Shown here: positions 1 to 64,000 of the stretch, piece by piece
Layout of the letters: every line of letters starts with the position of its first letter
How positions within the stretch are numbered: position 1 is the first letter of the stretch
Source of the DNA: an uncultured Verrucomicrobiae bacterium
Lineage (GTDB): Bacteria > Verrucomicrobiota > Verrucomicrobiia > Palsa-1439
Length of the DNA stretch: 64,000 nucleotides
Assembly (NCBI GenBank): GCA_963812605.1
Contig: CAWEWF010000001.1
Span: 320,001-384,000 of the forward strand
Direction of reading: 5' to 3'
Translations under genes and position numbers: made by a program
Notes under the pieces: model-generated
Seen by the model: the letters and a program-made list of their open reading frames with translations, nothing else
Databases searched by the model: none
What the model was told of the DNA's origin: nothing

Positions 1-111
1 TCACTAACCACCAGCGACAGCACCGCAGCCCCGTCTGTGGGCACTACCTCCTCAGCCCTGAGTAGCGCCCGATTGGAAGGCACTTCGAAATCAGCGCGCA
101 CTTCAAAATCC

Positions 112-1211
112 ATGACCCTGCTCAATGCTGGTCATGCTGGGCCTGATGCTGCTTTTCATCGTGGCGATTGGCGCCTGGAAAGTGTGGCAGACCCTGGGCG
201 GGGATGGCACAGGCTGCGAAATTTGCGCCGCCCCCGCCGCCGTCACGACGGTCGTGGTCAAGAGGGAGACGTGGCAGCCCGTCCTCAGCGCCGTCGGTTC
301 GCTCAAGGCGGTCAATGGCGTGACCGTGAGCACCGACCTGGCGGGCATCGTCTCGGAGATCGCTTTCAATCCGGCGCCGCCGTGAAAAAAGGCGACCTGC
401 TCGTCAAGCTCGACACCAGCAGGAGGAGGCGCAATTGCACTCCGCGGAGGCGCGCCGCGAGCTGGCAAGATGAGCCTCGACCGCAAGCGCGACTCGCTCA
501 AGCAAGACCATCTCGCCCTCGGACTAGGATTCCGCGGAGAGCGAGTTTCGGCAGGCCGAAGGGAATGTGGATCCAAGGCCATCATCGCGCGCAAGCCCAT
601 CACGGCGCCCTTCGATGGCTATCTCGGCATCCGGCAGGTCGATCTCGGCCAATATCTCAATCCGGGCGCGCCCATCGTCCCACTGCAATCGCTCGACCCG
701 ATCTATGTCGAGTTCGCGCTGCCGCAGCAGCATCTCGAGCCTGGCCGTCGGCAAAAAGCTGCGCTTCCGCGACCGAGGTGGCAGGAAATTTGAAGGGGAG
801 ATCACCGCCATCGATTCGAAGGTGGATGAGGCCACGCGCAATGTCATCGTCCAGGGCACGGTCCGAACCCGGAACAGGTTGCGCCCCGGCATGTTTGTCA
901 ACGTGGACGTGTTGCTGCCGAGCAGGGCGTGTTGCCATCCCCGTCTCCTCGATCAATTACGCGCCCTACGGCGATTCGGTCTATCGTCGTGACAAGCCGG
1001 GCGGAGGGGGCCGACGGCAAGGGCAAGGAAGCGCAGCAAGTCGTGAGGCTCGGGCCGAGCCGCGGCGACCAGGTCGCGGTCCTGTCGGGCCTCAAAGAGG
1101 GCGACGAAGTCGTCACCTCCGGCGTCTTCAAGCTGCGAGCCACACGCTCCGGTGAAGGTGAACAACAGCGTGCAGCCGGGCAACGAAGTCAACCCGAAAC
1201 CCGGCGACTAG
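112..1211 (+). CDS. RND efflux periplasmic adaptor (MFP), many frameshifts
   Basis: Fragments in several frames: N-terminal TM, WQPVLSAVGSLKAVNGVTVSTDLAGIV, ITAPFDGYLGIRQVDLGQY, GEITAIDSKVDEATRNV, GLKEGDEVVTSG. Start approximate. Confidence 0.85.
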
Positions 1212-1234
1212 ATAAACCCTCTCGGCCCCAGAAC

Positions 1235-4200
1235 ATGAAATTCACCGATCTTTTCATCCGCCGCCCGGTCGTGGCGACCGTGCTGAGCCTGATCATCCTC
1301 ATGGCGGGCTTGCAGTCGATCCACAGGCTCAACGTGCGGCAGTATCCGCGCAGCGATATCGCCACGTCAGCGTCAGACGACCTACGTCGGCGCGAGCGCG
1401 GACCTGGTGCGGGGCTTCATCACCACGCCGCTCGAACGGGCCATCGCCAGCGCCGACGGCATCGATTACATCGAGTCGCAGAGCGCGCAGGGGCTCAGCA
1501 TCATCACGGTGCACCTCAAGCTGAACTACGACACCAACGCCGCGCTGACGCAGATCCAGTCGAAGCTCGCGCAGGTGCGCAACGATCTGCCGCCCGAGGC
1601 GGAGGCGCCGGTCATCGAATTGCAGACGAGCGACAGCCAGTTCGCCATCATGTATATGAGCTTCGACTCGAAGGATCCTCGACCCGAGCCAGATCACCGA
1701 TTACCTCACGCGCGTGGTGCAGCCGAAGCTGACGGCCGTGAGCGGCGTCCAGAAGGCCGACATCCTCGGCGCGCGCGTCTTCGCGATGCGCATCTGGCTC
1801 AAGACCGACCGCATGGCCGCGCTGAACATCTCGCCGTCCGAGGTCCGCGCAGGCGCTGGCGGCCAACAACTATCTCTCCGCCCTCGGCGCGACCAAGGGC
1901 TCGATGACCTCGGTCGAACCTCATGGCCAATACCGACCTGCGCACGCCGGAGGAATTTCGCGAACTGGTCATCCGCCAGCAGAACAGCGCCATCGTCCGG
2001 CTCAAGGACATCGCCGACGTCGAACTCGGCGCCGAGAACTACGACATGGATGTGCGCTTCTCGGGCAGAAGGCCACGTTCATGGGCATCTGGGTGATGCC
2101 GACGGCCAACTCGCTGGACGTCATCAAGGCGGTGCGGCGCCGCGCTGCCGGACATCGAGAAGCAACTGCCCGCGGGCATGCACGTCGGCGTGCCGTACGA
2201 CGCCACGCGCTACATCCGCGACGCCTGCACGAGGTCATCCACACGCTCGTCGAGACGCTGCTCATCGTCGTCGTCGTCATCTTCCTTTTCCTCGGCTCGG
2301 TGCGTGCGGTGCTCATCCCGGTGGTGGCGATCCCCATTTCGCTGATCGGCGCGGCGTTCCTCATGCTGGCCTTCGGCTTCACGCTCAATCTGCTGACCTT
2401 GCTGGCGATCGTGCTTTCGGTGGGCCTCGTGGTCGATGACGCCATCGTGGTCGTGGAGAACGTCGAGCGGCACTTGCAGTCGGCAGCCGCCCTCATGCCG
2501 CGATCAAGGGCGCGCGCGAATTGTTCGGCCCGATCATCGCCATGACCATCACCCTGGCGGCGGTTTACGCGCCCATCGGCATCCAGGGCGGCCTTACCGG
2601 CGCGCTCTTCCGCGAGTTCGCCTTCACGCTCGCGGGCGCGGTGATCGTCTCGGGCGTCGTGGCGCTGACGCTTTCGCCGATGATGTCCTCGAAGCTCCTG
2701 CGCGCCGGGGATTCGCACGGGGTTTCGCGGGCTGGATCAATCGCGCTTCGACGGACTCCGCCGCCGATACATGCGGCTGCTCACCAATTCGCTGCGCTGG
2801 CGCCCGGTGACGCTCACTCTGCGGCGATCGTCATCCTGCTCATCGTGCCCTTCTTCCTGTTTTCGCATGCACGAACTCGCGCCGAAGGAGGACCAGGGCG
2901 TGATCTTCGGCATCGTCCAGGCCGCGCCGAATTCGACCATCGAGCAGACGACGCGTTACACCGAAAAGGTGAACGAAGTCTTCCAATCGATGCCGGAGAC
3001 GAGCACACCTTCCAGCTCACGAGCCAACGGCGGTTTCTCCGGCATGGTGACAAAGCCGTGGAGCGAGCGGAACCGCACCACCGAGCAGATCGTCGGCGAG
3101 GTATTCGCGCGGGTCGGCAAATCGCCGGCGTCCGCGTCATCGCCACGACTCCCGAGCCGCTGCCGGGCGGGGGCAGTTTCCCGGTCGAATTCGTCATCAC
3201 CTCCACCGCCGAGCCGCGGGAAATCATCGAATTCGCCAATCAACTCGTCGCGAAGGCGCTCGCAGAGCGGGGTTTCATTTTGCGGACACCGATTTGAAAT
3301 ATGACCATCCACAGACGGAGATCGTTTTCGACCGCGACAAGGTGGCCTCGCTGGGACTGAACCTGCACAGGTTGGCGCGGATCTCGGCACGATGCTGGGC
3401 GGCAATTATGTCAATCGCTTCAACATCCAGGGCCGCAGCTACAAGGTCATCCCGCAAGTCTCGCGCGCGCAGCGGCTGAATGCGGATCAATTGAAGAACT
3501 ATTACATCAGCGGGCCCGACGGAAAACTGGTGTAGCTCTCGACTTTTGCGACCTTGAAGCAAACGACGGAACCGCGGGCGATCTACCGTTTCCAGCAATT
3601 GAACTCCGTGAAGATCCAGGGGCCATCCGGCCGGGCGCGACGCTGGACCAGGCGCTGAAGGTGCTCGAACAGGAAGCGGCGCAGATCTGCCGAAGGGCTA
3701 TAACATTGATTACGGCGGGGAAGCGCGACAGTTGCGGGTGGAAGGGAACAACCTGAACACGACCCTGATGCTTTCCTTCATCCTCATCTTCCTCGTGCTG
3801 GCGGCGCAGTTTGAGAGTTTCCGCGATCCGTTGATCATTCTGCTTGGCTCCGTGCCGCTGGCGCTCTCGGGCGCGTTGCTGTTCAGCTTCCTCGGGTTTA
3901 CGACGTTGAACATCTACAGCCAGATCGGATTGATCACGCTGGTGGGACTCGTTTCCAAAAATGGAATCCTCATCGTGGAATTTGCCAACAAGATGCAGGA
4001 GTCGGGCAAGGACAAGCTCAACGCGGTCATCGAGGCCGCCGGAACCCGTTTGCGTCCCATCCTGATGACGTCCGTGGCGACGGTGGCGGGTCACTTTCCC
4101 CTCGTCCTGGCCCGGGTCCCGGCGCCGGTTCGCGAAACAGCATCGGTACAGTGCTCGTCAGCGGAATGATGATCGGGACGGTGTTCACGTTGTTTGTGGT

Positions 4201-4321
4201 GCCTTCCATCTACATGCTGCTGGCACGCAATCATGCCTTGAAGCCGCGAGAAACCGAGATCGAAGAACGGAGTTCGAGAGCGCTGCCGAGGGTGCCACGC
4301 TACGTCGGGACATTTTGCTAA
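1235..4321 (+). CDS. RND efflux permease (AcrB/MexW-like), many frameshifts and an in-frame TAG at 3533-3535
   Basis: MKFTDLFIRRPVVA start, GLVVDDAIVVVENV, VALTLSPMM, LAAQFES, GLVSKNGILIVEFA and RLRPILMT motifs across frames. Confidence 0.92.
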
Positions 4322-4434
4322 CGGGGGGCGACTAGGGCGGTTGCTGAATTTTTCCCCGGAGACGCGGAATTTGAATTGACTCATGTCCCACGCTGCGCCA
4401 TTCTAGCGCAACGGTTTCTACCAAGGAGGGGGCC

Positions 4435-5005
4435 GTGATCAAGTTTCGTTGCCTGAATTGTGGCCAAAAATTGGCCGTGTCTGACGATGGCATTAATGCC
4501 GTTGTTTCCTGCACCGAATTGCCGGGAGTCTATCGTCGTCCCCCCTTATTCCATCTCGGACTTTTTTTCCGCGGAACCGCTCCAGCAACCTGGCGCGTCC
4601 AGCGTTGGCAGCCTCGAGTTCGTTCGGCAGGTGCGCGTCGAAGGCGTTCCGGCGACCGTGCGAGCGGCGTTGCTGCCGCAACTGGCGCGGATGATGATGA
4701 ACCGGCTGGTGCAGGCGCTCTACGGACAACGCGAAAGCCTGATCGAGACACAGATGGAAGCGACCCGGCGCATGGCCGAGTTGGAAGAACGGATCGCCCG
4801 GGCCCAGACGAGCGTGGAGCGAAGGATCGCCGCCTACGAGGGCCGTATCGGGGAATTGGAAAGCCAATTGACCGCGAAGGAAGAGGAAAACCGGGAACTT
4901 CTGCGGGTGAATTTTCAACTCGCGAAGAAGGCGCTCGAAGTCGAAAGCCGCCCGCAACCTCCCCGCGTGAACCTACGCGAGGCTGGGTTTTTGCTGCGCG
5001 CGTAG
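4435..5005 (+). CDS. zinc-ribbon (CxxC..CxxC) plus coiled-coil hypothetical protein, one frameshift near 4516
   Basis: MIKFRCLNCGQKLAV...VVSC joins NCRESIVVPP in the next frame; heptad-rich C-terminus. Confidence 0.7.
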
Positions 5006-6061
5006 CGCCTGCTCGTAACACTGCAGCGCTTCGCTGTAACGTTCCAGCCGATTGAACACCCCGCCCTTGTTCAGGTAGGCCATCGTCATCGACTCGTCCA
5101 ACGCGATCGCGCGATCGTAGCAGTCGATGGCCTCGTCCAGTTTCCCGAGCTTCTCCAGCGCCATGCCCTTCTTGATGAACGCCTCGGCGATCGTCGCGTC
5201 CAGCGCGATCGCTTCGTCGAAGCACGCCAGCGCCGTATCGGCCTGCGACAGGTTGAGCAGAGCCTGTCCTTTTCCCAGCAGTAAGGCGACGCGGGCATCG
5301 CGCTCCGCCTTTTCGGTCCTGGCGCGCGTGCTGGCCGTATCCGGTTCCGAGGCTTCGGAAGGCGGCTCGTCCGCTACCGGCGGCGGCTCGGCGTTGGGCA
5401 TTGGCTCCGCAGTTCCTTCCAGTTCGTTGATGCGCTTCTCGAGCCGCTCAATGGTGTTGACGAAACGCGCGGTGGACTGCTCGACGCGGTTTACGGAAAC
5501 CACCTGCGTGTCGCCGGCGGCGAGGGCGGCCGGCATGAAACCCGGGCCAAGCGCCTGACCCGTGAATTGCGCGATCAGGGTCTCAGTGCGGCGGTTCATG
5601 ATCCGCAACAGGAACACCACGAAGAAGAGCATTCCTATGAATCCAAGGCTGGCAAAAATGGCGACCGTAACAAGCGTGGAACGTTGCGAAAGCCTTATGG
5701 ACTCAATCTCATGTTCCCGCTCCGCCGTAACGGATTGTTCGATGCGATTCAGTCGCGCTTCGACCTCCTCGCTGTTACGTTTCGCGGAAGCCTCGGCGTC
5801 CTGGCGGGCCTGTTCCACCCCGCGCGCGGCGGCCGCCGCGTCCTGCCGCGCCTGTTCGATGCCCACGAGCATGGATCGCTGCTGCTCCTGGAGTTGCTGG
5901 TAAGACTGGACGACGTGCTGGGCCCATTCGGCGCTGCCTTCGGGCGGCTGATCCTTTCCCGCGGGCAGAGAATTGGTTTCCCCCACGACGGACAAGCAGA
6001 ATGCCGCGTAGAAAACAGCTACCACCGAGAAAATTCCCGGCCCTTTACGATTTCCTCCCAT
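4973..6061 (-). CDS. membrane-anchored TPR protein
   Basis: Signal-like N-terminus, coiled coil, TM segment (LVTVAIFASLGFIGMLFFVVFLL), three C-terminal TPRs (EAIDCYDRAIALD). Confidence 0.85.
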   Translation of the reverse strand: MGGNRKGPGIFSVVAVFYAAFCLSVVGETNSLPAGKDQPPEGSAEWAQHVVQSYQQLQEQQRSMLVGIEQARQDAAAAARGVEQARQDAEASAKRNSEEVEARLNRIEQSVTAEREHEIESIRLSQRSTLVTVAIFASLGFIGMLFFVVFLLRIMNRRTETLIAQFTGQALGPGFMPAALAAGDTQVVSVNRVEQSTARFVNTIERLEKRINELEGTAEPMPNAEPPPVADEPPSEASEPDTASTRARTEKAERDARVALLLGKGQALLNLSQADTALACFDEAIALDATIAEAFIKKGMALEKLGKLDEAIDCYDRAIALDESMTMAYLNKGGVFNRLERYSEALQCYEQALRAQQKPSLA

Positions 6062-6251
6062 AAACTAAAACCCCCCTTAGCTTGCACCGTAGAAGAATTT
6101 TTGTGGGAATTCAATCAAAAATCCACGCCAACGCCAATTTTGCGGTGGCATTTTGGAAGAGGATGGAGACACGAAGCGCCGCCGTTGACAGGCGACGGGC
6201 GCAAATCTATAGTCGGGCCGTTGTTTTTCTCGACAAGGGGGATGACCAACC

Positions 6252-7103
6252 GTGCCGGAAATCGCATACGTTAACGGAGAATTTTTGCCTCTCGAACGCG
6301 CCACCGTCCGTGTGGAGGACCGTGGTTTTCAGTTTGCCGACGGCGTTTACGAAGTTGTGCGCACGTATGGCGGGAAACCCTTCGCGACTGACGCGCATCT
6401 CGCCCGGCTTTTTCGCAGTCTGGCTGCCATCGAACTTGTTACACCGCAGATCACAGCCGAGCACCTGCGTTCGATCATCGAAAAGGGCGTGCAACGTGCC
6501 GGTTTTGCCGAGGCGCTTGTTTACCTGCAAATCACCCGGGGCTATGCGCCGCGCCACCGGGGAATGCCGAAGGATGTCAAGCCCACGATTGTGATGACGG
6601 TGCGCGAACTTCCGGCACCCGCGTTGAAATTGCCAGCAACAGGCATTGCCGTCATCACGATGCCGGAGTTCCGCTGGGCGCGACGCGATATCAAGAGCAT
6701 TGCGCTGCTGCCCAGCGTGCTGGCCTATCACGCGGCGAAGAAGGCAGGCGCGAACGACGCGATCTTTGTCGAGGAAGACGGAACCGTGAATGAAGCAACG
6801 GCGGGCAATGTGTTCCTGGTGACGCAGGGGCGATTGCGCACGCCGCCGAAGAGCACGCACATTCTCGCCGGCGTCACCCGTGACAAGCTGCTGGAGGCCG
6901 CGCGCGCGGCGGGGATTGAAACGGTGGAGGAACGGATCACGAAATCCGATCTCTACTCGGCGGAAGAGATCTTCCTGACCAGCACCACGTCCGAGGTGGC
7001 GCCGGTCGTGACGGTGGATGGAAAGCCGATTGGAACGGGGAAACCGGGGCCGGTATCGGCGAGGATTTACGAACAGTTCGCGCGAATGTTTATTCGGACG
7101 TGA
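6252..7103 (+). CDS. dat: D-amino-acid transaminase / aminotransferase class IV
   Basis: AYVNGEF, EDRGFQFADGVYEV, YLQITRG, PLP lysine in DIKSIALL, ILAGVTR, EEIFLTST. Confidence 0.85.
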   Translation: MPEIAYVNGEFLPLERATVRVEDRGFQFADGVYEVVRTYGGKPFATDAHLARLFRSLAAIELVTPQITAEHLRSIIEKGVQRAGFAEALVYLQITRGYAPRHRGMPKDVKPTIVMTVRELPAPALKLPATGIAVITMPEFRWARRDIKSIALLPSVLAYHAAKKAGANDAIFVEEDGTVNEATAGNVFLVTQGRLRTPPKSTHILAGVTRDKLLEAARAAGIETVEERITKSDLYSAEEIFLTSTTSEVAPVVTVDGKPIGTGKPGPVSARIYEQFARMFIRT

Positions 7104-7215
7104 AGGGATTGGCTGTGTTCTTGCTCTTTCTTGTGGTGGTCGCGGTTCTGGCTGCGTATTGTTACCCTCATGGGCAGAGAATTCAAAACGTACCAGTACC
7201 CCGCTTGCTCGATGG

Positions 7216-7243
7216 TTGACAATCAATTTGCGCCTGCTATGAT
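7216..7243 (+). promoter_or_regulatory. sigma70-type promoter of the rpmH operon
   Basis: TTGACA (7216-7221), 16 bp spacer ending TGC, TATGAT (7238-7243), 28 nt before the rpmH ATG. Confidence 0.7.
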
Positions 7244-7271
7244 GCGCGTTCCCCAAAACAGGGACTGACAC

Positions 7272-7406
7272 ATGAAACGGACATACCAGCCGTCCAAGAT
7301 TCGGCGGCAACGAAGATTCGGGTTTTTGAAGCGGACACGCACGAAGCGTGGCCGCGCGACATTGAGTCGGCAACGTCGCAAAGGGCGCAAGCGCCTTTCT
7401 GTGTAG
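7272..7406 (+). CDS. rpmH: 50S ribosomal protein L34
   Basis: Hand translation: [44 protein letters not shown] (too short for the ORF track). Confidence 0.97.
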
Positions 7407-7442
7407 GGTCGAGTTCCTCGCGGTGGCGAGGCGGAGGCCGGT

Positions 7443-7802
7443 TTGCCCGGAAGCAGCACATTGCCCAAAAGCGAGCGACTCCAGCGCGGCCACCAATTTC
7501 GGGGCGCGTATGAGCACGGTCGCAAGTTCGTCGGCCGGTTTGTGGTACTCTATGCGGTGGACGATTCCGCGGCGGGTCGGGCGCTGGGGGTGGTCACGAG
7601 CCGCAAGATCGGCAACGCGGTCGTTCGCAATCGCGCGCGGCGGCTCCTGCGCGAGGCGTATCGACTGAACAAACAGAAACTCAAAACCAATTTACAGATT
7701 GTCATGGTTGCCCGCAGCACCATCAACGGAAAGCGCCGCCCGGAAGTGGAGGCGGATTTGTTGCGATTATTCCTGGCGGCGGGCATCCTGAACGAGACGT
7801 GA
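7443..7802 (+). CDS. rnpA: ribonuclease P protein component
   Basis: [33 protein letters not shown] (RNR motif); follows rpmH. Confidence 0.95.
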
Positions 7803-8038
7803 TCAAACCTTTACTTCTCCGGTTGTTGCGGCTTTATCGCTACCTTTCGCCGCTACGAATGCTCTTGCCCGCGCCCGCGGTGGGCGGTTGCTGCCGGTTT
7901 CATCCCACCTGTTCCGGCTACGCCCACGAGGCAATTGAAAAACTCGGCCCCGCCCGCGGGCTGTGGCTATCGGCGGCGCGACTGGCGCGGTGTCATCCGT
8001 TTGCGGAAGGTGGTTACGACCCGGTGCCGAAGCGATGA
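7799..8038 (+). CDS. yidD: membrane protein insertion efficiency factor
   Basis: [11 protein letters not shown] and [14 protein letters not shown]; lies between rnpA and yidC. Confidence 0.95.
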
Positions 8039-9724
8039 TGGACCGAAAAACAATGCTGGTGGTTCTCGGCTGCGTGATCGCCATGATCGCCTGGCAGGCG
8101 CTGATCACGAAGCTTTATCCGCCGAAGCCGAAAGCCATCAAAGTCACAAATGAGATTGTCACCAGTAATGCAGCGCCCGCGACGGCGACGGAAACTCCGG
8201 CGGAAAAACCGGTCGAAGCGGCAAAAGAAGACCGCCGCCGCGCCCGCAGAACCGCGTTCGCCCGAGCAGATCGTCGCGCTGACCAATGAATTCGTCCGCA
8301 TGGAATTCACCACGTGGGGTGGCGGCGTGAGTTCGGTCGAGTTGCTCAAGCACAAGGTCAACGGTTCCGGCAATGTGGTGCTCAACGGAACCAATTTTGT
8401 CCCGGCGCTGGCCTTGATGGGGATGGCGGACGCCGGCCCTGATTCGGCATTTACGATTGAGTCCTCCGCGCCGAACACCGTCGTGATGAAGCACCAAACG
8501 AGAACCGGTTTGGGGATCACCAAGACGTTCTGGCTTAATGATGGGTACTTGCTTGGGGGCATGATCGAATTCGCACGTGTCGCTCGGGCCGCCGACGTGT
8601 TGCCGGCCACGGCGGATTTGGCCATCGGCACGGCGGCACCGACAACAGTGAAGGAATTGCCCGCATACCTTACCGCGGGTTGGCTTCTCGGCGACAAGTA
8701 CCAGTACCACGACCTGAAGCAGATCGCTAAGAATGCCGAAAAGGGGATTGGCAGCGAGACGAACAGCGCGCGCTGGGGCGCGGTGAAGAACCAATTCTTC
8801 GCGATGATCCTGACGCCGGACACCAATGCCGTTGCGGTCGAATGCAAGCAGGTGGACCTCCCGCCGCCCGTCGATTGGAAGGCGAAGGACCCGCCGCATG
8901 GCGTATTCGCGGCGCTGACGATCGTGCCGACCACCGTCTCCACCAACGTGATGGAGCGCTACGAGTTCACGTGGTACGCCGGGCCGAAAGCGTATGAGCG
9001 GCTGGTGGCGCTCGGCAAGGGGCAGGAAGAAGTGATGCAGTTCGGGTTTTGGGGCGTGATCAGCGTGGTGCTCTTGAAGAGCATGAAGTTTTTCCACGGG
9101 CTGGTCCCGAGCTACGGCGTCGCGATCATCCTGGTCACCATCTGCATCAAGATTCTTTTCTGGCCGATCCAGGCGAAGAGCATCAAGTCGATGAAGGCCA
9201 TGCAGAAGTTCCAGCCATTGATCAACAAGCTCAAAGAGAAGTACAAGGACGACCCGCAGCGGCTGAACGCCGAGACGATGAAGCTCTACAAGGAGCACAA
9301 AATCAACCCGGTGTCCGGCTGCCTGCCGATGGTGGTGCAAATTCCGGTGCTGTTTGCGTTCTACCGCATGCTGGCCAGCGCCATCGAACTGCGCGGGCAA
9401 TCGTTTCTTTGGATCCACGATCTTTCCGCGCCAGACACCATTTTCCAGGTGCTGGGGATCCCGGTCAATCCGCTGCCGCTGGTGATGACGGGCCTGTCGG
9501 TCTGGCAGATGAAGATCACGCCGCAGAGCGGTGACCAGCAGCAACAGAAGATGATGATGTTCATGCCGTTGATGATGATGTTTATTTTTTACAAACTGGC
9601 CGCCGGCGTGGTGTTGTATTACACCGTGCAGCAGTTTCTCTCGATTGCGCAGCAATGGTGGAGCATGCGCAAGGCGGACAATGCGACCCCGGCGACGCCG
9701 TTGGCCGTTGGAAAAGCGAAATGA
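8035..9724 (+). CDS. yidC: membrane protein insertase YidC, frameshift near 8230
   Basis: [11 protein letters not shown] start, [41 protein letters not shown]. Confidence 0.95.
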
Positions 9725-9765
9725 TTTTTGGTAAGGTAACGCACAACTCGACATCACGAGGCGTC

Positions 9766-9792
9766 GTAGCCCACCCCAGGTAGAGGGTGGGC
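9766..9792. repeat. GTAG-initiated REP-like hairpin
   Basis: GTA-GCCCACCC-caggtaga-GGGTGGGC between yidC and jag. Confidence 0.5.
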
Positions 9793-9822
9793 CGAACGCC
9801 CCAAAAACACAGGAGCCCAACC

Positions 9823-10335
9823 ATGGAAACGGAAGCCCCGATCACATCCACTCCCCCTGTTCCCTCCGGTCCGCCGCTTGATTCCCGCGAAGTTTTACAG
9901 AAAATGCTCGACGGCCTTGGCCTGCAGACCAAGGTCGAGGTTTTCACGATGGATGGTTCGACATTATTGCACATCGCCACCGCCGAACCCGGCCGCCTGA
10001 TCGGCAAACACGGCCAGACTCTCAGCCAGTTACAATTCCTGGTGAATCGCATCCTCCAGCGCGCCAGCGCCGAGGCCCCGCGCGTGACGGTCGATTGCGA
10101 GCGCTATCGCGAGCGCCAGCGCGACGACATTCTCAAGAAAGTCCTCGAGGCGGCCGACAATGTCCGCCGCTGGGGCGACGCCGTGAAGATCGGCCCGTTC
10201 AACGCCTTCGACCGCCGCGTCATTCACCTGCACATGGAGAAGGACCGGGAGTTGGAAGCCGTCAGCGAAGGCGAGGGGGACGAGGCCGGCATGAAGCGAA
10301 TGATTATCCGCGTCCGGGAAAAGCCGGCAGCGTGA
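9823..10335 (+). CDS. jag: Jag/KhpB(EloR)-like RNA-binding protein (KH + R3H), short form
   Basis: LIGKHGQTLSQLQFL (KH), FDRRVIH (R3H), SEGEG; downstream of yidC. Confidence 0.88.
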   Translation: METEAPITSTPPVPSGPPLDSREVLQKMLDGLGLQTKVEVFTMDGSTLLHIATAEPGRLIGKHGQTLSQLQFLVNRILQRASAEAPRVTVDCERYRERQRDDILKKVLEAADNVRRWGDAVKIGPFNAFDRRVIHLHMEKDRELEAVSEGEGDEAGMKRMIIRVREKPAA

Positions 10336-10356
10336 AATCGCCATCACTTGGCGTCC

Positions 10357-10874
10357 TCAGGTTATTCCTTGGGATCTCGCGGCTTCAACAATCGCCTTGG
10401 ATTCTGGGTAAGTGAGAAAAGTCCATACGCCGGCACCAAAGAATGCTGGAAAAGGCGCGACCCTTAGCAGAACAGCCATACCCGCAGCGATGAAGGGTCC
10501 GATGGCAAAAGGTAAAGCACATATCAGGCTCTCGCGGAAGTTGCGCCACCTTAGCCGTTGCCGCAGCGGCAAGAAAACAAATGCGGCAAAAAAGACAACA
10601 CGCGCTCGGAGCATTCGCTTCGTGACGAGGACGAACGGCAAACCTAGGAGTATGCCGATCGCAAGCGAAACCCAAGGCCAGTGAAACGGCCAAAACAATT
10701 CAATGTTTAGATCTGCCGTGCCCGCATTTCCGGAAGCGTCGTCGCGATGTCCTTAGACACCCACTGAATTGAGAACACCGAGAACAGCCCGGCAACAACG
10801 CTCAGGACAGATTCAAATACCAACAAATAAGGGTGAGCGTAGAAAGGAACTCTATTTGCTGGATGTGCCGTCAT
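10357..10874 (-). CDS. hypothetical multi-TM membrane protein, probable frameshift near 10745
   Basis: GGGAG RBS then MTAHPANRVPF...WVSKDI, joining ...NIELFWPFHWPWVSLAIG in another frame; lower GC than flanks. Confidence 0.55.
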
Positions 10875-10893
10875 TGACACTTGTTGTCTCCCT

Positions 10894-12983
10894 TTACCGG
10901 TACCGTAACAACCGCATCGCATTTAGAACCACGAGGACGCTGCTGAACTGGTGGGCGATGGCGCCGCCGATCATGTGGAGGTGGCCGCTGGCGGCGGTGG
11001 TGACCATCACGACGTTGTAAACGAGCGCGAAGACCAATCCCTGCTTGATGATCTGCAGGGTGTGGCGGCTCAGGCCGACGGCGAACGCGATCTTGGAGAG
11101 GTCATCGGCCATCAGGGCGATATCGGCGGCTTCGTGGGCCACGTCGGTGCCGCCCAGGCCCATGGCGATACCGACATCGGCCACGGCGAGCGCGGGCGCG
11201 TCGTTTACGCCGTCACCGACCATGGCGACGCCGCCAATCCGTCCCTTTTGCCGCAACGATTCGATGTGCGCGGCTTTTTGCTCGGGCAACACGTCGGCTT
11301 TCACCTCGTCGAGGCCCAGTTTGCCAGCGATCTGCATGGCGACCCGCCTGTTGTCACCGGTGAGCATGACGACTTTTTCGATACCCATCTCGCGCAAATC
11401 GCGGATCGCTTCATCCGCGCGAGCGCGCACGGTGTCGGCGACGCAAATCGTGCCGCAGACTTCGCCATCGTGGGCGACGACGATGGTTGTGTGGCCTTCG
11501 TCGTGATGTTCGTCCATGTGCGTGTGGAGCGCGTCGCTCATTGCGATAGATTGATCATCCATCAATCCGGTCTGGCCGACAACGAGCCTCTGGCCATTGC
11601 GCTCGGCGACCACGCCACGGCCATGATGGGCTTCGAAGGTCGCCGGGTCCTCGGTGACGAGACCCAAGGCGGAAGCTTTGCGCATGATGGCGCGGGCGAC
11701 GGGATGGGCGCTCATCTTCTCGGCGACGGCCGCCATCTGGACGAGTTCGGCTTCGCTATGGGCGTCAAATCGGCTGATGTGCGTGACTTCCGGCTCGCCG
11801 TGGGTAAGCGTGCCGGTCTTGTCGAACACGATGGTGTGCAGGCGCGCTGTGGCTTCGAGGTATTGTCCGCCCTTGATGAGCACGCCGGCACGGGCCGCGC
11901 GGGCAATCGCGGCCATCACAGCGGTCGGCGTGGCAAGAATCAGGGCGCACGGGCAGGCCACAATCAAGACGGTAATCGCCCGCGCAACGTCGTGGGAGAA
12001 AACATAAACGAGGGCCGACAGCGTCAGCATGACGGGCACGAGCCAGCCCGCAGCGCGGTCGAGGGTCCGTTGGATCGGCGCTTCACGTTGTTGCGCCGCC
12101 TCGACAAGCTGGGCGATGCGGGCCAACGTCGTGTCTTCGCCGACGCGTCGCGCCTCAATGATCAGCGCGCCGGTCTCCGCGAGCGTGCCGACGAACACTT
12201 CGTCGCCCTCGCTGCGGTCGACCGGGCATGCTTTCGCCGGTGACGGGCGCCTGGTTGACGCAGGCCATGCCGCTCTGCACGACGCCATCGACGGGGATGC
12301 GTTCGCCCGCGCGCACCACCACGATGTCGCCCACCTGCAATTCCGTGGCGGCGACTTCTTCTTCCTTTCCCGCCGCGTCTTACGCGCGCGGTCGGCGGCA
12401 CCAGCGAGAGCAGGCTACCGAGCGAACGGCGGGCGCGGCGAATGGTGTACTCTTCAAGTTGCGCGCCGAGCAGCATGATAAAGGCGACTTCGGCCGCCGC
12501 CACGAATTCGCCAACCGATGACGCAGCGATGACGGCGATGGCCACGAGCACATCCGCGTCGAGCCGTTTTCCGAGCAACGCCTTGATGGCGCGGAGGAAG
12601 ATCGGCCAGGCAGCAAAAACCAACGCGACGATGACCAACCCGGTGGCGACGGTCGAAGGCACGAGTTTTGCCGCACCCAACGCCCAGCCAACAATTAGCA
12701 GGGCGCCGATACCAAAGACTTTGATGAGTTGGCGGCGCGCTGCGCGGTTCTCTTCGGTTTCGCGATCGCGAACAGGAAGGTGGGCGCTATATCCGGCGCG
12801 CTTGACGGCATCGATCAGGGACTGCTCGTTGGTCGCCGCGTCTTGCACGTCGACGGAAGCAGTCTTGGAGACGAAATTAACGGACGCCTTGTCCACGCCG
12901 GTCACGGCGCACAGCGCCTTCTCCACCGCCTTCGCGCAACTTGCGCAGGACATGCCGTCCACTTGTAGTTTCACCGTTTTCAT
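10894..12983 (-). CDS. heavy-metal P1B-type ATPase (CadA/ZntA-like), frameshifts near 12225-12400
   Basis: HMA motif GMSCASC, TGES, CPCALILATP, DKTGTLT, HP, MVGDGVNDAPALA. Confidence 0.93.
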
Positions 12984-13080
12984 CGCGTTCCAGCATCGTA
13001 AGGATAGTCCGCCTCGCGGGAAATGTCGAGGGGGCGCCGGTAGTGTCTTAATTTGCCGCATCGCTCATCGTTCGTGTTTT

Positions 13081-13106
13081 GTAGCCGAAGCTTACGCTTC
13101 GGCTAC
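13081..13106. repeat. GTAG REP-like perfect hairpin
   Basis: GTAGCCGAAGC-ttac-GCTTCGGCTAC. Confidence 0.7.
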
Positions 13107-13159
13107 GAGTTGGCGGATGCAAATTAAGACATCACTCCGGTACAGCATGAATGCGAGCC

Positions 13160-13186
13160 AGATGCTTCGCTGCGCTCAACATGACA
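13160..13186. repeat. single REP half, same family as 46867-46949
   Basis: AGATGCTTCGCTGCGCTCAACATGACA resembles AGATTCTTCGCTTCGCTCAGAATGACA. Confidence 0.7.
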
Positions 13187-13209
13187 GATTGCGGAGAGTT
13201 ATTTTGGGT

Positions 13210-14004
13210 TTACCCGCGAGTGCGGGCGATGTGGGCCAGCGTTGTGTGTGGCGTTTCGGCAGGGACCTGGTCGGCGGCGTCACGGGCGAAGGGAGTGCCG
13301 TCGAAAATGGCCTGGCGGGCGGCGAAAAAGTTCCGCCACGAATCCTGGAGGAATTCACTCGCGGAACTTCCCAGCGCCGCGAAGGCCTGGCGATGGTCCC
13401 AGGCCACGATGGTGCTGGCCGTCGCAAACATTGTGGAGAGCACAACCCAGCCGCCGGCTCGGATCGGCCAGCATCGCGGCGCGATCACCTGGTGCAGGCG
13501 TTCGCAGTGAAACCGCACGTGGAATTTTTCGTCGGCGAGGATCTGTTCGCAGACGATTTCCAGCACGGGCGCGCCGCACCGCTGGCGAATGACGCCGTAA
13601 TATTTCAGCGCGATGATTTCCGCCATCAACAGGACCGCGATCTCCTCGTAAAACCCCAGCAGATGACGGCACCGCCGAAAGAGCGAATCCGTCCAATGGC
13701 GGGGCAGGAGCGGGGCCTGCATTTGCTGGAGGACGCGGGCGAGGAGGCGGGAATGTTCCTGCTCCTCGGCGATGAACAGGGCGATGGTGCGGGGATAAAA
13801 CGGATCGCCGGTTCTTTCGGAAAGCTGTCGCGCCGCGGCCAGCAGGCGCGTGCCATTCGAGCTTTCGCCCAATTGGAATCGGGCGAGCGAGCGCGCCAGC
13901 GGCCCGCGCAGGTGCGAGTCAAGCGAGATGCCTTCGTGCCAGGCGATGCCGCGGCGGTCGAGTTGGTTTTGGCGGAAGTAAGCGAGCCAGTCGGCGGTAT
14001 TCAT
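13210..14004 (-). CDS. ferritin-like domain protein
   Basis: FQLGES, EEQEH, EIIALKYY and DEKFH diiron-type ExxH motifs. Confidence 0.75.
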   Translation of the reverse strand: MNTADWLAYFRQNQLDRRGIAWHEGISLDSHLRGPLARSLARFQLGESSNGTRLLAAARQLSERTGDPFYPRTIALFIAEEQEHSRLLARVLQQMQAPLLPRHWTDSLFRRCRHLLGFYEEIAVLLMAEIIALKYYGVIRQRCGAPVLEIVCEQILADEKFHVRFHCERLHQVIAPRCWPIRAGGWVVLSTMFATASTIVAWDHRQAFAALGSSASEFLQDSWRNFFAARQAIFDGTPFARDAADQVPAETPHTTLAHIARTRG

Positions 14005-14065
14005 CGTAATCCTTTTTGCTTTGCGTTGCAAAGTATGCAGACATAAAAAAACAAGGCCGCCGCCA

Positions 14066-14410
14066 TCAGCGATGGCGCTTCACGATGTGTTCCAAGCCTT
14101 CCAGATAACGCGCGAATGCCTGTCGACCGGCGGCGGAAAGCGATATCGCGGTGGTCGGCTTGTTCGGGTTGCCGATTTTGCGCAAGCGGACCAGGCCCGC
14201 CTGTTCGAGCGCGCGCAGGTGCGCGGCGAGATTGCCGTCGGTGAGCCGCAGCCCGTCGCGCAATTCCGTGAAGGAAAGCGATTCGTTGGCGGCGAGGACG
14301 GACATGATGGCGAGGCGCGCTTTGGTGTGGATGGCCGGTTCCAGTTTGTCGAAAGCGGCGCGATCGACCGCCAGTTTTGTTGGATTCAATTTGCCGGGTT
14401 TGTCCGCCAT
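14066..14410 (-). CDS. winged-helix transcriptional regulator (ArsR/MarR-like)
   Basis: IHTKARLAIMSVL...SFTELRDGLRLTDGNLAAHLRALEQAG. Confidence 0.88.
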   Translation of the reverse strand: MADKPGKLNPTKLAVDRAAFDKLEPAIHTKARLAIMSVLAANESLSFTELRDGLRLTDGNLAAHLRALEQAGLVRLRKIGNPNKPTTAISLSAAGRQAFARYLEGLEHIVKRHR

Positions 14411-14421
14411 GGTGATTGCTC

Positions 14422-15066
14422 CTAATCCGTCGCACTCGCGACTGCAAGGCGTTCTATTTGCCTCCAAAACGCACGGGTCCGCGCTTCGCGTCCCTCGGCG
14501 ACCAGGACGGCAACGCCAAAGCCGACGTGGGTGGCGCCAAAGCCAATCGCCATCGTCAATACCGGGTGACCGGGAAGCGCCATCAGGCTAACGGTGCCAA
14601 TCGCCAGGCAGGTTGCGCCCAACCAGGCGATGGAACGCGGCGCAAAGAAGCTGGTCGCAAGCGCGCCGCAACCGTAGAGCAGCAACCAGAGTCCCGGCAG
14701 TAGATCGAGTCGATCCAGACGCCACATTAAAACGGTGATCGCCAGGCTGACGCCAAAACTCGGGAGCACAGCCAGCAGAACGGTGCGCGCCTGGCGCGAC
14801 CAGACGGGCTCACCGCGTTGCCGGGCGCGCCCAAACGTGACCAGCAAATGACCGGCGAACGCAACGGCAAAAACCGCGCTCCAAACCACCGCGAAATCGA
14901 GGCGCGGGCCAAAAGGCAGGAGCTTCAAGCCGAGTGTCGCGCAGCCAACAAGGGCTGCGCCGCCCGCCAGCAAGCCCGAATATCCCGAGAGGTGTTCGTA
15001 CCGTTGGCTGCGGTCCATCAGAGTGCGAATGGTTTCGAGCGTATGTTCGGCGTGTTCCAGTTGCAT
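14422..15066 (-). CDS. hypothetical six-TM membrane protein
   Basis: AEHTLETIRTLMDRS...LSGYSG then several hydrophobic segments; first gene of a three-gene operon. Confidence 0.75.
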   Translation of the reverse strand: MQLEHAEHTLETIRTLMDRSQRYEHLSGYSGLLAGGAALVGCATLGLKLLPFGPRLDFAVVWSAVFAVAFAGHLLVTFGRARQRGEPVWSRQARTVLLAVLPSFGVSLAITVLMWRLDRLDLLPGLWLLLYGCGALATSFFAPRSIAWLGATCLAIGTVSLMALPGHPVLTMAIGFGATHVGFGVAVLVAEGREARTRAFWRQIERLAVASATD

Positions 15067-15261
15067 GACGGCACAATATCCTTTCTGCTTTGTGACACAA
15101 AGAACAATCCGGCGTTCAAATTCTTCGCTCTTCCTTGCAGGATGAGCAACGGTGTAACGGTGGAGATGGTTATGCAAGACATTGGCCGGCAACAACAACG
15201 GTTGGCTTGACGTTTGTTGGGCCGGGGATGACAATATCATGCAGCGCGCTACGAGGTGCGG

Positions 15262-15411
15262 ATGGTTTCGAAGTACAACGTCACAGTCCAATACAACACC
15301 TATCTTACCAAACCCGTGCAGTTTGACGACTGCCTGAAGTTGGTTGAGGAAATCCAGCAATACTGGCCGCACATCTCGAAGCTGCCCCCGAAAAACAAGA
15401 CGGTCCCATGA
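15262..15411 (+). pseudogene. C-terminal remnant of an Rcp1-like receiver domain (49-codon ORF)
   Basis: NTYLTKPVQFDDCLKLVEEIQQYW..ISKLP; its stop overlaps the next ATG (ATGA). Confidence 0.65.
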
Positions 15412-16645
15412 ACGCCGCGCCCATACCCCTGCTGGTTGTCGAGGACAGTCCGATGTATGCGGAGGTCCTGCAGCGGCTGCTCCCCACGCTGGGCGATGAT
15501 TTGCAATTCGCGCCCAAATGGGTGGAGACCGCTGAGAAGGCCATTGAGGAGATTTCCCGGGGGAACTACACCCTCGTGCTTCTCGATTACAAACTGCCCG
15601 GCGCCGATGGCTTGAGCGTGCTGACCCACATCCGCAGCCTGCCGACGCCGCGCCAGCCTGCGGTGATCGTGCTGACCGGGATGGGCAACGAAGCGATCGC
15701 CGTCGAGGCCATGAAGTGCGGGGCGAAAGATTACCTGCCGAAGGACAATCTGGACGCGCCCTCGCTGTTGCGCGCGATCACCAGCGCGCTCGAACGCAAG
15801 CGGCTCGAGGAACAGGTCGCCCGTTACATGGGCGAGTTGTGCGAGAAGAACACGCAAATGGAAACCGACCTGAACCTGGCGCGCGAAATCCAGCAGGCCT
15901 TCCTTCCCCATCGTTACCCGACGTTTCCGCGGGACGCCATTGCGCCGGAGAGCGCGTTGCATTTCCGTCACCGCTATCACCCGACGGGCGCGGTGGGTGG
16001 AGATTTTTTCGATGTACTCCCGATTTCCGACACGGAAGCCGGGGTGTTGATTTGCAACGTCATGGGCCACGGCGTCCGCGCCGCGCTGGTGACCGCGATG
16101 CTGCGCGCACTGGCAGAAGAATTGATGCCCGTAGCGGCGGAACCGGTCAGCTTCCTGACAGAGATCAACCATCGCCTGCTCGCGATCCTGGCGCAGACTC
16201 GCAGCCCGATGTTTGCGTCGGCGTTCTACGTGGTGATCGACCTCGCACGCGGTGAATTGCGCTACTCCAATGCAGGCCATCCGAATCCGCTGTTGGTGCG
16301 ACGCAGCGCGGGCGTGGTCGAGTCCCTGGATTGCCCGGGCAGCCGGCGGGGCCGGCGCTGGGTGTGTTCGAAGAATCGGTGTATCCCCTTTGCCGGAAAA
16401 CACTCGCGCGGCATGACCTGATCGTGCTTTTCACGGATGGCTTATACGAGGTGGAAGACCCTGATGGCCAAGAATACGGCCAGGATCGATTATTGGCAGC
16501 GATTCGGCAACGAATCGATTTGCCGGTTGACCAGCTCTTCGACGAGTTGTTGGCGGGTATCCAACTGTATGCCGGCAAGCAGGATTTTGTGGACGATGTC
16601 TGCATCGTCGGCGCGGAGGCCGTTCGCGTGGGCTCGCCCGAATGA
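15408..16645 (+). CDS. receiver domain + PP2C/SpoIIE phosphatase (RsbU/RsbP-like), frameshift near 16348
   Basis: LVVEDS, LLDYKLP, DYLPK; GGDFF, CNVMGHG, NAGHP, FTDGL, DDV. Confidence 0.9.
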
Positions 16646-16659
16646 GGTCTTGTCCACGC

Positions 16660-17376
16660 ATGGGCCGTTTTCGTGTTGCAGTGCAACGATTGGTATTCGC
16701 CGCGTTGATCGGATTCGCCGCTCACCGGGCGGTCGCGGCGGAGTCGAATGTGGTTTCCCTGTCCCAGACCAGCGAACTGGCGCGCGCAGGTTCGGTCATC
16801 AACCTGCCCGGGCTGACCATTCACGGCGGTGATCATCGATTTATCGAAGCCCGGGGACGGTTCGCGCTTACCGACGGCATTTTGGAATTCATCGCCGTGG
16901 AACCACATGGACGCGATTACGAGAGCCTGCTGACGCTCGACTGCAAACCGTCGGAACTGCAATTCGCCCTGATCCTCATCGGGTGCGAGTCGGGCGCGGT
17001 CCCGCAACAAGCCAAAGCCGGCCAAAAAATCGGTGATCGTCTGCAACTGGAGGTCGAATGGGAGGTCGGTGGCAAGACGACGCGGGTTGCCGTGGATAAA
17101 CTGCTCCTCGATCGGCGCACAAAAAAAATGCCGGCGAGCGTGCCCTGGATTTTTAGCGGTTCGTATTTTGTGAAGGACTTCGACGGCCGCGAGGTTTTCA
17201 TGGCGGATGCCGAGCAGGCGTTTGTCGCTTTGTGGTGGAGTTCTTCCGTGCTCATCAACGTTGGCGGCGAGTACGGCAACCCCTACCGGGGGGAGAACCA
17301 GGGTTTCGAGGTGAACAAAGCCGCTGTCCCGCCCACCGGCACGCTGGTAAGGTTGATCCTGCGCCGGGCGATGTGA
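16660..17376 (+). CDS. secreted YdjY-like domain protein
   Basis: Signal-like N-terminus, LEFIAV...YESLL...KPSELQFALILIG, WIFSGS, PPTGTLVRL. Confidence 0.65.
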   Translation: MGRFRVAVQRLVFAALIGFAAHRAVAAESNVVSLSQTSELARAGSVINLPGLTIHGGDHRFIEARGRFALTDGILEFIAVEPHGRDYESLLTLDCKPSELQFALILIGCESGAVPQQAKAGQKIGDRLQLEVEWEVGGKTTRVAVDKLLLDRRTKKMPASVPWIFSGSYFVKDFDGREVFMADAEQAFVALWWSSSVLINVGGEYGNPYRGENQGFEVNKAAVPPTGTLVRLILRRAM

Positions 17377-17387
17377 GGCTTTTTCGT

Positions 17388-18806
17388 TCAGTTTGGTTCG
17401 CTGACCCGAATGAAAACCGGCCCGGTCACGGTGATGGCGACCGTGGAGGAATCGACAAGCCTGGTCTCGAGCAGGAAGCCCAAACGCTCGCTGAACGCTT
17501 TTACCAGCGACAGTCCCAACCCGCTATGCTCCGGATCGGAACGCGCGCCATCCCTGCGCCAGAATCGCTCCGCGAAGTGTGACACATCCTCCGGGGTGAG
17601 ATCGCTGCAAGTATTGGTCACCTGCAAGATGAATTGGGTTTTTCCCACTTGAGTCTTGATACGCACGGTCCCGCCGCAGGGCGTGTATTCCACCGCGTTG
17701 TCCACGAGATTGGTGAAGATGGAGCGAAATAATACCGGGTCGGTTTCGATTTCGGCCTGGTCCGTCACGGTTCGGGTGACTTTCAATTGTTTGCCAGCCG
17801 CGCGCTCGCCGAAAGGTCGCCAGACGCTCTCAATCAAAGGCGCGAGACGCACCGGTTCGGTCACGATCGGCAACTTTTCGCGCTCGCTTCGCAGCAGAGC
17901 CAGAAGGCGGGTGACGACGCCCTGCATCTGCACGGCGATCGCCAGGGTTTCGCGGTCGGTGGTCGCGTCGCGGGTTTCGGGCCATTTCAGCGCAATTTCC
18001 GCCAGAGCGCGCAACTCGGCGATGGGTGTGCGGATTTCATGGGCCAGATCCGCGCTGAAGCGACGCTCCCGTTCGAAGGATTGTTCCAGACGGGCGAGCA
18101 GGCCGTTCAACCGCCGGCTGATGGGCATTAGTTCGCCCGGCAGTGAAGCGATGGGAAAGCGGACGGCGAGCGAGTCAGCGTTGATACGGCTGGCCTGCTC
18201 GGCGAGCGCGTCCAAAGGGGCCAACTCGCGGCGCAACAGCCGCGGCACCGCCACGACGGTAACGACCAACAACCCCGCGCCGCAGCCGAGCAGGGCAAAC
18301 GCGAGTGCGGTGAGGGTTTCATCCAACTCGTGACGATCGGCGGCCACGACGAGAACGATTTCATCTGGCGCGGACGAAAGGTGTTCCTCCCGCCCGATCC
18401 GCGGCGCGAACTTGAATCCGATGGCACGACCGGGGGAACCGGAGGGCAACGTCACGTTCCAGAACTTCGGCTTGTTGAACGTGCCGAAGAGGGGCGGCAG
18501 GCCGGAGGCCGGGACCGACGCCGAGCGTTTTAGTATTGTGCCATCCGTGCGCCATATCTGGAAAAAACCCGGGGCATCATCCTCGTCGGATTCACGCATG
18601 AACGAATCGGTGGCCTCCACTTCAACTTGTCCGCCTTTCCACCGGGTGACCGTCGTGATGGCCAACGCCCGGGTATGGAGCGTCGCGTCGAATTCCTCGA
18701 GTAATGCGGCGCGGGTGGAAAGAAAGACGGCAATTCCCCCAACGACGAGCGGCAGGACAAAGGCGAGCAAGAGCTTCCAGGTGAGCTGCCGGCGGATGGT
18801 CCTCAT
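17388..18806 (-). CDS. sensor histidine kinase (HAMP)
   Basis: Two TMs, ERRFSADLAHEIRTP, NLVDNAVEYT, GLGLSLV. Confidence 0.95.
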   Translation of the reverse strand: MRTIRRQLTWKLLLAFVLPLVVGGIAVFLSTRAALLEEFDATLHTRALAITTVTRWKGGQVEVEATDSFMRESDEDDAPGFFQIWRTDGTILKRSASVPASGLPPLFGTFNKPKFWNVTLPSGSPGRAIGFKFAPRIGREEHLSSAPDEIVLVVAADRHELDETLTALAFALLGCGAGLLVVTVVAVPRLLRRELAPLDALAEQASRINADSLAVRFPIASLPGELMPISRRLNGLLARLEQSFERERRFSADLAHEIRTPIAELRALAEIALKWPETRDATTDRETLAIAVQMQGVVTRLLALLRSEREKLPIVTEPVRLAPLIESVWRPFGERAAGKQLKVTRTVTDQAEIETDPVLFRSIFTNLVDNAVEYTPCGGTVRIKTQVGKTQFILQVTNTCSDLTPEDVSHFAERFWRRDGARSDPEHSGLGLSLVKAFSERLGFLLETRLVDSSTVAITVTGPVFIRVSEPN

Positions 18807-19480
18807 TCCGGTTCCGTCTTCAAGACGTACCCCAGCCCGTGCCGTGTATGGATGAGCGGAGCCGGGTTGGGCGCGCCGATTTTTTTACGCAACGAGCACA
18901 CGGCGGACTCAACCACATTGCTCATCGGATCCGCGCGGTCGTCGTAAATGTGCGATTCGATCTCGTCGCGGGTGACCACCTGGCCGGACCGGCGAGCGAG
19001 GTATTCCAAGAGTAAATACTCGCGGGGTTTTAACTTCACTGGCTGGCCGGCCCGGAACACTTCCTTGGCGATCGTGTCAATCTCGAGATCGTCGATGACG
19101 AGGCGGGTTTGCTTGCTGCCATAGGCGCGTCGGCAAAGGGCCTCGACGCGAGCGAGCAGCTCTTCCAAGGCGAACGGTTTGACGAGATAATCGTCAGCCC
19201 CAAGTTGGAGTCCCTGCACGCGGTCTTCCACGGTGTCCCTCGCAGTGAGGAGCAGGACGTGGGTTCCCTGGCCCTTCTGTCGGAGCCGCTGCAACAAGGA
19301 GAGCCCATCGAGTTTCGGGAGCATGATATCCAGCACGATTACGTCGTAGTCGTTTGATTCCGCCTGCCAGAGTCCCTCTTCGCCGTTGCCGACGACATCA
19401 ACGGCATAGCCAGCCTTGCGCAAGGCGCGGCCCACGGACATCTGAAGCCGCGCGGAATCCTCGACAAGCAGCACCTTCAT
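18803..19480 (-). CDS. OmpR-family response regulator
   Basis: VLLVED, LDIMLP, GADDYLVKPF, C-terminal IHTRHGLGY. Confidence 0.96.
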   Translation of the reverse strand: MKVLLVEDSARLQMSVGRALRKAGYAVDVVGNGEEGLWQAESNDYDVIVLDIMLPKLDGLSLLQRLRQKGQGTHVLLLTARDTVEDRVQGLQLGADDYLVKPFALEELLARVEALCRRAYGSKQTRLVIDDLEIDTIAKEVFRAGQPVKLKPREYLLLEYLARRSGQVVTRDEIESHIYDDRADPMSNVVESAVCSLRKKIGAPNPAPLIHTRHGLGYVLKTEPE

Positions 19481-19567
19481 GGCGACATCTTACCAAAAAG
19501 GACAAGGTTCTGAGGCGTCCTTCTCGCCCCAGAACCTGTCCGGAATGTGCGGCCTGATCCGCGGGGT

Positions 19568-20086
19568 TTAATCCTTGTTGCCGTGCTCCTCGTTTTTTTC
19601 CTGATCTTCGTCTTCCTCGATTTTGCCGTCGGCGGAGATATCGGCTTCCTTCTTTTTTCCATTGATGGTCACGGAAACCTCGTACGACTTCTTGCTGCCC
19701 GCGGTTTCTTCGGTGATTTCGTTGACGGCGCCGTTGTCGGCCAATTTCTTTGCGGCGGCCTGGACGGCACCGGGGGCGTCGTTCAGGGCGATATCCTTCT
19801 CGGTTTGTTTTACGGTCCCGTTCGGGAGCACTTCAACGGCGTTTTTGACGCCCGCGATTTTGACGGTAGCCTCATACACGTCCGTGTTGTCTTCCGATTC
19901 CTTCGTGATCTTCTCGATGGGGTTGCTTCCCGCGAATTGCTTGATCGCCGCCTGCACAGCGGCGGGGACGTCCGTAATGGCCAATGTTGTCTTTGTTTTT
20001 TCTGATTCGTCGGCGGACGCCCTGATGGCGAGACCCGCGGCAAAGGCGAGAGCTGCGATTCCTGAAGCGATGTACCTGAGTTGCAT
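19568..20086 (-). CDS. secreted PepSY-like domain protein
   Basis: Signal peptide and two repeats of the P.AVQAA...I.EI..E....YE...(D/N)G.(V/I) unit; upstream of the RR-HK pair. Confidence 0.75.
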   Translation of the reverse strand: MQLRYIASGIAALAFAAGLAIRASADESEKTKTTLAITDVPAAVQAAIKQFAGSNPIEKITKESEDNTDVYEATVKIAGVKNAVEVLPNGTVKQTEKDIALNDAPGAVQAAAKKLADNGAVNEITEETAGSKKSYEVSVTINGKKKEADISADGKIEEDEDQEKNEEHGNKD

Positions 20087-20289
20087 GTTGAAATGATCTC
20101 CTATTTGGAATAGCTGAGTTTCGCGGCTGAACCGCGAGCTGGCACCCTGGCCAACTACGGGGCAGACTGCCACAGATGAGATTACCGGAAGGTTACGGAG
20201 AGAAAGATCTTCTGAGTCTTGTGGGGTAGGTTGCAGAGGAAGGCTTCATTTCCGACGCGCCATGGAGTATCACTTTGCAAGGTGGGCCG

Positions 20290-20775
20290 ATGAGCAATCA
20301 GTGGATATTGGTGGATGGGTATAGTGTGCTGCATGCGTGGCCGCGGTTTGCCACGCGGAAGGCGCGACAGTTGTCGCTGCAGCAACGGCGGGAAATGCTG
20401 GTGGGGGTCTTGCGGCAGTACGCGGACCACAGCCGGCGGCGCGTGACGGTAGTATTCGATGCCTATGCGGCGAAACACAAGGCCGAGGGGAAGGAGCCCA
20501 CGCACGGGGTCGAAGTTTTATTTTCGGAGCGCGGCAAGACCGCCGATGACGTGATTGAACGGCTGGTGGGTCAGACCGCGGACAAGGGGAAAATCCTGGT
20601 GGTGACATCGGATAATGCGGAGCGGCAGACGGTGGAGGCCATGGGGGCGCATACGACGTCGGCGGAAGTCTTCGAGGCGGATGTGGAGGCGGTCTTACGG
20701 GAACTGGCGGGGATGGTGCGATTACATACACGGCGGCGGTCGATTGGCCCGCGGCAGGGCGATTGGGAGGCATAA
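20290..20775 (+). CDS. NYN-domain ribonuclease (YacP/Rae1-like)
   Basis: ILVDGYS, VVFDA, TADDVIE, VVTSD. Confidence 0.88.
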   Translation: MSNQWILVDGYSVLHAWPRFATRKARQLSLQQRREMLVGVLRQYADHSRRRVTVVFDAYAAKHKAEGKEPTHGVEVLFSERGKTADDVIERLVGQTADKGKILVVTSDNAERQTVEAMGAHTTSAEVFEADVEAVLRELAGMVRLHTRRRSIGPRQGDWEA

Positions 20776-20873
20776 GTAATTCACCCTGAAGGCGTGGTTG
20801 ACACGGAAGCCGAAATCTGGCTAGGATGTCGCGTGCTTTTCTGGAGAAGATTCTGGACGGAGGAAGCCGCGTT

Positions 20874-21651
20874 ATGAATAAACTTGGAAAAATCGCCCCT
20901 ATCATTGCCATTCTCGCTTGTCTCGGATCGCTCTTTTTTGCCTACCAGCTTTCCGTCGACAAGAAAAACAAGCAGGCCCAGATCGCCGACTTGAACGACA
21001 AGGTGAACACGGCGAACGCCGATCTCGCGAAGACCAAGTCGGCGCTCAAGCTGGCGCAGAACGACCTGACGCAAAGCAAGAACGACCTGGCCAAGGCCTC
21101 CGCGGATCTTCAGGCCACCAAAGTCGCGCTCGACCAGAAGACGCAGGAAGCTGACGGCTTGAAGACGCAAATGGCGGACAAGGACCAACAATTGCAGACA
21201 GCGAAAACGGATTTGGCGATCGGCGCAGGATACGCTGAAGAAGATTACCGGATGGGTTGAAGAAAGTCGGGTATTGAGGACATCGACAATATTGGCAAGC
21301 TCAGCGACAAGGTCGTCGTCCCTGGGGGATGAGAATAAGGTTCTGGGCCAGGAGCTTTCAACGTTGCACGCGGAAAACCAGCAACTGAAGGACAAGGTGG
21401 AATACCTGACCACGACGCCCGTCGGATTGCGCGGCCATGTCACCGTGGTACAGGAGAAATGGGGCTTCCTCGTGCTCGATATCGGCCAGGCGCAGCGCGT
21501 CCAGCCGAACGCGGAGTTCCTCGTGTACCGCGACACCAAGTTGGTCGGCAAAGTGCAAATTGTTTCCGTTGCGGCCAACAACAGCATCGCCCAGATTTTG
21601 CCGGAATACCAACGCAGCACCCCTGCCGTGGGCGACCTCATCATCCACTAA
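20874..21651 (+). CDS. membrane-anchored coiled-coil protein with C-terminal beta domain, frameshift near 21227
   Basis: N-terminal TM, long heptad run, then GLRGHVTVVQEKWGFLVLDIG...VGDLI. Confidence 0.7.
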
Positions 21652-21667
21652 GCGAGACGGAAATTCG

Positions 21668-21847
21668 GTGAATGCGATCCGAAGCGTTTTCCTCAAGGCA
21701 CTGTTGGCAGGCGCTGTGGTGTTCTTGAGTGGATGCGCCACTTCGCAACCGGACAATGTCAGCTCGATTCCCTGGAATCGGCCACAGGATTGGGAAGGCG
21801 GCGGCGCGATGGGTGGATTCCGGCCGCCGGGCACGCCCGGCTATTGA
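21668..21847 (+). CDS. small lipoprotein (59 aa)
   Basis: GTG start, lipobox LSGC, SSIPWNRPQDWEGGG. Confidence 0.7.
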   Translation: MNAIRSVFLKALLAGAVVFLSGCATSQPDNVSSIPWNRPQDWEGGGAMGGFRPPGTPGY

Positions 21848-21883
21848 ATTCTCGAGCCGGTCCGTGCTTTTTCCGCAGCGCGA

Positions 21884-22896
21884 TTACACCAGCAGTTCCG
21901 CGATTTGCACCGCGTTGAGCGCGGCCCCCTTTAGCAATTGATCGCCGCTGACGAACAGTTCGATTCCCCGTCCGTCATCGCGCGACACGTCCTGCCGGAT
22001 CCGGCCCACGAGACAGTCGTACATTCCCGAGGCATCGATCGGCATTGGATATTTCTTGTTGGCGGGATCGTCCACGACCTTGAGGCCCGGCGCTTTGGAC
22101 AGGATGGCGCGCGCCTCGGCGGGGGTGATGGGCCGCTCGAACTCGATGTTCACCGACTCGCTGTGGGCGCGATAGACCGGCACGCGCACGCAGGTGGCGC
22201 TGATCTGCAAGGTCGGATGATGCATGATTTTGCGCGACTCGTTGACGAATTTCATTTCCTCTTTGGTGTAACCGTTATCGAGGAACACGTCGACTTGCGG
22301 GAAAGATATTGAACGCGATGCGCTGCGGCAAGCGCCTCGATTGTGATGTCCTTTTGGCCGTGCAGAAGCATGTGAGTCTGCTCTTCCAATTCAGTCATGG
22401 CTTTCGCGCCCGCGCCGCTGGCGGCCTGGTAGGTGGAAACGACGACCCGTTTGACCGGATTGGCCTTGTGTAACGGGTAAAGGGCGACCAGCAGGATCGC
22501 GGTCGAGCAGTTGGGATTGGCGATGATTCCCTTGTGGAGCTTCGCGTCTTCGGGGTTCACTTCAGGGACGACCAGCGGCACATCGGGTTCCATGCGGAAC
22601 GCCGAAGAATTGTCGATGACCACCGCACCCTGTTTGGCGGCGCCGTGGGCGAATTCCTTGGAGCGCGACGCACCGGCGCTGAACAACGCGAAATCGATGC
22701 CCTGGAAAATGCCGGCCTTGAGCAATTCGACGCCGATGTCCGCGCCTTGGAACTTCAGTTTCTTGCCGACGCTGCGTTCCGACGCGAACAAGCGCAGGTT
22801 TTTGACCGGAAACCCGCGTTTCTCCAAAGTCTCGATCATCTCGACGCCGACCGCCCCGGTCGCGCCGACCACGGCTATGTTATATCCTTTGCTCAT
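21884..22896 (-). CDS. asd: aspartate-semialdehyde dehydrogenase, frameshift near 22300-22330
   Basis: [52 protein letters not shown]. Confidence 0.96.
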
Positions 22897-22995
22897 AAAA
22901 TGCCCGAAGTGTGAACCGCACAGTATATTCGCTACGCCAATTCAGCGCAAGTCCCAGCGCTTGCGGAATTTCTGCCTGCGACGTAATATACTGGC

Positions 22996-23195
22996 GTGAC
23001 TGCCGCCAAAATCATTGAGGAAATCAAGCTTCTCCCTGCAGAAGGAACATGGTGAAGTAATTGTGTTTACTGTTGCCGATTCGCCAGGGAGAAAGAGCAG
23101 GAATTGCGCTATGCGAATGACGCTGATCTCCAACAGGCGGTGGACGACATTTTCACCGAAGCACGACTGATCTAATGCGCAAATTGGCGTCGTGA
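22996..23195 (+). pseudogene. degenerate antitoxin-like small gene
   Basis: MTAAKIIEEIKLLPAE...ELRYANDADLQQAVDDIF...LMRKLAS* across frames; GTGA overlap with the next gene. Confidence 0.5.
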
Positions 23196-23613
23196 GCGAG
23201 CCAAGTTGACCTTCGCGTACCGAACAGAGCTCGACGTCGTTTCCGTCGCCAGGGACTCGACTCAATCGATGGCACGAAGGCGCCCGGGATCAATGATGCC
23301 AATGGCGGCGTTGGGTACCTGTGGCGTCTGGCGAGCAAGGGGAACTGCGAGGAAATTCTCGGTCTACGTCCATCGGTATGCGCAGAACATAGCAACGTTC
23401 CCGTCGGCAAAGCGGCGTTGCCGCTCGTCACGGCGCCTTGGTCTTCAGTGCTTTAGCGGCTAAAGTAGTCATGCCATGCTTTCAAAAGTCGTGGCCGCTT
23501 GTCTCAGCGAGTCGCATAATTCGATTCAACTCAGGGCGATTATAGCCGTAATGAATTCGACTGCAACGGGCGTCAGCCAGATTTTGGCAACATTCTCGCC
23601 TTTAATCACATGA
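23192..23613 (+). pseudogene. degenerate Fic/Doc-like toxin; end approximate
   Basis: MSEP start, GAPGINDANG, and a garbled AQN...KR...ALV stretch at the position expected for the Doc HxFxDGNKR region. Confidence 0.4.
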
Positions 23614-23688
23614 ACATGCGGTGGCTCAACCCGATCTGAAGAGTAGAACCGAAATTTATATCCCTCAATGAAGATCGTGGGCATTCAG

Positions 23689-24747
23689 CTACACCGCGGC
23701 CGCGACCAGATCGCCGACTTCCCTGGTGCCGTGGCCCATTTTGCCGGCGGCGAGGGTCTTTAATTTTTCGCGGACGGTTTTGATGACGGCGTTTTCGATG
23801 GCGGCGGCGGCTTTGGTTTCGCCAAGGAAATCGAGCATCAGGCCGCCGGCGCAGATGGCGGCGAGCGGGTTGATGACGTTTTTGCCGGTGTACTTCGGGG
23901 CGCTGCCGCCGATGGGCTCGAACATGCTGGTGCCCTGCGGATTGATGTTGCCGCCGGCGGCGATGCCCATGCCGCCCTGGATCATCGCGCCGAGGTCGGT
24001 GATGATGTCGCCGAACATGTTGTCGGTGACGATCACGTCGAACCACTCGGGGTTTTTCACGAACCACATCGTCGTGGCGTCCACGTGCGCGTAATCGCGG
24101 GTGATCTCGGGATAATCCTTCTGGCCGATCTCGTGGAAGGCGCGTTCCCAGAGGTCGAAGGCGTAAGTCAGCACGTTGGTCTTGCCGCAGAGCGTCAGTT
24201 TTTTGTCCTTGTTGCGTTTGCGGGTGTAGTCGAAGGCGTAGCGCAGGCAGCGCTCGACGCCGCGGCGGGTGTTGATGCTTTCCTGGACGGCGATCTCGTG
24301 GGGCGTGCCCTTGAAGACGAAGCCGCCGCTGCCGGTGTAGAGGCCCTCGTTGTTCTCGCGGACGACGACGAAATCGATTTCCTTCGGGCCCTTGTCCTTC
24401 AACGGGCAGAAGCGTTCGTCGTAGAGTTTCACGGGGCGGAGATTGATGTACTGTTCCAGCTCGAAACGCAGGCGCAAGAGGATGCCTTTTTCCAGGATGC
24501 CCGGTTTCACGTCGGGATGGCCGATGGCGCCGAGGAGGACGACGGGAAATTTGCGCAGTTCGTCGACGGCGCTGTCCGGCAGGACTTCCTTGGTGCGCAG
24601 GTAGCGGTCGCCGCCGAAATCGAAATGGGTGTAGTTCAGCTTCAGCCCGAATTTCTTCGACGCCACATCGAGGACCTTGATCGCCTCGCGGACGACTTCC
24701 GGCCCCGTGCCGTCACCGCCAATGACCGCAACATTATAAGATTTCAT
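23689..24747 (-). CDS. leuB: 3-isopropylmalate dehydrogenase
   Basis: GDGTGPEV, NLRPVKL, VVRENNEG, DNMFGDIITD, FEPIGGSAP. Confidence 0.9.
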   Translation of the reverse strand: MKSYNVAVIGGDGTGPEVVREAIKVLDVASKKFGLKLNYTHFDFGGDRYLRTKEVLPDSAVDELRKFPVVLLGAIGHPDVKPGILEKGILLRLRFELEQYINLRPVKLYDERFCPLKDKGPKEIDFVVVRENNEGLYTGSGGFVFKGTPHEIAVQESINTRRGVERCLRYAFDYTRKRNKDKKLTLCGKTNVLTYAFDLWERAFHEIGQKDYPEITRDYAHVDATTMWFVKNPEWFDVIVTDNMFGDIITDLGAMIQGGMGIAAGGNINPQGTSMFEPIGGSAPKYTGKNVINPLAAICAGGLMLDFLGETKAAAAIENAVIKTVREKLKTLAAGKMGHGTREVGDLVAAAV

Positions 24748-24866
24748 CGGATACCCTTTCGCGAAAACCCGACCGTGTGGGCGGGGAGCGAGATTCTAAG
24801 GCTTGCGAGGGAGAGTTGCAAATGAATTTTGGTGACGGTTTTTTTCGCGGTGCAAGCCCGCGAGAG

Positions 24867-26868
24867 TCACGGCCCTCCCTGCAATCGTGCGAGCGCTTTT
24901 GTGGCGGGAACAAAGTCCGGGTGGAGTTTCAGGGCCTGCTCGTATTGCTCGGTCGCCTCCGGCGTGCGGCCCATCTTTTCCAGGGCGAGCCCCAGATTGT
25001 AATGGGCCTCGGCGTAATCGGGACGGAGTTGCAGCGCTTTCTCGTAGTGCACAACGGCATCCTCGCGCTTCCCCAGTCGGATCAAGGCGGCGCCCAGATT
25101 ATTGTGTGCTTCGGCGGAGGCGGGTTTGATCCGCAATACCTGCTCGAAATGCGCGATGGCTTCCTGCAGTTTGCCCGATGCGAGCAGGGCCTTTCCCAAG
25201 TTGTTGTGTGCCGCGGCGTAGTCGGGATCAATTCGCAGGGCCTGTTCGTAATGTTCGATCGCGTCTGGGAGCTTCCCCGTTTGGAGGAGCGCGTTTCCCA
25301 TGTCGTAGTGGGCCTCGGCGTAATCAGGCGTGCTCCGCAGCGCCTGCTGATACTGGGCCATGGCCTCCGCGAATCTTGCCCGTTTGCAGCAAGGCGATCC
25401 CCAGGTTGCAGTGCGCTCCGGGGAAGTCGGGATTGATCCGCAGGGCTTGCTCGTACTGTTGGATTGCCTCCGGCAGCTTGCCCTCCCGGAACAAAACAAC
25501 ACCGAGATTGCTGTGGGCCTCGGCGTAATCGGGATTTATTTGCAGCGTCTGCTCGTATTGGTCGATGGCCTCGGCGAATCTACCAGCTTTCGACAGTGCA
25601 TCCCCGAGGTTGCTGTGCGCCAACCAGGCAGACGGATTTTTCGCCACGTTGTCACGCCACAGTGTTTCCTCATTTGCGTAGACACCGCTGCGTCTCCACG
25701 TGGCGGTTCCCAGCAACATCAAAGCGACGCTACTCACGACGATTGCAATCGACCGACCTTGTTCGCCGATGCGGAAGCAAATTCTCTCCCCACCGGCCAC
25801 GACCAAGGCGATGACGCCGATGATCGAGAAGTATTGCCAGTGATCCGCCACCCACGAGTACCGATGAAAGGTTTGATTAAAGAATCCCAACACCGGGAAG
25901 AGCATCACCACAAAATATCCCAGCCCGAAGAACCACGGCCGTCCCCACGTTTTGCGTTTCCACCAGAACACCACCAGACAACCTAGCAAGATCATTCCCG
26001 GCACGTACGATACCCAGGACGAGGTATCAATCACCCACTTTGGATAAATCACGGTCAGGTCAACCGGCAGCAACGCCTTGGACAGATAAAACCAGGGCAC
26101 CCAACCTGCGGCAGCCACGCGCGAGAGAAAACCGTCCGTCCGGTTCGCGTGTCCTCCCAGACCATGGTCATGCTGAAACCAAACGGTTGCCAACCCGAAA
26201 GCCAGTGAAAGAACAAAGAAGGGCAGACTGGTTAAGAAGTCTTTCCATCGCACCTTGGCCCGCAACCACCAGACACAGATCGATAGTGCAACCGGTAACA
26301 TGACAACCGCGCTCTTGCTAAGCAGTGCCAGCAGGAACATCGATAATGAGAGGCCATACCAGCGCCAGCGACTCGTTCCATCAAACCGCAAGTAGCAAAG
26401 GATCGTCAGAGCGTAGAAGAACATCGAGAGAGTGTTCTTTTGCTCGCTGATCCAGGCAACCGTGGCGACGTTCACCGGATGAATGGCGAATACAAGTCCC
26501 GCCACCCAGGCGCCGGGAATCTTGAGGCGTCGCAAGATCAGCCACACCAGGACGGCGTTGACGGCGTGTAACAATACATTGACGATGTGGTAGCCCATCG
26601 GGTTGGCACCCCACGACCGCCACTCCAGCCACCACAGCGTGTATGTAAGCGGCAGGTATTCCCCCGCTTCCGTCGTAAACCAGAACTGATGCAAGCCGTC
26701 GGTGGCGTGGATCAACCGATTGTGGACGATCAGGCTATCATCGTCGAAGACAAAGCCCCCGCGCAGCGCCGGAAAGTAAGCCACGAATGTAAAGACCATC
26801 AGGATCACGGCCAACAGCCAGGGACGCTGGATCAAGCGGGCTTTCATTGACGGAGACGACACAACCAT
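24867..26868 (-). CDS. TMTC-like GT-C membrane protein with C-terminal TPR array, frameshift near 25380
   Basis: FVFDDD, GYHIVNVLLH, FAIHPVNVATVAWISEQKN, LLSKS, ADHWQY, then about seven EAHNNLG-type TPRs. Confidence 0.88.
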
Positions 26869-26988
26869 TTGCTGTCCATGAGGCTTATCGATGCGTACTC
26901 ATCCTAGCAGGGCGTCACCGACAGGTAAACAAGAAGAGCCGGCCTCGCCTGGAGCTACTGCGAACGACTTTTATAGGACGCCCCTTAC

Positions 26989-27233
26989 ATATCGTAAATT
27001 GATAATTTTACTGGACACAAGGGTTTGGCAGGGATATATTCCGGGCGGTTCTTTGACAGCTCGACGCTCCTTGCTAGAGCCTCCCAGTGATGCAGCCTTG
27101 AGGGAAGGAAGAATCGAAAAAACATGTGTTTCTGCGAAACGAACCCGATTTGTCATCGTGTAGTTACATGCGGATGTATCAGGGCTGCAAATAGGTGTGA
27201 CCAGCAGATGGATTTTTCCAATCCGGTTCGTTT
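26989..27233 (+). repeat. composite dispersed element, copy 1 (palindrome + promoter + 33-mer + inverted AAACGAACCC pair)
   Basis: 29-mer at 26989-27017 matches the reverse complement of 46751-46779 at 27/29; 33-mer at 27119-27151 is identical to the reverse complement of 46417-46449. Confidence 0.85.
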
Positions 27234-27249
27234 GGCGAGAAATGACGGA

Positions 27250-27310
27250 CCGCGCGCGACGTTCGCGGCTACAACAGAAGATCGGAAAACGGGCGGGACG
27301 CCCATTCTAC
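27250..27310 (-). repeat. two GTAG REP-like hairpins
   Basis: On the minus strand: GTAGAATGGGCGTCCCGCCCGT and GTAGCCGCGAACGTCGCGCGCGG. Confidence 0.6.
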
Positions 27311-28593
27311 TGGGGAAGTTCGCGCCAATTCAGGCGTCGGATATTTTCGCAGTGGTCCTGGGTGAAGGAATTTGTTTGGGCGGCGAGCCTTACGTTTTTG
27401 AAGGTGATATTTTTGGCGTAACTACAAGTGACGCCGTTGGTGCCGGAAAGGTCGAGATCGGTAAGCGTGACGTTTTGGATGGGGCATTCTTCGAGGCCTT
27501 CGATGGCGCAGCACTTGCCGGAGTTGCGGGCGGTGACGTGGTCGACATGGATGTCGCGAAAGAGTGGGGTGCGGTCGGAGAACGGCTCAATGGGGGTTTT
27601 GGTGTAACGCAGGGAGAAGATGATGGCGTTGCGGACATTGTTGAGGCGAATGTGAGAGGCGACGATGTCCTCGACGATGCCGCCGCGGCCGCGGGTACTT
27701 TTGATGCGGATGCCGTTGTCGGTGCCGTCGCCGTCGCAGTCAAGGAAGCGAACGTGACGGACGCCGCCGGATTCTTCGCTGCCAATGGCGCAGACGCTGT
27801 GGGCGTGGGCGACGTGGCAGCGGATGTAGGTGACATATTCGGTCGGGCGATTCATTTTGCGGCCTTCTTCGTCGCGGCCGGACTTGATGCCGAAACCGTC
27901 ATCGCCGACATCGGCGAAGCAATCATGGACGACCACGTGGCGGCAGGAGTCGGTGTTGAGGGCGTCGGTGTTGGGAGAAGTGGGCGGGTTGATCATTCTG
28001 CAATTACCCACGTCAATGTGCTCGCTGTAGAGCAGGTGAACGGCCCAGAAGGGGGAATTGATGAAACTGGGGCCATTGATGCGGACATCGGTGCAGTCTT
28101 TGATTTGCAACAGCATCGGGCGGCGACGAATGGGGCGATTGGGGCGGGCGTTACCGTGCTCGGCCATGTCCATGGTGGCCCACCAGGCCGAGCCCTGTCC
28201 GTCGAAGGTACCGGGGCCGGTGATGGCGATGTGGTGAAGGCCGTTGGCGAAGATGAGGGGGTGAGGGCCATTTTCAGTGAGACCTTCCCAACGCGAGGTG
28301 ATGTCGGGGTATTTCGCGCGGTCGGTTTCGAAGAGCACGACGGCGCCGCTGGCGACATAAGGGTCATGTTGTCCACCATGTCGATGGGGCCGGTGAGTGA
28401 AACTGCCAGCAGGGACGCGGACGATACCGCCGCCGGCTGATGGCAGGCGGCGATGGCCTGACGAAAGGCGTCGGCGTGGAGTCATTGGACATCGAGGGCA
28501 CTATAGTCAGTGATATTGAAAACGGGGCTGGAGGGCGGTCGTGAAACTGCGACCGTATTCTTGCCAGTGGCACAACTCATGAGAAGAGCGCAT
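27307..28593 (-). CDS. glycoside hydrolase family 28 (polygalacturonase-like); 5' part frameshifted, start approximate
   Basis: FNITDY, GGGIVRVPAG, SPNTD, GDD, IGSE, GIRIKS. Confidence 0.88.
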
Positions 28594-28617
28594 GGAAGAG
28601 AAGCAGATGAGCCGATT

Positions 28618-29829
28618 TTAGCATGGGCGTAAAGTAGTCGACATGACGCGGCTTCCTGTTTCCGCGGACAGATAGGCCGCGTAGATTACGTTCACGCATT
28701 CCACGGCGAGATCGATGCCCGAGCGCGGTTCACGGCCTTCGTGAATCGCGCTGACGAAATCCGCGATCTCCTGGGAGAATCCGCGGAACCAGTCTTCATC
28801 ACAACTCGGGCGATTCCAGCCGGCCTTCGTCTCGAGTTTTTCTGTGAAATATTCGCTGTGAAACACCGATGGATCGGGCGCGTAGGTTTCGATCGCGTCG
28901 TTGGAGGTCATGTTCGCTTTGATCACGCCGTCGGTCATGAAGGCAGTGACGCGTGTGTTCAAGCCGCCGAGCCCGACATCGCTAACGATCACGGTGGCGC
29001 GCGAACCATCTTCAAAGGCGATGACGAGATTGGCCCAATTTTCCACGTCGACGGGATTGGCGCTGATCCATTGATTCGCGCCTGCCTCACGAGCGCGCGT
29101 GGAAGCGCTGCTGTGGATCAGGTCGGCGGTGTCGGCGAGCACGGAGACGGGTCGAACGCCTTTGCCCAACCGCAACCGACCCTCCCATTGTTTCAGGTGC
29201 AGGCAGGCGCCCACCGAATGCACGCCCATGCGCAGCAACGCACCACCACCAGTCGATTTCCAATCCCGCGAGAAGACCGAGTTGGAGCCCGAGTGGTTTT
29301 CCTCGGCGCGCAATTCGAGGATCGCGCCTTTCGAAGCGGCAATCAGGCGCCGCATTTTCTCGATTGGCGGCGCGTAAATCCAGTTTTCCGCATAGCAGAA
29401 TGTGATGCCATTACGGCGCACGGCTTCGCGCACGGCGGCGGCGTTGCTTCGCGCTCCTTCGCGCATGCGGGTTCGCGGTACATGCGTCCCGATTGGTTCG
29501 GGATCACCAGCGGCTCCGAAATACCCGGTGAGCGGCTTCTCCATAATGATGTGTTTGCCGGCGTTGGCCGCGCGGATGGCGAATTCATGATGCAACGCCG
29601 GCGGCGCGCAGATATCCACGACGTCGATGTCCTTCCGGGCCAGGAGCGAATTGTAGTCGTTGGTGACGAATGCAATCTGCCCTTCCCGCGCGAAAGCGTC
29701 GCCGCTTTCTTTTGTTCGGGAGCAAACTCCCCGGAGCTCCATGAGGTCCCGGGGCAGTTTGGCGTAATTGGCGAAATGCATCCGCGCTCCGAAGCGCGCA
29801 CCGACAATACCGATACCCAAAGTCTTCAT
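28618..29829 (-). CDS. Gfo/Idh/MocA oxidoreductase
   Basis: GIGIVGA, AGKHIIMEKP, GGGALLRMGVH. Confidence 0.9.
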   Translation of the reverse strand: MKTLGIGIVGARFGARMHFANYAKLPRDLMELRGVCSRTKESGDAFAREGQIAFVTNDYNSLLARKDIDVVDICAPPALHHEFAIRAANAGKHIIMEKPLTGYFGAAGDPEPIGTHVPRTRMREGARSNAAAVREAVRRNGITFCYAENWIYAPPIEKMRRLIAASKGAILELRAEENHSGSNSVFSRDWKSTGGGALLRMGVHSVGACLHLKQWEGRLRLGKGVRPVSVLADTADLIHSSASTRAREAGANQWISANPVDVENWANLVIAFEDGSRATVIVSDVGLGGLNTRVTAFMTDGVIKANMTSNDAIETYAPDPSVFHSEYFTEKLETKAGWNRPSCDEDWFRGFSQEIADFVSAIHEGREPRSGIDLAVECVNVIYAAYLSAETGSRVMSTTLRPC

Positions 29830-29904
29830 CTGACATTTCTCATAGGGTTGCGGTCGCCATTGTATCCCGTCTCTTGTTGGCGACAAGCCGATATGGAGCC
29901 GATG

Positions 29905-32253
29905 TTAAGTGGGCTGGCTTTTTCGCGCGTAGTAGCCGGCTCCGAACAGGAAACCAATAATGGATATGAGGGAAATCCATTTGCCTTTTTGATAGGCGGC
30001 GGGGAGGTATTCGAGATGGATATGATGATGACCTGCGGAGAGTGGGACGGCCTGCAAGGCGTAATTGGCCGGCAGGACCTGATATGCGGGTTGGGCGCTG
30101 CCTGCCAGCGGTTCGGCCCGCCAGCCGTTGCTGTAGGAGTCCGTGATCAAGAGGATGGCGGGGTGTGGCAAATCGGCTTCCACGGTCAATTGACCGGGAG
30201 AAGAATCAACGACACTGGCTGTCCCTTTCTCAGAAAAAAGTGTTGGCGCGGGAGTGGGTTCGGTTTCGAGGATGACTTGCTGTTGCGGGTCGAAGGTTGG
30301 GGAGGTCATTGCTTGAAATATCGCATCGCGTCCATGGATGACGCGGTATTCCTGGAGCAACTGGAGCCGGGGCATCGACGACTTCGTGGTGAGAATGCGA
30401 TCACCGTTCTTGTCGGCGAGAAAGGCGTAGCGCCAGCGTAACATGGCGTGCAGCGGATGGAACTGCGTGAAGTCCAGATATTGGTTGGCGCCCTCCGGGG
30501 GTTCGCCCTGGGTGAAGGCCATGAATTCCGCGTAACGTTTGAGCGTGGAGGGCGCGTAACCCCAGACATCTTGTTTATCCAGCCACATCGCCATATTCGG
30601 GGTGCGCTGATAGAAGATTCGATAGTCGCCCGGGTGTTTGTCGAGAAAGGCGCGCAGATTGGGGGATTCAGTGTCAGACAATTCGAAAGTCGTTCGTGTC
30701 ATTCGGGCAAAGACGAAAATTTCCGCAATGGCCATGAAGGTGAGGACGTAGACTGCCTTGCGGGAAGTCCCGGCCAGAAAGAACAGGCCGCTCACAACAA
30801 GGAATTCAACCGCCGCCACGAACAAGCCCCGCGCGGCAAGAAACCCGGCTTTCTTGATGAATGCGGCATCCGTATAGGCCGGGGCCGGTTGATAGGATTC
30901 TTGCGTGGCATAGACCGACTGCATCGCGTGTGTCCACCAGGGGGCGGCTTCAGACGAGCGTGCTGCCGACCGGATTTCCAGCGCCGCGCTTCCGACGATG
31001 AGGCCGGCGATCAAGAGACCCAGTGCCCACCATTTATTCTCTCGCGGGGTTTTCAAAAGATGATCCAGGCCGGTTCCCGCGAGCATCGCCATGAGCAAAG
31101 ACGCGGGAATGATGAACTTGGCATTGTCCCGCAAATGGTCGAAGCCCGGCAGCCACCGATAGAGAATGGGAAACAGGGGAGTATTCGAGCCGAAGGCCAG
31201 GACCAGCAGGATGATCGTGACTGGGACCAGCGTGCGGTGAACCTCGCGCCTGCCGCACACGGCGCCATAGACCGCCAGCGACAGGCCGCTGATGCCGATG
31301 AACAGGCACATCTCCCAGAGGTACCACCGTCCCCAGTAGGGCACGGTGGCCATGTTGCCGAAAAACCACGGCGACAGAATGGTGAGCAAATTCTCCGGCG
31401 TGAAAGAAACCATCGAGGCGAATTCATAGCTGACGCCGCCGCCGCGGACACTTTCGGACCCGGCTTGAAAACTGGTCAGCAGTTGGATGGCTCCCAGGGC
31501 GGCGGCCCCGACATACATGGCGAGCAGGCCCAGCAGAATTCTCGAACGCTGCCGGGTCTTGAGCAGTTGGAAGACGGTAAACAGCCCCACAGCCACGGCG
31601 GTGTAAAACCAGCCCTGCAAATCCCCGGCGAATATCTGCAGGGCGACGGCTGCCATTCCCCAGAGGATCCAACCTCGCGTGTGCGTCTGCATCCATCCCT
31701 CGATGGAGGTGAACACCACCGGCGTCCATGCCATTGCGTACAGCAGGGAGAGATGGCCGGCGTACACGTGAAGAAAGTACGCGCCCGAGAACATGAATAG
31801 CGCGCCGGACATAATGGCGGCGGCAGGATGCAGCCCGCGGCGTAGCGCCCACCAATACGTGAAGAACCCGGCGAGAAATACGTGCAGGGCGACGCCGAGG
31901 TTAATGGAGAAAGGCAAGGGCAGTACCGCATTGAGCCAGTTCGTCGGATACAGCACGCCCGCCTGGGCCCAGCCCAAAAACGGCGTCCCGCAAAACACGT
32001 ACGGGTTCCACAACGGCAAATGGCCATGACGGAGTTGATCCGCAGCAAACGCGTACCAGTAGATGAACTGTGAGGCCAGATCGTTCTGTCCACCCGAAAG
32101 CACGACGGGCTTGGTCGTAAACAGCACATCACCAAACATGCACAGCGTCAAGACCAACAGAATGGCGGTCCCAATCCAGAAGTGGACCGAGCGATTTGAT
32201 TTATTTGACCAGAGAAAACTCAAAGTAGTTCCACGAGTTATTCTCTTCTCCAT
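29905..32253 (-). CDS. YfhO-like membrane protein (GT-C-like)
   Basis: LPLWNPYVFCGTPF, many TMs, C-terminal DSYSNGWRA...ANYALQAVPLSAGHHHI. Confidence 0.8.
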   Translation of the reverse strand: MEKRITRGTTLSFLWSNKSNRSVHFWIGTAILLVLTLCMFGDVLFTTKPVVLSGGQNDLASQFIYWYAFAADQLRHGHLPLWNPYVFCGTPFLGWAQAGVLYPTNWLNAVLPLPFSINLGVALHVFLAGFFTYWWALRRGLHPAAAIMSGALFMFSGAYFLHVYAGHLSLLYAMAWTPVVFTSIEGWMQTHTRGWILWGMAAVALQIFAGDLQGWFYTAVAVGLFTVFQLLKTRQRSRILLGLLAMYVGAAALGAIQLLTSFQAGSESVRGGGVSYEFASMVSFTPENLLTILSPWFFGNMATVPYWGRWYLWEMCLFIGISGLSLAVYGAVCGRREVHRTLVPVTIILLVLAFGSNTPLFPILYRWLPGFDHLRDNAKFIIPASLLMAMLAGTGLDHLLKTPRENKWWALGLLIAGLIVGSAALEIRSAARSSEAAPWWTHAMQSVYATQESYQPAPAYTDAAFIKKAGFLAARGLFVAAVEFLVVSGLFFLAGTSRKAVYVLTFMAIAEIFVFARMTRTTFELSDTESPNLRAFLDKHPGDYRIFYQRTPNMAMWLDKQDVWGYAPSTLKRYAEFMAFTQGEPPEGANQYLDFTQFHPLHAMLRWRYAFLADKNGDRILTTKSSMPRLQLLQEYRVIHGRDAIFQAMTSPTFDPQQQVILETEPTPAPTLFSEKGTASVVDSSPGQLTVEADLPHPAILLITDSYSNGWRAEPLAGSAQPAYQVLPANYALQAVPLSAGHHHIHLEYLPAAYQKGKWISLISIIGFLFGAGYYARKSQPT

Positions 32254-32364
32254 AACTGAACTGCCTGACAATTGCCAACTCTTGTTGCCTCTGTCGCGGC
32301 CGCTGTGTGGACGGCAGCCTATGAATGACTTGCGATTTCAATACAGGAGTTCTAAACAGAAGTC

Positions 32365-33607
32365 ATGACGTTAGCCCAAAGGCCAACAGCTTCGCGGTGG
32401 CCGCGGCTCGTTGAATTTCTCGGTTTGCGGCGCAGTCTGGTCGGACTGCTGAGCATGGTGGTGCTGGTGGGGATGGGCGAGCACATGGCCGAGCAGTTCC
32501 TGCCGCTCTACTTGCTTACACTTGGCGGCGGCTTCATTTCGGTCGGATTCCTCAACGGGATGGACAACCTGCTCGGCGCGCTCTATTCGTTTCCCGGCGG
32601 CTATCTCTCGGACCGATTGGGCACGAAGCGGGCCCTGCTCGTATTCAATATCGCGTCCATGGTCGGCTTTGTCATCGTGATCCTGGTCCCCACGTGGCCG
32701 GCGGTGCTGGGTGGCGCGGCCCTGTTTCTGTCATGGACGGCCATCTCCCTGCCCGCGACGATGAGCCTGGTGGCCCGGGTGTTGCCGAAGAACAAGCGGA
32801 CGATGGGCGTCTCATTGCACTCGCTCGTGAGGCGTTTTCCGATGGCGATCGGGCCGATTGTCGGCGGCGCGTTTATCAACGCCTGGGGAGTCGAACGGGG
32901 AGTGCGACTGGCTTTTATCGGGGCGCTGACGATGGCGGTGGTCGCGGTGGTGCTTGCAACAGACGTTGATTGAGGACGACTCGCCGGTTGATAAAAAGGA
33001 GGCCGAACACAACCCGGTGCGCATGTGGCGGTACGTGAACGCCGACCTGAAGCAATTGTTGGTCGCCGACATCCTCGTGCGATTTTGCGAACAAATCCCG
33101 TATGCGTTCGTCGTGGTGTGGGCCGTCGGCACCGCGAAGGCGCCCGGACCGGTCACGGCGCTGCAATTCGGCGTGCTGCGCGCCGTCGAGATGGCAACGG
33201 CAGTGGCCATCTATCTACCCGTCGCCTACTTTGCCGACCGCAGTCACAAGAAACCGTTTGTGGTGATGACATTCGTGTTTTTTACACTCTTTCCCCTGCT
33301 CCTGCTGTATTCCAAATCCTTCGAGACGCTGCTGGTGGCGTTTGTACTGCGGGGGCTGAAGGAATTCGGCGAGCCGACACGCAAGGCGCTGATCATGGAC
33401 CTTGCACCCGAGGACCGAAAGGCGGGCGTGTTCGGTCTCTACTATCTGATTCGCGATGTGATCGTGTCCATCGCCGCATTCGGCGGCGCATTTCTGTGGC
33501 AGGTAAATCCGCGCGTCAACCTGCTCGCGGCGTTTGCGTTTGGCGCACTGGGCACTATTTGGTTTGCCCTGCGCGGGCGCGATCTCGGACGATCCAATCT
33601 TGAGTGA
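32365..33607 (+). CDS. MFS transporter, frameshift near 32957
   Basis: GYLSDRLGTKR and ADRSHKKP motif-A-like loops; about 12 TMs over two frames. Confidence 0.88.
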
Positions 33608-33682
33608 TGCGCCCATGTAACACGGAAATGACGGTTCCGATTTTGCTTTTAGCGCGCCCACAATTGCGGGAATAATTTGTTT

Positions 33683-35489
33683 ATGGGATCAGCTTCCGGG
33701 TTAAATCGGCGCGTCGAGTTACCGGCCAGCCACGCGGTGAATTTTCGGCTGGGATGGATTTCGTTATTGGCGAGCGGCATCGGCATCGCCGCGGGATTGA
33801 TCGCCTACTTGTTGCTCAAACTGATCGGCTTGTTCACCAATCGTATTCTTCTTCCACCGAATTTCGGCGGAGTTCACCAGTCCGATGGCGCACCATCTTG
33901 GGGCGTGGGTGATCCTGTTGCCGGCGGCGGGCGGGATTGTGATTGGACTCATGGCCAAGTACGGCACATCCAAGATCAAAGGTCACGGCATTCCCGAGGC
34001 GATGGAGGCCGTACTGACGAGCCGCAGTCGGATCCACCCGAAGGTCGCCATTCTCAAACCGCTCTCGGTGGCGGTGGCCATTGGCACCGGAGGACCTTTT
34101 GGGGCGGAAGGCCCGATTATCCAGACCGGAGGAGCGGTCGGGTCGTTGGTGGGCCAGCTCTTTCATATGACCGCCGCCGAACGCAAAGTCTTGCTGGCTT
34201 GTGGCGCGGGAGCCGGGATGTCGGCGACATTTAACACGCCGATTGCGGGCGTGATCCTGGCGATTGAACTGCTCCTGTTCGAGTTTCGGTCGCGCTCTTT
34301 CATTCCGCTGGTGGTCGCGAGCACGCTGGCGACCGCCACGCGATTTGTGGTGATGGGACGGAGCGCTATGTTCGAGATCGGCAACGTGGATTTTGGTGTC
34401 CCTTCCAATTTGCTCTACTACCTCTTGCTCGGCGTGGTTTGCGGATTTGCGGCGGTGGGGTTCAGCCGGGCGTTGTATTGGGTCGAGGATCGATTCGAGC
34501 AATTGCCCATCGGTGAATTCTGGTGGCCCGCCATCGGCGGTCTCGCGCTGGGGATCATCGGGTTTTTCATGCCGCGCGTATTCGGCGTCGGCTACGACAC
34601 GATCTCGGGGATTTTGAACGACAAGTTTACGCTGGGCTTGCTGCTGGGCATCATGGTCTTCAAGGCGCTGGCGTTGCTCGTGTCGCTGGGTTCCGGGACC
34701 TCCGGTGGGTTGCTGGCGCCCATGTTCATGACCAGCGCGGCAATGGGCGCCGCCTTTGCCATGGGATTGAATTACTACATCCCCGGGGCGCATCTGGCTC
34801 CCGGCGCGTTTGCCCTTGTGGCCATGGGAGCGGTGTTCGGAGCGGCGGCGAATGCGACGTTTACCTTTATTATTTTTGCCTTCGAAATCACCCGCGACTA
34901 CAACTCGGTCTTGCCGCTGATGCTGGTCAGCGTTATTGCCAGCGGCATCGCCCGGCGATTCATGAAGCACTCGATCATGACGGAAAAGCTGGCGCGGCGC
35001 GGCCTGCATGTCCATCAGGATTATGAGGCCAACGTCTTTCAGCAGGTGCTGGTCGGCGAGGTGATGATCAAGGAACCGCCCACGGTTTCCTCCGAAATGA
35101 AGGTGGCGGAATTGGTCGACCGGATCGCGCGGAGCGACCCTCAATTCCATCGCCATCAAGCGGCTCTGGTTCTCGATAAAGCGGATCGGTTGGTGGGTAT
35201 TATCACGCGGGGCGACATGATCGAGTTGCTCAAGGAGAATCCAGCGGGTGACGTCACAGTCGGGGACGTTTGCAGCGCGAATCTGGTGGTGACCTATCCC
35301 GACGAGAACGTGTCGGATGCGATGACAAAGCTGCACACCAACGCGGTCGGTCGCCTGCCCGTGGTTCGCCGCGAGTCACCGCACGCATTGGTTGGCTATC
35401 TCGGTCGCGCCGAAGTGATGGCCGCGCGTACGCGTCGCCATGAAGAAGAGCACGTGCGCGAACCCGGTTGGCTCAGCCGCACCGCCTAG
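33683..35489 (+). CDS. ClC chloride channel/transporter with CBS pair, frameshift near 33845
   Basis: GHGIPE, GAEGP, GGLLAP; CBS motifs LVGIITRGD and GRLPVV. Confidence 0.92.
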
Positions 35490-35512
35490 CGGCAGTCATC
35501 TGGGGCGTGGGA

Positions 35513-36787
35513 TCATTCGAGGCCCGCAACTTCAGCGTCAAAGAGCGTTAGCTGTTTTCCGCTCTCCACCTCGATCTTCGAGTCCGTGAACCGAATTCCC
35601 CTGGCATGGTAGATCTTCAGGCCGGTCTTCGCTGAGATGGTTACGTTCGACAGCGTCACGTCGGTAACCGGTGCTTCCGGCAAACCCCGGATTGTTCCGG
35701 CGGTTGGGCAGTTTGTCGCGGTCACATTGCGGATGATGATATTCCTGTTGATGGGCGTACGGTCCGTGATCGGCTCGGCTTTTTCGGTCGCCGGATCCTG
35801 GGGCGCTTCCCGCTCTGGATACCAGTCGATGATATAGATGGGATTTTTCACCGCGGTCATCGTCAGGTTTTCATATGTGAGATTGCTGCAACAAACCACC
35901 GCGCTCGCGCGCCGTTTTGATGCGAATACCGGCGTCGGTCCCCTCAAAGGAACAATTGCTGACCCGCAGGTCCTCAATGCCCACCGGAAGTTCCCGAGCC
36001 AATCGACATTCCGTGACCATGCAAGAACTTGCAGTTCGTGATCGTGTAATTCTTGTTACCAGGAGTACGGCCGCTACCGGGTTTCACGGCAATATTGTCG
36101 TCCCCAGCGTCGATCGTGCAGTCAGTGATGAGATAATTCCATCCCGAAGGATCGATCCCGTCCGTGTTGTGAGCATGGCCTGGCGACTTGATGGTAATCC
36201 CCTGGATCGTCACCTCCATGCAATTTTGCGGCACCAAGTGAAACATCGGTGAATTGCTCAGGGTGACCCCCTGGACGAGCACGCGCGTGCAATTGGAAAG
36301 TTTGACCATATAGGGTCGGTGCGTCATGGAATGGTCCGCCTCGAACGCCGCCCACCAGGCTCTGCCCTGGCCGTCGATTGTTCCTGCCCCGCTGATTTCA
36401 ATGTCCTGCGCATCGGTGGCAGAAATGCAATCCTGATACCGCGCCTTGGCGATGGGGTAGTTCGTCATATCGTCGCTAATCAGGATCATCGCCCCGCTGG
36501 TCAGGTGTAAGTTGATGCGGCTGGCGAGCGTGAATGGACCGGTGAGAAATTTACCTTCCGGGATTAAAACGATTCCACCTCCCGCTTTGGAAGCCGCATC
36601 AATCGTCTTCTGGATGGCGATGGTATTCATCGTCTGGCCATCCCCGACTGCCCCATAGTCGGTCACGAGGAATGTATTCGTTGGAATTACCGGGAAGCGG
36701 CGGGTTTTGTGCGGAAGCGGTTGCCGCAAACGCGAAGCAGAAGGCCAGCGCGAGGGCAGAAGCGTGCGGATTGTTCATGGCAGTCAT
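35513..36787 (-). CDS. secreted glycoside hydrolase family 28, frameshifts near 36700 and 35980-35890
   Basis: Signal peptide, DYGAVGDG, HNTDGIDP, GDDNIAVK, GHGMSIGS, GIRIK. Confidence 0.9.
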
Positions 36788-37806
36788 TCCTTTTTCTCCG
36801 ACTCGTAAACGAGTCCAATCGATTTGCGCCAGCGGTCGAGCGCCTGCATGTTGCCCAGCGAATCATTCCAACTCATCGCGGGCGCCTGGCGTTGTTCAAC
36901 GTGCTCGGCGACGTGATCGGCTTCAATCGCATAGGCGGGCTGCGTTGATTCCACGATGATCTCCTGTTGCGGTTCGCCCTTGCGTTCGATAAACAGCCTG
37001 CTCGTCGTGCCATCGTTGATCTGCGTCCACGGTGCGGGCACGAAGATATTTCCATTCGAGCCGCAGATGCGCAGCGTATTGTGTTGCTGCACTTCGACGC
37101 TGGTGGCCAGGGCCGCGAGGATGTCGCCGGGGAATTTCAGCGAGGCGGTGGCCCACGTGTCGACGCCGGTCGACGCCAAATGTCCAACGCCTTTCACCTC
37201 AAGCGGGTCTGCGAACGGCTGGCCGGCAGCGATGCCCGCGACGAGACGTGACATGGACATCGGATAACAACCGACATCGAGGATGCTGCCGCCGCCGAGG
37301 GCGTTCTTGAACAGGCGGGCTTCGGGATTGAAATCCCTGTGAAAACCGAAAGACGCATGGATGACCCGCACCTCGCCGATGATTTTCTTGCGAAGAAGTT
37401 CGATGAGTTTTGCGGTCTGCGGATGGCAGCGGTACATGAACGCTTCCATGAGAAAGACATCATGCTTTCGCGCCGCGTCGACGACCGCCAGCGCTTCCGA
37501 GTGGTTCAGTGTCAACGGCTTTTCGCAGAGAATGTGTTTGCCGGCCTTGGCGGCCTTGAGGCACCACTCGGCGTGCAGGGAGTGCGGCGTGGAGATGTAG
37601 ACTGCCTGCACCTGGGAATCGGCGAGCAACGCGTCGTACGTGTTGTAGCCACTCGGTACGTGATACTCGGCGGCGAACTTGTCGGCACTTGCCTGCGAAC
37701 GGCTGCCAACGGCAGCAAGTTTACCGGTTTTGGATTGGGAAAGCTGCTTGGCGAAGATGCCGGCAATTCGACCGGTTCCCAGAATGCCCCACGAAAGCGA
37801 GTTCAT
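36784..37806 (-). CDS. Gfo/Idh/MocA oxidoreductase
   Basis: WGILGTGRIA, GKHILCEKP, MEAFMYRCHP, GGGSILDVGCY. Confidence 0.92.
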   Translation of the reverse strand: MNSLSWGILGTGRIAGIFAKQLSQSKTGKLAAVGSRSQASADKFAAEYHVPSGYNTYDALLADSQVQAVYISTPHSLHAEWCLKAAKAGKHILCEKPLTLNHSEALAVVDAARKHDVFLMEAFMYRCHPQTAKLIELLRKKIIGEVRVIHASFGFHRDFNPEARLFKNALGGGSILDVGCYPMSMSRLVAGIAAGQPFADPLEVKGVGHLASTGVDTWATASLKFPGDILAALATSVEVQQHNTLRICGSNGNIFVPAPWTQINDGTTSRLFIERKGEPQQEIIVESTQPAYAIEADHVAEHVEQRQAPAMSWNDSLGNMQALDRWRKSIGLVYESEKKE

Positions 37807-37874
37807 GACGGGAGAGTCCTAGGACGGTTTACGACGGTCGACAAGGAAAAAGTGGCGTGACTTGCCGCCGACCG

Positions 37875-38264
37875 TCAACTGCAAGTCTTCACGGTCGTGC
37901 GAAGGGCGCGCTCGATCGTATTGGCGAATTCCTGGAAATTGATCGGCTTGGTGTGGTAGGCAAAAGCCCCGAGACTCAGCGCTTTATCCGTCGTGCATTG
38001 TTCCGTGTGACCCGTGATGATGATGACCGGAACATCGGGAAACGCTTTTTTCGCCAGCGCCAAGAATTCCATGCCGTTGATGCCGGGCATGGCGAGGTCT
38101 GTGATGATCACGTCGAAACGGTTCCTGGTGCCGGCCACATAATCCATGGCCGCCTGGGAATTGGAAGCTCCAGCCACCACATAACCAAAGTGGTTCAGCA
38201 ACTTGGACAGCGACGCCAAAACCTCAATGTCGTCGTCCACGAGCAGGATCGTAGGGCTTGCCAT
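37875..38264 (-). CDS. single-domain response regulator
   Basis: LLVDDD, ITDLAMP, TKP. Confidence 0.9.
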   Translation of the reverse strand: MASPTILLVDDDIEVLASLSKLLNHFGYVVAGASNSQAAMDYVAGTRNRFDVIITDLAMPGINGMEFLALAKKAFPDVPVIIITGHTEQCTTDKALSLGAFAYHTKPINFQEFANTIERALRTTVKTCS

Positions 38265-38374
38265 GGCTACAGTAGATTCACATCAAAGATGAATTAATAG
38301 CACCAGCCGTGCCGGGAGGCAAACTCACAAGTGGATTGCCACAATCAGGTTACGGCGACGCATGCGACGCCAAT

Positions 38375-40549
38375 TTATTTCTCCGTCACTTCGTACCAAA
38401 GCGTCTTGTGTTCCGGACCGATGACAAGAACGGCGTGGCCACCTTCATCCGGCTCCAGGGAAAGTGGCTCCTTGTGTTCTCCGCGCTCGTCGAGCGCCCA
38501 GCCCTTTGCTTTTTTCGCGGACAATGGCATGGTGATACGGGCTGGGATTCCCTCGATCAACGACGGGGCCTTGCCCCAGTTGCGGCCAACGCTGGAATGC
38601 TCGGCGTTTTTCCACTGCATCGCGGTATTCTCGGCGGAGCCCGTTGCGGTCACCAACCAACAACCCGATTGCAACTCAGTGACGGTGATTGCGCACCATC
38701 CGTTCTGGCGCGTGGCGCCCGGCTCGATTACCGTGCCGTCGAGATCGAACCGTTTCCCTCCGCCGAAGCCGATGACCGCCTTGCTCTTGGCCGTGTTCAC
38801 CGTGATGACTCCGCAACCTTTCTCGCTTGCGTCCCACACGAGTTCGCCGGTGTCCGAGACAAAGCGGCTGGAGGTGAGCAAGTCTTTCCGGATCCCAGGC
38901 GAGGAAACCCTTCCGGTAACATCGATTGCGACGCGATGGACCAACGGTGTTTCCCGCGGCACGCCGAGTAGGCTGGCATCGATCAATCCCCAGGCGTGGG
39001 CACGCCGCAAGAGATCCGCGTCGCGTTCTCCATCAAGCGCAACGACAACCTGCTCCTGGGCGGGGCGCACATCGCCGCGCACGAACATCGCCATGGCGGG
39101 AACCAAGGTGGCCATCTTCGTCGGATGCTGGTCGATGTCAAAGAAGCTCGTGATGTGTTGCGTGTCCCAGTCATCATGGCGATGGGAATAGGCGAACGCG
39201 TAGATGGCATCCCAGTCCTGCAAAGCGGCGTACGCGGCGAGCAACAGGAAGCCTTCACTGCCATAGGTGTTCGGTGCGGGATGATTGTACTCCGTGACGC
39301 AGTGCGGTTTGCCAAGCACGCGATGCAGCGCCAGTGTGGGAAGCGTGCCGCCGCGTTCATTGACCATCGTGACATTCGGCACGAGCCAGTTTTCATCGTC
39401 CCACGATTTACCCGGAAACTGTGGATGTTGCCAGTAGGCATGCGTGTCCACCGCGTCGAACCTCGCCATCAGGTCGGGTGTGCTGCACCCGACGATGGTG
39501 CCCATCACCACAGCGTGGACACGCAGTTCATTCTTTAGAAAATCATCCATCGATTGCCAGTAATGATCTTCCGTTTCCGAAAGAAATCGCATCCAATCCC
39601 GCTGCGCCTCGGCGGTGCATTTGTCCCACTGCGCCTTCGTGAACATGGGCAGCGTTCCGTCCTCGATATGTTCCGCATCGGCCAACCCGGCCACGCTGTT
39701 GGGCAACTCGCTCTTTGCGCCCCACACGGCGCGAAGTTTTTCCGTGGAGCGGTAGCGGTCGCGCAGCCACTCGTTCCACTGGCGCCGCAAGTCGCGCGCA
39801 AAAACTTCCGGCAAACCGTCAAGTTGTCCACCCAGCCACGAGTGCGCCAACCCATTCTCATTGTTGATCTCGATGAAAGCGACGGCCGGGTCTTCGGTGT
39901 AGGCCAGGCCGGTCACGACGTTACGATGAGTCAAAAGCTTGCGCGCGTACTCTTTCTGGAGTTCGAGCAGCGGGGCGTAAAAGAAGCCGACACTGGCCCG
40001 TTCTTTCAACTCCAGTTTTTCGATCTCGATGGGCAGCCCGTCCGCGGCGTTGAAGGGACGCAACACGAGCAGGTTAAGGTTCGCGTAAATCCCGTGGCGC
40101 TTCAGCGCGGCGATGAAATAATCGAGACGGTCCAAGGCTTCCGGATCGAGTTGGCGTGTCGATTTGTCGTCGCGGGCACGAATGCCGCCGGGGAACGGCT
40201 GCATGTCCATGTGATGGAACCGCACGACATTGATGCCGAATTTCGCCAGGCGCGCGGCGATCTTCTCGGCGTCATCGTGCCTTGGGAAATTCGCGCCAAA
40301 GCAGAAGTTTACGCCAAAGAAACGGATCCGCTGACGGCCCGCGTACAGATGACCGTCTTTCTCCGCATGGATGAAGCCGCGCTTTCCGGCAGGCGCTTCG
40401 AGCCAGCCGCTCAAGTCTGTCAGACTCGGCGTGGCGTCGTTCCACGGCAGGACAAACGGGAACACGGAAGCATCTTCCTGCGCCTTGCCGCTCGGAGTTG
40501 AGATGGACCCAAGAAAGAACGCAACGCCAAGGAGCAGGATTCGTCTCAT
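38375..40549 (-). CDS. secreted GH-A clan (GH5-like) glycoside hydrolase
   Basis: Signal peptide MRRILLLG, RFFGVN, VRFHHMD, EINNEN (acid/base), HAYWQHP, VTEYNH (nucleophile). Confidence 0.75.
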   Translation of the reverse strand: MRRILLLGVAFFLGSISTPSGKAQEDASVFPFVLPWNDATPSLTDLSGWLEAPAGKRGFIHAEKDGHLYAGRQRIRFFGVNFCFGANFPRHDDAEKIAARLAKFGINVVRFHHMDMQPFPGGIRARDDKSTRQLDPEALDRLDYFIAALKRHGIYANLNLLVLRPFNAADGLPIEIEKLELKERASVGFFYAPLLELQKEYARKLLTHRNVVTGLAYTEDPAVAFIEINNENGLAHSWLGGQLDGLPEVFARDLRRQWNEWLRDRYRSTEKLRAVWGAKSELPNSVAGLADAEHIEDGTLPMFTKAQWDKCTAEAQRDWMRFLSETEDHYWQSMDDFLKNELRVHAVVMGTIVGCSTPDLMARFDAVDTHAYWQHPQFPGKSWDDENWLVPNVTMVNERGGTLPTLALHRVLGKPHCVTEYNHPAPNTYGSEGFLLLAAYAALQDWDAIYAFAYSHRHDDWDTQHITSFFDIDQHPTKMATLVPAMAMFVRGDVRPAQEQVVVALDGERDADLLRRAHAWGLIDASLLGVPRETPLVHRVAIDVTGRVSSPGIRKDLLTSSRFVSDTGELVWDASEKGCGVITVNTAKSKAVIGFGGGKRFDLDGTVIEPGATRQNGWCAITVTELQSGCWLVTATGSAENTAMQWKNAEHSSVGRNWGKAPSLIEGIPARITMPLSAKKAKGWALDERGEHKEPLSLEPDEGGHAVLVIGPEHKTLWYEVTEK

Positions 40550-40559
40550 CGCGCTGTGT

Positions 40560-41933
40560 TCAACGTTCCACAAGAAATGCCAAATCGTCCTGCCGGTTTC
40601 CGGCTCCGTCACCCTTTTCACCGATGCTGTATACGACGTACCCGGGCGCGAGTTTCTTGTAGCGCAGCGGTTGGCCGTCGAACGGATCGGTCGGCACCCC
40701 GCTGCTGCCGAACGGCGTAAGTTCCGCGACGGTCTGGGGCAGTTGATGATCATGGGAAACGCGGAAGCGCTCGATGGCGATGGCGATCCGCGCGGACCGG
40801 AGGCGGGCGGTGACGGCCGCGTCTTTCAAGATGACGCGGGAGCCATTCATGCCGCGCAACCATCCGCGGGAGAATGCGTGCAACCCATCCTGTTGTTCGA
40901 GAGACTGACGCAACACCTGCGCGGCGGCGATTCTCTCCGGAAAGTCTGTCTGGGCGGTTTGAATATAACGATCCATCGACTGTAAATAATTCAATTCGTC
41001 CCACTGGAGAAATCCGCAGGAGTCGTACAAATATTGGGGCGAACTGAAAAAAATGGCTACATTTAGAAAAAGTCTTTGACTGAGTGGGCGCGACCGGCCA
41101 GCCGGAAGAGCGATCAGGTCCGTGGTATCCCGCATCATATTAAAACCCTGGATGCCAATGCACCGTTGGCCGATGAACGCGCGGGCCAGCCCACGTTGGT
41201 CGTCGGCTTTCTCCAGAGCGACGGCAAGGGCGGCCAACTGCTCGTCCGTCAGGCGGGTCTTATTCAGGATGTGCTGGAGACTGCTGACCGCGATTTTTTG
41301 GGTCTCGATCCGCGCCAGATGGGAACGCACCAGCGGTTCTTTCGCGAGCGACCGCGACAAGGCGAACGATGACTCGACGGAGAGGATCGCCAACTCCGGG
41401 CTGGTGTCCTCGGCGTGATTGGCGGCATCGGTCTGCAACAGGTAGGCGCTGCGAACGGCATTCGCCAGATGCGGATAGGGCATGATCGAAAGTTTGCCCA
41501 AATTGATCGGGAACCGGCTTCGCGGAATGTTGGAAGCCTGATGCAACAAGGCCAGCGCCTCAATGTTCCCGCTAAGGTAACCCGCCATCGTTTGTTTGCC
41601 CGGGTCTGCTGATGACCCGTCCGCCGGTGGAAGATCGATGGATTTGTCATCCAACAAGAGGGATGGATTGAATTGGCCGGACAGACTTGCGAACGCCTTG
41701 CCGAAAACCAGCGCACTATTCTCTTCCACCGGAACCCGCGGGTACCACCGATCCAGCTCCGCCAGTGTGACGGGGTAATTGCGCTCGTGGATGGCGGCCA
41801 TTTCGGAGGCAAGAAGACGATTGAGAATCAATCGCCAGGCGATGAACAAGACAGAGAAAGCCAGTGCGACAAGAGAGAGGCGCCGCCGCCAGTACTTCCA
41901 CCGCGAACCAGGTAACCGAATGCCTGCGCTCAC
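40560..41933 (-). CDS. membrane-anchored hypothetical protein with C-terminal DPFDGQPLRY...YSIG motif (paralog 1)
   Basis: One N-terminal TM; similar to 47260-48591 at both ends. Confidence 0.8.
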   Translation of the reverse strand: MSAGIRLPGSRWKYWRRRLSLVALAFSVLFIAWRLILNRLLASEMAAIHERNYPVTLAELDRWYPRVPVEENSALVFGKAFASLSGQFNPSLLLDDKSIDLPPADGSSADPGKQTMAGYLSGNIEALALLHQASNIPRSRFPINLGKLSIMPYPHLANAVRSAYLLQTDAANHAEDTSPELAILSVESSFALSRSLAKEPLVRSHLARIETQKIAVSSLQHILNKTRLTDEQLAALAVALEKADDQRGLARAFIGQRCIGIQGFNMMRDTTDLIALPAGRSRPLSQRLFLNVAIFFSSPQYLYDSCGFLQWDELNYLQSMDRYIQTAQTDFPERIAAAQVLRQSLEQQDGLHAFSRGWLRGMNGSRVILKDAAVTARLRSARIAIAIERFRVSHDHQLPQTVAELTPFGSSGVPTDPFDGQPLRYKKLAPGYVVYSIGEKGDGAGNRQDDLAFLVER

Positions 41934-41952
41934 ATGTGGATTCTAGCATCAA

Positions 41953-42345
41953 TTAGAGCCAAACGAAAGCCTCATCATCGGGGATTGGAGCGGGAGGGTT
42001 GCGATCGGACTCGGTGGCACTCGTCATTGATGCCACGGTCGACGCAACAACGGCATCCACAGCCCCATCAAATTTAGTCGGTGGATTCTTCGGTTTGGGG
42101 GGCCGGGTTGGCGATACGGATGGGACCGGGCTGGCGCCCAGCACTTGTACCGCTGGGCCTTGTTCAAATCCGAGCTCATGCGCCAGGATGCCGAGCAACC
42201 GGCGGGTCGGCCCGCTGGGATTACGGCGCTGGTGTTCGAGGTATTTCACCTGTTTGATCGAGACACCAAGCCACAGAGCAAATTGGGCCTGGGTCATGCT
42301 GGCATGCTTGCGCAAAGCCAGAATACGGCTTGCTCCCCATTCCAT
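41953..42345 (-). CDS. XRE/Cro-type HTH protein
   Basis: ILALRKHASMTQAQFALWLGVSIKQVKYLEHQRRNPSGP plus a low-complexity tail. Confidence 0.78.
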   Translation of the reverse strand: MEWGASRILALRKHASMTQAQFALWLGVSIKQVKYLEHQRRNPSGPTRRLLGILAHELGFEQGPAVQVLGASPVPSVSPTRPPKPKNPPTKFDGAVDAVVASTVASMTSATESDRNPPAPIPDDEAFVWL

Positions 42346-42447
42346 CGTTCTGCATGAGGGAACTGCGTTCCCCCACCTCCTTGTGACATATGGGTAACAA
42401 AGTTCGTTCTCTGATGCAACCCTGAAATGCAGTCGGGTGACTATTTT

Positions 42448-43944
42448 TTAAGCGCTGATCCCGGCCATCAAACGGAGCAGGGTTTCCTGGCTGGCCTGCG
42501 CGCGCGAAACCTCGCCAACCAAACGTCCATTGCGCAAGACCAAAATGCGCGTGGAGAGGTTGATCACCTCGGGAAGCTCGCTGGAAATCAGGAGCACGCC
42601 GTTGCCTTTATTCGCAAGTTCATCGATGAGACCGTGGATTTCTGCCTTGGCGCCCACGTCCACGCCGCGTGTGGGTTCGTCGACGATCAACACGTGACAA
42701 TCCGCCGCCAGCCATTTCCCGAGGACGACTTTTTGCTGGTTGCCACCCGATAATCCCGCGACCACTGATTCGGTGCTGGGAGCCCTCACATGAAGGAGGT
42801 CGAAGTATTTTTGGGCGATCCGCCGTTCCGCCCCGAAGCGCACCCAGCCCAGGCCCGCGAACCTCTCCAGGGTGGGCAGAGTTGTATTTTCCCGCGCGTT
42901 CATCATCATCACCAAGCCGTGCCGTTTGCGGTCTTCGGGAACCATTCCAATATGATGGCGCATGGCAACCGACGGCTGGCGCAACGGCATCGGCTTGCCG
43001 CGCACGCGGACATGACCGGTCGCCAACCGGTCGAGTCCAAACAACGCCTCGGCAATCTCCGTGCGTCCGGCTCCCACCAATCCGGCGAAACCAAGCACCT
43101 CGCCGGCGCGCAATTGGAAAGAGATATTCTCGAACTTGCCGGGGCTGGAGAGATCCTCCACGCGCAGCAACTCTTCGCCAGGCTCAGCCTGAAGATGGCG
43201 GGAGAAATATGCCTCCAGCGTGCGACCGATCATCATCTGTACCAAGCTGTTACGGTCGAGTTCCGCTGCGGATTTTGTCGCCACGTGCTGGCCGTCGCGC
43301 AATACGGTGATCGTATCGCAGAGATGATAGATCTCCTCCAGTCGATGCGATACGTAAATCGCGGTCACGCCTTGCGCCTGCAACCGCTTGATCAATTGGA
43401 AGAGATGGTCGCTCTCGATCTGTGACAGGCTGCTCGTTGGTTCGTCGAAGATCAGGATGCGCGCGCCATGCGAGACCGCTGCGGCGATCTGGACCAGTTG
43501 CTGTTGGCTGACCGGCAACGCGCCCACAAGTTTTGTCGGATCGATCTTCGCCTGGATGGCGGTCAGGTATTCCCTGGCTCGGCGCAACATTTCACGGCGG
43601 GAAACGAATGTCGCTCGCGCGGGCAGATGGCCCAGGCAGAGGTTTTCCGCGACGGTAAGGTTTTCACAGAAAGCCAGTTCCTGATGCACGATGCCGATGC
43701 CGGCGGCCATCGCATCGCTGGGACTTCCGAACCGCGCCGTCTTGCCGTCGACGAGCAATTCGCCTTCATCGGGCCTGTAGATACCCGCCAGGATTTTGCC
43801 CAGCGTGCTTTTGCCGGCGCCATTCTCGCCGCAGAGCGCGTGGCACGAGCCCGGCGCAACGTCGAAGCCCACGTTCCGCAACGCCTGTACGCCGGGAAAG
43901 CGCTTGCCGATCCCGCGAAATTGAATGATCGGATTCTCAGCCAT
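42448..43944 (-). CDS. sugar ABC transporter ATP-binding protein (RbsA-like)
   Basis: GENGAGKST, FDEPT, LSGGNQQK, DEPTRGVDVGAK. Confidence 0.96.
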   Translation of the reverse strand: MAENPIIQFRGIGKRFPGVQALRNVGFDVAPGSCHALCGENGAGKSTLGKILAGIYRPDEGELLVDGKTARFGSPSDAMAAGIGIVHQELAFCENLTVAENLCLGHLPARATFVSRREMLRRAREYLTAIQAKIDPTKLVGALPVSQQQLVQIAAAVSHGARILIFDEPTSSLSQIESDHLFQLIKRLQAQGVTAIYVSHRLEEIYHLCDTITVLRDGQHVATKSAAELDRNSLVQMMIGRTLEAYFSRHLQAEPGEELLRVEDLSSPGKFENISFQLRAGEVLGFAGLVGAGRTEIAEALFGLDRLATGHVRVRGKPMPLRQPSVAMRHHIGMVPEDRKRHGLVMMMNARENTTLPTLERFAGLGWVRFGAERRIAQKYFDLLHVRAPSTESVVAGLSGGNQQKVVLGKWLAADCHVLIVDEPTRGVDVGAKAEIHGLIDELANKGNGVLLISSELPEVINLSTRILVLRNGRLVGEVSRAQASQETLLRLMAGISA

Positions 43945-43950
43945 CAGGTG

Positions 43951-44949
43951 TCAGGGCAGCTTCAGGTATTCCTCGGGCACATCCGTAAAGCCCCACGCCT
44001 TGAGCTGGCGCGCCCAGGTCCCAAGGTTTTCCTTGGAGACGCGCACGAGTTCCATGCGGGTGATCGCCGGGACATCCTTCTTGAGATAGACCTTGTCGAT
44101 GACCTTCTCGACCGACACGTGACCCCACATATAGGTGGGCTGCGCGAGTAGTACCGGCGCGATCCCCTTTTCAACGTAGGGTAATTCGGCCGGCAGCGCA
44201 TCGACTGCAACCACTTTCACTTTGGCGGGATCGAGATCGGTCAGCAGGCTCTTCGTGAACAACGGCCAGCCGCCGATCATCGCCCAGCCCGTGATATCGG
44301 GATAAGCGTTCATCACGCGTACGACTTCGGCCGCGCCGTCCTGGGGTGTTTCGATATGGTAAAAAGTGCCGACGATGGTGATGTCGGGATACTTCGTCGC
44401 TTCTTTCTTCACGCCGTCGGCACGCTTGCGCAGGTTCGGCGCGTTCTGGTTGCCGGCCAGGATGGCGACCTTGCCTTTCCCTCCGAGTTGCTTGGCCAGT
44501 TCCGACATAACTTGTTCGCCGCTCGCTACGTCGTCCACGCCATAAAACGCAAAGCGCTTCGATTGCGGCGCATCGCTATCAAAGGTCATCACGGGCACGC
44601 CGCGCGCCGCCGCGTCGTTGATCGCACCGGTGAGTTTTGCCGCGTCGGAACAGGAAACCACGATGGCGTCATCGCCTTCGTTGACCGCCTCGGCGATCCG
44701 CTGGGCTTGTACCTGCGCATCTTCCGTCGGCGGCGTGCGCCAATCGATCACGATGTCGATATTGTACTTGGCGGACAGTTCCTTCGCCGCGGCTTCCGCG
44801 CCGGTGCGGGCGGAGAGGAACACGGGGTTGGTGGAGCTTTTCGCGATGAGCGCGATTTTGATGGTTTTCTTTGCCTGCGCGAAGCTGCTGGCGACCGCCA
44901 GCCCTGCCACGCAACCGAACACGATAAATGCTTTGCCGAGTCTGTTCAT
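43951..44949 (-). CDS. sugar ABC substrate-binding protein
   Basis: Signal peptide, GVPVMTFDSD; RbsB-like pattern; operon context. Confidence 0.92.
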   Translation of the reverse strand: MNRLGKAFIVFGCVAGLAVASSFAQAKKTIKIALIAKSSTNPVFLSARTGAEAAAKELSAKYNIDIVIDWRTPPTEDAQVQAQRIAEAVNEGDDAIVVSCSDAAKLTGAINDAAARGVPVMTFDSDAPQSKRFAFYGVDDVASGEQVMSELAKQLGGKGKVAILAGNQNAPNLRKRADGVKKEATKYPDITIVGTFYHIETPQDGAAEVVRVMNAYPDITGWAMIGGWPLFTKSLLTDLDPAKVKVVAVDALPAELPYVEKGIAPVLLAQPTYMWGHVSVEKVIDKVYLKKDVPAITRMELVRVSKENLGTWARQLKAWGFTDVPEEYLKLP

Positions 44950-44964
44950 GATTTCCTCCGGTTC

Positions 44965-45993
44965 CTATCCTTTGGTTAGTCGTTTCGCCGTCAACCGCGC
45001 ATTGAGTTGATCGAGCACCACCGCGATCACGATCGCGCTGCCGATGATGATCCATTCGTAGTTTTGGTCGAAATGCAATTGGCGGATCGCCTGCCGAATC
45101 AGCACGATGAGCACCGCCCCCAGCATGGCGTTGATCGCGCTGCCTTTGCCGCCGCTCAGGCTCGCGCCACCGACCACCGCCGCCGCGATCACATATAACT
45201 CGTAGCCCGTCGCGTCCCCGCACGTCGCCGAGCCATAATAACTGATCCCCACAAACGCCGCGATGCCGGCGGTCAATCCCGACAACGCGTACACGCCGAT
45301 CAGGATTCTTCCCAACCGCAACCCCGAGTAACGGCTGGCTTCCGCATTGCCGCCAATCGCGTAGATGTGCCGCCCCATCACCGTTCGCGAGAGATAAATC
45401 GCGCCGAGCGCCGTGACCGCGAGCATCACCAGCATCGGCACGGGATAAAGGGCCGAACTCGAGCCGAGGGTCGTCTTGACCACGCTGGTCAGCGCGTCGG
45501 GCACGAGGATGCTTTCCGCCTTGCTCGTGACAAACGCAATGCCGCGAAACACCCACATCATCCCCAGCGTAATGATGAATGGATGCACCCGCAGCCCGAC
45601 CACCATCACGCCGTTGGCCAGCCCGCACAGCAGGCCGATTCCCAGGCACAGCGTCAATGCCGCCAGCACCGTCACAAAAGGGTTGGAGAATTGCCACGAC
45701 CGCAACGCCAGCGCCATCGTGGTCCCCGCCAGCGCGTACGTCGAGCCCACGGACAGATCGACGCCGCCCGAGATGATCACCATCGTCGCCCCGACCGCCA
45801 TGATCGCGAAAAAACTCGCGTCCGTGGCCGTCTGCGTGAGCGTGTAGAAGTTGAGGAAGTTGTTGACCGACCGGCCCGTCATGCGGTCCACGTGCGAACC
45901 CGCAAAAACGGTGAGCACGGCCCCCAACAGCAGGATCACCAGGATCAAACCGGACTGCTGGGCATTGAAAACGCGGCGAATCGTCGGGTGCAT
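44965..45993 (-). CDS. sugar ABC permease (RbsC-like)
   Basis: GGVDLSVGS, PFIITLG, YAIGGNAEASRYSG, YELYVIAAAVVGGASLSGG. Confidence 0.95.
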   Translation of the reverse strand: MHPTIRRVFNAQQSGLILVILLLGAVLTVFAGSHVDRMTGRSVNNFLNFYTLTQTATDASFFAIMAVGATMVIISGGVDLSVGSTYALAGTTMALALRSWQFSNPFVTVLAALTLCLGIGLLCGLANGVMVVGLRVHPFIITLGMMWVFRGIAFVTSKAESILVPDALTSVVKTTLGSSSALYPVPMLVMLAVTALGAIYLSRTVMGRHIYAIGGNAEASRYSGLRLGRILIGVYALSGLTAGIAAFVGISYYGSATCGDATGYELYVIAAAVVGGASLSGGKGSAINAMLGAVLIVLIRQAIRQLHFDQNYEWIIIGSAIVIAVVLDQLNARLTAKRLTKG

Positions 45994-46218
45994 GAAAATC
46001 CGCCGCCAGATTAGCGGCCAAAGCGCAAATTGCAAGCATTCGGCTAGCTCCTCCGGCTCGCCTGAATGTGGGAGGGACTCACCGTCGCGACTCCCATCCG
46101 CGTCCTCCCGGTCCGTCATGCTGAGTCCCGTCATGCGACGGGATCCCGCAGGATTGCGGGACTTGTCGAGGCATCTCCCACGACACCAACAACCCTTCTA
46201 ACAACCAGAGCACCCCTG

Positions 46219-46779
46219 CGAACCCGACTACTATACACTTTATAGCGTCAGGTAGCTTCGTTTCTCTGGAAACGAAGCCATTCTCACGAAAAATGCACCT
46301 CCTAGACCCCTCAAGATGGGTTCGTTTTCGAAAACGAACCCATTCAGAAAATGCTACTGGAAGCGGTGCAACCTGCCGTAAATAAAAGTGATGCATCGAA
46401 AAATGTGCGTCAAATAAAATCGGGTTCGTTTCGCAGAAACACATGTTTTACGGCTTCGTATCCTCCCGCGATGGTTCCTGCACCCAAATGGGCAGCCTGC
46501 CGTAGTGGCGCGGGCGTCTCGCCCGTGTCCTTCCGCCTTCGAGTTGAACAGGCGTCCCGCCTGTATTTCCTTAACCGCCCATTTGCCACCCGCCGCTTGG
46601 CCTTCGTAGCCTTGTCAAAGCAGTCTCGCCGTGCTGCCTCCGAATTGTAGGGCTTGCCCCGATTTCGAGATCGGGGCGAGCGTCCCGCTTGCCGCTGTTA
46701 ATCTTCCGTTCATAATCTCCGCGCTAATTCTAACGCCCGCCAGCACACCCTGTCCAGTAAAATTATCGATTAACGATAT
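46219..46779 (-). repeat. composite dispersed element, copy 2
   Basis: Shares the 29-mer and 33-mer with copy 1; perfect 28-bp palindrome at 46316-46343; hairpin at 46255-46278; internal REP cluster at 46502-46697. Confidence 0.85.
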
Positions 46780-46866
46780 ACAGGTGCGCATCAAGTTTTG
46801 CGCCTCGTGTTTCGGACGGAACGCTCGATCAGTGTGAGAAGATGAGGAAATAAAGAATCAAAAACC

Positions 46867-46949
46867 TGTCACCCTGAGCGAAGCGAAGTGTCTCTGTCGT
46901 TTGGGAATCCTCGGAACACCAGAGATTCTTCGCTTCGCTCAGAATGACA
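46867..46949. repeat. inverted REP doublet (BIME/REPIN-like)
   Basis: TGTCACCCTGAGCGAAGCGAAG...CTTCGCTTCGCTCAGAATGACA. Confidence 0.85.
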
Positions 46950-47083
46950 CCACCCTTTGAGTTGGCATTTGTAGAGGAATTCTGTTCTCACAACCACCTT
47001 CCTAAAATCTGACTCGTGCACCCGACGCGTCAAATCACCAAATTGACATTGCATCGCGTTTTCAGCAGGGGCACAATTACTGC

Positions 47084-47263
47084 ATGACGCAAAAGCAGTT
47101 GGTTCTGAATGCCATCAATGACTTGCCGGACGACGCCCCTCTTAGCGACATCGTCGAGCGCGTCGAGTTTTTGGCGGCGGTTCAGAAGGGATTGGATCAA
47201 CTCGACCAGGGCCCTGGTATCCCGCACGACGAAGTCAAACGGCAACTGGCTTCATGGCTTTAG
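47084..47263 (+). CDS. orphan type II antitoxin-like protein (59 aa)
   Basis: Hand translation: MTQKQLVLNAINDLPDDAPLSDIVERVEFLAAVQKGLDQLDQGPGIPHDEVKRQLASWL; resembles antitoxins of RelE/ParE modules. Confidence 0.72.
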   Translation: MTQKQLVLNAINDLPDDAPLSDIVERVEFLAAVQKGLDQLDQGPGIPHDEVKRQLASWL

Positions 47264-48591
47264 CGTTCGACCGTGAAGGTGATGTCCTTCTTCTCATCCC
47301 CACCATCGTCCCGGCCATCCTCCCCGATGCTGTACACAACGTACCCTTTCGCCAGCTTCTTGTATCGCAATGGCTGGCCGTCAAATGGGTCGGCCGGAAT
47401 GGCATCGAGGAACTTTGGTATGAGATTACCAAGCGAGTCCGGTAGCAGGCCGTTGGCGAGTCGGTACCGTTCGATCCCCAGGGAAATACAAACCGCGCGC
47501 AGCTGAGCGGTGTATCGAGCATCTCGTTTTGCCGAGCCGCCCAACAGATTGGCACCCATGCGAGTAAGTGGGCAGACTCTGAGATTCCCGGCCTTATGCT
47601 GTAGAGAATCGAACCGCTCGAAACGTTGCGGAAACGCTATGGTTGAACTGTTGATAAGACCATCCAAAAGGTCCAGGTCGGCGAGGTAGTCCAGATCCAC
47701 CAGTCCAGACGGTCTGTAAATGATTCCGACCACGCGGTCGACGACGCCTATCTTTTCATCACTATATCGAGTCAGATCGGTGAGAGGCACTTTCCCCTTG
47801 CGGATTTCATCCCATTCTTCGTTGCCCCACGCTCTCTCGCCGATAAGAGCCTGAGTAAAGCTATTGGTGGTTTCGACATCTCTAAAAGCAGCGCTTAACT
47901 CAGATAGCTGCGGGTCGGTGAAAGTCGCGCGACTCAATGCTTGTTCTAAACTGGAAATCGTGATCCCCAAGCAGGCGCTCTCCACAAGGTAGGAGATCAG
48001 CAAGGAGCGATCTCTCAATGATTCGGCCATGGCAAGCGAGGCCGTGACCGCTTCTGCGGCGCGGTGCGTATTCCCGCTCGCCGCCGCTAACAACGTCTCA
48101 AGATCGAGAAGACGGGCGCACCTTCTCACAGAAGTGAGCTGCTTCATCTGTGAACTGATCATCTTCTCAGGGGTGGATAAATCTGACGGATAACGACAGG
48201 ATTTCATTTTTGCTGCTTCATGAAGGAAATTAAGGCTCTCTCGATTTGCGGCGAGATAGTCTGCAATTCCTTGCTTCATCTCCGTCGGAAGCAGAGTGTT
48301 GCGCGCCGGCAGACGCGTAGATCCGACAATTGGCAGATTTGTGTCCGTCTCAGACTTGACGTAGTGCTGAAAAGCTTCCATGTAGATGCTGGCGGCATTT
48401 TCGTCCAGCGGCACTTGCGGGTACCACTTATCGAATTCGGCGAGCGTGACCGGATAGCCTTGTTTGCGGATTTCATCCAGCTTGGATTCAACCATACGAT
48501 GGAGCGTATAGCGGTAGATGGCGAAGATGGCGGCGAGCCCCAACACAATGAGCAGCACGAGGCGCAGTCGCCGGGCGGACTTCGAAGCCAT
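47260..48591 (-). CDS. membrane-anchored hypothetical protein with C-terminal DPFDGQPLRY...YSIG motif (paralog 2)
   Basis: GYPVTLAEFDKWYP...ENAA and DPFDGQPLRYKKLAKGYVVYSIGEDG. Confidence 0.82.
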   Translation of the reverse strand: MASKSARRLRLVLLIVLGLAAIFAIYRYTLHRMVESKLDEIRKQGYPVTLAEFDKWYPQVPLDENAASIYMEAFQHYVKSETDTNLPIVGSTRLPARNTLLPTEMKQGIADYLAANRESLNFLHEAAKMKSCRYPSDLSTPEKMISSQMKQLTSVRRCARLLDLETLLAAASGNTHRAAEAVTASLAMAESLRDRSLLISYLVESACLGITISSLEQALSRATFTDPQLSELSAAFRDVETTNSFTQALIGERAWGNEEWDEIRKGKVPLTDLTRYSDEKIGVVDRVVGIIYRPSGLVDLDYLADLDLLDGLINSSTIAFPQRFERFDSLQHKAGNLRVCPLTRMGANLLGGSAKRDARYTAQLRAVCISLGIERYRLANGLLPDSLGNLIPKFLDAIPADPFDGQPLRYKKLAKGYVVYSIGEDGRDDGGDEKKDITFTVER

Positions 48592-48656
48592 GCGCTGAGT
48601 GTAACATTTCCACCCGCGTTGACAACTCACGCTGGAGTTCGTAGCCTCGTGGCAAG

Positions 48657-49940
48657 ATGATTCGCCGATACAGCCGCGAGGCGATGCGCGAGATTTGGAC
48701 GGACGAGAACAAGTTCTCCATCTGGCTCCGGATTGAGATTCTGGCGTGCGAGGCCCGCAAGATTCCCGCGAAAGACCTCGCGACCATCAAGCGGCGCGCG
48801 AAATTCAACGTCAAGCGCATCGACGAGATCGAGCGCACGACCAACCACGATCTCATCGCGTTTCTTACCAATGTCGCCGAACACGTCGGTCCGGCTTCGC
48901 GTCATATTCACGAAGGGCTCACATCGTCCGATGTTGTGGATACCGCCCTGGCAGTGCGAATGGTGCAATCAGCGGATATTCTCATCGACGACGTGAGGAA
49001 ACTGCGCTCCGTCGTCGCGAAGAAGGCGAAGAAATACAAATACGTTCCCATGATCGGGCGCACGCACGGCGTACACGCCGAACCGATTACATTCGGGCTC
49101 AAGATGGCGCTGATGTACGACGAGTTCGGTCGCGCGCTCGAACGGCTCGTGCTGGCCCGCGACATCGTTGCCGTCGGAAAAATCTCCGGCGCGGTCGGCA
49201 CGTACGCGCACATGAACCCCAGGGTTGAGCAATACGTCTGCCGGAAGCTCGGCCTGCAAGCCGACAGGATTTCCACGCAGATCGTCCAGCGCGACCGCCA
49301 CGCCGAATTCATGAGCGCGCTGGCGCTTGTCGGTTGCTCCATCGACCGCTGGGCGCTGGAGTTCCGTCACCTGCAGCGCACGGAGGTGCTCGAAGCCGAG
49401 GAATTTTTCGCGGCGGGACAGAAGGGCAGCAGCGCCATGCCGCACAAGCGCAATCCCATCACCTGCGAGCGGCTCTCCGGTCTGGCGCGTGTGTTGCGCG
49501 GCAATGCGCTTGCCGCCATGGAAAACGTTGCCCTCTGGCACGAGCGCGACATTTCCCACAGCAGCGTCGAACGCATCATCCTGCCCGATTCGACCACGTT
49601 GCTCGATTATATGCTCGTCACGCTCGCGGACGTGGTGGACAAGCTGCTCGTCTACCCCGCGCGCATGAAATCAAATCTCGAAGCGAGCAAGGGCTTGATC
49701 TATTCGCAAGGGATCCTGCTCGCCCTCACGCGCAAGGGGCTCGGTCGCGAGAAGGCGTATGCGCTCGTCCAGCGCAACGCGATGAAGACCTGGGCCGGCG
49801 CCGGGACGTTCAAGGAATTCCTGCTGAAAGACGCAGAAGTAATGCGATGGCTCACGAAGCGCGAGATCGAGGCCTTCTTCAATCTCGATGTTTACTTGCG
49901 TCAAGTAGACAACACGTTCCAAAAAGTCGGAATCAAATAA
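48657..49940 (+). CDS. purB: adenylosuccinate lyase
   Basis: GRTHGVHAEP, GSSAMPHKRNP, LWHERDISHSS. Confidence 0.98.
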   Translation: MIRRYSREAMREIWTDENKFSIWLRIEILACEARKIPAKDLATIKRRAKFNVKRIDEIERTTNHDLIAFLTNVAEHVGPASRHIHEGLTSSDVVDTALAVRMVQSADILIDDVRKLRSVVAKKAKKYKYVPMIGRTHGVHAEPITFGLKMALMYDEFGRALERLVLARDIVAVGKISGAVGTYAHMNPRVEQYVCRKLGLQADRISTQIVQRDRHAEFMSALALVGCSIDRWALEFRHLQRTEVLEAEEFFAAGQKGSSAMPHKRNPITCERLSGLARVLRGNALAAMENVALWHERDISHSSVERIILPDSTTLLDYMLVTLADVVDKLLVYPARMKSNLEASKGLIYSQGILLALTRKGLGREKAYALVQRNAMKTWAGAGTFKEFLLKDAEVMRWLTKREIEAFFNLDVYLRQVDNTFQKVGIK

Positions 49941-49992
49941 CCAGAAAATGCGTGTTGGGCCATGAACAAGGTGAGCCGGGAGCGTAAAAAAC

Positions 49993-50021
49993 ATTCGTGT
50001 CCATTCGCGTCCATTCGTGGT
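49993..50021. repeat. 10-nt tandem repeat x3
   Basis: ATTCGTGTCC ATTCGCGTCC ATTCGTGGT between purB and purS. Confidence 0.7.
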
Positions 50022-50038
50022 AAATGATTTTTATTGTT

Positions 50039-50281
50039 ATGAAGGCGAGAATTATCGTCATGCCGAAGAAGACCGTGTTGGATCCGCAAGGGAAAACCGT
50101 CAAGCACGCGCTAGAGTCGATGAATTTCAGCGGTATCAAGGAAGTGCGCATCGGCAAATTCATGGAGATCGAACTGGAGGGTGGTAACAAGGCCGAGTTG
50201 CAGAAGAAGATCGACGAAGCCTGCCACAAACTATTGAGCAATCCGGTCATTGAAGAATACACATTTGAGGTACACGAATAG
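50039..50281 (+). CDS. purS: FGAM synthase subunit PurS
   Basis: VLDPQG, VRIGK, LLSNPVIE. Confidence 0.97.
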   Translation: MKARIIVMPKKTVLDPQGKTVKHALESMNFSGIKEVRIGKFMEIELEGGNKAELQKKIDEACHKLLSNPVIEEYTFEVHE

Positions 50282-50290
50282 CTTCGTGTC

Positions 50291-51010
50291 ATGAACTTTG
50301 GGATTATCCAGTTTCCCGGCAGTAATTGCGATCAGGACGCCTATCACGTGCTTGCAGACGTGCTCGGTCAGCCCACGCGGTACATCTGGCACAAGGACAC
50401 CACACTGGGCGATGTCGATTGCGTCGTCGTGCCCGGCGGGTTCAGCTACGGCGACTACCTGCGCACGGGGGCCATCGCGCGCTTCTCGCCCGCCATGAAG
50501 GCCGTGATCGCCCACGCGGAGTCGGGCCGGCTTGTGCTCGGCATCTGCAACGGCTTTCAGATTCTCTGCGAAGCGCATTTGTTGCCGGGCGCGCTGATTC
50601 GGAATCGCGGACTCAAGTTCCGCTGCGAACACGTTCATGTGCGGATCGAAACGACAAACTCGCCTTTCACCAACGCTGCGCGCAAGGGCCAGGTCTTGCG
50701 CATCCCGATTGCGCACGGAGAAGGCAACTATTTCGCCGATCCGTCCGTGATTGAGGAACTCCAGCGCGAAGACCGCGTTCTCCTCCGCTACTGCACGAAG
50801 GACGGAACGATTGCTGATGCCGCCAACCCGAACGGGTCACTCGATAACATCGCCGGCATCTGCAACGAAGGCCGCAACGTCTTCGGCCTGATGCCGCATC
50901 CCGAACGCGCCAGCGAACTCCTGCTCGGCAGCGAAGACGGAAAACTGATTTTCGAGTCGATTCTCCGGCACGCGAAAGCGGGATGGCAGGAAGCGGTCAG
51001 CGTCAGCTAG
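50291..51010 (+). CDS. purQ: FGAM synthase glutaminase subunit PurQ
   Basis: [30 protein letters not shown]. Confidence 0.98.
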
Positions 51011-51036
51011 GACTGGCTGCCGCTGGCGCCAAAAGC

Positions 51037-52023
51037 TTAGCCCGCCAGGATGCGTTCGATTTCATGCAGCTCGGTGGCGGAGAACTTCAGGTTGGCGAGG
51101 GCGGCGACATTTTCATCGATCTGACTGACGCGGCTCGCGCCGATCAGCGCGCTGGTCACAGCGTCATCGCGCAGCACCCACGCCAGGGCCATCTGCGCCA
51201 TGCTTTGACCGCGACGCTGGGCAAGCGCATTCAATTGCTTCACCTTCGCGACCGCCTCGGGAGTGACGTGCTGCGGCCTGAGGAAACCGTCCGGACTGGC
51301 CGCGCGCGAGTTTGCCGGGATGCCCGCCAGATATTTGTCAGTCAATAAACCTTGCGCGAGCGGACAGAAAGCGATCACGCCCAGGCCCAGTTTCCGTGTG
51401 TGCGGCAGCAGATCGGATTCAATCCAGCGATTGAGCATGGAGTAGGAAGGCTGGTGGATGATCAGCGGCGTGCGCAATTCCTGGGCGACCTTCATTGCCG
51501 CCTCGGTCATCGCCCCATTATAGCTGCTGATGCCGACATAGAGGGCTTTGCCCTGTCGGACCGCGCTGTCGAGCGCGCCAATGGTTTCCTCCAGTGGCGT
51601 ATCGGGATCGGGTCGGTGCGAATAAAAGATGTCCACATACTCCAACCCAAGTCTCTGGAGCGATTGGTCGAGACTGGCCAGAAGATATTTGCGCGATCCC
51701 CATTCGCCATAAGGCCCGGGCCACATTCCGTACCCGGCTTTCGTCGAGATGATGAGTTCGTCCCGATAACCCTGGAAATCCTGCGCCAGCACCTGTCCCG
51801 CGAATGACTCCGCGCTGCCGGCCGGCGGTCCATAATTGTTGGCGAAATCGAAATGCGTGATGCCGAGGTCGAACGCGCGATGCAACATGCGGCGCGCCTC
51901 GGCGTGGTCGGCGTGTCCGCCGAAGTTGTGCCAGCAGCCGAGCGACAGGGCCGGCAGCTTCAACCCGCTGTGGCCGCAGCGGCGGTACGGCATGGTTTGG
52001 TAACGATTTTCAGAAAAGTTCAT
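51037..52023 (-). CDS. mgrA: aldo/keto reductase (L-glyceraldehyde-3-phosphate reductase, MgrA/YghZ-like)
   Basis: [45 protein letters not shown]. Confidence 0.88.
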
Positions 52024-52121
52024 GGATTTTGATTTCGTTACTAGTGTGTGACATTGCGCAGATACTGTCGAGCCGGTTGTTGGTTTTCGGCAAGACGTAT
52101 ACTAGACTTCCTGCATTGCGA

Positions 52122-54449
52122 ATGAAAGCTGACATCGAAATCACGCCGGAGATTATCGCCAAGCATGGGGTCACACCAGAAGAGTACGAGCGCATCAAGA
52201 AGATCCTGGGACGCGCGCCGAATATCACGGAACTCGGCATCTTCTCGGTGATGTGGAGCGAGCATTGCAGCTACAAGAATTCGCGGCCCGAACTGAAGAA
52301 ATTCCCGCGTGACGCGCCGTTTATCCTGGTGAAGGCGGGCGAGGAAAATGCCGGGATCGTGGATATCGGCGACGGGTGGGCCATCGCGTTCAAGATCGAG
52401 TCCCACAATCACCCGAGCGCCGTGGAGCCGTTTCAAGGAGCGGCGACGGGAGTGGGCGGGATCATCCGCGACATTTTCACGATGGGCGCGCGGCCAATCC
52501 TCAATATGAACTCGTTGCGGTTCGGTCTTATCGAGGAGAGCAAAGACACAGGCAGGGACGCCTGCGCCACCAACCGCCGGCTGTTCGCGGGCGTCGTGGC
52601 GGGGATCGCGCATTACGGCAACTGCATTGGGATTCCGACGGTGGGCGGCGAAGTGTATTTCGACGAATCATACGATGGCAACCCGCTGGTCAACGCGCTC
52701 TCGCTGGGCGTGTTGCGCCACGACCAGATCAAGCGCGGCAAAGCGGCGGGCGTCGGCAACCCCGTCATCTATGTGGGCAGCGCGACTGGTCGCGATGGGC
52801 TGGCCGGCGCGGCGTTCGCCTCGCGGGAACTCACGGAAGAATCGCAACGCGACCGGCCCGCCGTGCAGGTGGGCGATCCATTCATGGAGAAACTATTGCT
52901 GGAGGCCTGCCTCGAAGTGATGCGCACCAATGGCCTCGTGGTGGGCATCCAGGACATGGGCGCGGCGGGGCTCACGTGTTCGACCTGCGAAACCGCCAGC
53001 CGTGGCGGCACGGGCAATGAGATTGACCTGGACCTGGTGCCGAAACGCGAGACGGGCATGACACCGTACGAGATCCTGCTCAGCGAATCACAGGAACGGA
53101 TGCTGCTCATCGCGCAAAAAGGCCGTGAGAAGGAAGTCGAGGCAATCTTCGAGAAATGGGACCTGCACGGCGTCACCATTGGCCGGGTGACGGACGATGG
53201 CCTGATGCGCGTCAAGGTTGGCAGCGCCGTCGCGGCGGAGATTCCGGCAAAACAACTCGCCGAAGACGCGCCGATTTACCACCGCGAAGCGAAACAACCG
53301 GACTGGGAAATTCGCAACGCGAGTTTTGAAATTCAAGAAGTTACTGAACCAAACGATTGCCAGGACGTTTTGCTCAAGCTGCTTGGCTCTCCGACGATTG
53401 CCTCCAAGAACTGGGTGTACCGGCAGTACGATCACATGGTGCAGGACGGAACGGTGGTGGCCCCCGGCAGCGACGCGGCGGTGGTGCGCATCAAACTTTC
53501 GCGGCCCGATCTCGGCGTACCCGGCGCGACGGGCGAGAAATACCTTGCGTTCACGACCGACTGCAACTCCACCTACTGCTATCTCGACCCCTTTGAGGGC
53601 GGCAAGATCGCCGTGGCGGAAGCTGCGCGCAACCTGGTCTGCAGCGGGGCGCGCCCCCTGGCCATCACCGACAACCTGAACTTCGGCAACCCCATGAAAC
53701 CGGAAGTGTTCTGGCAGTTCCGCCGTTGCGTCGAGGGCCTCTGCGAAGCCTGCCAGGTTTTCGATACGCCGGTCACCGGCGGCAACGTCAGTTTCTACAA
53801 CGAATCGCCCGCGGGCGCGATTGACCCGACGCCGACGATCGGCATGCTTGGGTTGATCGACGACCCGAAGCACATCACCACCCAATGGTTCAAGGGCGAG
53901 GGTGATGTAATTCTGCTATTGGGCGAAATGGGCGACGAACTCGGCGGCAGCGAGTATCTGAAACGGGTCCATGGACTCAAAACCGGCAAGCCGCCGCGGT
54001 TGGATTTGACGTTGGCGAAGCAGATTTCGGACTTCACCCTGGAGAGCATTCGCAAAGGCTGGGTCAGGAGCGCGCACGACTGTAGCGAAGGCGGCCTGGC
54101 GGTGGCCCTTGCGGAATGCTGCATGAGCAACGGCGAGGCGATGATCGGCGCGAGTGTGGACTTATCCAGATTTCCGGGACGACTGGATGCCGTGCTGTTT
54201 GGTGAAACGCAGTCGCGGATCGTGCTCAGTTGCCCGGCAAAGCACGCGGAGGAAATCCTGCGCGCGGGCCTGCCGGCGACCCGCCTCGGGGTCACGGGAG
54301 GCAATTCTCTGAAAATTCGAACGCTTCGCGGCGAGTTATCCTGGGACCTGGCGCGTCTGCGGGATGTTTGGTGGAACGCGATCGGGCGCCTCATGGACGT
54401 TCTGAGCGATGCGAATTATTTCTGCTTCCCCAACAACTTCTGGAGATAG
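52122..54449 (+). CDS. purL: FGAM synthase subunit PurL
   Basis: [46 protein letters not shown]. Confidence 0.98.
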
Positions 54450-54784
54450 TCCGGCATCGATGGTCGTTGCGCGGGCTGGGCGGTTGTGTTGGTCGTGCTG
54501 GAAACTTTCTGCTGGATCTCGGCAATGGTGTCCTTGAGCGCCTGCTGCTGATCGGGTGTCAACTTGGCCTTGTGCGACAGGACCTGCAGGTCGCCAAGCG
54601 CCTCGGGATAGTTGTTGGATTTGACAGCCGACACGGCCTTATCGACGAGCGTCTGCATGGCGGGTTCGGCCTCTTTGAAACTGCTCTGCAGCTCGGAAGT
54701 GCTCACCCGGCCTTTGTGACCGCAGCCGGTGATGGCCAACAATGCGCCCAGCGCCGCAACCAGCATCCACGCAAATCTTCTCAT
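54416..54784 (-). CDS. hypothetical lipoprotein
   Basis: [21 protein letters not shown] lipobox; GGGAG RBS upstream. Confidence 0.75.
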
Positions 54785-55294
54785 GACTGTGCTCCCGTCC
54801 GGGCGCAGGATAGGCAGCGCCCGCGGAACGGTCAAACTCAAATGCCGACCAATCCACGGCCCTTCGGCCTTCGTAGTAACTATTGAACGGCGGGAGCGAT
54901 GAGCCGTCGGAAACAAGGATGAGACGCATGAACCGAAACTGGAATGTGCCCGGTGCTCGCCTCAAAGCGAAACACCCGCGGCCTCATCCCCCTCGGCGGT
55001 GCATGGTGCCCGTCGCGTTCGTGGTCTCCCTTTCGTGGCCCGTGACGGTCACGATCAGGAGGCCAGAGTGCCAAAGCCGAAATAGATTCCTTCATGCAAT
55101 TCGAGCCACATCAATTCCGAGAGCGCCCCTGCGCTTCCGCGCGCGGGTATGATCCGTTTCCGGAGCGGACAACCTCGTTTGGCATGGCGCTTCCACCAGC
55201 GCGCTGGCGCCGACCGATTTCAACCAGACGATCGCGATATCGCCCGCCAATCTTTTCACTCGCCAGCTTTTCGCGCGATTGCTACATTGCCGCG

Positions 55295-55903
55295 ATGTCC
55301 GATGGCCAAAGTGGGGGAAACGCCGCTTCGACAGAGATGCGGGATGACGGCGCGTTGTTACGCGCAGTGACCGCGCGTGACAAAGGGGCGTTTCAGCAGC
55401 TCTATACGCGCCACAGTCCGCTGCTCTTTGGCCTCGCGGTGAAGATTCTGGGTGATCGGGTCGAGGCCGAAGACGTTTTGCAGGAGACTTTCGTCCAGGT
55501 TTGGAAAACCGCCGCCACGTTCGATGACCAACGCGGCAAGCCGCTCGCCTGGTTCATCATGCTCACGCGCAGTCGCGCCATCGACCGTCTCCGGTCGCGC
55601 AAGACCCGCTCCCGTCTCGCTGATTCCGTCGGCCAAGACAAATCTCAAATCACAACGGGCACGACACCCGCCGACGACGCGGTCGCCTCGGAGGCGCAAC
55701 GGACCGTGCGCGACGCCCTGGGCAAACTCCCGGAGGACCAGCGGGTGCCCATTGAGATGGCTTATTTCGGCGGGCTGACCCAGTTTGAGATCGCTCAAAA
55801 ACTCAGCCAGCCCCTCGGCACGGTGAAAACCAGGATCCGCGCCGGCATGGTCCGTCTTCGCGAGCAACTGGGCGGCACCGTGAGAGAGGGGCGCACGCCA
55901 TGA
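55295..55903 (+). CDS. ECF sigma factor (SigK-like)
   Basis: AEDVLQETFVQVW, AIDRLRS, AYFGGLT..EIA...PLGTVKTRIR. Confidence 0.95.
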   Translation: MSDGQSGGNAASTEMRDDGALLRAVTARDKGAFQQLYTRHSPLLFGLAVKILGDRVEAEDVLQETFVQVWKTAATFDDQRGKPLAWFIMLTRSRAIDRLRSRKTRSRLADSVGQDKSQITTGTTPADDAVASEAQRTVRDALGKLPEDQRVPIEMAYFGGLTQFEIAQKLSQPLGTVKTRIRAGMVRLREQLGGTVREGRTP

Positions 55904-57057
55904 CGCACGACACCTTTCGCGAGATGCTTCCGCTCTACGTCATCGGCGCGCTGGATGGCGACGAATTGTATCATTTTGAGCGCTACGTGGCCGAGAACCG
56001 CGAGCTCTGCCGGGCCGAGGTTGCGGAATACCAGGCCATTGCCGACCAAATGGCGCTGGCCGCTCCGTCCGTGCAGCCGTCGTCCTCGGTGTACAGTCAC
56101 ATCCTGGCGGCAATCGAGGAAAAGAAACAGCCGCTGGAAGCGCCGGCGCCCGCCCCGGTGGCGGGACCTACTCGTGTCCCTGTGCGCGTGCCAGTGGCCG
56201 CCCCGGCGTCCACGCCCGCGGCTTCTGTCGCACCCACACCGGTTGTCAAACCCCGCGAGCGCGAGGGTTTCAATCTCGGCGCGCTCATCCTCCGTGGGAT
56301 CCCCTGGGCGGTCGCCGCCGTATTGGCGATCCTGTTGATCGGCGTCAACGGCCAACTTCGCGAGATGACGCGTTTGCACCAGGCGATGACGGAAGAGTAC
56401 AACAACCTTCTTGCCAAAAATGACGAGCAACATGGCGGCCTTACCAATCTTGCCGCCCGCCTCGATATCCAGACCCGGGAGTACACCGCGCAGGTGCAGC
56501 AGCTTCAGGAACAAATCGAGAAGCTTCGCGTCCAGAACGACGAGCAACAGCAGAATCTGAAAACCTTGGGCGCGGCCAACAAGCAACTGGATATCGAAAA
56601 AATCCAGTTGCAACATGCCGCGGATCGGATGCGCGAACAACTGGAACAACAGATCCAGCAAACTGGCTTGCTCCTGAAGAAGGTCAACGAACAAACCGCC
56701 TCGCTTGACCTTCTAATGGACCCCGGAATTCGCATCGCTCCACTGGTCGACCCGAAGGGAGAAGCCAGGGGGACCGCCAAGATCTATTGGCAAAGCGAGA
56801 AGAAGACGGGACTCATGGTCGTCTCCAATCTCGCGCCGGTCGTTGAAGGGCGGGGGAAATGCCTCGAGATTTGGGCGATCTGCGGCACCGAACCGCCCGT
56901 TCCCGCGGGCGTCGGTTGGACGGACGAGTCCGGTCACGGCAATCTGCGGGTCAAGCTGGCCAGGGACATCGCCTGCATTGATAAGTTTGCCGTCACGATC
57001 GAGAAGACGGGCGGCGTACCGAGTCCGGAAGGCTCCATCATTCTCATCGGCCAGTAG
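55900..57057 (+). CDS. RskA-like anti-sigma factor with long coiled-coil insertion
   Basis: LPLYVIGALD N-terminus, TM, C-terminal LEIWAI...PVPAG...FAVTIEKTGGVPSP; overlaps the sigma stop codon. Confidence 0.88.
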   Translation: MTHDTFREMLPLYVIGALDGDELYHFERYVAENRELCRAEVAEYQAIADQMALAAPSVQPSSSVYSHILAAIEEKKQPLEAPAPAPVAGPTRVPVRVPVAAPASTPAASVAPTPVVKPREREGFNLGALILRGIPWAVAAVLAILLIGVNGQLREMTRLHQAMTEEYNNLLAKNDEQHGGLTNLAARLDIQTREYTAQVQQLQEQIEKLRVQNDEQQQNLKTLGAANKQLDIEKIQLQHAADRMREQLEQQIQQTGLLLKKVNEQTASLDLLMDPGIRIAPLVDPKGEARGTAKIYWQSEKKTGLMVVSNLAPVVEGRGKCLEIWAICGTEPPVPAGVGWTDESGHGNLRVKLARDIACIDKFAVTIEKTGGVPSPEGSIILIGQ

Positions 57058-57242
57058 TTTCGCATTCCACCCCGTGGTTGCCAGAAACAACTACTTGGTA
57101 GACATCTGGTTACACGGGTGATTCAAAGTCCTTCGGAACAAAAGGCTTCCTTGGTTCGTGACGGTCGTTTTCTGGCATAAACCCTGCACTACATGGCTTC
57201 TGGTTGCCGTGTGAACTTATAGTCGATCAAGGAAAAAACCAT

Positions 57243-57743
57243 ATGGGCATTTTCACCGCAGCAGTTGCGTTATTCAGCAATGGTGGCGTGGGCCAACGGG
57301 AAAGAAAGCCTCGAGGCGCCCATTCCGATGACGAAGCCGAACCGAAAGGGACGGTCCTGGTGATCGATGACGACCCGACGTTCCTGGAGGCGATCCGGCT
57401 TCTCTTGCGCGATGCGGGATACAATGTGCTGACCTCCAGCACCGGCCCAAAGGGCCTCGACATGGTGCGTTATGCCCCCAAAGATGTGCGCCTCGTGTTG
57501 CTCGACTACAACATGCCCCGATTCAACGGTGCCGAGACGCTCGAATTCCTGCACAAGCTGAACCCGGCCCTGAAAGTCGTGGCCGTCTCCGGGTTCCGCG
57601 TCGCCGACCTTCCCGAAAGTTTCCACCGTGGCGTCGATCGACTCCTTTCCAAGCCGTTCAGCAACGATCAATTGTTGAAGACAGTGGAGGAAGTTATCGA
57701 AGGCAATTCCGTCAGCGAAGCCGCCGTTTCCGCCTCCCGCTAG
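57243..57743 (+). CDS. single-domain response regulator
   Basis: LVIDDD, LLDYNMP, SKPF. Confidence 0.88.
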   Translation: MGIFTAAVALFSNGGVGQRERKPRGAHSDDEAEPKGTVLVIDDDPTFLEAIRLLLRDAGYNVLTSSTGPKGLDMVRYAPKDVRLVLLDYNMPRFNGAETLEFLHKLNPALKVVAVSGFRVADLPESFHRGVDRLLSKPFSNDQLLKTVEEVIEGNSVSEAAVSASR

Positions 57744-57788
57744 CTCCTTCCATCAACCCGGATAATTTTCCTCGTCCGGGGTTGTCTC

Positions 57789-58082
57789 GGTAGTGTATCA
57801 GTTTGAATCAGAGGGCACGGATTCAGATCAGTTTATCGGCGTAATTTGAGCGAACTCTCTTCTTCAAGAGGAACTGGGACAATATCCCCAACGGAAAGAC
57901 CAAGAACCATGCGGTTTTCTCCCACCCATACGAGATGCAGACGGTGAACAGGGCAAAATACAAGACCAAACCAATCCAACGAATTACTCGCCAGCTAGTC
58001 GTGTTCACGGATTGGAAGTTTATGGCACCCGGTCAATCAGCGCAATGATTTCCTCGACTTCCCAAACGTGGTCAGCAATACC
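57789..58082 (-). mobile_element. 294-bp non-autonomous IS derivative with passenger gene
   Basis: Flanked by GTTGTCTC direct repeats (57781-57788, 58083-58090); ends GGTAGTGT... and, as reverse complement, GGTATTGC...; contains transposase-like tail GIADHVWEVEEIIALIDRVP*. Confidence 0.8.
57823..58008 (-). CDS. small two-TM passenger protein (61 aa)
   Basis: MNTTSWRVIRWIGLVLYFALFTVCISYG...; low GC; lies inside the mini-element. Confidence 0.6.
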   Translation of the reverse strand: MNTTSWRVIRWIGLVLYFALFTVCISYGWEKTAWFLVFPLGILSQFLLKKRVRSNYADKLI

Positions 58083-58175
58083 GTTGTCTCTTGCAATTTC
58101 CACTTTGTTGGACTACACATCTCTTTCGAGGCGGTTTTCGACAGTTGGACTTCGTCGAAGCGAGTTGACCGAGAA

Positions 58176-59681
58176 ATGAACCCAGAAGAAAGCGCGCGGC
58201 CACGGCATTATTGCGGGCTGTTTGGGATTTACGGACACCCGAACGCGGCGGAGCTGACCTATTACGGGTTGTACGCGCTGCAGCACCGCGGCCAGGAAAG
58301 CGCGGGAATCACGGCTTCCGACGGCATCGACCTGCGGACCTACAAGGGCATGGGGCTCGTCGGTCAGGTCTTCGACAAGAACATCCTGCGTTCCCTGCCG
58401 GGTCATCTCGCGATCGGTCATGTCCGTTACTCGACCACCGGCAGTTCCAATATCAAGAACGCCCAGCCGCTCGTGGTCGATTGCGCGCGCGGGCAGATAG
58501 CCATCGGCCACAACGGCAATCTCACCAACGCCTCCCACCTGCGCCTCGAACTCGAAGAGCAGGGGTCGATTTTCCAGACGACCGTCGATAGCGAAATCAT
58601 CCTGCATTTGCTCGCGCGTCCATCCGACCACGACCGGGCGCATTCGCTCGAAGCGGTCATGCGCAAAATCCAGGGCGCGTACTCGCTCGTCATCATGGGC
58701 GAAGATGAACTCATCGGCGTCCGCGATCCGTTTGGCTTTCGTCCGCTGGTGTTGGGCAAACTGGCCGCGACGAAGGAAGACGGCAGCGAGGGCGGTGTCG
58801 CCTACGTGCTGGCGAGCGAAACCTGCGCGCTCGACCTCATCCACGCCGAGTACGTGCGCGACCTCGCCCCCGGCGAGATCGTTGTCATCAACAAGGAAGG
58901 CGTGCGCTCGGTCAATCCCTGGGCGGGTACCCAGCAGCCGCACGCGTTCTGCATTTTCGAGTACGTGTACTTTGCGCGGCCGGATAGCGACATCTTCAAC
59001 AAGAACGTCGCGCAGGTCCGCATCAACCTGGGCCGCCAGTTGGCGCGCGAGCATCCCATTGAGGCGGACCTCGTGATCCCCGTGCCCGACAGCGGCAATT
59101 GGGCGGCGATGGGGTTCGCGGAGGAAAGCGGGATCGATTTTGGCAATGCTTTCGTCCGCAATCATTACGTGGGCCGCACATTCCTGCAGCCGACCCAGCT
59201 CATCCGCGATTTTGGCGTGCGGGTGAAACTCAACCTCATCGAGGAAATGGTCGTGGGCAAGCGCGTCGTCGTGGTGGACGATTCGATTGTGCGCGGCACG
59301 ACCGCGCGCGCGCGGGTGATCACCTTGCGCGAGGCCGGCGCGAAGGAGGTTCACATGCGCGTCAGTTGCCCGCCGCACAAATGGCCCTGCGCCTATGGCA
59401 TCGATTTCCCGACGCGCAAGGAGTTGATGGCCGCGAACAATTCGCAGGAACAAATCCGCGAATTTCTCGGCGCCGATTCGCTCGGCTACCTCTCGCTGGA
59501 CGGCATGATCGCCTCCACCGGCCTGCCCGCAAACGAATTCTGCGCCGCCTGTTACACCGGCAACTATCCATCCCCCGTCGAATCCGAAATGGACAAGTTC
59601 GTCATGGAACAGCGCCGCACCAAATATCGCCGCCCCGTCTCCGATTTGGTGCACGACGATACGCAGAGGCCGTTGTTATGA
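58176..59681 (+). CDS. purF: amidophosphoribosyltransferase
   Basis: Propeptide + CGLFG, LQHRGQESAG, HVRYST, VDDSIVRGTT, Fe-S-type Cys in CIFE and FCAAC. Confidence 0.98.
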   Translation: MNPEESARPRHYCGLFGIYGHPNAAELTYYGLYALQHRGQESAGITASDGIDLRTYKGMGLVGQVFDKNILRSLPGHLAIGHVRYSTTGSSNIKNAQPLVVDCARGQIAIGHNGNLTNASHLRLELEEQGSIFQTTVDSEIILHLLARPSDHDRAHSLEAVMRKIQGAYSLVIMGEDELIGVRDPFGFRPLVLGKLAATKEDGSEGGVAYVLASETCALDLIHAEYVRDLAPGEIVVINKEGVRSVNPWAGTQQPHAFCIFEYVYFARPDSDIFNKNVAQVRINLGRQLAREHPIEADLVIPVPDSGNWAAMGFAEESGIDFGNAFVRNHYVGRTFLQPTQLIRDFGVRVKLNLIEEMVVGKRVVVVDDSIVRGTTARARVITLREAGAKEVHMRVSCPPHKWPCAYGIDFPTRKELMAANNSQEQIREFLGADSLGYLSLDGMIASTGLPANEFCAACYTGNYPSPVESEMDKFVMEQRRTKYRRPVSDLVHDDTQRPLL

Positions 59682-59947
59682 AAAGGCTTTCCTCTCGACG
59701 CACAGTCAAGAAGCCCCGCGCGTTTAGGCAGGGTGATTTCGTGACGGTTGTCAGAATTCCGCCGGGCTTGAAAGACGTAGAGGATCTTAAGACAAAACGT
59801 GTGTTCCGTAATGCCCTTGGCAAGACGTATCGCGTAGAGGGGCTTGGTGAGTTCGGCCATTTGGAATTGGCAGTTACCAAACGCGATACGATCTATATTG
59901 AACCTGAATTTGTTGTTCTCGCTAGAAAGCGTAAAAAGTTGCAGTGA
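59678..59947 (+). CDS. small basic hypothetical protein (89 aa)
   Basis: ATGA overlap with the purF stop and GTGA overlap with the purM start; lower GC. Confidence 0.7.
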   Translation: MKRLSSRRTVKKPRAFRQGDFVTVVRIPPGLKDVEDLKTKRVFRNALGKTYRVEGLGEFGHLELAVTKRDTIYIEPEFVVLARKRKKLQ

Positions 59948-61005
59948 ATTCTTCCAAAAGTTCCGAGGATCGATACACCCACTCAGGCGTGAACATTCAT
60001 CTCGCCGACACGCTGAAGGGTGGGCTCAAGCAGAAGGTTCGTAAGACGCTGCGGCCCGAGGTGCTGGGGGCGATTGGTGGGTTCGGAGGGCTGTTTGCGC
60101 TTGATCTGAAGAAGTACAAGCGACCGGTGCTGGTGAGCAGCATGGATGGTGTTGGGACGAAACTCAAAATTGCGGTCGCGCTAAACAAGCATGACACGGT
60201 CGGGCAGGACCTTGTCAATCATTGCGTGAATGACATCGCCGCGGCCGGCGCGGAGCCCTTGTTTTTCCTGGATTACATCGGCATGGGTCAATTGGCGCCG
60301 CGAGTATTCAATCAAATTATCGATGGCCTGGTCAAGGCGTGCACGGAAGCAGGTTGCGCATTGATCGGGGGCGAGACGGCGCAAATGCCGGGCATGTATG
60401 CGGCGGGTGATTACGATTTGGTGAGCACGATCGTCGGCGTGGTTGAACGCGACCAGATCATTGACGGGTCGCGCATACGCCCGGGAGACGCGATCCTCGG
60501 CCTGGCCAGCACAGGGTTGCACACCAACGGTTATTCCCTGGCCCGGCAGATTCTTTTCGCGCAGATGCGGGTGCGGCTGGATGATTATCACAGCGGCCTC
60601 GGCTGCACGTTCGGGGAAGAACTGCTCAAGGTGCATCGCAACTACTGGCCCATCATTCGGAAAATTCGAAAATCGAAAAATGAAATCCGAAACTCCATTC
60701 ATGGGATCGCACATATCACCGGCGGCGGGTTTTATGACAACATTCCGCGGGTGTTGCCGAAGAATTGCGGCGCGGTCATCCGCAGTGGTTCCTGGGAGGT
60801 GCTGCCGATTTTCAAACTGCTCCAGGAAGGCGGTGGGGTGACCGATGAGGAGATGCATCGTGTGTTCAACATGGGCATCGGCATGGTGTGCATCGTCGAT
60901 CCGAAATCGGTGGCGGCGGTCCAGAGGGTCGCCTCGCGCGCGGGTGTGAAATCCTATCTCATCGGGGAAATCCGCAAGAGCAAGCCCGCAGTGGTCATCG
61001 AGTGA
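59944..61005 (+). CDS. purM: phosphoribosylformylglycinamidine cyclo-ligase
   Basis: GGFGGLF, DGVGTK, GGETAQMP, GLHTNGYSL, HITGGG, FNMGIG. Confidence 0.98.
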   Translation: MNSSKSSEDRYTHSGVNIHLADTLKGGLKQKVRKTLRPEVLGAIGGFGGLFALDLKKYKRPVLVSSMDGVGTKLKIAVALNKHDTVGQDLVNHCVNDIAAAGAEPLFFLDYIGMGQLAPRVFNQIIDGLVKACTEAGCALIGGETAQMPGMYAAGDYDLVSTIVGVVERDQIIDGSRIRPGDAILGLASTGLHTNGYSLARQILFAQMRVRLDDYHSGLGCTFGEELLKVHRNYWPIIRKIRKSKNEIRNSIHGIAHITGGGFYDNIPRVLPKNCGAVIRSGSWEVLPIFKLLQEGGGVTDEEMHRVFNMGIGMVCIVDPKSVAAVQRVASRAGVKSYLIGEIRKSKPAVVIE

Positions 61006-61045
61006 TCAGCATTTCCTTTTCTGACATTCTGAACGAAGTTACGTT

Positions 61046-61525
61046 ATGAAGCGCCACGCAAAGCGCCTGCTCTGGCTCGTTGCCATCGGCGTGACCGCTT
61101 TTATGGTATTCGAGTTCGTTGTCGCGCCACACGTTGTGTATGGCGACAGCATGACGCCGACGTTGAAAACATGGGATTTTTGCCTGATGCAACGAGTGCG
61201 GCATTACGATCCTCGTCGGGGCGACATCGTGGTGTTCCGCACGGCAGACAATCCGCCATTGTATTTCGTGAAACGCGTGATCGGTTTGCCCGGCGAGGCT
61301 GTCGCGATTGAGCACGGGGTATTCAAGATTAACGGCGCGCCATTATCTGAGCCATACACCACGATCAATCCCAACTGGCAAATGGAGCCCCTGTTGCTTC
61401 GCACGGGAAGAATTTTTGTCGTGGGCGACAACCGCGACTTCGATCTGGATGCCTACGTGAAAGGGCCCGTGGCGACCTGGCTTGTGCAAGAGCGAATGCT
61501 TTGGCATTGGAGATGGAAACGATGA
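61046..61525 (+). CDS. lepB: signal peptidase I
   Basis: TM, GDSMTPTL (Ser), FVKRVIGLPGE (Lys), GDNR. Confidence 0.9.
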   Translation: MKRHAKRLLWLVAIGVTAFMVFEFVVAPHVVYGDSMTPTLKTWDFCLMQRVRHYDPRRGDIVVFRTADNPPLYFVKRVIGLPGEAVAIEHGVFKINGAPLSEPYTTINPNWQMEPLLLRTGRIFVVGDNRDFDLDAYVKGPVATWLVQERMLWHWRWKR

Positions 61526-61980
61526 AATGGCTGTTACGAATCGTCATGGTCGGGATTGTTGCGTTCGCGCTGTGGCAGGTTTGGCAGCGGGTGTTTGTGA
61601 CCGATGAAACGCGGGTCAAGAAACAGATCGCGCTCATGGAAAACGCGGTGGAAAAGGGCAAGCTGCTGCAACTCTCGGATACGGTGGCGGCTGATTACAG
61701 CGATGACTGGGGAATGGACAAGTCCATGCTGCTGGGCGGGGTCAGTTCGTTTCGCGCCCAGTACGACGCGATCTTCATTCATCTCAGCGACCTGACCGTT
61801 ACCGTCGATCCCGACCACCAAAAAGCGCAGGCCGTGTTCATTGCGAAAGTCCTCGCCAAGGCGAAGGGCAGCCTCTCGGAGAGTGAAGTCCGCGCCGAAC
61901 GTTTTCGCCTGTACTTCCGCAAAAACGATGCCGGCTGGAAGCTCATCCGTGTCGAATCCCCCGAGTTGAAATTCGATTGA
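61522..61980 (+). CDS. membrane-anchored NTF2-like hypothetical protein
   Basis: [26 protein letters not shown]. Confidence 0.7.
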
Positions 61981-62014
61981 AGGTCAACCCGGCATCCGTT
62001 ACCCTCAGCAGGTT

Positions 62015-63586
62015 ATGGGCAGAATCCAACGGGCGCTCATCAGCGTCTCGGACAAGGCCGGACTGGTTGATTTTGCGAAGGGATTGCAGGCGTTTGGGGT
62101 CGAGATCGTTTCGACAGGCGGGACGGCTCGCACCCTCAAGGACGCCGGCATTCCGGTCGTCGAAATCAGCGAGTTCACCGGCTTTCCCGAAATGCTCGAT
62201 GGCCGAGTGAAGACGTTGCATCCGAAAGTGCACGGCGCCCTGCTCTACATTCGCGGCAACGCGGAGCATGAAGCCCAGGCAGCCAAACAAGGCATCCAGC
62301 CCATCGACCTTGTGGTGGTAAACCTTTATCCATTCGAGAAGACGGTTGCCAAGCCAGGCGTTTTGCTGAATGAAGCCATTGAGAATATTGACATCGGCGG
62401 GCCGAGTATGTTGCGCAGCGCGGCGAAGAACCACGCCAGTGTCACCGTTGTCGTCGATCCCGCCGATTATCCTGCGGTGCTCCGGGACCTGAAGGAACAC
62501 GGTGGCGACACCTGCGAAATGTTCCGCTGGAAGCTGGCGGTGAAGGTTTTTGAGACGACGGCGCGGTACGACGGTGCCATTGCCCACTACCTGCACGCCG
62601 AGCGAATGCGGGCGAAGGGGGACACGGGAAAAGGGAAAAGCGAGTTGCCCGAGACCTTGCAGTTGTCGCTGAAGAAGGCGCAAGACCTGCGTTACGGCGA
62701 GAACCCCCATCAACAGGCGGCATTGTACGGCGATTTCTTCGAGCACTTCCAGCAACGCCACGGCAAGGAGCTTTCTTACAATAACATCCTCGACCTCACC
62801 GCGGCCGCCGAGTTGGCAATGGAATTTGAAGAACCCACGGTCGCGATCATCAAGCACACCAATCCGTGCGGAGTGGGCAGCGCGCTAACATTAGTCGAGG
62901 CGTGGGACTTGGCGTATGCGACCGACAAGCAGGCGCCCTTCGGGGGCATCATTGCAGTGAATCGCCCGCTCGACGCCGCCATCGCAACGGCCATTGCGGA
63001 GGTTTTCAGCGAGGTAATTGTCGCGCCGGAATTTGAGCCCGGCGCGCTCGCCATCCTGCAGAAGAAGAAAAATCTGCGGCTCATCAAACACTTGCGGCCG
63101 ACCGCCATCGGTTTGGCGCTGCGTTCCGTCACGGGCGGATTGCTCGTCCAGGAGCGCGATACGCGGCTGGTCTCGGCAGCCGACATGAAAGTCGTTACAA
63201 AGCGCCATCCGACGCACGAGGAGCGGCATGCGATCTTGTTCGCCTGGCGGGTGGTCAAGCATGTAAAGTCCAATGCCATCGTTTTTGCGCGGTTCGATAC
63301 CCGCGGAAGTCGAACATTGGGCGTTGGCGCGGGTCAAATGAGTCGCGTGGATTCCTCGAAGATCGCCGTCTGGAAGGCCCGGGAAGCCGGGCTCGATCTC
63401 GGCGGCAGCGTGGTCGCCAGCGACGCTTTTTTCCCGTTCCCCGACGGGGTGATCGCGGCAGCCGAGGCGGGGGCGACAGCAGTCATCCAGCCGGGTGGCA
63501 GCATCCGCGACGCCGAGGTGATTGCGGCGGCGGACGAACGCAACATGGCGATGGTATTTACCGGAATCCGGCATTTCCGGCATTAA
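62015..63586 (+). CDS. purH: bifunctional AICAR transformylase / IMP cyclohydrolase
   Basis: [38 protein letters not shown]. Confidence 0.98.
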
Positions 63587-63604
63587 GACGGGCAAGGAAC
63601 GATT

Positions 63605-64000
63605 ATGGAACGAGCACCGACGCGGGCGAAAATCCTGGTGGTGGACGATGAAGCGCCGATTCGCGAATACGAAAGCGGCTTGCTGGCGGAATTGGGGCAC
63701 GAGGTGATCACCGCCGGTGATGGCGCTGCCGCCTTGCAAGTGGCGCGGGAGCAGCAGCCCGATTTGTTGCTCCTGGACATCATGATGCCCGAGATGTCCG
63801 GCATCGAGGTGTGCCAGCAGTTGCGCGCGGATCCGCGCACGCGGCACATTCGCATTATTGTCGTGTCGGGATTGGACTCGAAGCGGGCGATGGAAGAGAG
63901 TATCATCGCGGGCGCTGACGATTTTCTGGCGAAACCAATCCACGCGCTGGAACTAATGGTGCGGGTGCGCTCGATCCTGCGGGTGCGCCACATTGTGGAC
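63605..64000 (+). CDS. response regulator, truncated by the window end
   Basis: KILVVDDE, LLLDIMMPEMSG, GADDFLAKP. Confidence 0.9.
   Translation, partial: MERAPTRAKILVVDDEAPIREYESGLLAELGHEVITAGDGAAALQVAREQQPDLLLLDIMMPEMSGIEVCQQLRADPRTRHIRIIVVSGLDSKRAMEESIIAGADDFLAKPIHALELMVRVRSILRVRHIVD

Follow-up and report, generated by a model that had tools for sequence, protein, structure and literature searches.

The two related loci in the window, the 64-kb stretch of DNA analysed here (C1:320001–384000 of the source genome, G000), are very probably non-autonomous, gene-less copies of a cassette. In its full form this cassette is composed of an operator box with a promoter, a gene of the STGP protein family and a unit of about 97 bp bounded by inverted arms. 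The assignment is based on co-occurrence: the STGP gene is coupled to the arms and shares the box and promoter with the window loci, which we therefore regard as cassettes after gene loss. The best reading of these loci is that of orphans left by a pac-like, terminase-only cassette; our confidence in this proposed mechanism falls slightly short of even.

Copy 1 lies on the forward strand and opens with a TATCG-N5-YGATA palindrome (26990–27004), an operator-like, element-specific box located directly upstream of the −35 hexamer of a predicted sigma70-type promoter, TGGACA-N17-TATATT (27012–27040). This promoter is followed by the 9-mer GTTCTTTGA (27048–27056), which occurs identically in the rRNA operon of G000, in the leader at −197 and in the spacer, and which we take to be boxA-like. 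The 33-mer at 27119–27151 combines the left arm with its conserved upstream context, which in full cassettes is situated 3′ of the STGP stop codon. The 97-bp unit, the proposed pac-like wrapping site, spans 27137–27233 between 14-bp inverted arms at 27137–27150 and 27220–27233, and contains a centred dyad at about 27173–27197 and T-tracts with a 10-nt period, all on the same strand. The promoter side of copy 1 borders an accessory TPR/PMT-type gene (24867–26868, reverse strand) that is absent from this site in the congener G006 and replaced by a different gene in G012; G000 carries 2158 nt extra on this side. The TPR/PMT gene shows an apparent frameshift near 25324–25502 and is one of a family whose paralogs are numerous in each genome of the genus. 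On the arm side the element adjoins a conserved GH28 gene (27307–28485, reverse strand) in G000, G006 and G012, so that copy 1 is indeed aimed at the 3′ end of a convergent gene, as a sequence-only reading of the window had stated.

Copy 2 lies on the reverse strand, where the palindrome TATCG-N5-CGATA (46764–46778) precedes a predicted promoter, TGGACA-N18-TAGAAT (46727–46756), and the position in which the gene would stand is filled by REP-like hairpin modules (46450–46720). The 33-mer and a 100-bp unit together occupy 46332–46449, with arms at 46418–46431 and 46332–46345 that belong to non-matching types. Extra arm copies are present beyond the unit (46255–46327), two of them direct (46319–46327 and 46255–46263) and one inverted (46270–46278). 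The arm side of copy 2 faces a conserved sugar ABC permease gene (44965–46134, reverse strand), and this site is also filled in G004, G006 and G012. Upstream of copy 2, at 46869–46950, we observed a REP-like 84-nt imperfect palindrome with high contig depth in two runs.

The sequence-only reading had paired the two loci through shared modules, and the individual matches were reproduced: the 29-mers are identical at 27 of 29 positions (26989–27017, forward, and 46751–46779, reverse), the 33-mers are identical throughout (27119–27151 and 46417–46449), both promoter-like hexamer pairs are present, and the inverted arm GGTTCGTTT closes the 97-nt unit (27137–27233) as well as the 100-nt one (46332–46431). 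Two of its statements require qualification. The DNA between modules had been called unrelated, which does not wholly apply to the DNA between the arms, where the centred dyad and phased T-tracts recur. REP-like hairpins had been placed at both loci; those of copy 1 are mostly in its flanks, its interior comprising just ~60 nt.

A search of the genome and its relatives for these motifs, which the same reading had proposed, identified about 64 elements in G000. The genome contains 37 A-type (promoter) and 62 B-type (arm) sites; a slightly wider B pattern gave 69 raw matches, of which 5 were discarded by eye as chance, leaving 64. The palindrome is located 108–446 nt upstream of 57 of these 64 B sites, compared with 7.3% of 3000 random windows; 50 of the 64 carry an inverted arm and 8 represent a short variant. 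This co-occurrence is far beyond chance and supports the earlier suggestion of selection on motifs and their spacing. The exact TATCG-N5-CGATA box is found 36 times in G000, and spacers of 3, 4, 6 and 7 nt are found 5, 1, 3 and 1 times, respectively. The predicted promoter is also supported, as the 17-nt spacer is kept in 28 of the 37 A-type copies (18 nt in 2, no −10 match in 7); GTTCTTTGA stands just past the −10 box in 13 of the 37. Between promoter and unit, REP-like hairpins of a single orientation form a mosaic filler (CTAC 59, GTAG 6 in 57 G000 element interiors). The neighbours of the 64 dispersed copies are unrelated to each other, and leading-strand bias is weak (39/64, p 0.10). The B motif is present in 17 of 17 congeners, at 1–139 copies (72 sites in G006, 139 in G012), and in none of 13 other genomes, and the taxon labels of close protein relatives are Verrucomicrobiota. 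No recent near-identical copies were found among 69 sites, the best true pair being 88% identical over 206 nt.

The unit is 95–100 bp long with 14-bp inverted arms, and is exactly 97 nt in 29 of 48 distinct G000 units. Left and right arms covary at positions 10–14 in the G000 units (permutation p ≤ 0.001 each). In a pool of 139 units, which includes relatives and a few units counted in both orientations, the two arms are identical at positions 5–14 in 89 cases (shuffle mean 16, maximum 30), and 10 arm types can be distinguished. Arm type partly tracks descent (interior identity 0.47 vs 0.40). At the copy-1 site, the two arms agree within each genome, being GAAGCC in G012 but GAACC in both G000 and G006. 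The unit interior features a centred dyad in which A38 and T60 are near-invariant, and AA/TT steps recur with a 10-nt period (p 0.0005 by position shuffle of 73 related sequences). In the short variant the dyad is shifted 20 nt towards the arm, and CAA-N4-TTR, which we presume to resemble the IHF consensus, is present in 8 of 11 such units; its CAR-N4-TTR part is kept in the 73 97-mers. The dyad, the phased AA/TT steps and the short variant with its 20-nt shift fit the marks expected of duplex DNA bent around a protein, and the earlier suggestion of a protein-binding site array is supported. The accompanying suggestions of a non-coding RNA or short peptide are not. An Rfam search of the window at gathering scores returned no match, RNAalifold of 73 gap-free 97-mers folded the terminal 14-bp stem and gave no consensus structure in the interior (z −0.13), arm mismatches show no G-U preference (12 GT/TG vs 16 AC/CA), and the ATG of the proposed peptide (MCFCETNPI) is missing from many copies. 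In lineages other than this genus, the second arm frequently takes the form of a direct repeat ~80 nt further on, which makes pairing impossible there and thus argues against a closing-stem RNA.

The gene coupled to these sites belongs to the STGP family, which comprises 36,214 clusters at E ≤ 0.001 and matched no Pfam or NCBIfam model and no transposase family. G000 encodes two ORFs of this family, ending 28 nt before an arm, with the ANRRNARRSTGPRTAEGK motif complete in one and altered in the other, and has two full cassettes (C14:81730–82746 and C14:216272–217144). Of the 17 congeners, 15 carry the family, as does one of the 13 other genomes. The arm motif was identified within 400 nt after 70 of 78 STGP genes and before only one of them; these usable loci represent 80 taken from 164 confirmed, minus 2 that were too short. 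The coupling extends to a metagenome set of 80 loci (29–72% GC), of which 51 had a closed ORF and sufficient flank: the motif lies at the 3′ end of the gene in 26/51, compared with 2/42 upstream controls. A complete A promoter precedes one STGP gene of G004 (L028), and the box is also found at the promoters of at least four more such genes, at L024, L027, L044 and L049. On reading, at least four further full cassettes (L025, L029, L033 and L050) have a divergent small HTH-like gene and another promoter upstream of the STGP gene and lack the TATCG box. Inspection of ORFs revealed no large terminase beside the gene of the C14:81730 copy, and an integrase-like ORF was seen, by reading, near one full copy only.

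The elements are polar, with foreign DNA on the promoter side and conserved genes past the unit. We compared 800-nt flanks with G000 for 30 of the 72 G006 sites and for 40 regions spanning part of the 139 sites in G012, yielding 66 loci with a box and full flanks. Homology was confined to the arm side at 43 loci and to the promoter side at 2, with both sides homologous at 10 and neither at 11 (sign test 6e-11, an overstatement because the genomes compared are related). Loci with a convergent next gene show the split as well (13 vs 0), so that transcription of the neighbouring gene from the element promoter does not suffice as the cause. The promoter side is lower in GC at 52 of 64 G000 elements (54.8% vs 60.2%), and strong NCBIfam matches among G012 neighbours, based on crude gene calls, number 4/42 on the promoter side and 18/42 on the arm side. 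The cargo side is not enriched in TIRtron-end motifs (8 vs 5 of 66; 5 vs 5 of 69).

Sites are also reused between species. At 22 of 53 sites the element is beside a gene homologous to that beside an element in G000, and at five sites that we read the subtype and cargo differ among species. The copy-1 site is occupied in G006 and G012 as well, with different left neighbours in all three genomes, and no element is present in 8 other congeners, whose neighbours differ; for the copy-2 site, 8 more distant congeners have no element. Filled and empty sites both exist, and the empty ones are 82–89% identical, too diverged for a fixed junction to be read. The contigs of four DNA runs contained no strain-level empty site. 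We detected no general target duplication in 57 elements (flank repeat scores 8.9 vs 8.7 in controls); a 20-nt direct repeat does flank the G004 copy at the copy-2 site, and is not general.

The sequence homology of STGP proteins to phage small terminases is limited to an N-terminal motif. A viral protein scoring above the PF05119 cut-off (26.1 vs 24.7 bits), encoded upstream of a 613-aa gene and a Mu-type portal gene, has 52 N-terminal columns in common with the STGP family (hhalign 98.2%, 44% identity), including an STGP...NAxKHG motif. A haloviral protein with this motif, encoded near a Terminase_6N gene, matches the HGGxSTG model weakly. Comparison of the family with 75 YqaS-like viral proteins gave an hhalign value of 64%, exceeded by 1 of 40 block-shuffled controls, and searches of Pfam, NCBIfam and PHROG returned no terminase match for STGP members. 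Structure models of two STGP proteins are essentially all-helical (mean pLDDT 75 and 86) and had no match above background in the PDB and BFVD, which is no proof of a new fold. The Atlas model of a 189-aa member aligns with a P27 small-terminase cluster at TM 0.44/0.56 over 101 residues, below the service's bar; its nearest clusters are unnamed, one of them (TM 0.69) having Uroviricota as its commonest taxon. The conserved columns include Tyr, Arg and a single His residue and contain no HUH motif.

Modeling predicts that the STGP protein self-assembles as a homo-oligomer. Four copies of a short member gave an assembly score of 0.74 (best control 0.00). In the calibration, 20 of 30 proteins solved as pairs passed the mark, as did 1 of 23 single chains; the present job is unlike this calibration. 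The runs agree in at least 80% of contacts with pLDDT ≥ 71, two different faces are involved, and residues 1–45 are not among the listed interface residues. Another G000 gene, with the exact box upstream and no arm after it, matches phrog_426, a terminase small subunit (E 1.4e-6), and its Mu gp27-like product is a candidate box-binding protein. Two stand-alone Mu gp27-like (phrog_426) genes are located at C10:210313–211002 (L063:1814–2503, the one with the box) and C11:2518–3135.

In phages themselves STGP is nearly absent, and this counts against the pac reading. A tblastn search of 50,697 phage records found no match, alignment to viral contigs found none, viral scans gave few relatives overall, and an STGP gene was near 2 of 80 viral arm-motif loci; the family was recovered from one plasmid. 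PF05119 is present in 1 of 201 genomes of the phylum. At L235:4845–5839 an STGP gene and three arm copies stand ~60 nt from the end of a 36-kb viral contig, which may be a genome end or an assembly break. On another viral contig (L242:1–4953) the STGP gene adjoins genes of the lambda-exonuclease family and of ParB-like type and, by reading, an ERF-like gene, which suggests a link of STGP to phage-type recombination modules.

Based on these observations, we propose that STGP is a small-terminase-like, self-assembling DNA-binding protein that would bind the AAACGAACCC arms and wrap the intervening DNA, with its phased, IHF-type bends, into a pac-like site. An infecting phage would supply the large terminase and capsids; this helper is assumed because no Terminase_6N match was found in 18 genus genomes, a search directed at that one large-terminase family. 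Cleavage would take place in or close to the unit, and packaging would run in a single direction, across the promoter side into upstream DNA. The fragments reaching recipients would all end at the unit and would differ in where their other end lies. Copies already present in the recipient would be reused for landing, and any genes located on the packaged side would spread. Such a mechanism would account for the polarity, for the reuse of sites with differing subtypes and cargo, and for the absence of a transposase and of target duplication. The 10-nt AA/TT period and the short variant with its 20-nt dyad shift are consistent, at the level of sequence, with wrapped duplex DNA. According to PMC4737164, SPP1-type small terminases are rings that favour ~100-bp bent DNA, and the SPP1 pac site covers the promoter and gene start. 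The arm unit lies 3′ of the STGP gene, counter to this placement, and the lack of recent near-identical copies is a further point against the pac reading. The arm covariation suggests base pairing or copying from arm to arm, which the pac model does not need.

In common with phage small terminases and their pac sites (SPP1/SF6 G1P and the P27 family, PF05119; PMC4737164), the cassette has the N-terminal motif of the PF05119 protein, a predicted self-assembly through a helical core, and repeats with phased, bendable DNA of ~100 bp beside the gene. Unlike them, the STGP gene has no neighbouring large terminase, portal or capsid gene and is not part of a packaging operon, the site is 3′ of the gene, and there are dozens of gene-less chromosomal copies. 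In lateral transduction, accessory and defence genes are reported to lie on that side of pac and attachment sites towards which packaging proceeds (PMC12829572). PICIs and SaPIs likewise resemble the proposed system as terminase-only parasites that need a helper and keep accessory genes on one side of the packaging site, packaging here being a proposal; in contrast, no integrase, primase or single attachment site was seen with the cassette, which reaches 139 copies per genome.

The main competing explanation, which we consider unlikely, takes the unit for the fixed terminus of a one-ended element of IS91/ISCR type. Either by itself or in partnership with an HUH enzyme of host origin or RAYT type, STGP would nick the arm hairpin, copy leftwards through variable cargo and insert without target duplication. 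The position of the site directly 3′ of the gene, the polarity at all loci and at convergent genes alike, the existence of filled and empty sites, and the conserved Tyr, Arg and His of STGP would all suit this explanation. The covariation across 10 matched arm types would suit single-strand pairing, and a one-ended element explains arm pairing better than the pac model does. IS91 and ISCR elements (PMC13181058) similarly have their cis site downstream of the gene, insert with no target duplication and have variable DNA on the other side, and the cassette shows the one-sided capture of adjacent DNA that characterises them. They differ in that STGP is modelled as all-helical and is devoid of the HUH (Y2) motif. 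No tetranucleotide target was found at the empty sites, which at 82–89% identity are too diverged to read one. The N-terminal motif common to STGP and terminases, the phased T-tracts and 20-nt deletion variant, which suit duplex DNA, the lack of a readable fixed junction and the absence of young copies also weigh against a one-ended element.

It is improbable that the elements are architectural or insulating sites kept by the host, bound by STGP or host proteins, with a strong promoter reading away from foreign DNA and accessory genes gathering behind them as the only place where insertions are tolerated. RIB/BIME-1 elements consist of two inverted repeats around an IHF site, and the old, diverged copies at the same places in different genomes (22/53 in common with G000), CAA-N4-TTR in the short variants (8/11) and the conserved promoter with its boxA-like 9-mer would fit a comparable role. 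Their inverted repeats around the centre recall the arms of the unit and its putatively IHF-like interior. REP/BIME-1 (RIB) sequences and REPtrons/TIRtrons (PMC3733652) are also intergenic and multicopy, with REP hairpins within or beside them. The cassette differs in having its own operator and promoter, in its strict polarity relative to accessory DNA, and in that the gene coupled to it does not encode a tyrosine transposase. Host-kept sites would not be expected to range from 1 to 139 copies in one genus or to vary in subtype and cargo by species at one site, and the polarity persists where a convergent downstream gene cannot use the promoter.

Very improbable is a passive origin as cargo or degenerate MITEs spread by known transposases of TIRtron or RAYT type, with the 14-bp arms as terminal inverted repeats. 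One G012 copy (L118) does lie within a unit that has GGTAGTGTCC ends together with a direct repeat of 7 bp, and the corresponding site in G000 is empty; the interiors are REP mosaics. However, the L118 layout is 1 of 45 in G012 and is not general in G000, the arms enclose the 97-bp unit alone and leave out promoter and gene, the unit seldom occurs without the promoter (box in 57/64), and neither target duplications, near-identical recent copies nor a transposase match for the coupled gene were found. Least probable of all is that the promoter yields a family of functional small RNAs or peptides in which the arms form a closing stem, since the conserved promoter, the boxA-like 9-mer, the strand-oriented REP hairpins and the compensatory arm changes are set against the lack of an Rfam family, interior structure and G-U bias, a start codon that is not conserved, and the direct-repeat arms of other lineages.

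The cassette does not fit the definition of a MITE, an IS91/ISCR element, a PICI, a structured RNA or a member of the SOS regulon, and its gene is not in a packaging operon. We rate it as an undescribed, new kind of element with a proposed mechanism. Literature searches on the motifs AAACGAACCC and HGGxSTG, Verrucomicrobia repeats, small terminases, pac sites and lateral transduction, Solibacter paralogs and orphan terminase copies returned no description of it among the openly accessible articles listed. With ~60 copies nearly always at junctions of foreign and core genes, it may be a new gene-moving device. At dozens of sites in a genome, accessory-gene regions are bounded on one side by a fixed sequence, and a family of more than 36,000 clusters with no Pfam or NCBIfam model is now tied to a defined DNA site, so that its function can be tested at once. 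If the packaging reading is true, dispersed, helper-dependent packaging starts would decide the entry and exit of foreign genes by a route outside prophages, satellites, integrons and insertion sequences; if STGP itself mobilises the element, it would be a mobile-element enzyme of unknown chemistry. The widest form of the pac reading is rather doubtful in our estimate: STGP and its cis site would form a minimal terminase-only gene-transfer parasite, and in Verrucomicrobiota, as in other bacteria of soils and sediments, each chromosome would contain tens to more than 100 orphan pac-like sites. Every such site would be a one-way port for loading and delivery of accessory genes by phage particles, amounting to prophage-free lateral transduction.

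Several further features of G000 were observed in the course of this analysis. A C12/C6 pair at 99% identity was rejected as a new insertion, being a whole-region duplicate: the sequences near C12:4987 and C6:318008 are 99.4% identical over at least 3 kb, which represents duplication or assembly redundancy. A role of the box as an SOS (LexA) site was likewise rejected, as TATCG-N5-CGATA does not occur upstream of recA or of three lexA-like genes; the lexA-like gene at C6:113561 (reverse strand) is preceded by TGTAC-N4-GTACA, a likely SOS box for this lineage. A second left-end motif with repeated CTTCCAAA is located at C14:81588–81697 and also at C11:67944, C13:47756, C11:813 and C14:361554; some elements have it instead of, or together with, the A promoter, and it also precedes several STGP genes.

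Follow-up and report, generated by a model that had tools for sequence, protein, structure and literature searches.

The 64,000-nucleotide stretch of DNA analysed here, referred to as the window, harbors a 294-bp piece of an insertion sequence upstream of purF. The piece is a precise insertion accompanied by the 8-bp target duplication of its family; one of its ends is the family's terminal repeat, and the other is the start of transposase homology. We consider it likely that it represents the 3'-terminal part of a passenger-carrying, single-ORF IS1-family element, moved from a full-length donor by way of the true end and a non-canonical internal end. In its present form, the 294-bp piece is non-autonomous and probably immobile.

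Architecture and setting of the inserted piece

The fragment, its flanking repeats, and its constituent parts are arranged as follows:

57789 to 58082, minus strand: whole inserted fragment, 294 bp, running in element orientation from the truncated transposase 3' end through the small ORF to the true terminal repeat.
57781 to 57788, no strand: left copy of the target-site duplication, GTTGTCTC, 8 bp, based on the sequence and on the single homologous 8-mer in relatives.
58083 to 58090, no strand: right copy of the target-site duplication, GTTGTCTC, 8 bp, based on the sequence and on the empty sites in relatives.
57789 to 57807, plus strand: genuine IS1-family terminal inverted repeat, GGTAGTGTATCAGTTTGAA, the multi-copy end lying downstream of the transposase gene.
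57823 to 58008, minus strand: 61-amino-acid, predicted two-helix membrane ORF (the passenger) with a GTG start, based on the ORF call and on homologues in the same position.
58020 to 58082, minus strand: last 20 codons of a probable IS1-family transposase, GIADHVWEVEEIIALIDRVP, and its stop codon, based on tblastn, DNA matches, and alignment of C-termini.
58076 to 58082, minus strand: non-canonical second end with the tip GGTATTG, as compared with GGTAGTG at the true end.

Inspection of the sequence showed that the GTTGTCTC repeat cannot be extended by a single base on either side. Read inward, as the reverse complement, the right end of the piece is GGTATTGCTGACCACGTTTGG. The minus-strand ORF that spans 58020 to 58103 opens with seven flank-derived residues (VEIARDN) and then continues into the transposase tail. 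The GC content amounts to 0.48-0.49 within the piece versus 0.57-0.65 in its flanks, the contig means being 0.57-0.59. Two hydrophobic stretches are present in the 61-amino-acid ORF, peaking at 1.77 and 1.31 on the Kyte-Doolittle scale over 17 residues. A sequence-only reading of this DNA had described exact 8-bp repeats bracketing 57789-58082, a right end encoding the GIADHVWEVEEIIALIDRVP tail (58082-58020), a low-GC 61-amino-acid ORF with two transmembrane segments between the ends, and a location just upstream of purF. Direct reading, minus-strand translation, base composition, hydrophobicity, and a profile match to purF agree with this description on every point.

The GTTGTCTC 8-mer by itself is not rare, with three occurrences in the window versus 1.57 expected, and its significance therefore rests on the placement of its copies. 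The left copy lies immediately next to the tip of a multi-copy IS end, the right copy borders the exact point where transposase homology starts, and relatives possess one copy only. The insertion point lies 85 bases upstream of purF (start at 58176; TIGR01134, 534 bits, cut-off 350), which is followed by purM, and a response-regulator gene (PF00072) is located upstream of the insertion. Directly after the insertion point (window 58091-58100) and 76-85 bases upstream of purF, a TTGC(A/T)ATT(T/C) motif is present in 11 of 11 congeners (L021-L031). As the insertion sits immediately upstream of this motif, a purF promoter element may have been spared. A promoter and terminator scan of 57650-58250 returned no promoter-like sites and two terminator-like sites, the latter corresponding to the chance level.

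The insertion site in relatives

The site is uninterrupted in all 11 congener loci examined, where the left flank leads into a single 8-mer (GTTGCCCC, GTTGCTCC or GTTGCGCC) and from there into TTGCTATTT, the sequence that also follows the right repeat in the window. With a 1.2-kb query across the site, the flanks were found in the relatives searched and the 294-bp piece was absent from them. Contigs from four soil-metagenome runs were also compared with the locus. A contig of run X2, about 97% identical, joins 57780 to 58083 and thereby leaves out 302 bases, 8 letters being assignable to either side. A contig of run X1 crosses the left junction without a difference. The purF-upstream site is hence known both empty and filled, the difference being 294 plus 8 bases. 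Since the empty-site allele, which the earlier reading had proposed to look for in relatives, is present in the congeners and in a metagenome contig, the piece represents a genuine insertion that duplicated 8 bp of its target. No full-length element occupies the purF site in the 11 congener loci or the compared metagenome contigs, and no loose end at 58082 hinting at a donor copy was observed among the metagenome contigs at the locus, where cover is thin and consists of contigs only.

Full-length relatives of the transposase

A tblastn search with the tail against the source genome (G000) identified a transposase remnant at C8 (E 0.002), and the tail DNA matches the tails of remnants in the congeners G013, G003, and G010 (E 5e-5 to 1e-3). 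All 12 full-length relatives collected end in the C-terminus TPAMEAG(V/I)(A/S/T)DHVWS(L/I)EE(I/V)(V/I)ALL. The transposase homology begins exactly at the right boundary of the piece, and the residues before it are encoded by flank DNA homologous to the purF upstream region of relatives.

An internally deleted copy in G003, the N-terminus of which matches the NCBIfam IS1 model, served as a query and produced matches in 25 of 45 family genomes, the source genome included. Seven of the 22 loci with long matches are complete elements of 2311-3055 bp. Their terminal repeats match at 17-20 of 20 positions and begin with GGTAGTG or GGTACTG, their 8-bp duplications are exact in six cases and agree at 7 of 8 positions in one, and their transposases consist of one continuous ORF of 274-276 amino acids. 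The identical 20-mer of the left end of our piece terminates the 3055-bp element in the congener G015. Passenger genes are located between the transposase stop and the end, as exemplified by an NYN-domain passenger between the transposase stop and the near end in G015, and extra genes are found on both sides. Five of the seven (L039, L040, L041, L044, and L047, in G022, G008, G013, G051, and G015) contain a conserved, basic ORF of 83-100 amino acids by the far end, with the sequence MPKRSRK...GRLGGLKGGKARAKKLS...RW, and the ORFs between transposase stop and near end vary, comprising the NYN-domain protein and several predicted membrane proteins. The source assembly (89.96% complete, 15 contigs) yielded no full-length transposase and two other remnants only.

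With regard to classification, the full-length transposase of G015 scores 48.7 bits against NF033558 (cut-off 100) and 21.8 bits against PF03400 (cut-off 24.1), and the tail of 20-27 amino acids alone matched no model. Homologues at 65-90% identity to the G015 transposase often carry PF03400 in precomputed matches, and both NCBI and JGI label them 'IS1 family transposase'; the homologous transposases number more than 8000. The ISfinder consensus of IS1-family ends is GGnnnTG. The terminal repeats of the IS1 family start with GGT, as does the left end of the piece (GGTAGTG...), and the right end matches a terminal repeat only in its 7-base tip, at 6 of 7 positions. A target duplication of 8-9 bp, likewise characteristic of the family, is seen as 8 bp in the piece, in six relatives, and in nine short two-ended elements, and at 7 of 8 positions in one more. 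Classical IS1 possesses insA and insB' frames joined by a programmed -1 frameshift, and the relatives instead have a single ORF, which presumably places them with the single-ORF IS1 subgroups, unlike E. coli IS1. We take the full-length relatives to resemble the ISMhu11-type group of ISfinder, which is single-ORF and passenger-carrying; this likeness, in GGT... ends, 8-bp duplications, and an ORF of about 275 amino acids, applies to the full-length relatives, of which the window contains the terminal 294 bp only. The sequence-only reading would have been refuted by a tail unrelated to transposases or by full-length parents with unrelated termini. The tail instead matches the C-terminus of proteins named IS1 family, and the parents share the ends, the 8-bp duplications, and the placement of passengers between stop and end.

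Distribution of the true end in the source genome

Matches to the first 16-21 bases of the piece, and to no more of it, occur at nine other places in the source genome. A census of ends within three mismatches of ten reference 19-mers revealed 56 IR-like ends, and nine short elements (101-1312 bp) bear such ends on both sides together with exact 8-bp duplications. The 294-bp piece is the only duplication-flanked element in this census in which the second end is not a terminal repeat. Contig C10 (positions 1-242) starts within a segment of an IS1-type end that shares 88% identity with the 242 bp nearest the end of the truncated element in G001 described below, so at least one further IS copy was cut off by the assembly. 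Given this contig start and an assembly that is 90% complete, IS copies may be missing from the assembled sequence.

The passenger ORF

An all-versus-all comparison of the ORFs between transposase stop and end uncovered a 55-amino-acid homologue of the passenger in G001:C69 (E 2e-14), and a six-frame search located the family in three of 47 order genomes, the source genome included (the others at G001:C69 and G005:C2). In G001:C69, tail, ORF, and end follow one another, and a stop already interrupts the tail. In G005:C2, the ORF lies between a trace of the tail and a degenerate end-like repeat with the tip GGTATTG. These two copies have differing left boundaries, and a duplication is absent. 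The three proteins are 41-42% identical and share the motif C..(G)WEKT.W, with pN of about 0.40 versus pS of 0.54-0.75.

A profile search of 1.84 billion representatives retrieved 19 cluster representatives at E <= 0.001, ranging from 43 to 192 amino acids, 15 of which measure 52-76 amino acids. Named members are labelled 'hypothetical protein', and none of 10 representatives reaches a cut-off in a Pfam scan. The sample of the phylum gave one weak match in 400 other genomes, and a word-indexed search and peptide-pattern scans of genome and metagenome contigs, in which exact words are needed, returned no close homologue. Judged from these comparisons, the 61-amino-acid ORF is a real, rare family of predicted small proteins. 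The homologues at the same position in two other remnants, together with pN below pS, uphold its earlier designation as a passenger gene.

A second truncated copy and the tail remnants

A further truncated copy, 570 bp in length, is located at G001:C132. It comprises 53 transposase codons, a 118-amino-acid membrane passenger ORF, and a true end of a different subtype, and an exact 8-bp repeat, GCGGTCTC, is found outside the true end and at the truncation point. In 1400 shifted-8-mer control trials, a repeat of this kind turned up in 0.14% (0.0014 per locus). In seven of nine congener loci, the flanks run on without interruption and contain a single copy of the site. The second end of this copy, GCTGGAA, matches the tip at 3 of 7 positions and displays 1 base of microhomology, for which reason microhomology deletion is not an explanation at this junction.

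Among 28 other tail remnants with a true end, the copy at G001:C132 is the one with an exact repeat at the truncation point, and two have a 7/8 repeat, which corresponds to the chance level. Four further short tails show no substitution-only 8-mer match, and one of them has an 8-mer with a 1-base indel. Three candidates were left out of the case count: G007:C5 (186 bp, repeat 7/8), the flank homologue of which is absent in five genomes searched; G003:C113 (112 bp, repeat 7/8), where the intergenic region differs in relatives; and G008:C7 (8-mer with a 1-base indel, a possible third copy), the flanks of which occur in no other genome of the genus. A 176-bp candidate in the source genome (C1:153419-153594, repeat AAGAAGCG) was rejected as unproven, with the repeat falling in a lysine-codon run and the relatives being rearranged. 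A shared truncation hot-spot was also considered: the starts of five short tails fall 15-25 codons before the stop, no two at the same base, and because the search pattern itself limits this range, no hot-spot is claimed.

Across 17 congeners and family members, tail-only remnants number 32 (plus 4 short ones) versus 5-6 head-only remnants, about 6 to 1 (L070-L102, L133-L136). These counts derive from our own sorting of the match table, and the excess exists even though the head portion of the query exceeded its tail portion more than twofold in length. A recognisable true end lies 12-1145 bp downstream of the tail in 29 of the 34 tail remnants examined, that of the window included. The excess of tails suggests a process anchored at the tail-side end, with the caveat that the ratio may be exaggerated by the tail being the better conserved part.

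The second end

The tip of the second end, GGTATTG, agrees with GGTAGTG at the true end in 6 of its first 7 bases (GGTAnTG), and the ungapped agreement over 19 positions is 6. Past the first 7 bases, the right end is without resemblance to the terminal repeat. In the interior of seven full-length relatives, 21 of 18050 positions show a tip resemblance of at least 6/7 (0.0012), and at the site homologous to the second end these relatives read GGCGTTG, GGTGTTG, GGTGTTA, GGCATTT, GGTGTGG or GGAATTG.

The two verified cases disagree on tip resemblance (6/7 versus 3/7), as the second end in G001 is without a look-alike. We regard it as an even choice whether the internal end was selected for the likeness of its GGTATTG tip or whether the second end is largely sequence-independent; the latter version could arise, for example, if a copy begun at the true end were terminated early. 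The earlier interpretation as a whole is supported in part. The resemblance of the tip, at 6/7 and a chance of about 0.001, is unlikely to be accidental, and its recognition by the transposase as a look-alike site in its own coding region is not borne out by the G001 case with its 3/7.

Route of origin

In the route that we favor, the true end would have been joined to one side of an 8-bp staggered target cut, and a point inside the transposase gene would have acted as the second end, in a one-ended or pseudo-end transposition from a full-length donor. We infer that the donor copy resided elsewhere and that the event took place in a single step. One-ended transposition entails one genuine end, a second end that differs between events, and continuous donor DNA, and the two truncated copies display this pattern, with second ends at 20 and 53 codons from the stop. 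A one-step insertion is favored because of the tip resemblance, the second independent case, and the directional bias of the remnants. Counting against it, the searches yielded no donor, the two cases disagree on tip resemblance, the right end resembles the terminal repeat only weakly, exact repeats are scarce among the other tail remnants, the candidates beyond the two cases are unverified, and structure alone fits either one step or insertion followed by deletion. To our knowledge, classical IS1 work requires both ends. A donor for the unit of ORF plus tail was sought as well: the source genome holds no other copy, and 44 other family genomes hold only short tail or end matches.

The search for a donor bears on the alternative of a deletion in situ, according to which a full-length insertion made the GTTGTCTC duplication and the part from the far repeat to the codon G of the tail was subsequently lost. 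This account is in keeping with the lack of a donor in the genomes searched, and a far-end tip of GGTAGTG or GGTACTG would share a direct 4-base GGTA with the internal GGTATTG, such that a microhomology deletion would give the sequence seen. Internal-deletion derivatives are moreover common in these genomes, as illustrated by G003:C64 and by copies of 1303 bp in G008 and 842 bp in G005; those observed, however, retain both terminal repeats. A deletion reaching the outer boundary would have to occur twice independently, with 1 base of microhomology at the G001 junction, and a full-length occupant of the site is absent from the 11 congener loci and the metagenome contigs. Taken together, we judge a deletion in situ to be unlikely.

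We assign a still lower probability to two other accounts. A working, asymmetric MITE with a history of repeated movement as one unit, in which GGTATTGCTG... would be the usual second end, would account for the perfect duplication and the 6/7 tip resemblance, and the G005 remnant does place a GGTATTG-tipped, end-like repeat beside a homologous small ORF. Such an element is nevertheless hard to reconcile with a single copy in the source genome, with nothing but tail or end matches in the 44 other family genomes, with an ORF found in only 3 of 47 order genomes (source included) and one weak match among 400 other phylum genomes, and with two homologous ORF copies that have different left boundaries and are without duplication. 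The piece was initially described as a mini-transposon, and this holds for the precise 294-bp insertion with its duplication, whereas repeated mobility finds no support in the single copy and in the lack of the unit in the 44 other family genomes searched. Capture without a transposase, in which stray IS DNA entered at a chromosome break or template switch and the 8-bp repeat is junctional microhomology, would suit a second end with little or no resemblance to the terminal repeat in both cases. It is equally improbable, given that one end of each truncated copy matches the terminal-repeat tip to the exact base, that the length of the repeat is exactly the 8 bp of the family, and that both copies of the repeat derive from one 8-mer of the host.

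Beyond the single event, a one-step, one-ended insertion raises the prospect that the IS1-family transposases of this soil verrucomicrobial lineage regularly transpose anchored at the 3'-side end, with the second end at more or less arbitrary internal points. We put this forward tentatively and consider it rather doubtful. If true, 5'-truncated, duplication-flanked copies would be the DDE-transposon counterpart of LINE 5' truncation. The transposase would be shed and the genome seeded with solo ends and passengers, such as a small membrane protein, and the roughly six-to-one excess of tail-only remnants would be accounted for.

Comparison with known systems

DDE insertion sequences are conventionally presented as requiring a matched pair of ends, and truncated copies are usually put down to decay. 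The present case suggests, from comparative sequence data, that a single proper end is sometimes sufficient for an IS1-type element to move: there are two independent truncated copies, both with an exact, family-sized duplication and a verified empty site in relatives. A one-ended piece can bring along a passenger gene and leave the transposase behind. If general, this would be a route by which cargo genes get fixed in chromosomes, and some annotated IS fragments would be insertion products rather than remnants. The case also offers substrates for biochemical tests, namely a true end and a defined internal site.

One-ended transposition in the Tn3 family, reportedly described by Motsch et al. 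in 1985, is said to involve a DDE transposase, one genuine repeat, a variable second junction without a repeat, and a normal target duplication, and its products are said to be long, often including the whole donor plasmid. The 294- and 570-bp pieces, unlike these products, end inside the element, and the transposase family differs. ISEcp1 and other IS1380-family elements combine a true end with a weakly similar substitute end, produce a normal duplication, and carry extra genes. Substitute ends of the ISEcp1 and IS1272 type are located outside the element, and flanking genes are thereby added, whereas the substitute end of the 294-bp piece is internal to the element, and the transposase gene does not travel with it. 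For IS1272, one report refers to an 'alternative inverted repeat' (PMC4923244). The 'IR-replacing' transposition of IS1272 was considered as a parallel and set aside as not comparable, as it involves no duplications (PMC5678879).

MITEs, like the 294-bp piece, are short, are without a transposase, share the duplication of their parent, and rely on a transposase supplied in trans. As internal-deletion derivatives of insertion sequences, they possess both terminal repeats and occur in multiple copies, in contrast to the single repeat and single copy here. True MITEs abound in the source genome, nine of the short two-ended elements having exact 8-bp duplications. The right end of the piece agrees with the terminal repeat at only 6 of 19 ungapped positions, and in the source genome only the self-match exceeds the first 21 bases. 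The 294-bp piece is not a MITE.

The closest documented parallel is the one-ended transposition of IS801 (IS91 family). IS801 has a rolling-circle HUH transposase and is not known to make a target duplication, in contrast to the DDE IS1-type transposase, inverted repeats, and 8-bp duplication of the present element. Passages of the IS801 report describe 'miniature sequences' of its right end, 229, 360, and 679 nt in length (PMC3189936). According to the same passages, these pieces, like ours, have one true end and an internal stop resembling the other end in a few bases (in IS801, a tetranucleotide), are inserted as units, and can carry neighboring DNA (PMC3189936). The IS801 events were caught experimentally (PMC3189936), whereas the 294-bp event is deduced from sequence. 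A search of a limited literature collection found no account of IS1-family elements undergoing inward one-ended events accompanied by target duplications.

Further elements in the source genome and the window

The source genome also contains a decayed 1.9-kb IS1-type element at C14:314329-316196, which belongs to another end subtype (GGTCGTG..CTAATAGATT at both ends), has stop codons in its transposase remnant, and is without an intact duplication.

Two additional elements are located in the window itself. At 7104-7200, a solo IS1-type end, GGTACTGGTACGTTTTGAA, has its tip at 7200 on the minus strand, and the element DNA there amounts to about 97 bp and contains a partial hydrophobic ORF. This segment begins directly after the stop of a 283-amino-acid host ORF (6252-7103), which by eye we take to be a class IV aminotransferase. 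A matching 8-mer was sought within 4 kb and not found, and this solo end may be another truncated end piece. At 13039-13139, a MITE of roughly 100 bp is bounded by the ends GGTAGTGTCTTAATTTGCC... and ...GCAAATTAAGACATCAC and contains an internal palindrome. Its family is represented in the source genome by 133-bp copies with exact 8-bp duplications at C4:136211-136343, C5:55133-55265, and C6:75045-75177.
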